A stretch of 63,079 bases of DNA, counting the filler, from Reticulomyxa filosa (taxonomy: Eukaryota; Protista; Foraminifera): the NCBI GenBank assembly GCA_000512085.1. It is 18 parts of 18 records of this genome, joined end to end, with 100 filler letters (N's around TTAATTAATTAA, not from the genome) between each part and the next. Parts side by side here need not be neighbours in the genome. Positions count along the whole stretch, not along the records: positions 32,666 to 38,690 come from ASPP01010613.1; 17 more parts are not named here. One strand, written 5' to 3'. The notes below the pieces were generated by a model. That model made no database searches. It was not told the origin of the DNA and saw nothing but the letters and a program-made list of their open reading frames with translations. Below are positions 1 to 63,079 of this stretch, piece after piece. Made by a program: the position numbers and the translations under genes. Position 1 is the stretch's first letter; each line of letters opens with the position of its first letter.

Positions 1-45
1 GGGTCTTTTTTTTTCAAAAAAAAAAAAAAAAAAAAAAAATTAAAG

Positions 46-1209
46 GCAAATTATTGGCCAGTGGGGGATTAGACAATATCTGTAGTGTGTGGAATGTCGA
101 AGAAGACGGTCTAATCAGCGGCATACAGCCAAGAGAGACACATAAACCACTTGCCAAACTAATAGGACACACGGGATACATCCCAAGAGCTGAATTTATG
201 GACGAAGCACAAATTATAACTTGCTCGGGAGATAGTCGCATCATTGCGTGGGATATTGAAAAGCAAAGCAAAGTGCGAACATTGAATGGACATTCTCGAG
301 ATGTGTGTAGCATTGGCTTGTGTCGCCAATTCTTTTCGGGTCGTTCCGTGCTCACGCATCAGCTGCTGTTATCCGGGTCCGTGGACAAACGATGCAACGT
401 GTGGGACATGCGAGATCATTGCAAGCAAGTCTACACCTATCACAATGAATCCAGTGTCAATGTCGTGTCGTGGTTTCCAAATGGACAATCCTTTGTCACC
501 GGTTCTGAGGATGGTTACAATCATTTGTTTCTTTGTTTGTGATATGTACAAACAAGTATTTGCGTACACTTTTTTTTGAGTTGAAAGAGACAACGTTTCA
601 TGGTCTCGTACGTAAAAAAAAAAAAGGGGTGATAAGACTGTACGATATGCGGATGCACTCCGTTGTAAACATGTATGATCCAAATAACTATCCGTTTTCG
701 TTAGAAACATGTGCGAATGCAGATCAAGATGTAAGAGGTAATTTTGCGAATTTAGGTATCTCAATAAAAAAAAAAAGTATTTGTCTCCTTTTTCTTTCTC
801 TTATCTCTTATTTTTTTTAAATAAAAGAATCAATGTGCCGTGTTTGCAAAACAAAGAAGGGGGACGCGACGAAATATCTCCGTCCGATCTGTCAACGATG
901 CCATCTCACGTCCTTGCAGTCGAAAGTGAACACTCGCACTTGTTGACCCGAGTCAGCGATAGTCTCTTGAAGCAACATGACAAACACGGCGAGGTGGCGG
1001 GCTTGTCTTTCAGTAAAAGCGGCGCGTTCATTTGCGCTGGATACAAAAACCACAAGCAGTGCATTTTGTGGAACACTTTGACTGGGAAACAACTTCATCA
1101 GCTCTCACTTCCGGACAGATTCGGTAGCATCAGCTTGTCTAGCGACGGCAAGCTGTTTGCTACCGCTTGCTACGACAACGATATTCGCTTGTGGTCCTCG
1201 ATTAGCTAA
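46..1209 (+). CDS. GNB: Heterotrimeric G-protein beta subunit-like WD40 protein (5'-partial, 3 exons visible: ~46-512, ~627-756, ~828-1209)
   Basis: Motifs GKLLASGGLDNICSVW, LIGHTGY, ITCSGDS, LLSGSVDK, WFPNGQSFVTGSEDG|VIRLYDMR, LSFSKSG, SSDGKLFATACYDNDIRLW follow the G-beta WD repeat order; GT-AG introns keep the frame at EDG|VIR. Confidence 0.88.
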
Positions 1210-1580
1210 TTCGCTTTTTGTTCATTTTGTCGTTGTGCAATTGCGTCTTTTTTGTTCTGTTGGTTGGAACTGATTTATGTTTGTCGACTACACTACTGAA
1301 GCTTTTTAAATATCTTTTCTTTTCTTATGTTTTGTTTTTCTTTTCCTTTCTTTCGTTTTTAGCAAGGGGTAACAACAAAAAAAGTCATCATATGTTTTAT
1401 TGCTATTGTAATTTTTTTTAGTAGTTGCTTTTTTGGTTGCTAGGGCTTTTGTTGTTGTGGGTGTCGTTTCCAAGTATTTGGGATTGTAACTGACGTTCGA
1501 GCTTTTTTACTAGCTTTTAGCAAACTTCATATTTTGTGTATGTTAGGTCGAACAAATGCTTTCTCTCTATCTATTCTGTT

Positions 1581-1745
1581 AACAGCTCTTGCAATCAAGT
1601 AGATGAGCCCTCCACTTAGCAAACTCTGTCTCAAAAATTGCTTTCCCCGTACGTCAGGCTTCCTCTTCCAATTTTTCTATTAAATTTGCAGGAAGCGCTC
1701 ACTTACATTTTAAAGCAACCTGGTCCTTTCGGCTGAAAAATGCTA
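1581..1745 (-). ncRNA. Candidate Sm-class snRNA-like structured RNA (unassigned)
   Basis: Minus strand has AATTTTTG (Sm-type site, 1639-1632), a GCTTCCT/AGGAAGC-closed stem upstream and a long hairpin downstream; the stretch is GC-richer than flanking intergenic DNA. Confidence 0.25.
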
Positions 1746-1969
1746 AACTTTTCATTTTTGCTTGTAATGCTCATATTGCACATTTATTTACGACAGCTAA
1801 TCACTTAATTGGAGATGTTGTAATTGTAATCTTTGTTTAATATTGCAGTCACTACTTTTTAAAATGAACACTATACCGACGAAGGTATCCAATGGTTAGT
1901 TTACCTTTACAACTGTCCCTGAAACACTACCCTTTTTTAAGGAAAGGACACTTTTAATAATCTAAAAAA

Positions 1970-2254
1970 ATGCCTTTACCTTTGAATCCAAAAAAATTAT
2001 CAGGCCTTCAAAAGCAAGTATTGTCACTATATCGCAATTTCTTGCGTGAAGCACGACGAAAAGCAGACTCTCCAAACTGTGCGTTAACAAGACAAGATTT
2101 GAACGTAGTAAACGCAAACATTCGAAGAGAATTTGAAAAGAATAGGACCATACACAGGACTGATTTCATGAAAATTGAGTTTTTAGTAAGGACAGGCGAA
2201 AAACAACTAAAAATGTTCAAAATGCATGCCGTAACTGGAATAAATAGCTTTTGA
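1970..2254 (+). CDS. SDHAF1: LYR-motif protein, succinate dehydrogenase assembly factor 1 (Sdh6)-like
   Basis: LSGLQKQVLSLYR...IRREFEKN..I.RTDFMKIEFLVRTGEKQL matches the SDHAF1/Sdh6 pattern; intact 94-aa ATG ORF. Confidence 0.82.
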   Translation: MPLPLNPKKLSGLQKQVLSLYRNFLREARRKADSPNCALTRQDLNVVNANIRREFEKNRTIHRTDFMKIEFLVRTGEKQLKMFKMHAVTGINSF

Positions 2255-3429
2255 TAAACGAGCCAAGTAATCGAGCAATGCTGTCAAAAATTCCTTTTCA
2301 GTTTTTTTTTAGCCTCCTTTTTCCTATCTGTCGGGGTGAACGATCTTGCCCCCAGTATGAAATTTTTTATCACGAGGTGACATCAAAAAGTTCATTTTTG
2401 AGAAGACAATCATACCACTTCTTTTTTGAAAACGTGAGATTAACTATGCAAAAATGCTGTTGACGAACAACTGCGGTTTTTTTCTTGTTTTGTGACGTAC
2501 CGATGAAAAAATAAAATGCAAAAAAAATGCAGTGTTCTTTTTTGCATCAGCCAAAGATAAATGAGCATAAATCTCGACGCAAACGAGATTTGTTCTGTTG
2601 AGACATAAAGTTGGAGTCAGATTGAAAAGAGGAGACAATTTACATGCACTATTTCCACAATTGTGGTGAGTCTGTTGTTTTTCAAGCCGACAACAACGTT
2701 GCTCCGAAAAAAAGTACCATTCAACATAAAAAAACAGTCTCAAAAAAACCAAAACAATTTACAAAACAAAGTATGACAGCAAAAAAGAGAATGGGGAAAA
2801 AAGACAAAGAACGGCAACAACAAAAGAGAGAAACACGTTTCAAAAAGAAAGAGACCAAAGTCAATAAAGACAAAAGAAAAGCAAAAGAGCGAACAACAGA
2901 CACAAACGAACAAGTTAAAAAACGTAAGTGACGGAGAGGAATGAGACACAAAAATGTAGATCACAAGAAAGGAAAGAAAAAAAATCTCGTCAATAGTGTC
3001 ATAGCATCACCATAACAAACACAACCCAAAAAAAAAAAAAAAAAAACAAAATTTTCAACATATTCATTTCAATTGAATTTTGTGTTGACTCACTCGATTT
3101 GGTTTGGTTTGCTTATATTTGTTGTTGTTAGTATTTTTGCTTTTGTTTTTGTCATGCTTTTTTTTTTTACACTTGTTTTGTTTTGTTTTTGTTTTTGGAA
3201 TGACAAAGAAAAAAAAGTAAAGTTGAAAAAACACATAAGAGAAAAAAGGACAAAGAGAAAAACAAAAAAAAGTTGGGGGGGGTCAAGAATTAACTTTGGA
3301 GTAATTAAAAGTAAAAAAAACGGAAAAAAAAAAGATTCGTTTTGTTCGTAGATAAGACACGTTGAATATAATGTCAAAAAGCGTGTGTGTGTGTGTGTGA
3401 AATGAAAGAGTGAATTCGCGAAAGGGAAT

Positions 3430-4856
3430 TTAGTTTTTTTGTGGCGAGCTCTTTGTCGGTTGAACGAGTTGTCGTTCCTCTGCAATTTCTTGGACACGCG
3501 ATAGCACATATTGTTGGTCCGCGTTGACGGAAGACGCTGTCGAAGTCGAGCCTTTGGCAGTTGCTTTCACATCGCCATTGGTGTTGGCGGACAATGTGCT
3601 GTTTGCGAACGACCCCGATCCGCCAGTCGTGTCTTTGTTGGATTGAATTCCAAATTGTTCCCAGTACTCTTTGGGCAAAATCGTATGTAGGACTTTACGC
3701 TTTGATGCGACTTCGATTTCATCTTGTGTGAAGTTGAACAAATTCGGACCCTTTTTGCAGCCTGGAATTTCTTTTTTTTTTTTTTTTGTTACTTCTTTTG
3801 CATATTGTATGTTTTTTTTTTTTTTAAAAAAAAAACAAACTCAAGGTCAGGAGATCTCAGTTCGTCAAAGTAAGGATGGGCCAAAGCGTCAAAGGCAGTC
3901 AGTCTTTCGGACGGCGTAAAGATCAAAAACTTGGACAACAGGTCAATGGCGTCGTTGGGGACGACCTGGCTGTCATATGTGATGCCTTCAAACACCGCGC
4001 TCCACGACAATGGCTTCACTGTCGGGAAATTGGAATACGTGTAATTGGGATTCATCGCGGCGATTTCGCGACGTGTTGGAGTGCCCAGCACTTTGATGAT
4101 TTCGACCAATTGGTCGACACTTCGTTCGCCTTGGAACAGCGGCGTTGTCAAAAACAACTCGCTAATTACACATCCCACTGACCACACATCTATTTTTTTA
4201 ATGACAGACATACTCCTTTTTGTTTAATACAACGTCTTGTCTCAACACATTTGTACAAAGGTCGTACAAAGTACCGATTGACGTCTGATAAGACGACGAC
4301 TCGAATATCAATTCCGGCGCTCGGTAATATCGACTGCAAATATACGCAACGTTGGGCTCTCCTGGTTTCAAGTTTTTCGCACTTTATTTATTTATTTCAA
4401 AAAGAAACACAAAACAAATACGCTTCATCGACATTTCTCGTCTTTGAGATTATCATAAGGAACAAGGGACAAGGGACAATCAAACCTGCCAAAGTCGCAT
4501 AGTTTGACGGTATGTGTGTCGGGGTCCAACAACAGGTTTTGTGGTTTAATGTCGCGATGACAGATCCCTTGTTGGTGGCAATATGCCAACGCTCGACAAA
4601 TTTGATACGAATACAACTTTTTTTCAATTACAAAAAAAAAAAATTTTGTTGAGAGGACACACGTGGGACGTATAGTTCAAATGAATCGTATTATATGTCA
4701 GAGCAAAACAATGTCTTTTATGTTTGCTTGTCACTCAAAACTTTCGTTAAAATGAATGGAATGGTTTGTCCTGCTTTTGCATGATTCCGAATTGTTACAT
4801 ACAATGTTTCGGGAATGTATTCCATTACCAAGTTCAGATAGATTTCTCGATTTACC
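3430..4856 (-). CDS. GSK3: Glycogen synthase kinase 3/shaggy-like kinase (5'-partial, at least 5 exons)
   Basis: Exons encode [30 protein letters not shown]|[55 protein letters not shown] and LFNF. The last junction (~3762-3840) does not phase cleanly, which suggests a 1-nt assembly indel. Confidence 0.95.
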
Positions 4857-4953
4857 TTTTTTTGCGACATTATCCCCGTGAGGCCCCCCCCAAAAACAAA
4901 AAAAAAAATGTAATCACTTTCCTTTTGTACGAGGAAACATATATATAATATAT

Positions 4954-5053
4954 NNNNNNNNNNNNNNNNNNNNNNNNNNNNNNNNNNNNNNNNNNNNTTA
5001 ATTAATTAANNNNNNNNNNNNNNNNNNNNNNNNNNNNNNNNNNNNNNNNNNNN
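4954..5053. other. Artificial contig spacer N44-TTAATTAATTAA-N44 (first of 17; others start at 13649, 16157, 18602, 20893, 23572, 25179, 29280, 30516, 32566, 38691, 43113, 44294, 45950, 51347, 52932, 61980)
   Basis: Identical 100-nt blocks with a six-frame-stop linker; composition changes abruptly across them. Confidence 0.99.
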
Positions 5054-7096
5054 CATTCTTATCATTATTATTGTTATCTCCTTCTTCTTTTTCCTTTTTA
5101 TTAGTCGCACGATTATTGCTTGAGTCTTTCTTTTTAGAATCGCTACTTTGCAACACTAATGGCAGATCGGCCATTATGGACACCGCCTCTTTTCCGTTCG
5201 AGTCTATTGTTGCTATTCGCGAGTTAATTTCATCAAGTGTGTTTAACACGAGTTTCATCACTCCTCGATACACACTCATTTGTTTCTCGTCCTATGTAGT
5301 TTTATTTCTTTGGTTTTTCTCTTTTGAGTTTATACATGTGTTTTTTTTTTAATTTGAAGTATGAGAAGAGGGATAAAAAATTGGCAAATCAAGTTTATTC
5401 ATAGACGTGTTCCCAACACACAGCAAAGTACTCACCTTTCGAGCACATGGCTGTTTGGATTTAACACTTTGATTGACATCACAGCTTTTCGTCTCTTTCC
5501 GTGCGTCTTGTAATCCTTTTTCACTCGCCACATTCATGCATGTTTCATCTATCTCTTTTTTTTGTTTATTTGTGTATGTTAATTTCAACATTGTTCATAA
5601 ACAAACAAATAAACCAATAAAATCAATTCAATCCAATCTACAGCTCACAACGTAGACATAATATATCACTCACTCTCTTCCTTGCTGGTGTCATTGCAGT
5701 CAATGTCAGCTGAACACGATACAATATTGTCCTTGCGTTCAATGATAGCCGCATGTGATTGTTTCAAAGACAACGGCGACTTGACAGCAAGCTCTCCGTC
5801 TTTACCGTTCGACCCTTTTCCGTGCTGTTTTTGGGTGGAGCCTTTGCCACCGACGGGCGCTTTTTGAAGTGAGTTGGACTTTGTTTCGCTACGCTTTTGT
5901 AGTGTCATCACACGTTTGTTGAGACATTTGTCTTGTACAGGTGTGGCCACACGCCTAACCTCTCTGTTCTTATTACTCTGATCACTCTCTGTCGCTTTCA
6001 CTTTGTTTTGCGTTGGTATTTTCATGTGTCCATTCATTGGAGATGACTTCACTTGTGCTCGACATCCATCATTCCTTTTCGTGCTTGCATTTGCGACCTT
6101 TGGCTTCGATATTGATGTCGATGTTGGTATCGAAGTTGGAGTTGATGTTGGCTTTAGCTTTGGCTTTGCATTTGAATTTGAATTTGATTTCGAGGCTGAT
6201 AATAAGCTTTTCTCATTGTTATGCAACAACGGCTTCAAACGACCTTTTTGACCTGCAAAAGAAGATGCTTGCGCCAAACTTGTGGATTGTAAGCCATCTG
6301 ACCCCCTTTTTTTTTTTTTTTTTTTTGGGAGAAAAAGAAAAAATTGGAAACGCTAACATATAATAATTATAAACGGCAACAACAACAACAATTCTTTCCT
6401 CCTCTCCTCTTGTAAATTACACATTGTTGTTGTGGACCGTTCCTAATTTTGTATATCTCCGAACTTTTTTAGGTTGATTGTTTTTGCATTGGCAGCAAAA
6501 CTTGTTAAATTGTTGATGTGAAGAAATCTGATTTTTTTTACCAGTGCTGCGATTCCCAATTGCAGAATTATTTTCTTGATTAATTGTGTTTTCTTTGATA
6601 ATATGCTCATTTTGCTTCATTCGCTATTTTTTTTTTTTTTTTGTAATAAAAAAATATATTATATACATACATGTAATATACATACGTATACATTTTTCTT
6701 TCATACTTTTTGAACACATTGTTGTTTTTGGGGGGATAACGATTCGATTACAAATGTATGATTGCCAATGGCAATTCTGTCTTTATTCGCAATTGTCACT
6801 TTCTCTCCTGCTTTTAGCACGTTCTTATTTTTTCGTAACTCTCCATTTTCGGATATGTTCCAGATCCACATTTCTTCGGTGTTATGGTCCATCCACAATT
6901 TCATGTGCGCACTGCAAATATTGTCTCCTTCAACCACAATGTCACTTTGTGAGCTGTTGCTCCCAAAGATATATTGCTCTTTCTCCAAGAGCAGCTTCTC
7001 CCCTACACTTCCATCACTTTTCAGTGCTGTCAAACATCCATGGCAGATCTTATGAGTTGAATAATCCTCTCCTATCTCATTTCTCACAGTGATCAT
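5054..7096 (-). CDS. N-terminal FHA-domain protein with long basic low-complexity tail (multi-exon, 3'-partial)
   Basis: Exon 1 LTALKSDGSVGEKLLL..QYIFGS..SDIVV..ICSAHMKL..WNISENG..DRIAIGNHTF fits the FHA fold pattern; K/S/T/P-rich ORFs at 6277-5666, 5591-5349 and 5279-5054 follow on the same strand. Confidence 0.68.
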
Positions 7097-7454
7097 ACTT
7101 TATTTTGTTACTTGTTTTTTTTTGCTAAAAGGAACGAAAGAAAACTACTGTTTGAAAATTGAAATTGCGTTGTTTCGTGGACGTACTACGAAAGTGAAAG
7201 AAAGTAAATATTGTTGCGTGTGGAAGAAATTGAACAAATTCGAAGTTTGATATGAAAAGACACAAACAAATAGTTCATTGACATTAATAACAGCACAAAG
7301 TGAATTGGCGAGGTTTGTAAAGAGCTGTTCTTTTTTTTTTTGCACAGAAACTGTCACACTTTTGAAAAGGAACGACAAACAATACAATTGTACTTGATGA
7401 GATTTCATCTAACAGAAATGAGTTATATAACTTCTTATTTCCCTCTCTTCGCTG

Positions 7455-9319
7455 TTAAGAAGCCTCTTCTTCTGTCTCGTCGGCCTATACAAGGAAAGCA
7501 AACCACGAACATAAAGAATATATGTACAAAAAAAAAAAAGAAAGAAATGGAAATAACTTCTGTTTCTTCGATAATGTTAGCAATAACTCGAGGGGACGAT
7601 AATTCACGTGAAGGCTGTCTGACCAGAGTTTCTGATCCCAAAGTGGTCATTTTCTCAAATTCTGTTTTTTTCTTTTTGCGGCTGAACAATGCATTATTCG
7701 ATAATTGTGGAGTTAAAAAGCGCAACAACACGGACAACAATTGTTCATCTTCTTTTGTGAACACTCCTTTCTCATCCATTTTATTTATCAGCTATTTTTT
7801 TTTCCCGAAAAAATAAAAAGAAAAGCATATGTTAATATGTATATATTTATATTTATATGGGATGTATTTTGACAGGGTAAAACATCCACATATGAGAATA
7901 TCTCATACCAGACCTGTACGACAGCGATAGGTTTTTTATCGACGTCTTTTTCTTCTTCTCGAAATTTGCTTTCAGGCCAAACAGCCATGACAAGCATTGA
8001 TTTGGTGCGATAGCCAGATTTTTTGTCCCATGTTTGGTCAAAGCGATCATCCAAATACGCGTCATCAATATTTTGCGTTTTGCCAGTTGTTGCCACGTAC
8101 CCTGCAATTCCTTTATTCAATGGCAACACAATATCAATAGAAGCATCTGCAGATGCAATATTCATTGACTGCGACTTTTGATCCACTATGTACACTGTAC
8201 AACGATCGTTGTCTATCAGTTCACGCGTTGCTTTATTTAGATTAAATAATATCGACGCAACTGTCGGCGACACATTCATGCTCTAAAAAAAAAAAAAATC
8301 ATACACAAACAACATTGTATGTTTCATTGTCATTTTAGCAAATTTATTATTATTATTATTATTATTATTTTCATTTCATCCTCCCTCCTTCTCTTGCTCC
8401 CCCTTTTCAATAAAAAACAACAAAATAACCAACACTAATATATTGCATCAAGGCATTCTTTTGATCAACGGCTCGCCGTGCTTCTTCTTGCTTTTGGGCA
8501 AAACGCAACGCCACACCAACTTGCAACGCAATCGACAGCAAGAGCTGCTCATCGATCTCATCAAAGGGGGTGTCGTTCTTTTTTATTTATTGCTTGCAAC
8601 ACGCCCACTATGCTTTTGTCTTGGTTGTCTCTTACGGGTACACACAATATTTGTTTCGTACGATACCCCGATTTCTTGTCAAAATCTGGATTAAATCTTG
8701 GGTCTTTCATTATATTTCAAACAACAACAACAACAATGATACCATATTATAACGGTAACACAATTTTTTTCTTCTTCGCCCCTTATTCAGTGCTCCCACA
8801 CATATACTGTATCAAAATAATAACAAAAAAAAAAATACGTATAATTACTAGTGAATACAATCATTAAAAAAAAAAACCTTTGTAAGCATCCGGGATGTTA
8901 ACAATATTTCCTGTGGTTGCACAATCTCCTGCAAAACCAGTTGTTTTTGGCAATCGGATGTTGTTTGCGCCTTTAGCAATCTGTTTTGTTTGGGGTTATG
9001 TTATGATTGTTGTCAAGGTGACCAACGTTCAAAGAGGAATAGTTAGTCACATACACAAAAACGTAACAACAAGATCTAAAAAATTTCCGTCGACGAAAAA
9101 GAAAGATGTTCGATCACAAGATAATACTTTACATGTTTCATCAATGACTGTCATTGCTACATCCGTTGCTTCTGCTTGGGATGCTATCAACGAAACTTCG
9201 TTTAGAAACAGTCTAAATTTTTCAAGCTTTCCACACCAAAAAAAATTACAACTGTTGACGCCTTCAAAGTGACATAAAAAAATCATTACACTAATTTGTT
9301 GGTTCTCTCTTTGAGTCAT
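7455..9319 (-). CDS. Tandem GAF-domain protein (cNMP-binding PDE/cyclase-type GAFs), ~7 exons
   Basis: GAF-A: LSCDRTSFF, GFAGDCATTG.IVNIPDAY, DKKSGYRTKQILCVPV, INK..PFDEIDE. GAF-B: DRCTVY, GIAGYVATTG..NIDDAY.D.RF..DKKSGYRTKSML, INK..VFTKEDE. The last exon reads ADETEEEAS*. Confidence 0.88.
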
Positions 9320-10905
9320 TCTTTCTACTGAAAATAATTTTCTGACTTATCAACAATTGCAATCTTTTTTCAAAAATTTTGTTTACTGCAGTTCAAACTT
9401 TTTTGGACACACAGAGAAAGACCCAAATGCATTCATTCATATCAAAATCATACCAATAATAATGAAATTGTGCATATTTTAAAAATCTTTTGAAAATTTG
9501 ATTAGCAAGAAATAAAAGTTTGGAAAATGAGCTATGTCAACTTGTGCTTTCGGTTCAATAAGATTTTCTTTAAACAAAAGAATATATTGTTTAAATTACA
9601 GTTATTACAAGAATTTATAATTACAACATTATGTAGGGCAATACCATACAAATTGTTGAACTTTTTGTTCATAAAACTTTCCCTTTTTGCATGTATCAAA
9701 AGTTTTCTTGCGTTTGTGGGTTATTTTACTGTTTAGTTTGTAGTTCAAGTTACCAATATAGATGGCTGAGCTATGATCTTTTGGTTCGACCGCGCAAACA
9801 ACGTTGGCACACAACTGAGTTAATTGTCACTGTTTAAGTCCGCAGCGCCTTCAAACTCAAATTGAGCGAACAATATTTTCGCAAGTAAATACAGTGTTGC
9901 TTCGTCTAATTTTTTTATTTTTCATAATAAAAAAATAGTATTTAGATTATTTTAAAGATTTCAAACAATTTGTAATCAAGATTATTGTAAAAAGATAATT
10001 AGAACGATTTAAAGTATTGCGACATTCGTTAGAAGTCAATAAATGTTTAAAGAATCGATCGATAAATCTTTTATTTATATTATTGTTGATTAATCAATTC
10101 AAAGTTAAATTTGACATATTATTTACTCAATAATAAACATTGCGATCATTTGTGACTAAAAACTTAACTTCATTTGAAACGTATAAATCTAAATTAAATA
10201 CATTGTAAAGTGTAAGATCATACAGAATTGAATATTAGAAGCACTTACAAATATTTGAAAACTTCCAAGAATGATTTTAGTATAAATTATTACTATTAAT
10301 GTAAATCGAATTTGTGAATTTTGCGGTGATTGATTGGAAGCAATAAGTAAGTATGCATTAACTAATGGAAACGAATCATTTGAAACTTTATTTAATATTA
10401 TTGTGGAATCAAATGCTTTGCTGTCTTTTGAAGTTAATAAAATAAAATCTAGCTTATCCAAACAATATGGACAAGTGCAGAAAAATACAGTCAAAGTCAA
10501 TGAAGCAAGAATAAATGCAAATAATGCACTTTATCAATCCAAATTTAACACGATGATTTGAACTTCAACCGAATTAAAGATAATTAAAATTATTTTGGAC
10601 ATTTACTTGTTCAATTATAATTATCTTTGAATAAATAAATAAATATGGGATTTGTTGTCTTTGTTCATCTTCAAATTTTTTTTGACAGATTTTATTATTG
10701 TCAATAAATTGACAAAAAAAAAATTCATACAGCCATATCTAATATTAATATATTTTAATCTATCACGAACCAATTTTATTTTTTTTTAGTATCCTTTATT
10801 GGGCAAAAAAACACAGTATAAGGAAAAAATCATTGTTTGAAAGTCGATAGCAAAGGTGCTATATTTGGGTGAAGAATAAAAAAAACTTGGATGTAATTGG
10901 CGAAC

Positions 10906-13612
10906 ATGTCTTCACCTATATCAAGCAAACACTCCAGAGTAAGAAAATCCATTAATATTTGGCTTTATCTCCTTGGCTTGTTTAAATTTTGTTCTGTGAA
11001 AGAACAGTTTTTTTTTGTGTAAAACTAGCCAGACAAAGAACGCGATTATCAAGTTTATTTTTATCGTAAGCCATGTGGAATAACAGTAGAAACACACAAT
11101 TACATTGTTGAAGTGAAAGGCGAGGATTGTATTCCTCCAAGAACACAGGATGAAAAAAAAGAGAATGAAGAGATAACGACAGGTCCAGAGGATAAAGACA
11201 TGTGTGGCGGATATGTTGGGCTATGTATCAATGCACATACCATTGCGCATGTCTTTAGTGGCTCACTCATTCGCAAAGTCAATTCAATAGATATGTCACA
11301 GCAGCCAGCGTCACATGTTCAACAAATCATTGCAAAAACACCATTGCCTATGGTGATAACTTTCCAAGTTAAAAAAAAAGGGGGGTATAAAAAAAAAAAT
11401 TTTTGAACAAAAAAAAAAAAAAAAAAAAAAAGCCTCCGACGTTGTATCATCAAAAGAAACAAGAGTATGAACTTAACATTGAAGAATTTGGTTTTTATTT
11501 GATGGAAGTCTTGTCGTATGAGCGTAAGTGTGAAGTGTGGGACAGCATGACAACGTACCATATCACACAAGCAACCCATCACTTGCAAAGCGTGGAATCT
11601 CACACGGACAACATTCATAATGGACAACATAGAGCAAGTGTGGTCCATTGGAGTAATGTGGAAGAACCATCTAAGCAAAGGCCAAGCGCAAGTGTGCAGA
11701 GCAGCGAAAACGAGAAACAAAGAGAAAGTGAAGTGGAAATGAAGAAAGATCATTTCAACGCAAGCGCTCGTCACAGCATTGTTACTTTAAATAAGAACGA
11801 CAACGATCATCTTGAAGCAGTGCTTCCAATCACACATTTGAAGACATTGTTGTTCAAGTGTTTGGCGCTCTTTCACGAAGTTATTTTTCCGTTTGTTTTT
11901 TTTTTTTTTTTGCTTATTTCAAGAAGTATACGTACAGTTAATCTAAAAGTGGAAAGAAAGTTGGGGCGGTAAAAAAAAAAAAAAAAAAGGATAAGTATCA
12001 CAAAGAATTAAAAGCCATAGAAGCAACAGAAGTCGAAATTTACCTGAACGTATTGTCGCAGTATTTGATAAAGCTGTATTTGAAATCCAGTGAAACGATC
12101 TCAAAACAACAGTTTTTAAGATTTGGCAATGAACTGACAACAGTTTAATATTTGTTTATTTTATTTTTTTTTTTATGTCCCCCCCTTTTCTCTAGCAGTA
12201 ATAATAATGATGTGTACTGTATATGTGTGTATGTGTGTCTTTTTTTTTTTTTTTTTGTAAAAGATGTTTAATGGACAAAAATATCGTCCATTTCAAGTAG
12301 ACACATTTCGATTTGTCGAGTTTGTGACACGTAAGATCGTGCTGGATAATCTGTACCAATTGCATGCGTATCCGCATCGAAATGATCACGGACGCTATCG
12401 AGATCATGACTCGCAGGCATTTGAGGATTGCATTCAAATCACGCGCTTGTATCGTGTGCTGTACGACAGTTTGGATATTTATACGCAGTTTTATCGAATG
12501 ACCCCAACTTGGTATGACCATTTCAAAACGCAACAGATTGTCAGTTTGATGACAGAGTTCATCTTGTCTCAAGCGCAAAAGACGCGCCTCGACCACGGCC
12601 ATGTGGGGCCAGTGCAATGTCGGTCACATTGGACGCGCGAGCAATTGGTCGATCACATTCGATTGCTCTGCTTTTATCCGACCAAATACATTGTCATCAA
12701 AAAAGCTCGTCAGCACCAATACATGTCCGCAATCGATCCACAGCACATCCCCCGCACGCCACTCCGTTTGCAGACGCGTCTTCAAGCTTTCTCCAACGAA
12801 CGCTGTCCTATTCCGGGCATGGCCAACTCCCTGTCCTTTGACTACTGCTCCGATCAAGAAGAGGACGAAGATAATGATGACGACGAAGATGGAAATGAAG
12901 ATGAAGAAGGCGAAGAAAAAAAGAAGAAGAACATGATGACGATGACGATGATGATAATAATAATAATGACGATGATGATGATGATGATGTTTATGATAAT
13001 GATGAAGAAGAAGATCGAAATCATAGTAATAATGCTGGTGACAATGGTGAAGAGAAAAGAGCAAATGGTGGTGACAACGTGAAAAATAACAATGAGAGTA
13101 ATGTCAATGGAGATCGAAAGAAGACTAATGATGTCGCAAAAAAGGAAGATGGAGATGAAGAAAAAAAGTATAACACGGTGGATGCAGTTGACAATGTGCC
13201 ATCGAATAACGACAAAAAAGTAACCGATAAAAAAGATCATTACGACATTTCAATCACAAAGATTCCAAAAAAAAGAGCCTCCAGCAACCCACCAATGCCA
13301 CTGAACCAATCGACTTCAGCTGACTCCAAGGAAAAGCCACGGAAAAAAGGAATTGGTATCCTCATCGAGCCCTTCCACCAAAAGGCCCTTCAATGTAAAA
13401 AATACTCGTTTTCCATATCCACCTCAGCACCGTTGTTTAATCCAACACCCATTATGACCGCAACCAGTCTTGCTAGCACCAACAATTGCACTCAATCACT
13501 TAAACAAACACCTCGGAAAAAAAAAAAAAAGTATACTCCTCAACAAGTTATTCTTCAAAAAAAAAAAAAAAAAAAATGTACAACCAACAAATGTATTGAT
13601 GTTACATATTGA
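10906..13612 (+). CDS. Large multi-exon hypothetical protein with a PDZ-like segment and an acidic low-complexity region
   Basis: Co-oriented ORFs (11113-11368, ~11433-11880, 12264-, 13079-) separated by GT-AG homopolymer introns; GSLIRKVNSIDM..HVQQII..PLPMVITF resembles the C-terminal half of a PDZ domain. Confidence 0.5.
12868..13010 (+). repeat. (GAT/GAA/TAA)n trinucleotide low-complexity tract (poly-Asp/Glu/Asn coding)
   Basis: Directly visible; it generates spurious poly-M/I/H ORFs in other frames. Confidence 0.85.
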
Positions 13613-13756
13613 AAAAAAAAATTGTGTTTTAACGTGCAAAAATTGCATNNNNNNNNNNNNNNNNNNNNNNNNNNNNNNNNNNNNNNNNNNNNTTAATTAA
13701 TTAANNNNNNNNNNNNNNNNNNNNNNNNNNNNNNNNNNNNNNNNNNNNATATATAA

Positions 13757-13921
13757 TGGTCCAGGTAGGAGTCGAACCTACATACTAAAACGCTACCAAG
13801 GTCACATAGTAACTAAAATCACTTAGATTAATATTGTTGCAAATGTGCTCCGGATCACATCTACATCATACCAACCTATTGACTTTTTCATTGTATTATC
13901 TTAGCTTCCTCAAGCAAGACC
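13757..13921 (-). ncRNA. tRNA-like RNA: canonical T-arm and acceptor end with a long internal hairpin (atypical tRNA, tRNA pseudogene or tRNA-derived element)
   Basis: The 3' end GTAGG-TTCGACT-CCTAC-CTGGACC-A is a perfect T-arm (B-box) plus acceptor strand; the 5' GGTCTTG pairs at 6/7 positions; no canonical D or anticodon arm is present. Confidence 0.5.
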
Positions 13922-14434
13922 GAATTATTTTTATTATTTAATATATTTCAAACTAGGGGACTATGTCAAATTTCTTTATCAATTATTTTTTTATGTTAAA
14001 ATAATCTTTTTCTTCATTTATAATTCTGATATTGTGAAAAAAAATTAAAGTATAAGCAAGTGATATTTTGAAAAAAACTAGCGAATTCAAATAAAAATTT
14101 GCTTTTTCATCAATGCGAAGTTCTTATATAATGTTTTTACAATTTGAATGCATGTTTATGACAACAAAGATTTTATTTTAAAATCAAGTATTTAAAATTC
14201 TTTTAGTTTTTACACTAAATAAAAAAAGGTAATATTGTTTTGTTGTAATGCTTCCTATATAAAGTTTTTAAAAACATAAAAATGAATGGCTGAATCGTAG
14301 ACGAAGTACGATTTGGTTCATAAATGGAAATGCAAGAAAGAGAAAAAAAAGTTTTGGACAAAAAAAACAAACTATGGACGAATATTTTTATAAGATTTAT
14401 GATTTGTAATGTCTCTACAAGTCCAAATCAAATC

Positions 14435-15245
14435 TCAAGGTACATGGACAAAACTGTGCTCATTTTTCCCCACTTGAACAGCTTTGCCTTTCTTAAATTT
14501 CACCAAAACGCCGTGTGCTTTTTCACAATGACTTTTCAATAGAGTTGATTGAGTATAGCGTTTATCACACCAATTGCACTCATATGGTTTTTCACCAGTA
14601 TGTGTGTGCGTATGGCGTTTCAAGGCTGTTTTGTTCTTCCATTTCTTGCCACAATACATACATGCAAATGGCTTTTCGCCAGTGTGTGAAAACATGTGTC
14701 TGATTTTATCTCTTTTATATTCAAAGGTCATTGGACAATGTTCACATGACCATCTGATCTTACTTTTGTGTTTCACAGTGTTTGGGTCATTGTCATTCAT
14801 CATTTTGATCGATTCTTTGTACTTATGATTTGACATACTGTCGCTGTTGCTGCTGTTGTCATCAATACCATAGCCCCATTTCAGTTGATTTGAAGTAGGA
14901 CTACAAGGGTGCATCATTCCATAAGAGGGGTAGCCATAGTACTGGTAATTATTACTGTAAGTCCCTTCCAAAAAAAAGAAAAAGATTCTCGTGTTTTCGC
15001 ATGCAAGAAAAATTTTTTAGGTGATTTTTTTCTCCTACGTTGTTTTTACCGGTCATCAATTGTGCATAGCACTGCCGATAGTGAAGATTGTATGATGCTA
15101 TGTCATCAAAATGAATGTAGCAAATTTGGCATTGAAAATGCTCTGGCTTGATCATTTCACTCGAAAGACTAGTCATAGTTACTTCTGCAATACTTCCTTC
15201 TCCGTTAAACGTTTCTAAAGCTGGAACATCTTTAATTGAAAGCAT
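14435..15245 (-). CDS. C2H2 zinc-finger transcription factor (3 Kruppel-type fingers plus an upstream C2HC-like finger; 1 intron ~15050-14966)
   Basis: CEHC..HMFSH-TGEKPF-ACMYC..HTHTH-TGEKPY-ECNWC..HCEKAH; upstream FQCQIC..F...LHYRQC. Confidence 0.9.
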
Positions 15246-15496
15246 TTCTGTGTTTCCTATTGTTAAACAATTTGCGGAAGGCAAGGTTGAGTGTGTTTTC
15301 TAACAATATCTTGTCCTTTTTTTGGCTGAAACGTGCTAAAAAACTTTTCCTGTCGTACCAACTTCTTATACAGTTTGTTGTTTCGTAAAAGTTTTTATGT
15401 TTCTTTTTTACTTTATTTTAAATCAACTTTAGGAAAAAAAAAAGAAAGTAAAAACACGTTCGTTGTTTTGATCTTGGGTAAATTGGCTGTGGAGTG

Positions 15497-16067
15497 ATGA
15501 CTAGCATCAAATCGTCAAAAGCAGAAGAAAAGCATTCAGCAATAAAACAGGAAAAAGAATCACATAAGTCTGCTGAAGTAAGCGAAGAAGCAGCCGAAAA
15601 AGAACAAGAATGGGCAGAAAAAAATCCGACCTACTTCAAAGGCAGTGACAATCCAAAGCGTTTTATTGTGGGCGATGATTACAAAGTTATACACAGCAAA
15701 ATTTTAAAATCTTTTGACTGATTAGTGTATGTGATACACATATATTGGGGAATCGAATTGATAGGAAGAGTTGGCCCGGCTGCAAAAAATGGAAAAATAT
15801 CGAGGAAAATATGCAGAATTGTATCAACGAAAAATATCGGAAGCAAAGACAAAGAACGAAAAGAAGCAGCATTTACGAATAATGCAATTTAACGTATTGG
15901 CAGACGGTTTGAGTGGATTGTATCAAAACAGTAAAATGAAGGATAAGGCATTTGTTTGCGTACCAGAAGAGGCCTTAGAGTTTAGCTATCGTGGCTTTCG
16001 AATTGTCGAAGAAATCATGCGACAAGAACCAGACGTTGTTACAATGGAAGAAGTCGACCAATTTGAG
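15497..16067 (+). CDS. Nocturnin/CCR4-like EEP-family phosphatase/deadenylase (3'-partial)
   Basis: LRIMQFNVLADGL..FVCVPEEALEF..R...IVEEI....PDVVTMEEVDQF matches the nocturnin N-terminal EEP motifs. Confidence 0.85.
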
Positions 16068-16298
16068 GTATACTTTTTTTTTTTTTTTTTTTTTTTTGGA
16101 GGGTTATCATTGACTATGTATGGCCTATCGAAATTTGGGGGGAATTATCTAAAAAANNNNNNNNNNNNNNNNNNNNNNNNNNNNNNNNNNNNNNNNNNNN
16201 TTAATTAATTAANNNNNNNNNNNNNNNNNNNNNNNNNNNNNNNNNNNNNNNNNNNNTATACGTAGACTTTCAAGTGCTTTAAAATTTTTTTTTTTTTT

Positions 16299-16989
16299 TT
16301 AAATAGTAAACTTTCTATCCTTTATTGTGATTCTATTCTGTGGTAATAGAGAGAAAGATAAATAACCACCATACTTCCCATCGTCATCACTGTCGTTATC
16401 ACTTTCGTTTGCTTGTGTTCTTCCTCCTCTGTTTTGTTCCGTGTCGTTGTCATTAATTTCTTCGATAAAATTGATGTCGTCGCTCTTTGATTGCTGCAAG
16501 GTCGGTCTCCACTTTTCGTGGAAACAAAACACCACTGTGTGATCCAAGATGTCGTCGCTCGCATTGGGATGCTTCCATTGGGCCAACACTTGCTGCAAGT
16601 GCTGCGCCTGGTTTTTCATTTGCTTTTTTCTTTGCTCCGGACACAATTCCATCAACTCTCTTAAGCTCACTCTTATCAATCTCAAATTTTTTCCCAGTTT
16701 TACGTTCCATTTCAACTTTTCTTGTTTCCATTCCAACAAGAACTTTCTTGTTTTTATTTTTATTTTTTATTTTTTTCCCGTTCCCTTCCTCCTTTTTTTT
16801 TTTTTGTCAATGTGTATACTAAAAGGTCTGTTTGTTAGATGCAGTGCGATAGTTGATGTGTACCTTCAAAATTTTTCTAAAAAAAAAAATTATCCCACTA
16901 AACATTTGCTCATTTTTCTGGGACGGCGGAACAAGACAGCCCAATATTCTCTCTTTCTCTTCATGAGTATTCTCAATAGCTTGTGTCAT
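16299..16989 (-). CDS. Hypothetical protein (multi-exon, 3'-partial, possible homopolymer frameshift ~16625)
   Basis: ATG at 16989, coding-like composition, and overlapping ORFs 16453-16731 and 16299-16739. Confidence 0.4.
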
Positions 16990-17320
16990 AATTTCGTTCT
17001 TTTTTTTTTATCCTGCAAAAAAGAGTTAAAACTTTCTTTTATCCAAGATTCCAAAAATTGAGTGCTCCAAAAGAGGAAGACCCCCTAAACTGTCAGTTTT
17101 TTTTCTGATCGTATCTCTGCGTTTCTACAATTATTGATATATGCATTAAAAAAAGCAGTCACTTGAACAATAGACCTTGCAATACAAAAAAGTTTTTTTG
17201 TGCAGCTGGTGTTTTTTAAAGGAATGCAAATTAAAAACTACTTTAAAGCAAACGACGACAAAAAAAAAAAAAGAAAAATCTTCAATCTAAAAAAAAACTA
17301 AATATCATCAAACTGATCCA

Positions 17321-18212
17321 ATGGGCCAGTGTTGTGCCGCTCCGCCCGTTGATGTAAATTCTGTAACAGGCTTCAAAGAGGAACAAGAGGGATCTTTGAC
17401 CTTCAGTGCAGAGAATGACTGCAATCCAGTGACCCCAATTGTGAAAGACAAGCTTCAGTCTTCAGCAGGAGGGGAGACAAAGCCGACTGTCCAGGAAGAT
17501 CCAAAGAGCAGCGAAGGAGGAGTAATAGCAGGAAGTGGAGGAGCAGCGATATCCCCAGGCAAAAAGGTACCAAGCACATTTGTTTATCCGATTTAATGCA
17601 ACAAAAAAAAAAAAAAAAAAGGGGGAGAGGAGAAAAGAACATTCAAAAACTTTTTGAACTTTATTTATTTATTTTTAAAAACAAACAAAACAAAAAAAAA
17701 ACAGAAGGGTGCAGATGGAAGAGAGTACTCGAAATCAGGTCGAATGATCTTCACAGGATCTATTCAACAGTTACCATCAAATGAAACGGCAACGACGAAA
17801 GACAAGATTAAACCGGAAGCGGAAAAAGAAAAAGAAAAAGAGAAAGAGACAAGAACAGAGAAGACAGAAAAAGAAGAAGCAACAAGGAACAAGATGATAT
17901 CTTGGTCCGAGCTGTCGATCAACGACTTGTATCGGTTCATCCGTGCATATTTTGCAGAATGCATATGGAATGGAAAGTCGCCGATTGGCGCGCATCATCC
18001 TTATAATCATAGCCATCACAACAATCACTACTACTACTCGGGTGCGGTCAATCGCAACGACTTTATTTATTTGGTATGCGACTACTTGAATGGAGATACG
18101 ATTCATCCTCTCCATCACGAATACGACGTTTTGTACTTTATTACCAGTCATGAGATTTTCAAATGTGATCTTTTTACTAATCATCATCATCCTCTTCCAG
18201 TTACTACTACTG

Positions 18213-18257
<45 letters not shown>

Positions 18258-18538
18258 ATAGTAATACTGTTACTACTGCTACTGCTGCTATTAATACTAC
18301 TGTTACTGATCCTCGTACTAATCTTTCTACTAATAATCCTGCAAGCGATAACAACAAACCCAATCGCGTGTCCAATCTCGAGTCTTTATCTCCTCAACAG
18401 CCTAACAGTCATGACAACATACAAAGCATCGCCAGTCATAGCTATTCGCCTCCGAGTGTTGGCGATTTGAACTTGCTTCACTTAAGTTTAGGAAACGAGG
18501 TTCAAGTTGCTAATGTTTGTTTTTGTTTACTCTTTTAA
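17321..18538 (+). CDS. Hypothetical protein with N-myristoylation/palmitoylation-type N-terminus (MGQCC), 3'-partial
   Basis: MGQCCAAP start; exon 2 (~17705-18500) is a long ORF with a poly-Thr (ACT)n tract. Confidence 0.6.
18203..18335 (+). repeat. (ACT)n microsatellite encoding poly-Thr
   Basis: Directly visible. Confidence 0.9.
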
Positions 18539-19206
18539 CCCCTTTTTTTTTTTTTTTTGTAGTTGTTCCCCGTTTTCTGGTTGTGAGAAACGAATTTTGA
18601 TNNNNNNNNNNNNNNNNNNNNNNNNNNNNNNNNNNNNNNNNNNNNTTAATTAATTAANNNNNNNNNNNNNNNNNNNNNNNNNNNNNNNNNNNNNNNNNNN
18701 NTTTAATGTCTGAATACAGCAACTTCAACAAAAATTAAACCGAGCCATGGGACAATTATCTAATGTCAAAACTACTGTATTAAGTCGATTCGGAAGAAAT
18801 ACCACGAGTCCGACCAATACAACTACCCCAAATGTCAACAGCAATGGTCCATTTTCAACAAATCAAAAATTGTAAACAATGATTTTTCATTTTTGTGTGT
18901 TTTTCTTTGTTTCTGAACAAATTGTTTACGTTCTTTTTCTCCGTTTTGTGACCCGTTTTTTTTTCCGTTGAATATGTCGATAATTGCTATGCAATCTCAA
19001 AATCATACGTGTGAGATCTAAGTGTCCGTGTTTTTCAGCCAATGCAGTCTATTTGGTGCAATCGACACAAAAACTATCCATATAACAATACACAACGAAG
19101 ATATGTTAAAGTGAAACACTATCAGCGAAGTATCTTAAAAAAGAAAGAAAAGTTCACATTATAATTTGAAGTTGAAAAAAAAACAACAACAGCAACAACA
19201 GCAAGA

Positions 19207-19374
19207 ATGGAAGAAGAAAAACAAGCAACATCGCCACTAGCACGGCCAGTGAAAACACCGCCGTCGTCGCCATCATCATCGCCACCAGCACGGCCAGTGA
19301 AAACACCGCCGTCACCATCAACATATCCACAACAACCACAACATCCACAGCCGCACCATCAGCAAAGTATGTGA
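19207..19374 (+). CDS. Short S/T/P/Q-rich ORF or first exon containing a 48-bp tandem duplication (SPxARPVKTPPS x2)
   Basis: ATG at 19207; GCACGGCCAGTGAAAACACCGCCGTC occurs twice; possible donor GTATGT at ~19367. Confidence 0.35.
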   Translation: MEEEKQATSPLARPVKTPPSSPSSSPPARPVKTPPSPSTYPQQPQHPQPHHQQSM

Positions 19375-21108
19375 GAAATATTTGATTATTAAATATATAG
19401 AATGAATGAATAAATCAAGTAAATTAAAAATTCAAATTAATTAAATAATTATAATGTGAGAAATAATTAATCTGGATATTATATTAATACATATGAAAAC
19501 GAGATTATGAAAAAAGAAATAAATTAGTGATTACAATCATTGTAATTCTATTTGTTTCATTTCATTTGTTTTTCTTTCTTTTCTGATTTAACCAAATCAA
19601 TAGCTATTTGCAAAATACTTTTTTTGTGTTGCATTTTGCGTAAATACAAGCCAAATATTTTTTTTTTTTCGAAAGGGGCTAGACAAATTAAGTTGAGAAT
19701 GATTTTAAATTTATATATAATGAAGCGAGACATTTGTTGGTATGTCCATTGAAATGACTACATCACCTTTGGACTTTACCTTAGCAATTGTGTACAACAA
19801 TCTGTGTTATTCAGTGTGACAGAAGAAAAGCGATTGAACAAAATGGACCAACAATTAATTGATATTTTGTTAACAAAAAAGGACTTTTGAAAAAAAAGTT
19901 GATAAAAAGATTTGAATGCATATTGGGGGGAGGTAGGACATAGTGCCAAGCGAGGCATCATTATTTTATAAAAGACATGTTGCAAATGGTGAAAATGTTC
20001 ACACAATACTTGACACAAGCATTGCAACAAAAATACTATCATTTACTCACTGCGGCCGAAAGTATAACAAAAATACCACAAATGAACATACATACTGTCA
20101 ATGCTTCTGTGCCTCATATGTATGGAGACAAATTCAAAAGTTGAATAATTTTTTTGTTTTTTTTAATCCATTTTTTTTTTTAGAGTTGTTTGATGTTTTA
20201 AAAAAATAATTGTAAAAAAATGATAAAGGTTCACCTGAAATGAAATTTGTTGCAGAATTATGCAAATTTTTTTTTTGTGCTCATTGATTTTATTGATTTC
20301 TTTTTTTTTTTTTCAACTCTTCACTCAAAATGAATTTTTTTATTTAATAAATGAAAAACTTTTTGATTTGTATATCTTTTTGAAGTACCGATGCATATAA
20401 TGTGAATACTTGTGTTGGTCCAAAAAAATATTTTCGTTGATCCATGTTGTAACTTGGAACTATTTTCTTTGCCAATTCTGTATTACTTTTTTTTATTGAT
20501 AAAAAAAATTAGATGTTTTCATTTTTCTTACAAAATATTTTTGTTCAGTTTAAAAACATATTTTATTTACTGATTTGTTGCTAGTGATCTTTCAATAAAT
20601 ATTTCTAAGAATCAAAGAGTGAACCAAAAAAAAAATTAGAAACCATTTGTTATCAATACACCAAATGGTTTCTGTATGACATTTTGTCTTTGATACAGAA
20701 TATAAATATAGATCAATTCAATGCCAGTATGTTGATTAAATATTTGAAATTACTTATTTTCTTATTGTCATATGATAAAAAAACAAATAATATGTTATAT
20801 AGTAATGGTATTGTGAAAATTTCAACACAATACACATTATTTGAATGTTTATACAACGATTGATCTAGAGCAAATGAGTTAACTACTATCAANNNNNNNN
20901 NNNNNNNNNNNNNNNNNNNNNNNNNNNNNNNNNNNNTTAATTAATTAANNNNNNNNNNNNNNNNNNNNNNNNNNNNNNNNNNNNNNNNNNNNTTTTTTTT
21001 TCCCCCCTTTTTTTTTTTTTTTTTTTTTTTTTTTGAAAAAAATACACACACACATGCACGTGCTCGAATTGTGGTGTAGCACCCACGCGAAGTAATGCAT
21101 CCCCTGAT

Positions 21109-22679
21109 TTGTCGCCGGCTTTGCCATTGGACGACTTGGATAATATGATGTTGCCGCCGCTAATCTTGGAAGACATGCCTTTGCAAAAGACCCATCTGCA
21201 TGCCAATGACACGACAAATGTTGTCTCCAATCCTCTGCCTACCGAAAATGCAAGCCAGCCGAGTTTGCAATGCCCTCGACCTCTACCCGCACCGGTGCCG
21301 CCTCCCCACCCCCAATCGCAATTGCTGCCGTTGCAATCCGATATGGCTGTGGAATTGATGATGCATGCAAAGGACAATGACAGCAACAACAACAATAATA
21401 ACAATAACAATAACAATAACAATAACAATAACAACAACAATAATATTAATAACAACGACAAGAAGACAAAGAATAATCCATCGCCAATGAACGGGTCCTA
21501 TCACTTGCAAATGAATCTTTCGCCTCTTCACGTCCCAACCACAGAGTCCACTCAACTTATATTCAACGACAGCTCGACACCTCTCCCCTCCTCCAATGGC
21601 TCTGTGTCCACCCATTCGCGCATGGTGTTGCTGCGAAAGTACTATCGCCTAAATCACAAGTGCAAATGGGTAGTCCAGCTCTTGCTCTCGCTTTGGTGTG
21701 TCTCTGCCGCGGTATTCATTTTGAGTTGAGTCTTCTCTTTCTCTCTGTCTTTCGTACTTGCTATTCAATACAAAAAGACGAGAGATAGACTGAATTTCTG
21801 TCATTTCTTCCTTAATCATATATACATAAACACATATATGTATAAGTATATATGTATATGAAATATTATATAGTGTGTGTGTGTGTATGATTGTGCGGTT
21901 GTTCCAGCTTCGGTATTCAACTTGACTCGAACGTAGAATATACCAATCCCTATGAGCAGGCCATCATTAGTCATTGCGACAATGATGTTGACGTCCCTGA
22001 GCTCAATCAGATATTGTACAGTTGAGTGGGTGAGACCAATTATTTCAACGAATGTACGTATACATACATTACTTGATGAGTATACTACTCCACAATAAAA
22101 AAAAGATAAAAAAATAAACAAACAAACAAATAAAAAGGTGTGACTAAAGAGCATATTAGGACGCTAAAACATCAACAGTCATCCGACTACGGCCTTTCAG
22201 AAACAGTTGCATGGATCTACTCCGGATTGTTCAGTGTGGGAATATTCTGGCTTGTAATAAGTCCACTTTGGGTGATATCCCAAAGCGTTTATATGAGCTG
22301 TCAATACGGCAATTTTGTTCCCCATAAAAAAGACAATGCACTTTTGCGAACGCTTACTGCTACCCTTACCCCTCCTTTTACACCGACAATGGCACCAACG
22401 AACGATAGTGCACCCTTGCCAATTACATTAACGCAAAGGCAATCCGAGATATTGCCGTCGCGACCAAGAAATGCCACTGCCACCGCCACTGAAACTACAA
22501 ATGCAATTACAACGACATCTTTAACCACTAAGACAAGCACAAACAACGCCATTAATCGGAAAGAAGGTAATACCTCATCCCAATCCAAAAGTGAAAATAA
22601 TCTTCCTGTGGCACACCAAGTCTTTGACGTGTTTGCAGAAATTCAGTGGATAAATGACAATACGTCATACCAAGAATAA
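21109..22679 (+). CDS. Hypothetical membrane protein with Pro/Asn-rich region (5'-partial, multi-exon)
   Basis: ORFs 21109-21729 and 22140-22679 carry hydrophobic helices (WVVQLLLSLWCVSAAVFIL; AWIYSGLFSVGIFWLVISPLWV) and an (AAT/AAC)n poly-Asn tract. Confidence 0.6.
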
Positions 22680-23531
22680 ATAAAAAACATCTTCCAATAA
22701 ATCTATTCTTAGATCATAATAGTATCAACAATTTTCTATATCTTGTCCTTTGTCATTATTTTAATTTTTCCAAGGCAGAGCCACTGTTTTTTCAATCTTC
22801 TTTTGTTTTTTTGTACATCAACTGAACCCGTTTTTTTCTTTTCCAAGCGGATGGACTTGAAAATCTTAATTGTCAAATTTATTCACATAACAGAATTTTC
22901 TAAAAAAAGTTAAACAAACAGTCAAATTTTGTACATCAATGTTAAATATACAGTGCATATTTCCTTCAGAATTTTATTAGTAAATTTTTTCAATATTGAT
23001 ATGCTTAGATATTTTTACTGGAAAAAAAAGAAAAAAAGACAAACATGAAAAAGTAATAATTTTTGTCCAGCGTCGTAGAACGACGACTGATATAAATTTT
23101 TACTTTTTCATGTTTTCCTTTTTTTCTTTTTTTAAAAATGTGTTGTTTATGCTTTTTTTTTGTGTTGCTACTGTATAACTTGTTGGACGTAGCGTTGTAT
23201 ATGAGTTTATCTGTCCAAAAATTGTGTTAATTTTTTTTTTTAGCTACGTATTATTTGCTATTATTAATTTTTTTTTACTTATTTATTTTATTATTGCTGT
23301 TACCATAATGTTATTTTGCTTTTTTTGATTTTAGTTTTAATTTAAAATTAATAAATGTTTGGCAAATTTTATTTATTTGAAGCGATAGTTTTAGTCTACT
23401 TGGATCATCTAATTTTTTCTTTGTTTAGTACTTAAGAATTGTCGTCATATTTTTGAATAGGCGTGTGATATGCAAACAGATATAAAAAATATTGTTCTAT
23501 GCATTGATTTGTGCAAAACTTTTAACCTACA

Positions 23532-23571
23532 TACAGTAAGATAAAAAAGAAAGTTGACACCTAAAATGCCA
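23532..23571 (+). mobile_element. Probable Tc1/mariner-type terminal inverted repeat at the contig end
   Basis: TA-CAGTAAGATAAAAAAGAAAGTTGACACCTAAAATGCCA; a closely related copy lies in reverse orientation at 53032-53071. Confidence 0.65.
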
Positions 23572-23724
23572 NNNNNNNNNNNNNNNNNNNNNNNNNNNNN
23601 NNNNNNNNNNNNNNNTTAATTAATTAANNNNNNNNNNNNNNNNNNNNNNNNNNNNNNNNNNNNNNNNNNNNTTTCAACATTCCAACAAGTTTTTTGTTTT
23701 TATTGTTATTCTTTGCTTCTAGTC

Positions 23725-24718
23725 ATGACTCACAAGCTGTCTGGAATACAACAAGTAATTCTATTTGAAGAATACGTATATGAATGTCGTATCGTGAGGC
23801 TGGCCAGCAATTTGGGATACATCATGACACAGCAAAAAAAAATTTACATCAGCATCTTGAACAGTGAAACGATTACACGCGAAAGAGGCTCTGGCCGTCC
23901 TAAAACGTTGACTGATAGAGATGCTAGGCTTGCGATGCGCTTAATTTACTCTGGAGATGCACAAATAGTAGTAGATTTGCAGCGACTAATCGCACCAACA
24001 TATAAAATAGCGTTTCTGTTAGCACTGTGAAGAACATTTTAAAATCCCATATCAAAAAGCATCGGTTAATAAGCCCCATAAAAAGTTACGTTTAGACTTC
24101 GCCAAAAAACAGTTGAGAAAAGTGACTTTTTCCGATGAAACGAAAATAAATCGTTTCGGAAAAGAATACATTTGGCGAAGACCTAATGAAATAATTTCAG
24201 ATTGTACTACTAAGCATACTGTGAAAGGTGGTGGAGGAAGCATGATGATTTGGGGAAGCATGTGGGCAAAAGGAGCCAGTGATGCTGCCAAAATCACAGG
24301 AACTGTTAACTCTGAGTGTATAAAGAGATTCTTGCTGACGAAATGTGGAACTCTAGTCAATATTGTCTCGAAGAAAAGTATCAGGATGACTTTATCGTTC
24401 AGCAAGACAATGCATCTTGTCACAAGTCAAATTCAACTATGGAATTTTTGAAGAATTATCGAATAGCGCTCTTAGAACATCCTCCACTGAGCCTAGATCT
24501 CAATTTAATCGAGAATTTGGGGCGAATTATAAAGAAAATTTTTTTCTTCCAATAATTTTTCTAAATTTTGTTTATTGTTTTTACAAACTACTTATAAAAG
24601 TGTAAACGTATATCCAGTAAACCAGAAAAAATAATCACAATTTGCTACTCAAATTTTCATTAGAAACACAAAAAGTTCATATTTTAGGGTTGTTTAATTT
24701 TTTTTTGTCGTAACTGTA
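23725..24718 (+). mobile_element. Decayed Tc1-family (DD34E) transposon: frameshifted transposase plus probable right TIR
   Basis: GSGRPK HTH linker, VTFSDETK, HTVKGGGGSMMIWG, QQDNASCH and DLNLIEN with 34 residues between the second D and E; split over 3 or more frames; the right end reads ...TTTTGTCGTAACTG|TA (24713-24718). Confidence 0.92.
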
Positions 24719-25351
24719 ATAATATCTGCAATTGTTTAAAATTTAGCTTAATACGCAATTAGGAATTAGTTTTGATAAAGTCTTTTCTATTATTTTTAAC
24801 TTTGGATAGAGTGTCAATATCTATTACTTTGTTAAGTCGTTTTCATTGCAAAAGTATATTTTGTTATGATCGCTTTTGATTTGTAAATTTTTTAGTGTAC
24901 AATTTGTACATTCACTTACATGCCCATCTGATTGCAGTCAAAAATCTGCATATCTTTGCTTAAGAATATTTATGGAAATTGACATTGTTGTATCTTCTTC
25001 TACTTCTTCTTGAAATATTCAAATAAAATGACATAAATAGATTTTCCTTTGGATTGAATTTACAAAATTGATCATAAACAAATTGCTTTTGTAAGGAAGA
25101 CAGATGTGTAAGATATAACTCTATTTTTAATGAAATGTAAAATTGTTAACATAAAGGAATAATTATAAATATGAACACNNNNNNNNNNNNNNNNNNNNNN
25201 NNNNNNNNNNNNNNNNNNNNNNTTAATTAATTAANNNNNNNNNNNNNNNNNNNNNNNNNNNNNNNNNNNNNNNNNNNNAAAAAAAAGGGGGGGGGGGAGA
25301 GATTGAAAATCCAAATTCAATCTTTTTTTTTTTAAAAAAAAACAACAGTAT

Positions 25352-26728
25352 ATGGCTTCTATCGCGCAATTAACCACAGGAATGATCACAAGAACTTGTA
25401 TTATAGCCCTTATCCTAGCTTATTGGATTACAATGTCAAGTTTTGGTACGATTTTTTGATCTTGCTGGCCTTCCTCATTTATACGTGGACGAAACAACCT
25501 TGCTGCAGTGCGAAAGAACCACTCGCCACTTATTCGATTTGTTTGCTTTGTTGTCCTCACTGCGTCTGTTGCTTCCCCACTTCGTCTTCTATGCTTAATG
25601 CTACTGCTGCTGCTGCCGCCACTGCAAATCCTTCTCCCGACCTTGTCGTCAATCCACAAAATCCTAAATCCAATCCTAATCCTAATCCTAATGAACCCAA
25701 TCCAACCGTCCAAATCGCCTCATTGCAACCGCCGATCAATCAAGCAGACAACAAACAACAAGGCTTTTATCACGAACATGAAGAAACGCAGGTATCTTTG
25801 CCACGTTCTTTCTATTTTTGTATATAGTGTTATGACAAGGTTATTTGTATTTTTTTGTTGTCGACTTTTTTTTATTTTTCCTTCCTCTCTCCCCTCTTCC
25901 CTCTTCCTTCTTCCCTCTTCCCGACTTTGATTAAAAAAAAAAAAAAGTTCCCTCGAATGAAATCAGCAGAGATTGGCGTGGAAGAAACCAAATATGTTGA
26001 TATTTTCAATGCCTATCGAAATAGAAACGGAAGTATCACTATGACTCCGGTCAATCTTCAAAAAGTGTTTCAAAAACAAGGTAGGAATTGTGTAATTTTT
26101 TTAAATTTTTTTTTTCTACGTACATATGTCCGAAGGGCGTTTCTATATTTGTTTGGTTTGGTTTTGAACGGGCAAAACAGTTAGCTCAACAACGAACGTG
26201 TCGGTGATTACATTCTTCTGGGAAAATGTCTTTCATAGGAACTTGCAAGTAAATGAAATGATATCCTCACTAAAATCATTTTTTGAATCGTTGACAAACA
26301 GTGAGGTGTTGATCTTTTTATTAACGAATATGAAAACAAATGAATTAAATGGGCTATTAGCAACCTTCAATTATGATCATCATGTTAACTACGACTGCAC
26401 TTCTATTATTGCCTCAAGGAGCAAAGAGTATTTGGATGACCATGCCGATGCACCTAACCAAGACATGGACGAGAATGAAATAGATATTTATTTAAGAATA
26501 GTTGGTGTAGATAGCAAAATTCGTCAAAAAGATGGCATGACTTTACCGACCATCTTATTAAAAATTATGCAAGTAACAAAGTGTCCTCACGATCGCTTTT
26601 TATATGTGGACTGCCACAAAGCCATTTTATCTCATTTAACTCAAATACAATTGTGTAAAACTCTTCAAATCGAAAAGAAAGGTCTCGTTACCCAAAATGA
26701 ATTGGATGCAATTAGTGCAATGACGTAG
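25352..26728 (+). CDS. Hypothetical membrane-anchored protein with a C-terminal alpha/beta domain, weakly HAD-like (5'-partial, ~3 exons)
   Basis: TM helix FWYDFLILLAFLIYTW, Cys cluster, (NP)n linker, then ORFs ~25948-26080 and ~26184-26728 joined by GT-AG introns. Confidence 0.5.
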
Positions 26729-27186
26729 CCATCAATTTTTGTTTACAAAAGAGCTCAGTCGATGTAATCTCATTTTTTTTGCGCTTTGTAGTCTTTGAAA
26801 TTTGGGGGAAGGGTTTAATGGCCTGTGGTCTTTAGAATTGACAGGGATTTAATGATGTAGAGTAAATCATATATTTTGAATTTGTATGAATATTTGCTAC
26901 ATTAATAAAGAAAAGCTTTGGCCAGCATGAAATGACAAAATGTGTAGATTGTGGTTTTCATATTATTATGATATTGTTTTTTACTTTCTATATCGCATAT
27001 GTTTGATATCACTCCTCTTTTATCTCAAGTCTTATTGTTTTTCTTAGAAAGAGCATGCAAGAAGTTTCCTCATTTTGCTGGCACAAAGTATCATCGTTTT
27101 TTTGAATTAAAACAATAGTGTAATTTTATGACAAAAAAAAATTGATGCCATGGGGTGTTAAAAAAATGACATACAATTTTTAAAAA

Positions 27187-28818
27187 CTAAAATTTGGCTT
27201 GATTGGCAGCCAAATTCAACAAGATTTCTTCACTTCCCCCTCCAATGGCATTAACTCTGACCTCTCGATAAATTCGTTCAACTTTTCCGGCCCTCCCTGT
27301 TCGCATGAATCCCCTTCCACCAAATATTTGTGCCGCTTCTCTGGCACAAAACTCCATTGTTTTGGTGCTTTGAACTTTACCTAGAGCCACTAAACCTGCC
27401 AAATGTTTCTCATCCACAACTCCGGGTTGTTGATTGCTCAAATAAGCAATTTGTTCCAGCAATGCATGAGTGGACTCAATTACACGGATCATTTCACTCA
27501 GCTTGTGGCGAATTACTTGATGATTTATCAGTGGTTTGCCTATTGTTTTTTTATTAATAAAAAAAGTTTGAGTGAAGCAAAAAAAAAAGTGACAAATGAT
27601 TGATGTCTCTCGCGCCCCCCCCCTTTTTTTTTTTGAACTCAGCAAACAAAGGGACCTAACCAAAGGTATGGCGCTCTTTCGCATATTTGATACTCTCTTC
27701 CAAGCACACACGAGCATATCGATTGCTTTCAACACTCATCGCAAAGCGTTCATGGTTGAAATTTTTCATGATATATTCCCATCCTTTGTTCAGCTCACCA
27801 ATAAGGAATTTTTTATGCACCCGTACATTGCGCAATACTACATGAGCCGTGGACGAGCACCACCAACCTTGCGTCTTCAACTGTTGGCAAAAAACTCCTT
27901 CCACAGCCTTGGGAATCAGCAGCATTGACAATTCTTGTTGCAATGCCCCACTCGACTCTTTTTCTTGTTTTTTCGTTGAGCCTGTTCGCACCGCTGTTGT
28001 AAAGTAATCCGCTCGCATTCCATTTGTAATAAAGTACTTTTCACCTAATTTTTTTTATTTTATTTTAAAAAAAAGGGGGGGGTGAGAAATTTTTTTTTTT
28101 TTTTTGATCCTTTTTTTTTTTTTTAAAAAAAAAAATTGCCACGAAACCGTTGACAATGAAATAATCAGGATCGGATGGGTCCACAACAGCAGTGGTCTTG
28201 ATTCTGCTAACGTCACTTCCACCACTGGGCTCACTGACAGCCAAGGCGATCAACTTTTTCCCAGATAAAATATCACGACCGATCTTGTCTTTCAAGTATT
28301 CACTTCCGAACATCATCAGTGGAGACGCTCCGATTTGCAATGCCAGGAACAACGACGCCACCAGTCCACCACAGGCCGTGCGCGCAAGTTCGTCGTGAAA
28401 TATCAAAAAGTGAAAGTAGTCCCACTTTGGTGGTCTTTGTCCACCATATTTCGTTTCGAACTGCGGGCAATAGACGCCGTTTTCGTAACTGTCAAATCAA
28501 TACACTTTTTTTTCTTTTTTTTAGCTCCTTTCTTTCCATTTGTAACGTGATTCCGTTCGTTGATACTTATTCAAAACAAAAAACAAAACAAAACAAAACA
28601 AAACGTAACGCTTTTTGGTGCAACGAGACTGGAAATGTCTCCGATTCATCCCATTTGTCCACGTGGGGTATCAATTCCTTGTCAATGAAATTTCTCACCT
28701 TGTCACGAAACTCAAAATGTGATTGATTGTAAAATGGACTTGGCTGATAAGCAAAATATGGTTCGCTATATGCAACCATGTCCTTCTTCAAGGAGGGTGT
28801 ATGCTTTTTGCTTGTCAT
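27187..28818 (-). CDS. Acyl-CoA dehydrogenase (LCAD-like catalytic arrangement), ~5 exons
   Basis: ALAVSEPSGGSDV, FIVNG|EKYFITNG, LIGELNKGW..IMKNFNHERF, ERHTFG|KPLINHQVIRHKL, QIFGGRG, AIGGGSEEIL. Confidence 0.95.
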
Positions 28819-29052
28819 GTTTTGTTGCTTTTCCGACTTAATGAGTAGTAGCCTTTTTCCACTCGTCGACGTCTCCCTCTAATTACGCTTTTCTTCGATC
28901 AAAAAGTGACTTAAATACAAGATTTTATGTTAATGCAACAAAACCAAACTTTCTACAACCCAAAGCAAGAAATTTCCTGCTTTTTACGTGTTTGCAACAA
29001 CGAAAGGGTCCGTTTCTGGAACAAAAAATATGATATGATCATTTGAAAAAAA

Positions 29053-29210
29053 ATGGAAAATTTGACTAACTTAAGTAAACCAGTGAGTGAATTAAAAGAT
29101 AAATGGCATTTAGTAGCAGCATTTGTGCAAACACAAGGACTAGCAAAACTGCACATTGATTCGTTCAATCATTTTCTCACGGAAGAGATCCACCAAATTT
29201 TGCATGTTAA
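29053..29210 (+). CDS. POLR3B: RNA polymerase III second-largest subunit, first exon (3'-partial)
   Basis: LSKPV..LKDKWHLVAAF....GLAKLHIDSFNHFLTEEI matches the RPC2/Ret1 N-terminus. Confidence 0.85.
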
Positions 29211-29379
29211 GTATTCAAAAAAAAAAAAAAAAAAAAAGTGAGGAAATTTCCAGATAAATTTCCCAAAAAAAAAAAAAAANNNNNNNNNNNNNNNNNNNNN
29301 NNNNNNNNNNNNNNNNNNNNNNNTTAATTAATTAANNNNNNNNNNNNNNNNNNNNNNNNNNNNNNNNNNNNNNNNNNNN

Positions 29380-30032
29380 CCGGCCGCCATGAAGGTCGCC
29401 ATGCGCTCCTTCACCGCTGCGTAATCGCCGGACCGGCAGAGCCCTCCGGACAGCTTGTCGATGCGGCCGGTCTGCGCCAGCGTCAGCATCAGGGCGCCCG
29501 TTACGAAGTGGTAGCCCCAGAAGATGTCCTCTTCAGCGCACTCCGGCAGGGCCTTCTTGAGGAGGCCGATGAGGCGCAGAACGACCGGGTCGAAATGTTC
29601 GTCCATCATCCTGGCGCCCCATTCGGGCGTACTCGCCACCTGAGCGCCCAGCGCACCGTAGTTGCGCCAGCCCTCGCCGCCTTCGGTATAGAGATCGAGG
29701 TCGGTGTCGAGGAAGGCCCGCAGCGCGCCTTCGACCGTCGGAGAGTCGCCGACCTGTCTCGCATAGTCGTCGAGCACCTTCATGCGTCGCTCGCTCGTCA
29801 CCACGGCCCGACGCGCGAACACGTCCTCGAAGAGCTTCTTCTTGTCCGTGAAGTAGTAGTTGATCAGCGTATGGTGCACGCCGACGCTCCTGGCGACGTC
29901 CTTGAGCGTCACGCCGTAGAATCCGTGCTTCGAGAAGAGGTATTCCGCGGTGTCGAGGATCTGGTCGATCGTCTCGGCCCGTTGCTCCGCCTTTGCCGAG
30001 CTCTTGCGCCGCTGTTTCATTGCTGTGGACAA
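29380..30032 (-). CDS. Bacterial TetR/AcrR-family transcriptional regulator (3'-partial), on a GC-rich bacterial contig
   Basis: ILDTAEYLFSKHGFYGVTLKDVARSVGVHHTLINYYFTDKKKLF is a TetR HTH; intronless, high GC3. Confidence 0.93.
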
Positions 30033-30383
30033 ATCTCGTTCGCCTCCTCATGGGGCACCGCCGGGAGACCCGTTTGAATTGGTAGTGCATTCGCGTTCCA
30101 CCGCCAACGGCCAGCCGGAGCGGGAGCAGGAGCGTTGCAGCCGCGACGACGGGGGATGGGCCGCGCACTGAAGCCAGCGCAGTGCTTTCCGAAGTCAGCC
30201 ACCCGCCGCAGCGCAATCGAGGACAGACCTGAGGGAATCGAGGAAGGACGGAAACGGAGCGGCCGCCGGGATCAATTTCCGCCCCGTCGCCCCAGCAACC
30301 ACCAGAGCAAAGGCGGAACGGCCCCAGCCTGCTGACGCGTGAAAAACGGGGAGCAGGCCAGCGGAGTCAAACGGCGGAAGCGA

Positions 30384-30515
30384 TCAGGACTCAATCGGGT
30401 GCTGCCCCCGCTCCGTCTCCTCCTTCATCTCAAAATCGAAGACGCGGAGCTCGACAATGGTGAAGCATCCGATCCAGAGCGCGGCGTCATAGGCACTGAC
30501 CAGGCTGTCGGCGTC
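30384..30515 (-). CDS. 3' end of a bacterial hypothetical (membrane) protein
   Basis: Open frame DADSLVSAYDAALWIGCFTIVELRVFDFEMKEETERGQHPIES* with high GC3. Confidence 0.5.
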   Translation of the reverse strand, partial: DADSLVSAYDAALWIGCFTIVELRVFDFEMKEETERGQHPIES

Positions 30516-30615
30516 NNNNNNNNNNNNNNNNNNNNNNNNNNNNNNNNNNNNNNNNNNNNTTAATTAATTAANNNNNNNNNNNNNNNNNNNNNNNNNNNNN
30601 NNNNNNNNNNNNNNN

Positions 30616-31182
30616 TTCATCTTTTTTACCTTTCAATTGTAACTCCACTTTAAGTGTTTTATTGTCCAAATTTAATTTCCTAATTTCTTCCATTTGTATT
30701 TTGTTCAAGATGGACATATATTGTTTTATTTTAGATCATCAATAAATAATGATACCTGATATTGTCGAAAAGATTTGATAACCAAATCAAAATGGAATTT
30801 CATATTTGATGTCAAATGATCATGAACCGCAGATTTTAAACATAAATGATTGCACCCAAATGACTCAAACCAACATTTAACCATTTGTAGACAACTACGA
30901 ACAGTTGTCATGAGGTTCGATTGGACAAGAATTTGGGTTTTGACTAAGAAATTGATTCAAGCAATTCTCTCCAACGATCAATGATTCATCCATGTTTTTA
31001 TGTTGAGAACAATCGATTTCCATTGGGTTGTTGGCGACTTGTTTGCAAATCAAACAAATAAAATCGTTGATGTCTTCCTGCTTGTTCAATTGTAAAACCC
31101 AATTTTTGTCAAAGCAAGATTGTTGTTGATGAAGTGACTTCAAGTCCAGTTTTGCATTGCCTTTACTTTTTTCTTCTTCCAT
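30616..31182 (-). pseudogene. Divergent RING + TRAF-type zinc finger + coiled-coil family member with an in-frame stop
   Basis: [17 protein letters not shown]...IVGENCL...CP...H, then TAG (30895-30897), then VKCWFESFGCNHLC...HDHL....FHFDL and a heptad region. Confidence 0.7.
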
Positions 31183-32162
31183 CTTACTCAGTTTCTTTCT
31201 TTTGGTTCTTGATTTCGTGGTAAGATGACGTAGAGGAATTGATTCTGGAGTTTTTGTTGAAGTTTTTTTGAACGGGGGAATTTTTATTTTGGCCAACTCT
31301 AATTTTTTTTTGTACAAAAATTACATCATTTAAAAAAATTCATTTCAAAAGTTGTTTTTGCTATTAAAATTAAAAAAGTAATATATTCTAATTACTGAAA
31401 TTATGTGATAAGATAAAACATTTATTGTTGAAGATGAAAGTAAAAACAGATTTGATTTGTAAATTTCACGCAAAAAACGAATACAGCATATTTACTCTTA
31501 TTTTAATAGTTTTTTTTCTTACTTGGTTGCTCCCTACAAAAAGGGGAAGACTTTTATATTCAAACAATTAAAAGTTCAATTCAAAAAGATTAAAAGTAAA
31601 AAACTTGCTGCAGTATAACCTTGAGTACTTTTCTTTTTTAAAGAATAAAATGAGAATGCTACGTCATTTAAGAACTGTGAAAAAGAAAAACTGTAGTTTT
31701 TCTAGAAATCCATATTCAAGAGTATCATGTGCAAATGATAATAACAAAATCAGACCGTCATTTTTTTATTTTCGGGAAACATCATCCCATCTTCACACAA
31801 AAGTCTTTTACGATAAAGTAATTTTAAAAAAAATTATATAAACTTATTCAACTATTCCAAATTAATTCATGAAAACTTATCATTTAAGTAATTTATGTAG
31901 TTTTTAATGTTTCAAAACCCGATACTCTTCAAGCTTGGCAAAGCAATAATCAATTTAAAAACAAAAAACAAACACATTTAAAGTTTATAAAAGCTGTGTT
32001 AAATTACACTTTTTATCCAGCATCGAAGTTCCTTTTTTGTTTTCAAACATTCTTTAAAACTGCCAAAATATCTTTGAATACCCCTTTCATTGTCCTTGAG
32101 AGAAAAAAAGTTCAATATCTTCCATTTTACATCATCAAAAACGAACTTAACAAAAAAATAAA

Positions 32163-32565
32163 ATGACAACTCTGAGTAATGAGAAGCAAACTCCAACACA
32201 ACTAGCGCTGGTAAGTTTTATCACAGTTTCAGAAAGTTTATTGTTTTATTTATCGTATGTAAATTGTGATTCAAACAGTCTGAAGAAGAAAAGATTCAAA
32301 TAATTATACAACATTGGATTCGAATATTGAAAATTAAATTAGGGTGGATTCATGAGTTTGACAAACTTGTTGTCAATTATGTTAGTCTATTTGCTCTTTT
32401 TTTTTTTTTTTAAAATACTAATCAAAATATTTATTTAACATAGATATCTATTATCTTCATATTTGACACATTTCGTTCATCATCCAAATTAATCAATACA
32501 TTCACTGGACATACTGATTGGGTGCGTAGTATTGATTATTCAACATTTGATGATTGTCAATTCAT
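32163..32565 (+). CDS. WD40-repeat family protein, N-terminal part (3'-partial)
   Basis: ATG exon, GTAAG intron, SEEEKIQIIIQHWIRILKIKLGWIHEFDKLVVNY, intron, then LINTFTGHTDWVRSIDYS (start of a WD repeat). Confidence 0.75.
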
Positions 32566-32665
32566 NNNNNNNNNNNNNNNNNNNNNNNNNNNNNNNNNNN
32601 NNNNNNNNNTTAATTAATTAANNNNNNNNNNNNNNNNNNNNNNNNNNNNNNNNNNNNNNNNNNNN

Positions 32666-33982
32666 CCCATTTCCTTCCATTTTTGAGCTGTTCCTGTGGA
32701 ATACATTAGCGCATGAACAACGCCATGTCCTCCTCGCTTTGATGAAATTTCATATTTTCCCTCCATTGCAAATTCAGCATTACTATTCTTTTGTTTTGTT
32801 TTATGTGCATTCTATATTGTTCATCATGATATATTATACATTTTGCTGTAGAAACCTCTTTTTTTTTTTTTTAGAGGGGAGGGGGGGGGGAAAGAGGAAA
32901 AGAAAAGAGAGAAAAGGAAATGCCAAACCGCCAAGTTGACATATTTAGGTTGAAGCATCCATGTGATTTGCTCTTCAGGCATGCCAAAATTAATATGATC
33001 TCTCATGAAGGCTTGCATTTTGTCGATGGTGTGATCGCTTACCATAATCGCCAAAGGAAGTTTGATTTGATCATCACCAGTCGCACGACGTGCCCGAGTT
33101 TGTAAGGCCAAAATCGTGGCTACGTATAATTCCATGAAACTTATTTCGGTGGTTATTTCAGAGGAAATCTCTACTTTTATTCCATCATAACCTAACCGTT
33201 CGTCCAAGTCTCCTATCACCAATACGTAGCCTGTCCTTCCCACCTAGTGCATTATTTGAACCACAAAAAAAATACGCATACAATTTTTCTCTTTTTTTTT
33301 TTTGTAGCTCTTTCTTTTGTTCAATAATAATAATAACAATAAATTGTTTTAACACCAAACTTGTTCCATTCCTTTTGTTTCAAACAAGTGGAATTGTGTG
33401 GAATTGAATTCGATTATTTCTCCTTTGGGAACTAATGGTACATATCCATCGTAAAGATTTATTCCTTTCACCGAATCTTCCAGCACTTTTTTTGCCCTTT
33501 CATAATAATTCTATAATATCGGCCATCATTTCATATTTTCATTTTACAGCAAAGAAGGAGGAAAACAGAGATGACATTGACAACAACAACAACAACAAAA
33601 GACCCCTTTCACTTCCTTCCTTTTTGTAACACGATCCTCCCTCTCCCTTGGACTTATTTTTTTCCTCTCCTTCGCACAAAACTTGCAAACCCCCTGGATA
33701 TTCGCAATTCAATTGCAATACTTGCTTTAACAATTTTTTTTTTACTTCGTCTTCTATTCCAGGATCAGGCCATTTATTCATTACGTGTTGTTGTTCACAG
33801 TAGATTAACACTTTTGCAGCTTCTCGCTCTTCTAGAGTCAATATCTTCCAATTGTCAATTAGTGGTTCACACCCTTTGCAGTATTTTTTTTTTTGTTTCT
33901 TTCTCAAAAGAAGTACGTACACAATAAAAAAAAAAAAAAAAAACCATACCACAGTTCTTTAAATCAAATGGCGTTTTCGGAT
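32666..33982 (-). CDS. UDP-sugar pyrophosphorylase-like domain with degenerate active-site motifs (probably the 3' part of a NAC fusion; 3'-partial)
   Basis: QQHVMNKWPDPG..QLNCEYPGGL, YVLVIGDLDERLGYDGIKV, LPLAIMVSD, FGM..EQIT..LQPK and SKRGGHGVVHALMY align with USP. Confidence 0.85.
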
Positions 33983-34056
33983 CTTTTTTTATTTGCACAT
34001 TTTTTTGTAAAGAAGGAAGATGTCGTAAAGGACACGAGAAAGAAAAAAAGGCAAAC

Positions 34057-34773
34057 CAAAAACGGGTAAATGATTTGGATTAATAGCATTTGTTTCATCC
34101 TTTTTAGTGCCGCCATCAAAGCTTTCACGTACCACTTGTGACAGATCATCTTTATTCGGACCCAATGTATCATTCAATTGTGATGCCAAATCCTTTTGTT
34201 TTTTTTTGTTTTTTTTTGAAATGGAATAAAAAAAAATAAGTGGAAACGAAAGCATAAAGGAAAAAAACTTTAATGTGAGTAATTTTGTCAAAATCTTTTT
34301 GTGGGAATAGTTCATCGCTTTTTTTAATGGAATTCAGACCCGATACTATATATACATCGGGAGTTGTGGCGGCTTGGACTGCACTTTTGATAAGAGTTAG
34401 TTCATTCAAGTACAACAACCACAATGTGACGCAGTGCTCCCCTTCTCTTTTTTTTTTGTATAACCATCATTACCTTTTGGTTTCTTGAAATGGATGACGG
34501 TTCCATCATCTTTGAAAAGATTTACTTCTTCAATTGATGGTAATGTACGAAGATTCAGCTTTTGCAATTCGTTTTGCGGCTCTTTTTCTGGTTTTTCATC
34601 CTCTTTCGACTTTTTTCCACTGATTTGTGTTGTCAAATTTTCAAATGTCTTTTTGAGGCGCTCTTGGATGTTTTCTTTCGATAATTTTGACCAAGTTGAC
34701 ATTATTACAACATAAAAAAAGGGTATTTATGCTGTCACTTGACCACGTTCCTTTTTGAAGTACTGTATTCCAT
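34057..34773 (-). CDS. NAC beta (BTF3/Egd1)-like domain (probably the 5' part of the same gene as the USP-like domain)
   Basis: ELQKLNLRTLPSIEEVNLFKDDGTVIHFKKPK|VQAA....YIVSG is the beta-NAC core; the start codon position is uncertain. Confidence 0.85.
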
Positions 34774-35393
34774 TTGGACTGTGTTTAAATTGACAGTGAT
34801 ATATTATTTTCTACAAGAACAATTTGAGAAAATAAAGCAGAAATATTGAACAATAATAACTGAATCTTAGTATTTTGTTTTGGATATTTTTTGATGAAAA
34901 TCAATAAAACAAAGTGATGTTATAATGTGTATAGATATATCTATTGGTAAGCAGAAAAACTACCTGATTTATTGAATAGACTGTATTAGAGGCGATAGAA
35001 TATGCTTTTTGAAAGACACAAAATCTATTAGAAAGTTATTTAATTAAGAAAAGGAATTTTAGTTTCAGAGTAAGCACTAACGATAAGATGCATTCTTGCA
35101 CTACTACGTTGGCCAAACTATGTCTAAATATGTACTATAAACAACATTGTTCAGTTGTTGGAGTATTCGGACAATTTTATTTTCTCAACAAATTACATCA
35201 TACAAGATGAATCCGGTGCAATTTTCAAAAAATTAATAAACAATTTATATCGAAAAGTACAATATGCACTTCATAATTTCTCGACAAATGAAAACTATTT
35301 GACTATTCAGCATACAATTATTACAAAAGATGAATAACTGTGAGGGATTTCACGTTTCGTTTGCATAGTGCCTATATTTAAGGTTGAGGATCC

Positions 35394-38274
35394 ATGGAGG
35401 CACAATCAGTCTCACACGACAAGCTTGTGTCCCGTTTGCCAAGCAGTCAATGCCAATCTCCTCGTTCCGTTGACAACACAAACTCTTCTTGGCAGATTTA
35501 CTCCGAAAAGTTGACGAATGATGAGCATTGTAAAGTGTCTTTACTTTCACAAAGCAGCAATTCAGATAGATCATCAAATTTTAGTTCGGTCGAAAACCTT
35601 GCAAACGTGAGCGACATCGATCGGTTACAAAAGATGAAAGATGATTGCAAGGAAGTTGAAGTTACCTCTTGTGCTATCAGAGACATAGCATCAGAACCAT
35701 TGGATGTAGAATTGATAGCTGATATTTGTTCTGAAGTTACAAACACCTTACTTTTTTCACCAACTAAAAACCCACTATCATCCTGTTCGGAATTTGAAAA
35801 TAACGTTTCACGTTGTTTGGAGTTTGTTAACACCGAAAACGCCTCAAATAACATGTTGGCAAAACTTAAAAGAGATGAATCACTCCATTTGTCAACATTA
35901 AACATTGTCTCGCCAGCAGATATATTATCCTGCTTTTCAAATCTGACCGAAATCACAACCCAAATTACTACATGTAAAATATCAACGCACATCAAAAAAC
36001 TTTTGAGTAATTGATTTGGTTTGTTTGTTAAAGGTTTAAATGACACTAATCATTTGGTCCTGGACAACAATAAAACATTACAAAACCACAATTCCTCAAG
36101 TAATCTTATTTCTTTTTCAGACAAAGAATTGGATCTCAAACTTCAGGTTGGTTTAAAAAGAAAAAATAGAAACAAGTTTTTGACTGATCTTGTTGGGGCT
36201 TGTCTGAAAAGGTTTGCGAGCCAATATATCAAATGAAAGAAGCCCTCACACTCAAAAAGTGGTGGGATGACGAAAATGATAGGAATTTGAAAAAGCACAA
36301 TCAAAAACATGCAATTGAGTTGCTCACTCAAAAGCAAAAAATTATCATTCATGTATGGATGAAACGATTAAAACGACTTTTTTTCTTTGCCCCTTTCACG
36401 TACACTTTGCTTACGATATTTCTGTCTGTACTGGTCGTAAAAGGCTCGTAAAAACGAAAAAAAAGAATATTTGAAAGAAAATTTAAGATGTGAGCGACAA
36501 CAAAAAGCACTCCAATGTTTGAAAGAAGCACAACACTGTTGGCAAACAGCAAATTTTCCAGTTGAAAATAGAAAACGGAGAAGAAACGATACGTTGGAAT
36601 ATTGGCCTTCAATGATTCACCAATTAGTACTTTCAAGGAATAGTCAGATAAACCAAGATCAAAGGTTGCGTTTATGTAATATAGCTGAAGTTGCTGAAAT
36701 GCAAAGCACTCTAATAAAACAATGGCACAAAAATCAAACAAAAATCATTCCAAACAATGATCAGCAAAAAGCAAACCAAATAACGGCAATAGATATACTT
36801 AATAAGGAATTGATAAATCTCCATAAAGTACACAAACAGGATAACTTAACAGAAATCAGAAATAATCAAATTAAACAACTTACTCAGTTGCAAAAGCAAC
36901 GCCAAAAACAGCTCCAAGGTCCCTTAATTTTTTGTCTTTTCATCTTTTCGGGGCTTAGTACAAAAATTTTGTTTTAATTTTTTTCAAAAGATAATCACTT
37001 ATTGCTAGGTTCAAAAAACGTCCCATTACCAATTACTGCCGCGATACTTGACATATTAGACGCAACGCAAAACACAAAAGTTAGTAGTTTTCATTCTTTG
37101 CACGCAGTTTGTGAGCATGGACGTTTGGCAAACCGAAAGCGTGCACTACAGTTAATAATTGCAAGACATAAAGAATTGAATGACTCTTGCATTCGATTTC
37201 GCAAAAAACAAAGCAAAAAAATCTCTAATTTGGAGCTGATCAATCAAATTGTGGAATTAGAACGGTTGGAGAGGATTGAGCATGGTTTGATGTATTTTCA
37301 TGATATTGAAAAAAAGTGCCATAACTACCTTTCTATCGAAAAGAAAAAACAAAACAAAAAAAGCAAGACCTTGTTGGACGAAAGAGTATTAAACTTGTGG
37401 AAGGAAAGATATTGTCCAAAATCAAACAAAGGCGTAACAAATTTGATCGAGACCCAATCAAAATTACCTGGTATTTAATATGTGTGCTTTTTCTTTTTTG
37501 CAATATAAAAATACTCAACTGTGTTTTATCCAAGTACTTATGTGTAATTATTTTGAATAGGATCTAAGAAAACACCAATAGATTGGAAGTTTATTATCGA
37601 TGTACAAAATTTGAAAAAACGCAATCTGCTAAAAATAATGAAAGAATCCAAATTTTCTCAGCATTTAAAAAAGGAAAAGCTAAAAGAGAGTGTTAAAATT
37701 GTTCAGCAGCCTGAAAGAAAAGTTAGAAAAACGAGCCATTCAGAGTCAGCACCTTTAATCACTAAAACGCTGAAGCGGGGTCAAACAGACAAGAAGTTGG
37801 CAACTCCAAAAGTTTGTAGTCAGTTGTCCAAACTACACCTTTTTTTTTGATGCGTGCCGTATTTGTTATACTCAATTGACATAACATTAAAATCCTTGAC
37901 AGCACATCGTTCAACCAAAGACACTTAAACAACATGAAGATTCACAAAACAAAATTGCACAAGATGTCCAAATTCCGATGATCTTTGGACGACTTTACAG
38001 CGCTTCATTGAAGAGAAAGATAAGGGATGATACAAAAGAATGGATAAAAAATCAATCCAAGGAATGTACTTTTCAGCCAAAAATTTGTAGGTCTGCTAGA
38101 TCGAGCTACAGAAATCACGTACAAGCAATCAAACAACATGCGGAAACATTTAATCGATTGTATTTTGATGCTGAAAACCGCGTCAAAAAGCATAATATGT
38201 GGAAACAAATGGTCGATGCTTATCGACAACAATATTTGGAACAGACTTGTACATTTAAGCCACATGTTAATTAA
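35394..38274 (+). CDS. Large multi-exon hypothetical coiled-coil protein with C-terminal CTFxP repeats
   Basis: A series of co-oriented ORFs; ECTFQPKI and TCTFKPHVN with FxRLY motifs. Confidence 0.55.
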
Positions 38275-38790
38275 TATTTTAGAAAATTTTTTATTTTTTG
38301 ACGTTGTATTTACGAGCGGTTGTTGTTTTCACTCCAAAAATAGTTTCAAGTACTTCACTTTGTCTTGCATAAAACATTTCTCTTTTTCTTGCACACTGAC
38401 CACGAGTTGTTTTCATTATAAGAAATAGTGATACTTTGATTCACAAGAAAAAAAAAATTGACAATCATTTCAAACCTTTCCGAAAACGTTGTATTTTGCA
38501 AAAGATTTGTGTTTGAGTTAGTTGCTGACTTCGACATATGTCAAGATTTAAAATTTATATTCATTTTTTTTAAATAAACACTTAGCTCTTGAGTCATCAT
38601 TCATTACAGTAATACAATACTAAACATCATACAACCCAACCAAGTGGCGCTTTGGCAAAAAAAAGCAAGTAAGACAAAATCAAAAAGAAANNNNNNNNNN
38701 NNNNNNNNNNNNNNNNNNNNNNNNNNNNNNNNNNTTAATTAATTAANNNNNNNNNNNNNNNNNNNNNNNNNNNNNNNNNNNNNNNNNNNN

Positions 38791-39605
<815 letters not shown>

Positions 39606-39828
39606 TCATGCCTCAAAATAATATTTTTTTCTAATCTCATTGCTTTTAAAAATTAATAATAAAATTTAGGCCTAATTACCACATTAAAAGCTTTTTAAAA
39701 ACATAATAAAAAAACAGGCCACAAAATTAAAATTTTTAACTAGTTCCAGCAAAGGTTTTACAAACTTTTTTACGGGTAGCATTATTGAACTTTTCAGTAT
39801 TGAACACTAGGAAACAATAATTACTTCA

Positions 39829-40378
39829 ATGGCCTTCTACAGCCCCAACAATGAGTATTTGTTGCCTCGACCACAATTGGTGGGTCAATCCACTGAACCT
39901 TTTGTGAGAAACTTTGTGTATGGAAGCATTTATGGTGGAGTAATTTCTGCAATGTTCAGTTACGGAAAAAGAAAAAAAAAAAAAATGAAACAACAAACGA
40001 ATATGTATATTGATTTAATGTTAAAATATATAAAAATAATAATAGGCAATCCACTCCATAGAGCTTGTAAATTAACAGCATTTTGGGGAGTCGTATTCGC
40101 ATTTGGATATACACGCAGTTTGTATAATTCACCAGGATTTCTAAAAAGAACTGATGTTTTCAAACCTAATTGGACTAGAGAGTTTATTTTTTATTTTTAT
40201 TTATTTTTTGTATTATAAATTTATAATTCAAATTATAAACTATAAATTATACATTATACATTATATATTATACATTATACATTATACATTATATATACAA
40301 ACAAACATTAGTGATTGGGCAACTAAAGAACAAATTCAAAAATGGTATCCAAATCCTCAACTCGTTGAATATAGTTGA
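39829..40378 (+). CDS. Small hypothetical membrane protein (3 exons)
   Basis: ATG ORF with a GxxxG helix (YGSIYGGVISAMF), a second hydrophobic helix and GT-AG introns. Confidence 0.55.
40234..40297 (+). repeat. Intronic 7-mer tandem repeat (TATACAT)n
   Basis: About 9 imperfect units, directly visible. Confidence 0.8.
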
Positions 40379-40918
40379 ATTTTCATTTATTCCATTTTAT
40401 TCCTCATTCATCCAAACACCACGTTCTTTTGTTCTCCCCTTCTCTTTCTTTTTCTATTTTTACGCATTTTCATGTGCGTATTGAATTGATTATGTATTGG
40501 AAAGTTTTTTAACTTTTTTTTCTTTCCAATTCTCATTTCTCTTTTTGTTTGCTTGTTTTTGATTAATTTCCTTTTCATTTGGATATTAACCACAAACTAT
40601 GTTTCAACTCTGATCTTTTTTAATCCGGCTTATTTCACAAAACCTTTTTTGGGATGAAAAAATCGGTAACTTACATTACAAACACCAATATATTTTGTAG
40701 CAAAACATTTACAAATCCAATTAATTATTTAAAAAACGCAGTTAAAACATATATAACCACATGACAATAAAATGAAATACTTAGAAATCTTCAGTAAAAG
40801 AGATAATAAATTTTTTACAAGATTCCTCTCTTTGTCTCTGCAAGTTCTATTACTTGTTGTTTCTGAAAAAAGCAAAAGTTCACTATACGGCTGAATATAT
40901 TTCATAGTCGAAGCGAAA

Positions 40919-42565
40919 ATGGCAGAGTTATCATCCGACCAAACTCCTTATGTCCGTCAAGCAGAAGGGTCAGAATTCATGGAAGACCGACTGCTGCGAG
41001 AAGACCGTGAATCAAAGGAGGAAAAAAAAAAGTACGAAATTCGCACTTTAGTAGTATAACACCGAATATAAATTTTAAGCTGGATAATCTGAGCATGGAG
41101 TTGCTGGACTATAAATCAAACAACAAGCGAGACATTTACTTCACATGCATAGCCCCGTATGCTCCTGACTACATCGATTTGTATACAGACAAGCCATCCG
41201 ACTTATTGCTTAAGTATTGTTGCGGTCTGTACATGCCAATCGATCAATCCTTCACAGTCCATAACATGCTATCGAGTGAATTTTTGACCGCCATAAAACA
41301 ACAAGTGACGCATTTACAACACAAAAAAAAAACGGATGCAAATAAGTGCCGCGACCACAGCCATTCACCTCAATCGCGATCCAAACCATCAGACGAAAAA
41401 CAAACAGAATCGAATACATCCCCTTTATTAGCGAATAGCGAAGAAGAAGAAAAAAAAGAAAAAGACACAAAAGAAAAAACACGTGATAATGTAAAGGACA
41501 CAAACAAAGATGAAAAAATTGTCGATGAATGCGATTTGATTCCAATCAGCGAAATGTCGTCTGTGTTAAAAGTCAACCCCAAAGGTCAAAGAGTAGTTAT
41601 TTTTATTCCCGGATATGACTACACTAGTCCTACGAATGCCACCGAAGCCGCCCAAATGGTTCTAAATGATTCCATCCAATTTTATCAGTATATAGATCAA
41701 ATTGTCATCCCGTTTTTATGGCCAACCGAAGGTTTGTATTGTATCCTATAAAAATATATACGTATTATGTATATGTCTATGTGATACATGAGTGATAACG
41801 AATAGTTGAACAACAAATTTAGGTTATTTGATAAACAATGACGAAGATTACAAATCAAAGTTAGCAATACAAGTAGCTGGTCATTTATTGAGCCAATTCG
41901 TGCAACGATTACATTTGTATTTTGAGTTTATTGATTTTGTAGGGCACAGTGAAGGATGTTCCATTTTATGTGTCGCCTTGGAACAACTTATCAAAACCCA
42001 CAATGATATATGCAAAAATAAATCACATGTTGTATTTCTCGCCCCAAATATGCCCAAGCAAGAGTTTCTTCATCATGTCACTTTGCTGAAATCTCCCAAT
42101 GTCCGACGGCTAACTTTGTACATTAACACTTGGGATTGGTGGATGACTTGGTCCAAATGGTATCAATGGAGTGATGACAGGTTCGCTTTGCCTTTATAGC
42201 TTTCCAAAATATTTGTTTCTTTATTTTCAATTTTATTGTCCTTTTGTTTGATCTTGTTTGTTTATAATTATTATATTGATAGGGCCGGACATTCGCTTAT
42301 CACTGCACAAGGCTTAGATACAATTGATGTAACCGAAGTTACAGCAAGTTGGACAGGGTCAAATCACTATTACTTGACAGACGAAAATGTAATTCGAGAC
42401 GTTGCTGAGGCTTTGTCAGTTGATGGAGGAAAAGACTGTCCCAAACGAAGATATCTTAAGAAGGTTTATTCTGGTGTGGATGACCGTGTTGGTCATTATA
42501 TATTATGCACAACCCTTCAAAATAGCTCGGATGTTAATGAGTCTTTGGAAGTTGTGTCTCAGTGA
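40919..42565 (+). CDS. Alpha/beta hydrolase, DUF900-like (4 exons)
   Basis: VVIFIPGY, PFLWP, IDFVGHSEG (nucleophile elbow), VVFLAPN, LDTIDVTEV..NHYY..VIRDV. Confidence 0.75.
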
Positions 42566-43471
42566 TAATACTTGTTTTGGCATGGTTGTTGAACTGTTGT
42601 TTTTATTTTTAATACTTTTGGTTTTAACAGAAATTAAAAATTATTTTTTGCGATTTTGACAACTGGATATTTTCAAATAATTTTTGTTTTCGATCTGACG
42701 TAACAAAATTCACATCCATTTTTATTTTGGAAAAAGTTGTCGTTGGAAGGGCATTGGAGTTTGTTGCAATGAAATACTGAACATTTTCCAAGATTTAAAG
42801 TTATTTTTAAATATCAGTATTTGAAATTTATTAGTGAATTTGTGACCTTTCGACATTGGGCAAACTCTGCAAATGCAAATACAATCAAGATATGAATAAT
42901 GTTACATTCATTTGTGAAACTGAAGCAATAAACTGGAATAAAAGAATATGATTTTTCTCAAAGACTACGAATGATACAAGCATAATTTTTTATCTACGCG
43001 ACTTGGAAATTTCTAAAATGTAAACAAAAAAATTTGAAAATTTATTAATTTTAATAAAAGTGCAAATGATACGCATTATCGCAGAATTTTCAAAAATCAT
43101 TTGAAAGAATGTNNNNNNNNNNNNNNNNNNNNNNNNNNNNNNNNNNNNNNNNNNNNTTAATTAATTAANNNNNNNNNNNNNNNNNNNNNNNNNNNNNNNN
43201 NNNNNNNNNNNNGGCCGCCGAGCTAGGCGTCTGGAAGGATCCGCGCAGCCTGCACCGCTACCAGCACGTCAAGCCGGAGGCAATTCCCGGACGTCACATC
43301 GGGATGATTTTCGACATGGCCCGGCAGCCATTGGATGAAACGCCGCTTGTCGAGAATCCTCAGAGCCACAACGAAGCGAGTAAGAAGAATACAGCATGAC
43401 AATGCGACCACTCGATACTCAGCGACCCGGATTGCCCACCGGGGCATCCAACCATCAAGCAAAGGCTCTCC

Positions 43472-44290
43472 AGTGCTACTAGTCACCCACATGGCGGCGG
43501 TGGAGAAATCCCTGATCGCCATATCTCGAGTACCAGCTAACTCGGGCCATCCACTTCACAAGGGCACGCCACGAGAGACGTTTATCCGCAAATTCTTGCA
43601 AGAACACTTGCCCGCAAATCTTTCGATTGGGAGCGGCGAAATCATCGACTCTCAATCGAAAGCGGGAGATCCGAGAAATCAGTTCGATATTGTCATCTAT
43701 AAGAGCAACTACCCGAGATTGGATTTTGGTGGTGGCATAAACGCTTTTCTAATTGAATCTGTCGTCGCGACAATCGAAGTGAAGTCTACGCTTGATCAGA
43801 GTGACCTAGAGAAGGCCGCAAAGGCCGCTCACGCATGCAAGCGCCTAACCACAAACATAACGAGACCTCTGACCTCGGGATATATCCCGCCCAAGGCGCT
43901 GAACTACGTGGTTGCATATGATGGTCCAGCTACGATGAAAACTGTGGCCGGTTGGCTTCCGAAGATACACGCGAACCTCGGCATTCCGGTGCCCACGATG
44001 CCCCCCTATATATCCACTCGCCAGAGCATTCCTTCGCCGTCCTTGGACGGAGTGTTCGTGCTTGAGAAGGGCTTCCTTTACTTTGACAACGTGCCAATCG
44101 GCTTTAGCGATGACGACCTCAGGCAAAAGGAGCCAGACGCGAATTGGATTCTGGCGGATACTCCCCAAGGCGCACTAGGGAAGTGCTGTTTCTATTTATC
44201 CAAACGGCAGTTGCAAACGTTGATAGCGGCTATCTGAACCCCTCGCCGTATGTTGCTGGGCTGTCAGTAAATACGATCACCGTTGCTTAA
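43472..44290 (+). CDS. Bacterial DUF6602-like PD-(D/E)XK nuclease-fold protein (apparent frameshift ~44178)
   Basis: GTPRETFIRKFL..HLP..IGSGEIID..NQFDIVIY..IESVVATIEVKS; intronless mid-GC contig; a shifted frame continues ..VLFLFIQTAVAN..YLNPSPY..*. Confidence 0.75.
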
Positions 44291-46049
44291 ACTNNNNNNN
44301 NNNNNNNNNNNNNNNNNNNNNNNNNNNNNNNNNNNNNTTAATTAATTAANNNNNNNNNNNNNNNNNNNNNNNNNNNNNNNNNNNNNNNNNNNNTTTTTTA
44401 ATAAAATGTATGTATGCGTTTAAATAGGCATGCCCCCATCAAAAAAATTTTTTGTCCTCCTCCCCTCCTCGTGCAAAGAAAAAAAAGTATAGGAAATTGG
44501 AATTCGAGCTTATAGCTCGAAGGCAAAAGTATGTTTTTTTTTGTTTTTTTAAATGAAAACATTTAATTTGTTAATGTACAAATAGGAGTCGATAGCAAAA
44601 CAAGATTGGAAGTTTTTTTATTTTTATTGTCTATTTTTTTTTTTTTATTTCTATTTGAGTAAGGGGGAATGTGAAAAAGGGTTGCAAATGGATTGCAAAG
44701 GGATGGGAAAAAAGGGAAAATATTGGAAAAAAAAGGGAAAATAAATTTTAAAAAATTGAGAAAAATTTTATTTAAGAAAAATTAAAGAATAAGAAATTTG
44801 AAAATAAAAAGAATGAGAAAATAAAAATAAATTAAAAAAAAATTTGCAATTGGAAAAAATGAAAGAAAAAATTAAAAAGAGAAAAAATGAAAAAAAGTTT
44901 AAAAAAGATAGCAAAATAAAAGGGAAAAAGAGGGGGAAAATGAAAAAGAATGAAGAAAAAGAAGAAAAAAGAAAAGCGAAAACTAGTCGCTTATCGTGTA
45001 TGTGCGCATATGCGCAACTTTGAATGTTTTGGTGGTAGGAGCATTGATCAATGAAGACTCCTAATAATGAAAAAAAATAAGAATGGTGCCATCAATAGTC
45101 AATGGCAAATTCAAAAGTTAGATGAATTGGAATTATCGAGTTCGTTCGACAATGACAACGTGGATCTCATACAATGGCGACGATCGAAAGTGAATTGCTA
45201 GTTGGGAAAAATTGCAAAACAGTTGGCAAGATTCTACCAGTTCAATTTCGGATAGTTTAAATCTTGGTGCAGTCGGACTAAGAAAGCAAGCGCCAAGAAG
45301 AAAAAAGACTTAGTGATACAGCGCAAAGTGGACAGTATTGACATTGTGGTGTTGCAACATTGGTAGAAAAAAGTAGAAGGCCATGAGAAAGGAAGTGTTA
45401 ACCCGAACAATTGCAAAGAAGTTGTTTGCTATCAGCGTATGCGCGAATAAGTCTCCAGATAATTGTTGGCTTGGCACAGCACCAAAAAGGGCTTCGAACT
45501 TGTCTACAGGCGCCAGCGACGTGAAACTCGACTATTATGAAAATTGCGCAACTCGATCAACTAATTGCAACAATCGAACGCGTATACTGGAAACTCGTAT
45601 TTAAACTGGTTGTGTGCGTACGCACATTCGCAACTTTGTATATTGGATCGTGCGTATGTCAATGGGAGGAACCTTAACAACGAATGCGTCCAATAATGAA
45701 AAAAAACGTATAAAAATGGTACTATATCACTAATCAAATCGCAAATAGAAATATTGTGTATGCTGGAAATGTCTCGCAAAGTGTGTCTCTTATCAAAAGA
45801 GAGACGATTTTTTCAAGTGAGAAGTCTATCAGCTCTCGTGGAACAGTTCAACAAGATTTTTCCAGACAAGCCCCGGAAAGTTAGAGCTTGGTGCCAGACG
45901 ACGACAAGAAGAAAAAAGAATGACTTAACACTCGCAAAGTATAAAAGATNNNNNNNNNNNNNNNNNNNNNNNNNNNNNNNNNNNNNNNNNNNNTTAATTA
46001 ATTAANNNNNNNNNNNNNNNNNNNNNNNNNNNNNNNNNNNNNNNNNNNN

Positions 46050-47297
46050 GATTTACACCTCTTTTCCCCTCCACTCCTCTTTGTATTCTCCTTCCCTTCA
46101 ATTCTGTTTTTCCAAGTGTTATTAACTCCAATGGCCCAGACATCCGAGGCTTTCAATTCCCAGCCTTGGTGGACATTCCAGCGTTCTGGGGACAAATAAC
46201 AGAGGGTCCCGATTAACTCGTGACAGTCCATTTCGTCTTCCACTACCATTGCATTTGCAAAGTCGATCAGTTTCACCTGATAGTTTTCTTCATTTACAAC
46301 GACCACGTTTTGCGCCTTGATATCCCGATGTGCAATGTGTTGGTCGTGCATCACCACCAGTTGTTCCAACAGCTGTCCAATTACTTTTTTAGCCACTTTT
46401 TCTTCCAACTTTCGTCCATGTCTTATTTGACCTTTTTTTTTTTGTTTTGTTTGTTTTTTTTTTTAGACCAGTTCCAATTTCAAACAAACAAATGTATACA
46501 AACGTTCATAAAGAAAAAAAAAGCTTTTAAACTGAACAAATCACATGAAGCCAATTCCGTTAGTATATAATAGTATCTAGAGTCTGCAAACGTTCGTTCA
46601 ATTCTGTATTTTTTGTTTGTTTGTTTTTTGGAAAATTCGGTTGTATATAATTAAAAATATATGTCCCCCCTTTTGATACCCTTTTTTTTTTTTTTTTTTA
46701 ATAACTGTATAACGAGTTTTTGGTCTTTCAATAGCTCCAAAAATTTTGTCTCAGCGAAAAATAATGAATCTGAACACTTGTCATTACGCTTGTTTATTTG
46801 TTCATTTGTTTATTTTTTTAAAAAAAAAAATTGTGAACATTGTTTTTTTGTTCAATTTTTTTGTTGTTTTTTCCCTCTTTCGTCTGGGTCCATTTCGTTT
46901 TCCTACTCTTGCGCCTCTTCTTCCCTCTCCTTTTTTTTTTGCTCCTGTTCCAACACTTAACATCCAATCGTTTCAAGGCATATCTTTTGGAAGTGTGGGA
47001 ATCTTCCACTTCTAAGACATCTCCACTGATCCCGTCTCCCAATCGTTTGATAATGCGATAACCATCGCCTATGATTATATCCTCAAGTTTTTTCCCGCTT
47101 GACATATCGCTTGCCGAGGACAACATAAGCGATCCACTGTCTGTTCTTTGTGTCACTTCGCTCTCCTCTGTCGGTGTGCTCACTTTCGTGTCCAGTCTTT
47201 TGTGTCCCCGTTGTTGGACTGGGTTTTCTAGTTGCCCGATACTTATTGTTGGTTTTTTGTCAGCATGATCACAACCTGTGCAATTTGCATTTCCCAT
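46050..47297 (-). CDS. CAMK/CDPK-like Ser/Thr kinase with N-myristoylation motif (3'-partial)
   Basis: MGNANC start, LGDGISGDV, YALK, HRDIKAQN, DFA, GTLCYLSPE, DVWAIG. Confidence 0.88.
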
Positions 47298-47983
47298 TTT
47301 CAGATAATTTTACTCGAAGTAAAATGATTCAATGCACTTAATTAAAAAGATTTTGTATTGAAAAAGGGAGTCCAAAAGAGACACTTGCAGATATGTCTAT
47401 TAATATTACCACAAGACTCAGATAAATGCGTTTCAAGCCATTTTTTGACATTTGCTTAGACATTAGATAAAAAAACGAAAGGATATCTTTGTCACAGGCC
47501 GCAATGAATTAATTAAGAAAAAGAAAAACTGCAAAAAAAACAACCGTAAAATCGATCTCATTTTGAACAAGGATTTTATTAACTACGATAAAACTAAGCA
47601 AGGAGTTATTGCTTAATTGCAGAGTCTTTTGAGATAGCATGCCTTTATCCCATGCTTTGATAAAATTACGAATTGAATAATCTGACAAGCAAATTGTATA
47701 AATACGTTACATTAAAGCGAGTCAAAAAAATATACAAAACAAGCCAAAAACGTAAATTAACAATTATGTGGGAAAAAAATTAAAAAGTCGAACACAACAC
47801 AAACGATCATTTAAAATACTAAAAAAACAAACAAGATTGTGTATGTGCACAATTAATTTAGCGAAGCTACTTTCCGAATATGTAGCACAAACAATAAAAT
47901 AAATGCACTCATCGGTGCTTTTTAAAAAATCTGCATTACAACAGGTCTAAAATAAAAATAAAAACGAGTTATGTAACGTCATC

Positions 47984-50271
47984 TGGTTATATTATGAACT
48001 TGTTTCAAGCGATTATCTTATCAACCAACTCAGCTAAAAGCAAGGAATGGTGTCTAACCAAGTTTTCATAGCTGTTGCTGCGTTTAATATCTCGAATGTT
48101 TGTGGTAACAAATTTCCAAATGGATTCCTACAATTATAGTTTGTTTTAGTGTGTCCGTTTCTTCTACGAGTCAGTACGTGGTACCCCCTTTTAAAAAGTT
48201 TTCACACTGAACTTGGACTGCACAGATTTCCGGAACATGTCCGTATCTTTGGATACGGATCAACAAATCGCAAGCAGTTTGTGTTGTCAACTCTTGATGC
48301 ATTTTGTCGCAACATGCGACTAGCAAACTTTGAAGTTTGTAGTACTCCGCAAGTTGGAACAATTTAAAGGTACTATTTTCGTATATGTTGTTGGAGCATT
48401 GTCTGTGATGGTCCGTGTTTAAATTATCGGAGACGTCAATGTCAGCCACAAATTGATTTTTTTGATGTATATTCTCTTGATATTGTGGATCGCATCTGAT
48501 TACTTTGGCCTTGCGGATTAACGAGCACTGTTTTCCCTTGTCCTCGTCACCACTGTAGTTATCTTCGTTGGCTGCCGAAACTTTTTTGTCTTGTTCTGAT
48601 GTTCCGTTTTCTTTCACGTTGCGAATGTTCTGCAAGTGTCTAGACGTGTCCAAAACTTGTCTCTTGCTTAAATTTTGTTCCACTTGTGCGGACGCGGCAA
48701 TTCGACCACGAAAGTCATTTATATTCACATTTGATACCATCCAATCATTTTCGTCTTCAATTAATTTTTTTTCTTTCTCGTAACGATCATCGTTGCTATA
48801 ATCATTTTTTTCTAAATACCCTTCCTCATTGGAACCGGCCACTATAATACCTCTTTCATTGCATGCTCCACTATGCACATTTCCCCATCCACATTACAAA
48901 AACTTGTAATTAACAAAATAATAACAAAAAAATTGTCTCTTCTGCTTTTGTGTTCGTTTCAAGTTTTTAAGAATAAACTAAACTAAGTATCAGAGCTGGT
49001 GATGTGTGGAGTAAGCAAATTTGTTGTTGACATCCCCCCAATTGTGAATGTGGGGGAAGGACTTGGAGATATAACCCCAAACTCCGCAGAAGACAATTCG
49101 TCATCAAAATCCAAACTGCCCCTACACAATTCAATGGCCCTTTTCACTTCTGTAATATCAAAACAAGTGCAAGGGGAAAAAAAGCAATACTTGTCGTACT
49201 TGGAGAGGGAGGAAAAAAGAAGACATGTTCTTACCGACGCTTGGACAAGGGGGGATACGACAAGTGTATAAAAACTCTACCATTGCCAACACAGTTGACG
49301 GATTCCATTCGTGCATTCGGACTTCTTTGGTTGTGGTCTCAAGCATGTTGTGACTAAACATGGACCGGAATACTGGCGACGCGTGTGCCAAAACACACTT
49401 GTGGGCGGGGATTCGAAAGCTTTGACATATCTTTTGAAAGTATGAAACAATAGCAACAAGCGATAAATTAAATCAACAAAAATATTTGAATTTTTTTTTG
49501 GTTTGTTTTTAAAAGAATTATAACTAAAGTCACATCCGTATGTAAACGTTCTCTGTACATGTTTGTCATCAATGATGTGAGCACTGTTTCTGGACGAAGC
49601 AGCTGCCCTATGCTCAAAGGGCGAGAAGGGGGCATCACAATGGAATGGGAAGTGAACACCTCTACAGTCACTTGAAACTTGACCATGTTATCGACCATAA
49701 TGTGTTCCAAACTTTCTTGTTGACAAAAGTTCGGAAACCCCACTCCTAAATGAAAGTCATGTCGAATTGAAGATAGTCGTGTTATTTCTCCAGCCTTAAT
49801 TTTTTTTTAAAACAAAAAGTAATGTTTTTGAGTGTTTTTGGTGTTCTTATCGGATTTGGCTAACAAAAAATGCTATTTATTTCTTTTTATAACTTGAACA
49901 CGATATCTTGCAACAAACACATCTGGCTGGTCAGTAACAGTCAAGTAAAAGGCACAATATCCATCTTGAGAGTTTCTCCATCCACTGACACATAACTCCA
50001 GCTTGAATCGATGGCTTTGTTTCTCTACATTTGCTTCAATCACTCCACGCTTGTCACCTTTCGGAGCCAATTTTGCTATTTGCAACGATCGGCCGTCGAT
50101 TTGCCAATTGACAAAGTGAGTGATTGAATTTGTCTTTGTTTCCACACATAATTCTTCCTCCGTTTTTTGTAAGCCTTTCTCATTCTCCAAATTTCCTTTG
50201 TCGCTCGTTGGGCCTCTGTTTTCTGAAACTCCATTGTTTCGCTTTTTTTTTGTCCACCCCCATGCACACAT
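47984..50271 (-). CDS. MATH-like + BTB/POZ protein (SPOP-like cullin-3 adaptor), multi-exon
   Basis: FKLELCVSGW..AFYL, GFPNF, HTDVTLV, AHKCVLAHASPVFRSMFSHNMLE, MVEFLYT, LFQLAEYYKLQSL...C. Confidence 0.85.
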
Positions 50272-50877
50272 AAAATTAAACTTTTTTTGTTGAAATCATT
50301 CACTTTTTTTTTTTGTACTTTTTCAATTTTTTTTTTGTCTTGTTAAAAACAAGTTGTAAAGTTTTATATCATACCGAAAGATAGGTATCTTCCTGGGGGA
50401 GTAAGCCTGGCATTGGCCCAAATGACGACATCTGCACGGTTAAAAAAGAGGAATTTTGTTCAAAAAAACAAGAAGGGTTGTTTTCACGAAGGAGCGAAAA
50501 GGAAAGTGAAGGCTTCCTTGAAAGGATCGCTTGAACGTGTCACAAAAAGAAAAAAACTCAAGGACAACGTTGTCTTATACTATGACGACGATCAGTGCGT
50601 TCATGAAAAGAAAATTTTTTTTGTTGGGGAATGGTATTTAAAGAATGAAATACTTGTGTTCAGACTTTTATTATGGACCATCTCAGACGAAAGACCAATT
50701 TATCATTTCACAATGTTCAAAAAAAAAGTTAAGAAAAATGCAAAAAATCTAATAAATGAACTCCAATGAATAAAGACTGAAAAGGACAAGTAAGAAATCA
50801 AAATGAGGAAATATAAACGTTTGAAAAGACTTTTACAAAAAAAATAAAAATAAAATTGGGGGTTACTTTGTGAAATT

Positions 50878-51263
50878 ATGTCTACAGCGATTACTTCTTT
50901 GACAGAAGTGAATGACAAGAATAATGAAGATTACGAATTGGAAAGGGTGATTTATCACTGCCAAGAGCTCTTGCGTACCTACAGTGGTGAGATTGAGCCT
51001 CTGTTGTCGTCTGCAGTACTTCGATTGATGGATGCGGGTGAAGACAAGTATGAAAACTTGCAGTCGACAGTGAGGTACCACATAAACGAATGGCGTACTG
51101 CAGTTGGTGTGGTACAAAACAAAGTGTTACAAGGACGAAACAATTACAACCATTTACTGGCTCACAACAAAACCTTGGAAGGTTTGGAAAGAATACAATG
51201 GCAAATATGTCTATGTCTATGTCATATGTATATGTATACAACACAGTGTTACCATGACACTAC

Positions 51264-51296
<33 letters not shown>

Positions 51297-51346
51297 GAAT
51301 TGGATGAAAGGGACCAACTGATCAAATCCATACAGACAGAAATGAC
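50878..51346 (+). CDS. Hypothetical coiled-coil protein (3'-partial)
   Basis: ATG ORF with helical/heptad character and a probable intron after ~51180. Confidence 0.5.
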
Positions 51347-51446
51347 NNNNNNNNNNNNNNNNNNNNNNNNNNNNNNNNNNNNNNNNNNNNTTAATTAATT
51401 AANNNNNNNNNNNNNNNNNNNNNNNNNNNNNNNNNNNNNNNNNNNN

Positions 51447-52931
51447 TTCTTCTTCTTCTTCGATGGAGATAGAGACAGAAGAAAAAGACATTGCACACGC
51501 TACTGCGTCTAATCATGCTCAGTCCCCTTTCCTTCGATTGGCCAAGGAGTTTTTGAGACAAAGTCTAATTGGAAAACAAGTGCGTCTGTTGTGTGAATAC
51601 CAAAAGAAGTCCAAACACAGCGCACATGCCAAGCCGCACAAGTTTGCCGCCGTTTTCGTTCAGCAGCAGTTCTGTGATCACTACTAAAACTATGTATAAT
51701 GAGGTCTCTACGACCAGACAATATATTACATATAATGCAAAATATTGTTGTTGTTGTTGTTGTTGTTGTTTTTTTTTTCCCCACAGAAATATTGCCGTGG
51801 CGTTGGTACGTGCAGGACTGGCCGAGGTCGCCCAACACAAACCACACGAACCCAAAAGCATGGCCTACTTAGAGCTGCAGAAAGCAGAGCAAGAGTTATA
51901 CCTATATACCTATATACCTATATACCTATATACGTATACATATATGTATATATAACTCTTTAAATAAAAATGAAAACACACACAAAATTAGAGCAAAGAA
52001 AGACAAGAAAGGCATATACGGCGAGGAAGTTCCCTTCGAATTGTGGGACCACAGCGAGGATCATGACAGCTTGACCCCGAACGTGATGCGCCGACTGGAG
52101 GAGTATTTGAGGGGACAGAAGCGCAAAGTGGTTGTCGACTTTGTGTTCAGTGGCGATCGGTTCAAAATACACGTTCCGGAACAAAAGTGCTTATTGCCAT
52201 TCGGCTTGGCCAATGTACACTGTGATCCCTACTACTCCCAAAGTCAAGTGCTTGGTTTTGATTCCGGACGCGCTGCTTATCTTTACACCAAGCGTCGAAT
52301 TTTGCAAAAAGATGTACGTATTTATATGTAAATATCCATATCCATATATACATACATATATATAATATATATGTATATAAGGTGGAGGTGGAACTAACCC
52401 AAGTGTATCAAAAAGAATTGATCCCCATATGGTTTGGCAAAGTATACGTAGATGGGGTGGATTTGGGACTCGAGCTGTTGCAAAAGGGATTGGCAAAGGT
52501 GGCAAACTTGCAATCGAAATCGAAATTGCGTCCGGGATCGTCCAACACAAGTAGTGTGCCACCGGGATATGCGGAAGCGGAAGCGGCGGCGTGCAAAGCG
52601 TTGGTCGGACGATGGGAAAGCGTGATGGCCAGGGCGAAGCAGAAAAAAGAGGAAGGAATGAAGCGGGACAAGAGAGGCCAAGAGTTGACCGTCAGTGTCA
52701 GTCACATTGACAGTGCCGTTCAGTTTTGGATAAATACCGACGACGGCAACCGTGCTTTGGAACGATTGGAGGAACAAATGTCTCGTCTTCAACATCGAAG
52801 AGCTCGAGATGTGTCTAGTCGCAAAATCGTCGCAGCTTTGTTTGATGGCTTGTATTGTCGTGCGAAAGTTCTCCAACCAAAAATTATTGAACAAGACAAC
52901 AACACCACCAACAACGACGACATAGATAAAG
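51447..52931 (+). CDS. SND1: Tudor staphylococcal nuclease (SN3-SN4-Tudor region; partial at both ends)
   Basis: AKEFLRQSLIGKQV, NIAVALVRAGLA, KAEQE|AKKDKKGIY, VVDFVFSGDRFKIHVP, RRILQKDVEVE, LLQKGLAKV, VSHIDS..FW, AALFDG.YCRAKV. Confidence 0.88.
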
Positions 52932-53031
52932 NNNNNNNNNNNNNNNNNNNNNNNNNNNNNNNNNNNNNNNNNNNNTTAATTAATTAANNNNNNNNNNNNN
53001 NNNNNNNNNNNNNNNNNNNNNNNNNNNNNNN

Positions 53032-53071
53032 TGCCATTTTAGGTGTCAACTTTACTTTGCATTCTACTGTA
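53032..53071 (-). mobile_element. Probable Tc1/mariner-type TIR at the contig start
   Basis: Reverse complement TA-CAGTAGAATGCAAAGTAAAGTTGACACCTAAAATGGCA matches 23532-23571. Confidence 0.65.
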
Positions 53072-53656
53072 GAAAGAACGCTAATGTGAAACACAAAATA
53101 GTGTTCTAATTTGTGCATAAAATATTGATAAAGTACAATAAATTGAGAACATTATTATTATTTTAAAAAAATATTATTATTTATGAAAGTCAATTTAGAT
53201 AATTGAACAAATAACAATTGATTAATGTACTTTGTATGAACTAATATTGAAGAAATTATAATAAACATATATTATCAAAATTAAATTATATACATAATTA
53301 TATATGTACAATTATGAAATCAAAAATAATATAGTGCAAATCAAATATAATATAAAACAACAAGCGAAAAATAGTTTAAAGTTTTAATTAAACTTCAAAA
53401 TATCAAAAAAAACAAATTAAATATTATATATTGCAAGTGAAATTATTTTAGCATGCTAAATTAGATATTCTGAACATTGTTTTCGAATTGTTGAAGTCTA
53501 ATAAATTGTATTATATATAATTATTTCAACAAATTAAAGTAAAAAAAACAATGATTATTATCAAATAAAATATTTAAATGTTAAATTGCAACTTTGTAGC
53601 AATGTTGTTTCAATATTGTTCACTTAATCTTCGTTTTGTTAGTCGCAATTTTGAAT

Positions 53657-53751
53657 TACAATCGACAGCTAAAAAAGATATACATAAAATGAACACATAT
53701 GAACATTAATGTGTTCATTTTATGTATATCTTTCTTTAGCTGTCGATTGTA
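53657..53751. mobile_element. Hairpin MITE (Tc1/mariner superfamily-derived): ~40-bp TIRs, 10-nt spacer, flanking TA
   Basis: TA-CAATCGACAGCTAAA(G)AAAGATATACATAAAATGAACACAT inverted repeat with a single indel. Confidence 0.75.
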
Positions 53752-56037
53752 TATATGACTCAAATTTCAACTAGTATAAAAAGATTTACTGGAAAAAAAA
53801 TTTTTCACATTAGATTATTTTCTTTGTATATTGTCATTGTTGATGTTTTTACCACGAACGTTGTTAAAAAGAAATCTTTTGAAGTGATTCTTCGAAATTC
53901 TTTCGTATACACTAGATATTACAGTATCCAGTTGATACTATCTTCAATTTACTTCAAAATAAAACTTTTGTAAAAGTTTACGAAATGAGCTTGTGCAAGT
54001 TTATAGTTAATCCAATATATTTGACAAAAAGAAAATGTCATTTGATATAAATGCTAGATTATACTAAAAATCAATTGAATTCAAAAATCACTCTATTTGG
54101 GGAGTATATGCAAGTATTTCATCAAAGGAGATTTGACTTCTTCTTGTCAAAAACAGCTAATACAAGGAATTTGGGACAAAAATTTTCATTGTCCAACTGG
54201 TTGTTTAGATGATAACACAACACAGGTCAAATAATAATATTTTGGAAAATTTTGGTACGTATTTGCCCTATTTTCGGCTTCTTTTTGTATTTTCAACAAC
54301 TATCTTTACTTTGTTTGTTTTTGTATTTGCATGTTTTGATGTTAACTTGCATTAATAACTATGTGGGATTCTACGGTGAAGAGTTTCACTAAATGTAATA
54401 CGAAAGAGTGTTACTCGAAATGAGAGTGACTTTCAGTAAACAAAGTAAATTAAAGAATAAATCAAAGGACAAAAGAAAGTAAAGAAAGCAAGTAAGTAAG
54501 AGGTAGTTTGTTGAGGAGGTTTAACCCAAAGGGAGCTCCTCAGTTCCATAAGCGTTCAGCCATGCGTGATAAGGGCTTGTCCTACAACTATATCTAAAGG
54601 CACAATGCCCTCGCAATTAATGGTGTGTGAATAGATCGGAAAATTACAAAATTATCACCTGGTGTATATCAGTGAAAAAACATTGATTTTAGCCAACCTA
54701 GAAAAAAGTAATTTCATATTTAAAAATTGTAAAATATGTAGATATTTTTAATGGAAAAAATCGATTCTCTTCATAGGGATGCCATTTTATGCTAGTTTTT
54801 TTGCAACATAATGTAGTAACAACAAAAAAAATAACTACACTTTTTTAATAAATTAATTAAATTTTCTTGACATTGTGAATAAGAAAAATGACTCATATTT
54901 ATAATATTTTCTAAAAAAGAGAAACTTCAAGAAAGTGGAAAGTGCTGGCCCTCTGTGAGGCATTCAATAAAAAACAAGTAAATTAAATCAAAAAGAAAAC
55001 AAGAACTTAAGTTCATTGTGTTGAAGAACAAGCATCTTTATCAAGAAGTGTTATTGCAAATATATTCTATGGTAATATCAGAACAATATATGTTCACTTT
55101 GCTTTGAATGTGAATGCACAACAACTGCAGCAATTATATGATATATTTAACAACAAACAATCGTTGTCGACTGGCTTAATAAAAATATATATATAAATAT
55201 ATCTTAATCATCTTGGTCATATCGATCATAGTTGGAAAAGCAAGATTTCGATATGTCTCGAAAGACCAAGCAAGTCAAAAGAGCTTTTCTTCAAGTAACA
55301 GGCCAATACAAAGTCTGACAAAGAAATTTTCAAACAAATTTTTTATCTTTGTGTAAAAGATTGGCTACCACTCGCTACTCAACTAGTTATTTTTTTTATT
55401 GTTAGTCGCTCGTAGAAAAAAAAATCATGTGTTGTTGTCAAATCAATGCTGAAAACCAATACGTGTGAGTTTTATAAGTTACTCAAGAATTTGATATTTC
55501 GAAGAATGCGTTTTTCTTGATTCCAGCCCCGGCAAAGACTCGTACAATAAAGATTTTGATCTTCTGACGAATTAATTTATCCTCTATGACTTTCAACGTT
55601 CGAATAAGCTCAAGTAATTCAACTTGTTTGTGTTCATTGATTTGTTTTTAAATTAGATTCTAATCAAACTATTTTCATTCAGTGTATTTTAAAGTTTTTG
55701 TGAAAACAGCCAGTTGGAACAAACTCCACGTTGGTGTCCATAATATTTAAAAGAAATATTAAAATGTTTTTGTTTATTGTTTTATTTTTTTTTCAGAATA
55801 ATAGTAGTTTCTTGAGCAGTACATGATATTACTACAAGACAATAATTATAACAAAATCAATGAACACATTTTGTGTATTATTGAATGAACATGATAATGA
55901 GATAACAATAACACCAAATCATGCAAAAAATGTTTGTTATTTTGTTTTGTTTTTTTTAATTTGTTTGAGTAAAACAAAAAAGTAAAAACAAAGACAAAAC
56001 AAAGAAGCTGCGAAAAAAAAGTAACAATTAAGGCTTT

Positions 56038-56505
56038 TCAAGAAGAAAGCAGAGAAGCCAAATAATCAAACACTTTTTTTTGGTCGTCTCCATTAAGTAT
56101 TAATATCTCTTGCAAGATTTGACCGATACCTCGTGAGTGTGGATGAACAAAAGCTTTACGATAATAATAGACAAATACCGACATAAATATTTGACAGTTC
56201 ATGCAGTCAGTGATTCCCCCGTGTCCGGGAATAGAGTCCCCAAAATCTTTAATTTTGAATGCTCTTTTAAAACTGACGCAAAAAAAAACCCTCCAAAGGG
56301 GGGCAATGATGGAAGCAAACATTACAAAAAAGGCGTGGATTTGAATGGGCGTCAGTTTCCATGTTTGCCACAATTCCAAGTTCAAATGGACCAAAACACT
56401 GGCAATTTGAGGATCAGGACGACAATGCTGGATATCCCAAGACAAATGAACGTCAAACATTACCGCGCAGCACAAAAAAAAACACCAAGATGTTCATAGA
56501 TAACT
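56038..56505 (-). pseudogene. CDS1: Phosphatidate cytidylyltransferase (CDP-DAG synthase) C-terminal fragment, degenerate
   Basis: FKRAFKIKDFGDSIPGHGGITD signature; DRxD is changed to DCMN; a local double frameshift affects APFGGFFAS; no upstream exons recognised. Confidence 0.75.
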
Positions 56506-59036
56506 GAACAAAAAAAATTAACAAACAAAAAAAATTAATAAAATAAAAAAGGGGTAACTGAAAAGTTTTTTGTCCTTTGCTTGATTATGCTAACTGGCGT
56601 TTTCCAATTTCTTAGCACTGCTATTTTTTATATAAACTGTGTAATAGAAAAGATAGAACGTTTATAAGCATTAGGAATAGATTAGAGCTAAGCTTGTGGC
56701 AATGTGCGTTTGTTAATTTTTTTTTTTTGGCATTACTTTAGTTTGGTTCATTAACTCGAACTGGAAGAAAAAAAGCGTTAAACGATAAAAGGGTAAAAAA
56801 AAAAAGGGAGCAAATCACTTCATCAAAATCTAATGATGCTTCATCAAAAGATGGCAGTCAGACGATACAACATTCGAAACAGGTTTGTTAGTGGCTGCAG
56901 TATGTTGATTGAATTTATGTTTGATGTTGTTAGTGTATTACTGGCAGTGTCGAACGGAGTGTTGAGCTGTTCGCGACAAGATATAGCAATGCAAGTGGAA
57001 ATTCTGGCTGGTAGTAATAGTAGCAGACATAGTCAAGAGCGTAAAAATCACAATTTGGCATTACTGCAAAGATACTTATGGAAGAAACTGAAAATATCAA
57101 AAGAGATACAAGATGAGTGGCAAAAAGAAAAGATGTCAATGACAAGTAAGAAAACGAATGTGATATACTGTTACACTTTCGATATGGAAAAAGTGCAAAT
57201 GATATACCACGAAAAAGCACAAATGATAAAAGTGTTCAAAGATTGGATTGACAAAGAGACAACATATTTAACTCCATATTTTGTTCAAAACAGTCCACTT
57301 GGTTTGCGACTTTGCGCAGTAGGGACAACACGCCAGGAAATGATGTTCAGTAAAATATTGGACCACACAATAGCGCAATGTCAGACCATGCACTTCACAT
57401 GGATTCTGGTAGCATACTTTCAAATATTTTTGAACGTCCCGCTATATGTTCCTCTAAGATATATAGTGCTGACTGTCTACGATATGTTTCTTAAAGAAAT
57501 ATATCAACGGACGTTCTATCACATTCCTGGTGGAATTCTATGACCTTCTAGTATATGTACTATTAACTAGGATAGCATTAGCTCTTCTCAATTATAGGAT
57601 TTCTGCTAGAATTCATAGTAGATAGCCTAGGGGCCGGCATAAAGACCCCTCCAAATTTCTCTAACTCAATTTTTATGTAACAATTCTGGCAATTGTAACT
57701 CTTTAATTTTTCAATATTCCAGTATTTTGTCAAAGTACAATGATGCAATTTCCTGATAATCTAATCATTAAATAAATATAGAGTTCATTGACTGATTCGT
57801 ACCACCATTGTGCTCTTTTCAAAAAAAATATTTGCATTTGATATTATTTCTTTGACGATAAAATTTGATATTTTTCAAAGCAAAACTGTTTTTAAAAATA
57901 ATTAATCGAACATATGCTAAAAAGATTTCTTTCAGAAGTTTCAACATTGGTTTTTATTCGTTTAGCAAAAAAATTTTGCAAGTAATTGAAAAATGCATTA
58001 AAAAAAAAGTTGACTTGTTGAAAGAATAGTCCATGCACACGTTGTACCAGTGCACAGAGGGAGAAGCAACTTTAAATCAAAAACCTCAACAAAACAGTAG
58101 GTGGACATGTTGCACACGGCAAGGATCAAAGACTCCTGATTCCTGCAATTTCTTTATCATTTCTTGCCTGTCGACAACGTGTTCAAGCTTGGTAGTTCTC
58201 AACTTGCCATGTCCATTGACTTTCTTTGCGTTGATACCGTCATAAATAAGCAGACCATGGCTTCTCAAAAATTCGTACTGGGCTCGGGTCAAGTTAGTAA
58301 ATCCCCAAGTGTCTCCACAAATAAAATATTATTTTTTTCATTGATATTTGCATGTCATTTGTACAAAAAATGTTGAATGTCTAGAAATAACCACATGAGT
58401 TTCTAAAGAGCTACATGTTTTACTTCTTTGACCTTATCAATAAGAATCTCCTTTTTTTTTGTTTTACTCTAATTTTATTGAGCGGATAAGAAACACTCCA
58501 ATTTTTTCGGAGTAGAAATTAGATCATAATCCTATTTTAGAAATGCCAACAAAATATCGCTATTTATCTCGAAGTTATTGTATTTATTAAAAAAAAATTA
58601 TATTTAAATTCCTATTTGTACTGGAATACAGAAAATACATGTGCTTTTATTATAGTCAATGCTAACCTTTTTCATTAAAAAAAAGAGTATTTCTTTTTAA
58701 AAGGATCAACTTTTTTTCATCCCCCTTTTTAAAAAAGTTGAACAATCGAATTTTTGTTTAAAAAAATCCTTGTTAGGTTTTTATGTAATAAACCATAATT
58801 TAAAAAAGCTATTTTATTTAAATTGAAATGTAATCTTCTGAACAATAACTTATAACAAAGAATTCAACGAAATTAAATGCTATCATATCTCAATTTTTTA
58901 GCATCACAAATTTGCGATATTATTTAATTTACCGAGTTTTAAATAGAAAAATACACAATGTAAAATATTTTTGTTTTCTCAAAAAGGGTTAGATCACGGT
59001 CCCTTTTTCTAAAAAAACTTCCTAAACATTAACAAC

Positions 59037-60335
59037 ATGGCCAAGCAAACTACAACACAAAACGCTCCTAAAAAAAAAACTGAACAAAGTCGACAGATTA
59101 CTACCCAGTTTCAAACTTTGAAGGGGTTGCCCACTCCACTAACAGAATCTCAATGTGTGCTACACAAACACGAACTCCTCATTTGTGGTGGTTATCTTAG
59201 CAGAACTTGTTATTCTTATCATACACTCAAAAACAAAATACAAGTTTATCTGTGAGTATCCAAGAGATGTTAAATTATGGGGACACAGTATAGTGAAACT
59301 GGTAGATAGCAACAGTAACAACTACAAACACAACAATAAAATCACTTTGTTGTCTTTTGGGGGATTTCATAACCATATATTGGTGATGAAATATGTAAGT
59401 GTTTGGAGTGATGACAATAATAAAGATGGTGAAAATGAAATGAATAAATCAAAACAATCGAATAAATTGAACAAATCAAATAATTACAATCAATGGTTTT
59501 CTATCACAGACGATCACAGTAATACAATTATCATTGGAAGAGATCATGGTCATTGTTATCTCGGAGCGCGTGCATTGATTGGTGGAATTAACAATCATTT
59601 GTTATTTATCACTTATGAAATAAAGGATATTAGTGTGTTTGATTTAAATACATTTCAATTTATTAAACATGATACTTTACCAACTAATAATTCTATTCGA
59701 TATCATTGCTTTGTATCAAAATCAGCAAATGGACAAGTACAAGAAATGATGAAAACAAATGAAAAAAATAAACAAAATTATCAAATGCTGTTGTTTTGTT
59801 TGAATACAGGATTATCAATAGAATATGATGAAGATAACAACACTTTTCAATTGCATCTACCTGTTTGTGAGAGTATTGTACCATTCGATCAATATGCATA
59901 TGTGTGTGTGTCAATGATATCATCTTGTTCTTTGGTGGATGGAATGATGCTGCATTTACTGTTTCAAAATCACTGCACAAGTATTCGATTTGAGAAAACA
60001 AATGTACGACATTTGAAAACGCTTTACCCAATCCATTATTAAATTGTGTTGCAATATGGAACGAAGAAGACAATGACATACACATTATTGGAGGATTAGA
60101 TGATAAAAATAAAATAGTATCAACCCACATGAAAACAAAAGTGCGTGAACGGGATTCTTCACAGTTGGTAATGATTTGTTGATTTATGATTTATTTTGAT
60201 AAAACACAAATAAATGATGATCTGATGAATAGTCAAAAAAAGAAATAAGACTTGTTATTCAACATTGGGTTCGAATTTTAATGATAAAATTTGGATGAAT
60301 CGATGATTTTAATTAAATTATTTTTAAATACAGTA
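59037..60335 (+). pseudogene. Kelch-like beta-propeller family member with frameshifts and stops
   Basis: LPTPLTESQCVLHKHELLICGG, LLSFGG, RALIGG, ILFFGG and IHIIGG blades spread across shifted frames; TGA/TAA in the last exon. Confidence 0.8.
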
Positions 60336-61299
60336 TATTAAATAAATTTTGAAAAATTATAATTATTTTCAAATTATATCTAATAACGAATAATAAATTC
60401 ATTTTTTGATTTTTTCATTCGTTTGTCTGACAATTTGACTTTTGATACTGATTTCACTTGTTGGATATCATTCGTCAATTCAATTATTTTTGCATCCTTT
60501 TTCACAGATCAATGTTGTAAATCGTCTTTTTTTCGACAATTTAAACATTAATTAAAATCAAATCCTTAAATAAAACTGTGTACACTAAGTTGTCGAATCT
60601 TTGAATACTTTTCAAATTCACAAAAATACAAAAAAATGACAAAAATGTTTTCACTTTTTCAGTTTGCAATTGCGATTGTAAATCCTTAATAAATAATATC
60701 AAAAAGAAAAACAAAAATAAATAAATAAAATATGGAAATTGCTTCAATCAAACTCAACAAAGCAAACATTTTTTTTCTTTTTGAATTAACCAACACAAAT
60801 AGCAAGATATAGAGTTGCAATAACGTAAGATTGAAAGATTATCAAAATGATATAAGTGAAGTTTGTAAAGTGAATGTACCTTATTGAAAAAAACAAAAAA
60901 AAGACTAGCTTATTTTAAGCATAAAATCGAGTGGATCATTTTTTTCAGACAGTTTCAAATGTGAAAACTGCATATAATTATATCATCAACGTTCATCATA
61001 GCGCTAGCATTGTAAAACTCGTCACAGTAATTGGGATTCGCACGACAATTTCAAACTCTGTAGTATCAATTCAATCCTACACCAAAGTTATATCATAGTT
61101 AATGCTATTTCATCAAAAATTTATCTTGTCTAAACTTCATTCTTTGCAAACAAGAATATTGGTTTTTTGTAATTTGAGTTATTCTGAGACAACAAGCTGA
61201 ATTCAAAATATTGTTGTTTTTTTTACGACAATAATTACAAATATCAACACAACGCAGTCAATTTTTTTTTTTCTTTTTGAAGAACATACTTAAAAAATC

Positions 61300-61900
61300 A
61301 AATTTGAATATATTTGATAATAATTTGACCAAGATCATCGATTCAACCTAATTTTATCTTTGAAATTTGAACCCAATGTTGAATAACAAGTCTTATTTCT
61401 TTTTTAACTGTTTATTATTTGTTGATAATGTCATACAATCAAATTAATTTTTGTTTCATCACAAAAAAAGAAATAGCTCAAATAAAATTACCAAATGTGA
61501 AACATCACGGTACACTTTTGTGTTCATATGTATTAATACATTATCATTGTTTCATTTTCTTAAAAGTGTATTTCATATAAGATAATTATGGTATGTGTTA
61601 TTTCTCTTTGTCAAAATCGAAAATACATTAATATTTTTGAAAATGATTTCAAATTCCAATTTATCACTTCTCTTTAATGTAAAATTTTAATGGAATATGT
61701 TGTTTAAAATTACAATAATATTATCTGATTGACATAGAGTGCATTTAAATAAATACCCTGCACATGCATAACATATTTAAAAAAAATTTTTTGTTCAAGG
61801 TAATAATTCAAAGTAATATTTGAAATACAAAATTTGTTTATTGTGTAGGAAAAGAATGTCTATAAATGCATTTGAACGTGTTGGTTAGTAAATACAAAGG
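61300..61900 (-). pseudogene. Second, more decayed Kelch-like family copy, tail-to-tail with the first
   Basis: Shares AAAAAAGAAATAAGACTTGTTATTCAACATTGGGTTC with 60235-60272; HMNTKV and YACAGY..NALYVN remnants. Confidence 0.6.
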
Positions 61901-63079
61901 TCCAATTCTCGAATTTGAAGTTTTTAACTTTGTGTTGCGTCTTTTTTTTACACAGCTGCATTATTTGAGATTTTTAAAGNNNNNNNNNNNNNNNNNNNNN
62001 NNNNNNNNNNNNNNNNNNNNNNNTTAATTAATTAANNNNNNNNNNNNNNNNNNNNNNNNNNNNNNNNNNNNNNNNNNNNATGTAAAATGAATGAAAGTTT
62101 AGTGAAATCTTTCTGATTGATATCACTTAATTTTTGACTGACACTGTGGAAAATATACTTTCTTATAAAAAAGTAAAAACTAACTAAATTGCGCTAACCT
62201 TCAAAAAGAAAAAAATCTTGACTAGAGACGGAGGAAGCATGGAAGATCAAAAACAGGGGATGGGAGATCGAAAAAGAAAGAAATTGTGTTGATTTCTAAT
62301 GAATTTTCACTGAGAGGTGCTTTTGAAGGTAGTGCTACTTTTTAAACAAAAATTCGAATGCTTTCCTTTTTTTTCAAGTGTGGCAAAAAAGTAGAAATGC
62401 AATAACATTATGTCGTTTATTAATATCCGATTACATACATTGGTGTTGATTGTAAATGTCTTTTTATCAGCACAAGTTTTTTTGTTTTCCAATAAATATT
62501 ATCTAGATATCTGATGATTTTGAAATTATGTGAAAGTAATCAAAACAAATATCTTTAAAAATTATCAAACTAAGCATTAAAAGTTAATGTCAAAATCAAA
62601 AAATCAAAGTTTAGTAAATATATCATCATTATTTTATTCGCTTTGACTCAAAAAATTTAGGCATATCCGCAAGATAAATAACAAAGTCTTATAAATTCAT
62701 GAAAAAATATCAAAAAATGAATCCTGAGCAAAGCCTGATTGCTTAGATTATAAAAATAACAGTTGAATTTAACATATTAATCTGTCACAAACTCAAAACA
62801 AAAATAAAAAATTAAAAACTTTAAATCTAACAATTTAAGCTTTGTTTTTTTTATCAATAACAACAAATAATTGATTCGTGTTTAGGATATTCGGATCTTC
62901 AAAATTTATTTCATACAAAATGTTAATCAATAGAATAGAAATACTCTTTTCCAAAAAGACAGATTGATTACTTCTTTCAATGAATCAAACAGAAAAAATT
63001 CTGATGATATTATCCCCAAACACAAATATCACCTCCGTTTGTACCATAATATAGGTTAATATCCTCATTGTTTTTTCTT

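Follow-up and report, generated by a model that had tools for sequence, protein, structure and literature searches.

Introduction

β-NAC (BTF3 or Egd1; PF01849), a small and conserved factor of the ribosome, recruits protein-modifying enzymes through its tail, and the tail of α-NAC recruits NatD. The additions carried by yeast Btt1 and by gNAC-β of the Drosophila germline are disordered tails, unlike the folded enzyme that we describe here. Both are duplicated β subunits with altered tails (PMC11565464, PMC9249742), as is the copy studied here. Yeast and worm β-NAC need the RRKxxKK motif to bind ribosomes (PMC6527867), and in the human protein the C-terminal segment 140–149 holds MetAP1 close to the tunnel exit (PMC12716425). 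UDP-sugar pyrophosphorylases (USPs; PF01704) are known as stand-alone monomers of about 67–70 kDa (PMC6329318), and the role of their nucleotide-binding loop (NB-loop) in UTP binding has been described (PMC12584669).

Here we analyse a locus of the foraminiferan Reticulomyxa filosa in which the two families are predicted to be joined. The NAC domain, the helix that follows it and an acidic tail, eroded in this copy, are all present, as in described β-NACs, but whereas those end near residue 160, the fusion bears a whole USP at its C-terminus. The USP part is colinear with the N-terminal and catalytic domains of the Leishmania enzyme (3OGZ/3OH0, 9UML). As in the recruitment of MetAP1, an enzyme is placed just after segment 140–149, but in the fusion the link is covalent. 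MetAP1 and NatD bind non-covalently and modify nascent chains, whereas USP is a small-molecule metabolic enzyme; to our knowledge it has no action on nascent chains.

Both domains are well known, and their combination appears in no paper or database entry among those we searched. Literature searches for a pairing of NAC with USP, or for BTF3 fusions, returned nothing relevant, and a search of the ESM Atlas found no NAC+UDPGP cluster, which is not evidence of absence. As a natural covalent fusion of a β-NAC tail to a metabolic enzyme, present in two distant foraminifera and lacking from rotaliids, the protein allows a test of whether a metabolic enzyme is held at the ribosome exit, and it adds a gain-and-loss character to foraminiferan phylogeny. 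If the fusion is merely a tolerated passenger, its interest is mainly evolutionary.

A predicted β-NAC–USP gene in Reticulomyxa filosa

Within the window, that is the whole stretch of 63,079 nucleotides that was analysed, the gene lies on ASPP01010613.1 (GCA_000512085.1), a record of 6025 bp present in its entirety at positions 32,666–38,690. Our model on the minus strand has eight exons and seven GT-AG introns of 74–172 nt (Table 1). Starting at ATG 34702, it encodes a full-length β-NAC (BTF3), a short linker and a USP, in this order, over 428 codons that contain no stop and no frameshift. The 3′ end is cut at the contig edge (32666), and the catalytic lysine (equivalent to K434 of the Leishmania enzyme, LmUSP) and the C-terminal β-helix domain of the USP lie past it. 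Judged from the sequence, the model is predicted to be spliced in vivo, and a single-gene, fused architecture is very probable.

The junction drawn in the preliminary description proved exact to the nucleotide, with an intron at 34056–33983, a 33-nt exon at 33982–33950 and a second intron at 33949–33874, both introns being GT-AG and in phase 1. The same description extended the gene to 34773, and there it has to be shortened: the ATG at that position meets a stop after 12 codons and would be usable only with an extra, unsupported intron, and homology supports the start at ATG 34702.

NCBI lists three products for the record, namely a 98-aa NAC fragment, the 441-aa RFI_14608 (ETO22583.1; window 34315 to 32719) and an 800-aa protein on the opposite strand. 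The 98-aa product is a read-through of exon 1, for which we found one record, on ASPP01010613.1 itself, and in RFI_14608 poly-T and poly-A stretches of introns are translated. The annotation splits one gene into two models and reads through introns, a clear mis-annotation. The 800-aa gene (window 35394–38274, plus strand) and the fusion are arranged head to head, with 692 nt between the start codons. It gave no Pfam match above cut-off, and a faint leucine-rich-repeat signal is present at 36471–36974.

Table 1. Features of the fused gene model on ASPP01010613.1 (window coordinates).
Feature	Position	Strand	Description and evidence
Exon 1	34474..34702	-	β-NAC N-terminal helix and first part of NAC domain; ATG 34702; PF01849 and BTF3 matches
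RRK loss site	34589..34621	-	About 11 residues gone; alignment with P0251 and P0002–P0004
Exon 2	34269..34378	-	Remainder of NAC domain; aligns to P0251 residues 88–111
Exon 3	34057..34192	-	BTF3 C-terminal helix, eroded acidic tail, start of linker
Intron 3	33983..34056	-	74 nt, GT-AG, phase 1
Exon 4	33950..33982	-	33 nt, symmetric, skippable in frame; linker / USP N-terminal extension
Intron 4	33874..33949	-	76 nt, GT-AG, phase 1
Exon 5	33683..33873	-	USP N-terminal domain; 48% identity to P0251 207–269 (E 3e-20), 77% to RFI_12956
Exon 6	33361..33510	-	More of USP N-terminal domain; flanking intron positions as in RFI_12956
Exon 7	32929..33243	-	First part of USP catalytic domain; PDB USP matches (E 3e-18), PF01704 weak
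Degenerate nucleotide-binding loop IGDLDERLG (family AGGLGERLG)	33190..33216	-	
Exon 8	32666..32787	-	Cut by contig end; KRGGHGVVH at 32713–32739

The β-NAC half keeps its core and lacks the ribosome motif

Databases were queried one exon at a time, and the spliced protein was compared with the sequences thus retrieved. Exon 1 alone matches the NAC family above cut-off (E 9.6e-12). Its PDB matches are BTF3 chains only, and the domain is of the β rather than the α type, as judged by its greater closeness to BTF3 and the lack of a UBA domain. The NAC core stays close to that of P0251, the intact fused homolog described below. By contrast, the RRKxxKK ribosome-binding motif is missing from this copy, and the net charge of the N-terminus is near neutral (+1, versus +13 and +15 in the alignment with P0251 and P0002–P0004). 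The preliminary description had already reported no sight of the N-terminal basic motif in this copy, and the alignment bears this out, with the RRK among the residues deleted. The acidic C-terminal tail with its VPxLV segment is still alignable and is eroded.

A word search with exon 1 over a length window of 42–133 aa did not locate a canonical R. filosa BTF3; its matches were confined to this gene and four BTF3 fragments of ciliate type.

The USP half carries two aspartates in the NB-loop

Exon 7 brings the match to solved USPs, and USP-type N-terminal and catalytic domains are both present. In the NB-loop, the positions of LmUSP A121, G123 and G125 are occupied by I, D and D, and the equivalents of E126, R127 and K134 are kept. 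Among the proteins that we fetched the resulting IGDLDERLG loop is unique to this copy, and VAGGLGERLG is kept in 240 of them. Acidic residues at two positions of a glycine-rich phosphate loop would probably block UTP binding, and the copy is likely to be catalytically dead.

The NB-loop is in line with the earlier suggestion of a catalytically degenerate USP; a second motif gives a mixed picture. The family motif KPHGHGDVH reads KRGGHGVVH in this copy, and we had to reject GGHGVVH as a mark of its decay because R. filosa paralogs with an intact loop (RFI_12956 and RFI_08629) share the H-to-G and D-to-V changes; the P-to-R change is private. Indeed, all three R. filosa USPs have turned this near-invariant motif into K(P/R)GGHGVVH (window 32713–32739; L004:1173–1199; L005), and the active-site changes T351V and L363M are also common to the three. 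These shared replacements hint that the whole R. filosa paralog group may have changed its substrate use.

An intact fused homolog

A profile search with pieces of the R. filosa USPs returned P0251, a BTF3–USP protein of 837 aa that carries both PF01849 and PF01704. It occupies one intronless frame with short flanks on a 2586-nt JGI contig (3300038446, Ga0392334_000610), which resembles a transcript. P0251 is colinear with the R. filosa model over residues 39–428 (38% identity, E 2e-88). Its BTF3 half is complete, with the RRK anchor (as RRRK) and the acidic tail with its VPxLV segment, and aligns to human BTF3 17–162 at E 2e-28, versus only 1e-3 for α-NAC; its USP half has GGLGERLG and KPHGHGDVH intact. 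The two halves have similar codon usage (GC3 0.38–0.42) and no repeat was found at their junction, both of which argue against an assembly chimera. In a single-chain AlphaFold model the USP is confidently predicted from about residue 190 and follows a low-confidence linker (132–185); the NAC part is of low confidence in this model, from which its α-NAC partner is absent.

Searching for proteins with both domains had been proposed together with the fusion, which its first describer did not recognise. P0251, intronless, intact and with the same domain order, supports that fusion and is the only fused homolog found; the NAC domain was absent from all other USP relatives that we fetched. Taken together, a BTF3–USP fusion in foraminifera is apparently real and undescribed. 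By its sequence, the notable object would be the intact fusion, in which an enzyme with complete motifs sits on a BTF3 whose anchor is retained, and the R. filosa gene would be an eroded duplicate. Because the RRK and the intact NB-loop are both gone from it, we file the ASPP01010613.1 protein as a degenerate member of the BTF3–USP fusion type.

USP seems to accept N-terminal partners readily. Other fusions among the matches include SAM–USP (P0018), ROK with ribulose-phosphate epimerase and USP (P0028), and EF-hand–USP (P0232 by Pfam; P0242 of Lotharella looks alike). Two further candidates for long fusions, P0009 and P0010, were rejected as tandem multi-USP polyproteins (1168 aa from JGI and 1454 aa from Cymbomonas), possibly artefacts of assembly or annotation.

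Constraint on the R. filosa copy

The preliminary description had also proposed looking for further USP genes in R. filosa. The family numbers at least three copies, and two paralogs, RFI_12956 and RFI_08629, have an intact NB-loop; exon 7 of the fused copy is 71% identical to the former and 62% to the latter. The contig of RFI_12956 begins six codons past the CEPL motif. Immediately ahead of the exon 6 donor of this paralog (L004:470–480), a homopolymer run lacks one A and the frame shifts; an error of sequencing is the probable cause, and the NCBI model circumvents it.

We propose that in the intact form, as in P0251, a complete β-NAC would pair with α-NAC and dock on the ribosome through the RRK, as its family does, and that its flexible acidic tail would bear a complete, probably active, monomeric and self-folding USP as a covalent passenger. 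The likeliest origin of the fusion is the loss of a stop or spacer between two close genes on the same strand, which would have been tolerated because the halves fold independently. In R. filosa the USP family would then have expanded to its at least three copies, and the ASPP01010613.1 copy, freed from most constraint after duplication, would have shed its ribosome anchor, while the tail motif to which MetAP1 binds in human BTF3 became eroded and the two aspartates entered the glycine-rich UTP-binding loop. Most likely the copy is now catalytically dead and non-anchored, and either still under some weak selection or at an early stage of decay. On balance we read the locus as one gene derived from a foraminiferan BTF3–USP fusion, and the copy as a relaxed duplicate, probably dead and non-anchored. 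That it has lost anchor and activity and is in early decay we hold to be rather probable, and a passenger fusion that is tolerated seems to us more likely than one selected for supplying UDP-sugars locally.

The most serious competitor, which we consider unlikely, is a selected pseudoenzyme, in which the NAC barrel pairs with α-NAC off the ribosome and the dead USP serves as a scaffold or sugar-phosphate sensor, or the protein titrates α-NAC. Loss of both the anchor and the active site would suit such a role, as would a frame that stays open across all 428 codons. Against RFI_12956, the 251 aligned codons contain no stops or frameshifts, and the pairwise dN/dS is 0.17 (0.10–0.27) at a dS of 0.84, a value to which the branch of the paralog can contribute most of the purifying signal. 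In a branch model, omega on the copy is 0.34 versus a background of 0.065 (p 0.001), and it is not separable from 1 (p 0.34). The changes cluster at the NB-loop (residues 293–310) and leave the NAC core near P0251, which favours selection, but conserved structural positions have changed as well (L242V, P252L, D354H, P406R). At near-invariant columns the copy departs 16 times out of 54, compared with 7/54 for RFI_12956 and 5/54 for P0251. The substitutions were polarised by RFI_08629 alone, which is not fully reliable because I305 and V307 may be ancestral states. Moreover, the searches run found no ortholog of the degenerate copy in any other species.

One point weighs against the reading that we favour: the chance of meeting no stop under neutral decay is 0.0007–0.07, for 0.29–0.1 changes per codon. 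Because long neutral decay rarely leaves a frame open, some constraint has acted on the copy and was relaxed or lost only recently. In the preliminary description, the fusion itself stands, but the idea that this copy tethers a pseudoenzyme to the ribosome is weak, since the RRK anchor is lost and the branch dN/dS is indistinguishable from 1.

A more elaborate scenario seems improbable to us. Early-branching foraminifera would hang an active USP on the ribosome via the β-NAC tail, either so that co-translational glycosylation is supplied with UDP-sugars made at the exit tunnel or so that sugar-phosphate status is linked to translation, and R. filosa would add an anchorless, dead copy that regulates NAC through α-NAC.

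Origin of the fusion

In a tree of 27 rows, the USP of P0251 is sister to those of Ammonia, Elphidium and Bolivina and a Logan sequence (100/99), and the three R. filosa USPs group together (100/100) as sister to P0251 plus rotaliids, at a moderate 88/79; outgroups were a selected subset, Nonionella was omitted because it is near-identical to Bolivina, and two R. filosa rows are less than half filled. Constraining the fused USPs (the R. filosa copies and P0251) to a single clade was rejected (AU p 0.001). The rotaliid USPs are stand-alone and none carries a NAC, so either an old fusion was later split or the fusion arose twice, and since the fused USPs are not one clade, rotaliids must have split the gene later if its origin was single. 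One early foraminiferan fusion followed by fission in rotaliids would be the simplest reading.

Two independent fusions, one in the line of Reticulomyxa and one in that of P0251, or a chimeric duplicate that formed recently in R. filosa and has no relation to P0251, would sit well with the rejected clade and with the weak similarity of the linkers (p 0.035). Yet one gain and one loss fit the tree equally, P0251 falls between R. filosa and the rotaliids, and joining the same partners in the same order in two foraminifera is unlikely unless they were already neighbours; we regard this alternative as very improbable.

In the one case in which a rotaliid-type USP comes with DNA, the gene upstream is CLN3, ending 35 nt before the USP start, and NAC was thus rejected as its identity. 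At this locus (L008:1–3312 and L007; Logan SRR24907496 and SRR24907499), CLN3, USP and TMEM43 follow one another on the same strand with spacers of 35 and 54 nt, which reflects either very tight gene packing or read-through transcripts. The USP there has no introns and a GC3 of only 0.08. A metagenome scan gave one stand-alone, ciliate-like USP.

Introns and the start of the USP frame

The introns of the R. filosa model draw support from several sides. Introns 5–7 have identical positions in RFI_12956 and are further supported by colinearity with an intronless USP, the position of intron 1 is common to a ciliate-type BTF3 gene (L002), and intron 2 is supported by continuity with P0251, to which the peptide across the exon 2/3 junction aligns (0/3000 shuffles as good). 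The linking introns 3 and 4 are T-rich at the 5′ and A-rich at the 3′ end, the same composition as in the homology-validated introns 2 and 7 (skew difference 1.56–1.79; coding windows reach at most 0.61). Across them the spliced peptide aligns weakly to P0251 190–206, its USP N-terminal extension (shuffle p 0.035), with a linker score of +3, versus –15 with exon 4 skipped and –18 with the intron read through.

We listed every ATG that reaches the USP frame through up to two GT-AG introns of 50–250 nt and found no such start downstream of the NAC part. The claim that no ATG would allow the USP to start independently therefore needs qualifying: spliceable ATGs exist, and with introns of at least 50 nt all of them fall within NAC exon 2, intron 2 or exon 3, including the ATG at 34315 used by RFI_14608. 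A 3-nt exon at 33947 joined by a 46-nt intron would also give a USP start, and this intron is shorter than any seen. Starting at the first unspliced in-frame ATG, at 33781, would leave out 25 codons on which coding constraint acts (pS 0.67, pN 0.12).

We give scant credence to two adjacent genes, a NAC-like one stopping at 33989 and a USP with its own start roughly as annotated by NCBI: retention of intron 3 would indeed meet a stop (33989–33991) and yield a 186-aa NAC-only product, NCBI has separate 98-aa and 441-aa products, foraminiferan genes on one strand can be spaced by 35–54 nt and rotaliid USPs stand alone, but the NCBI models run through homology-validated introns and cut the NAC domain in two, introns 3 and 4 resemble validated introns, the spliceable starts all lie inside the NAC coding span, the 25 codons ahead of ATG 33781 are constrained, and the intronless P0251 has the same order and frame.

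Introns 1, 5 and 6 of the fused gene are without runs of T or A at their ends. In the other four (34268–34193, 34056–33983, 33949–33874 and 32928–32788), T-runs follow the donor and A-runs precede the acceptor, a pattern opposite to that of a polypyrimidine tract, and the two ends are able to pair.
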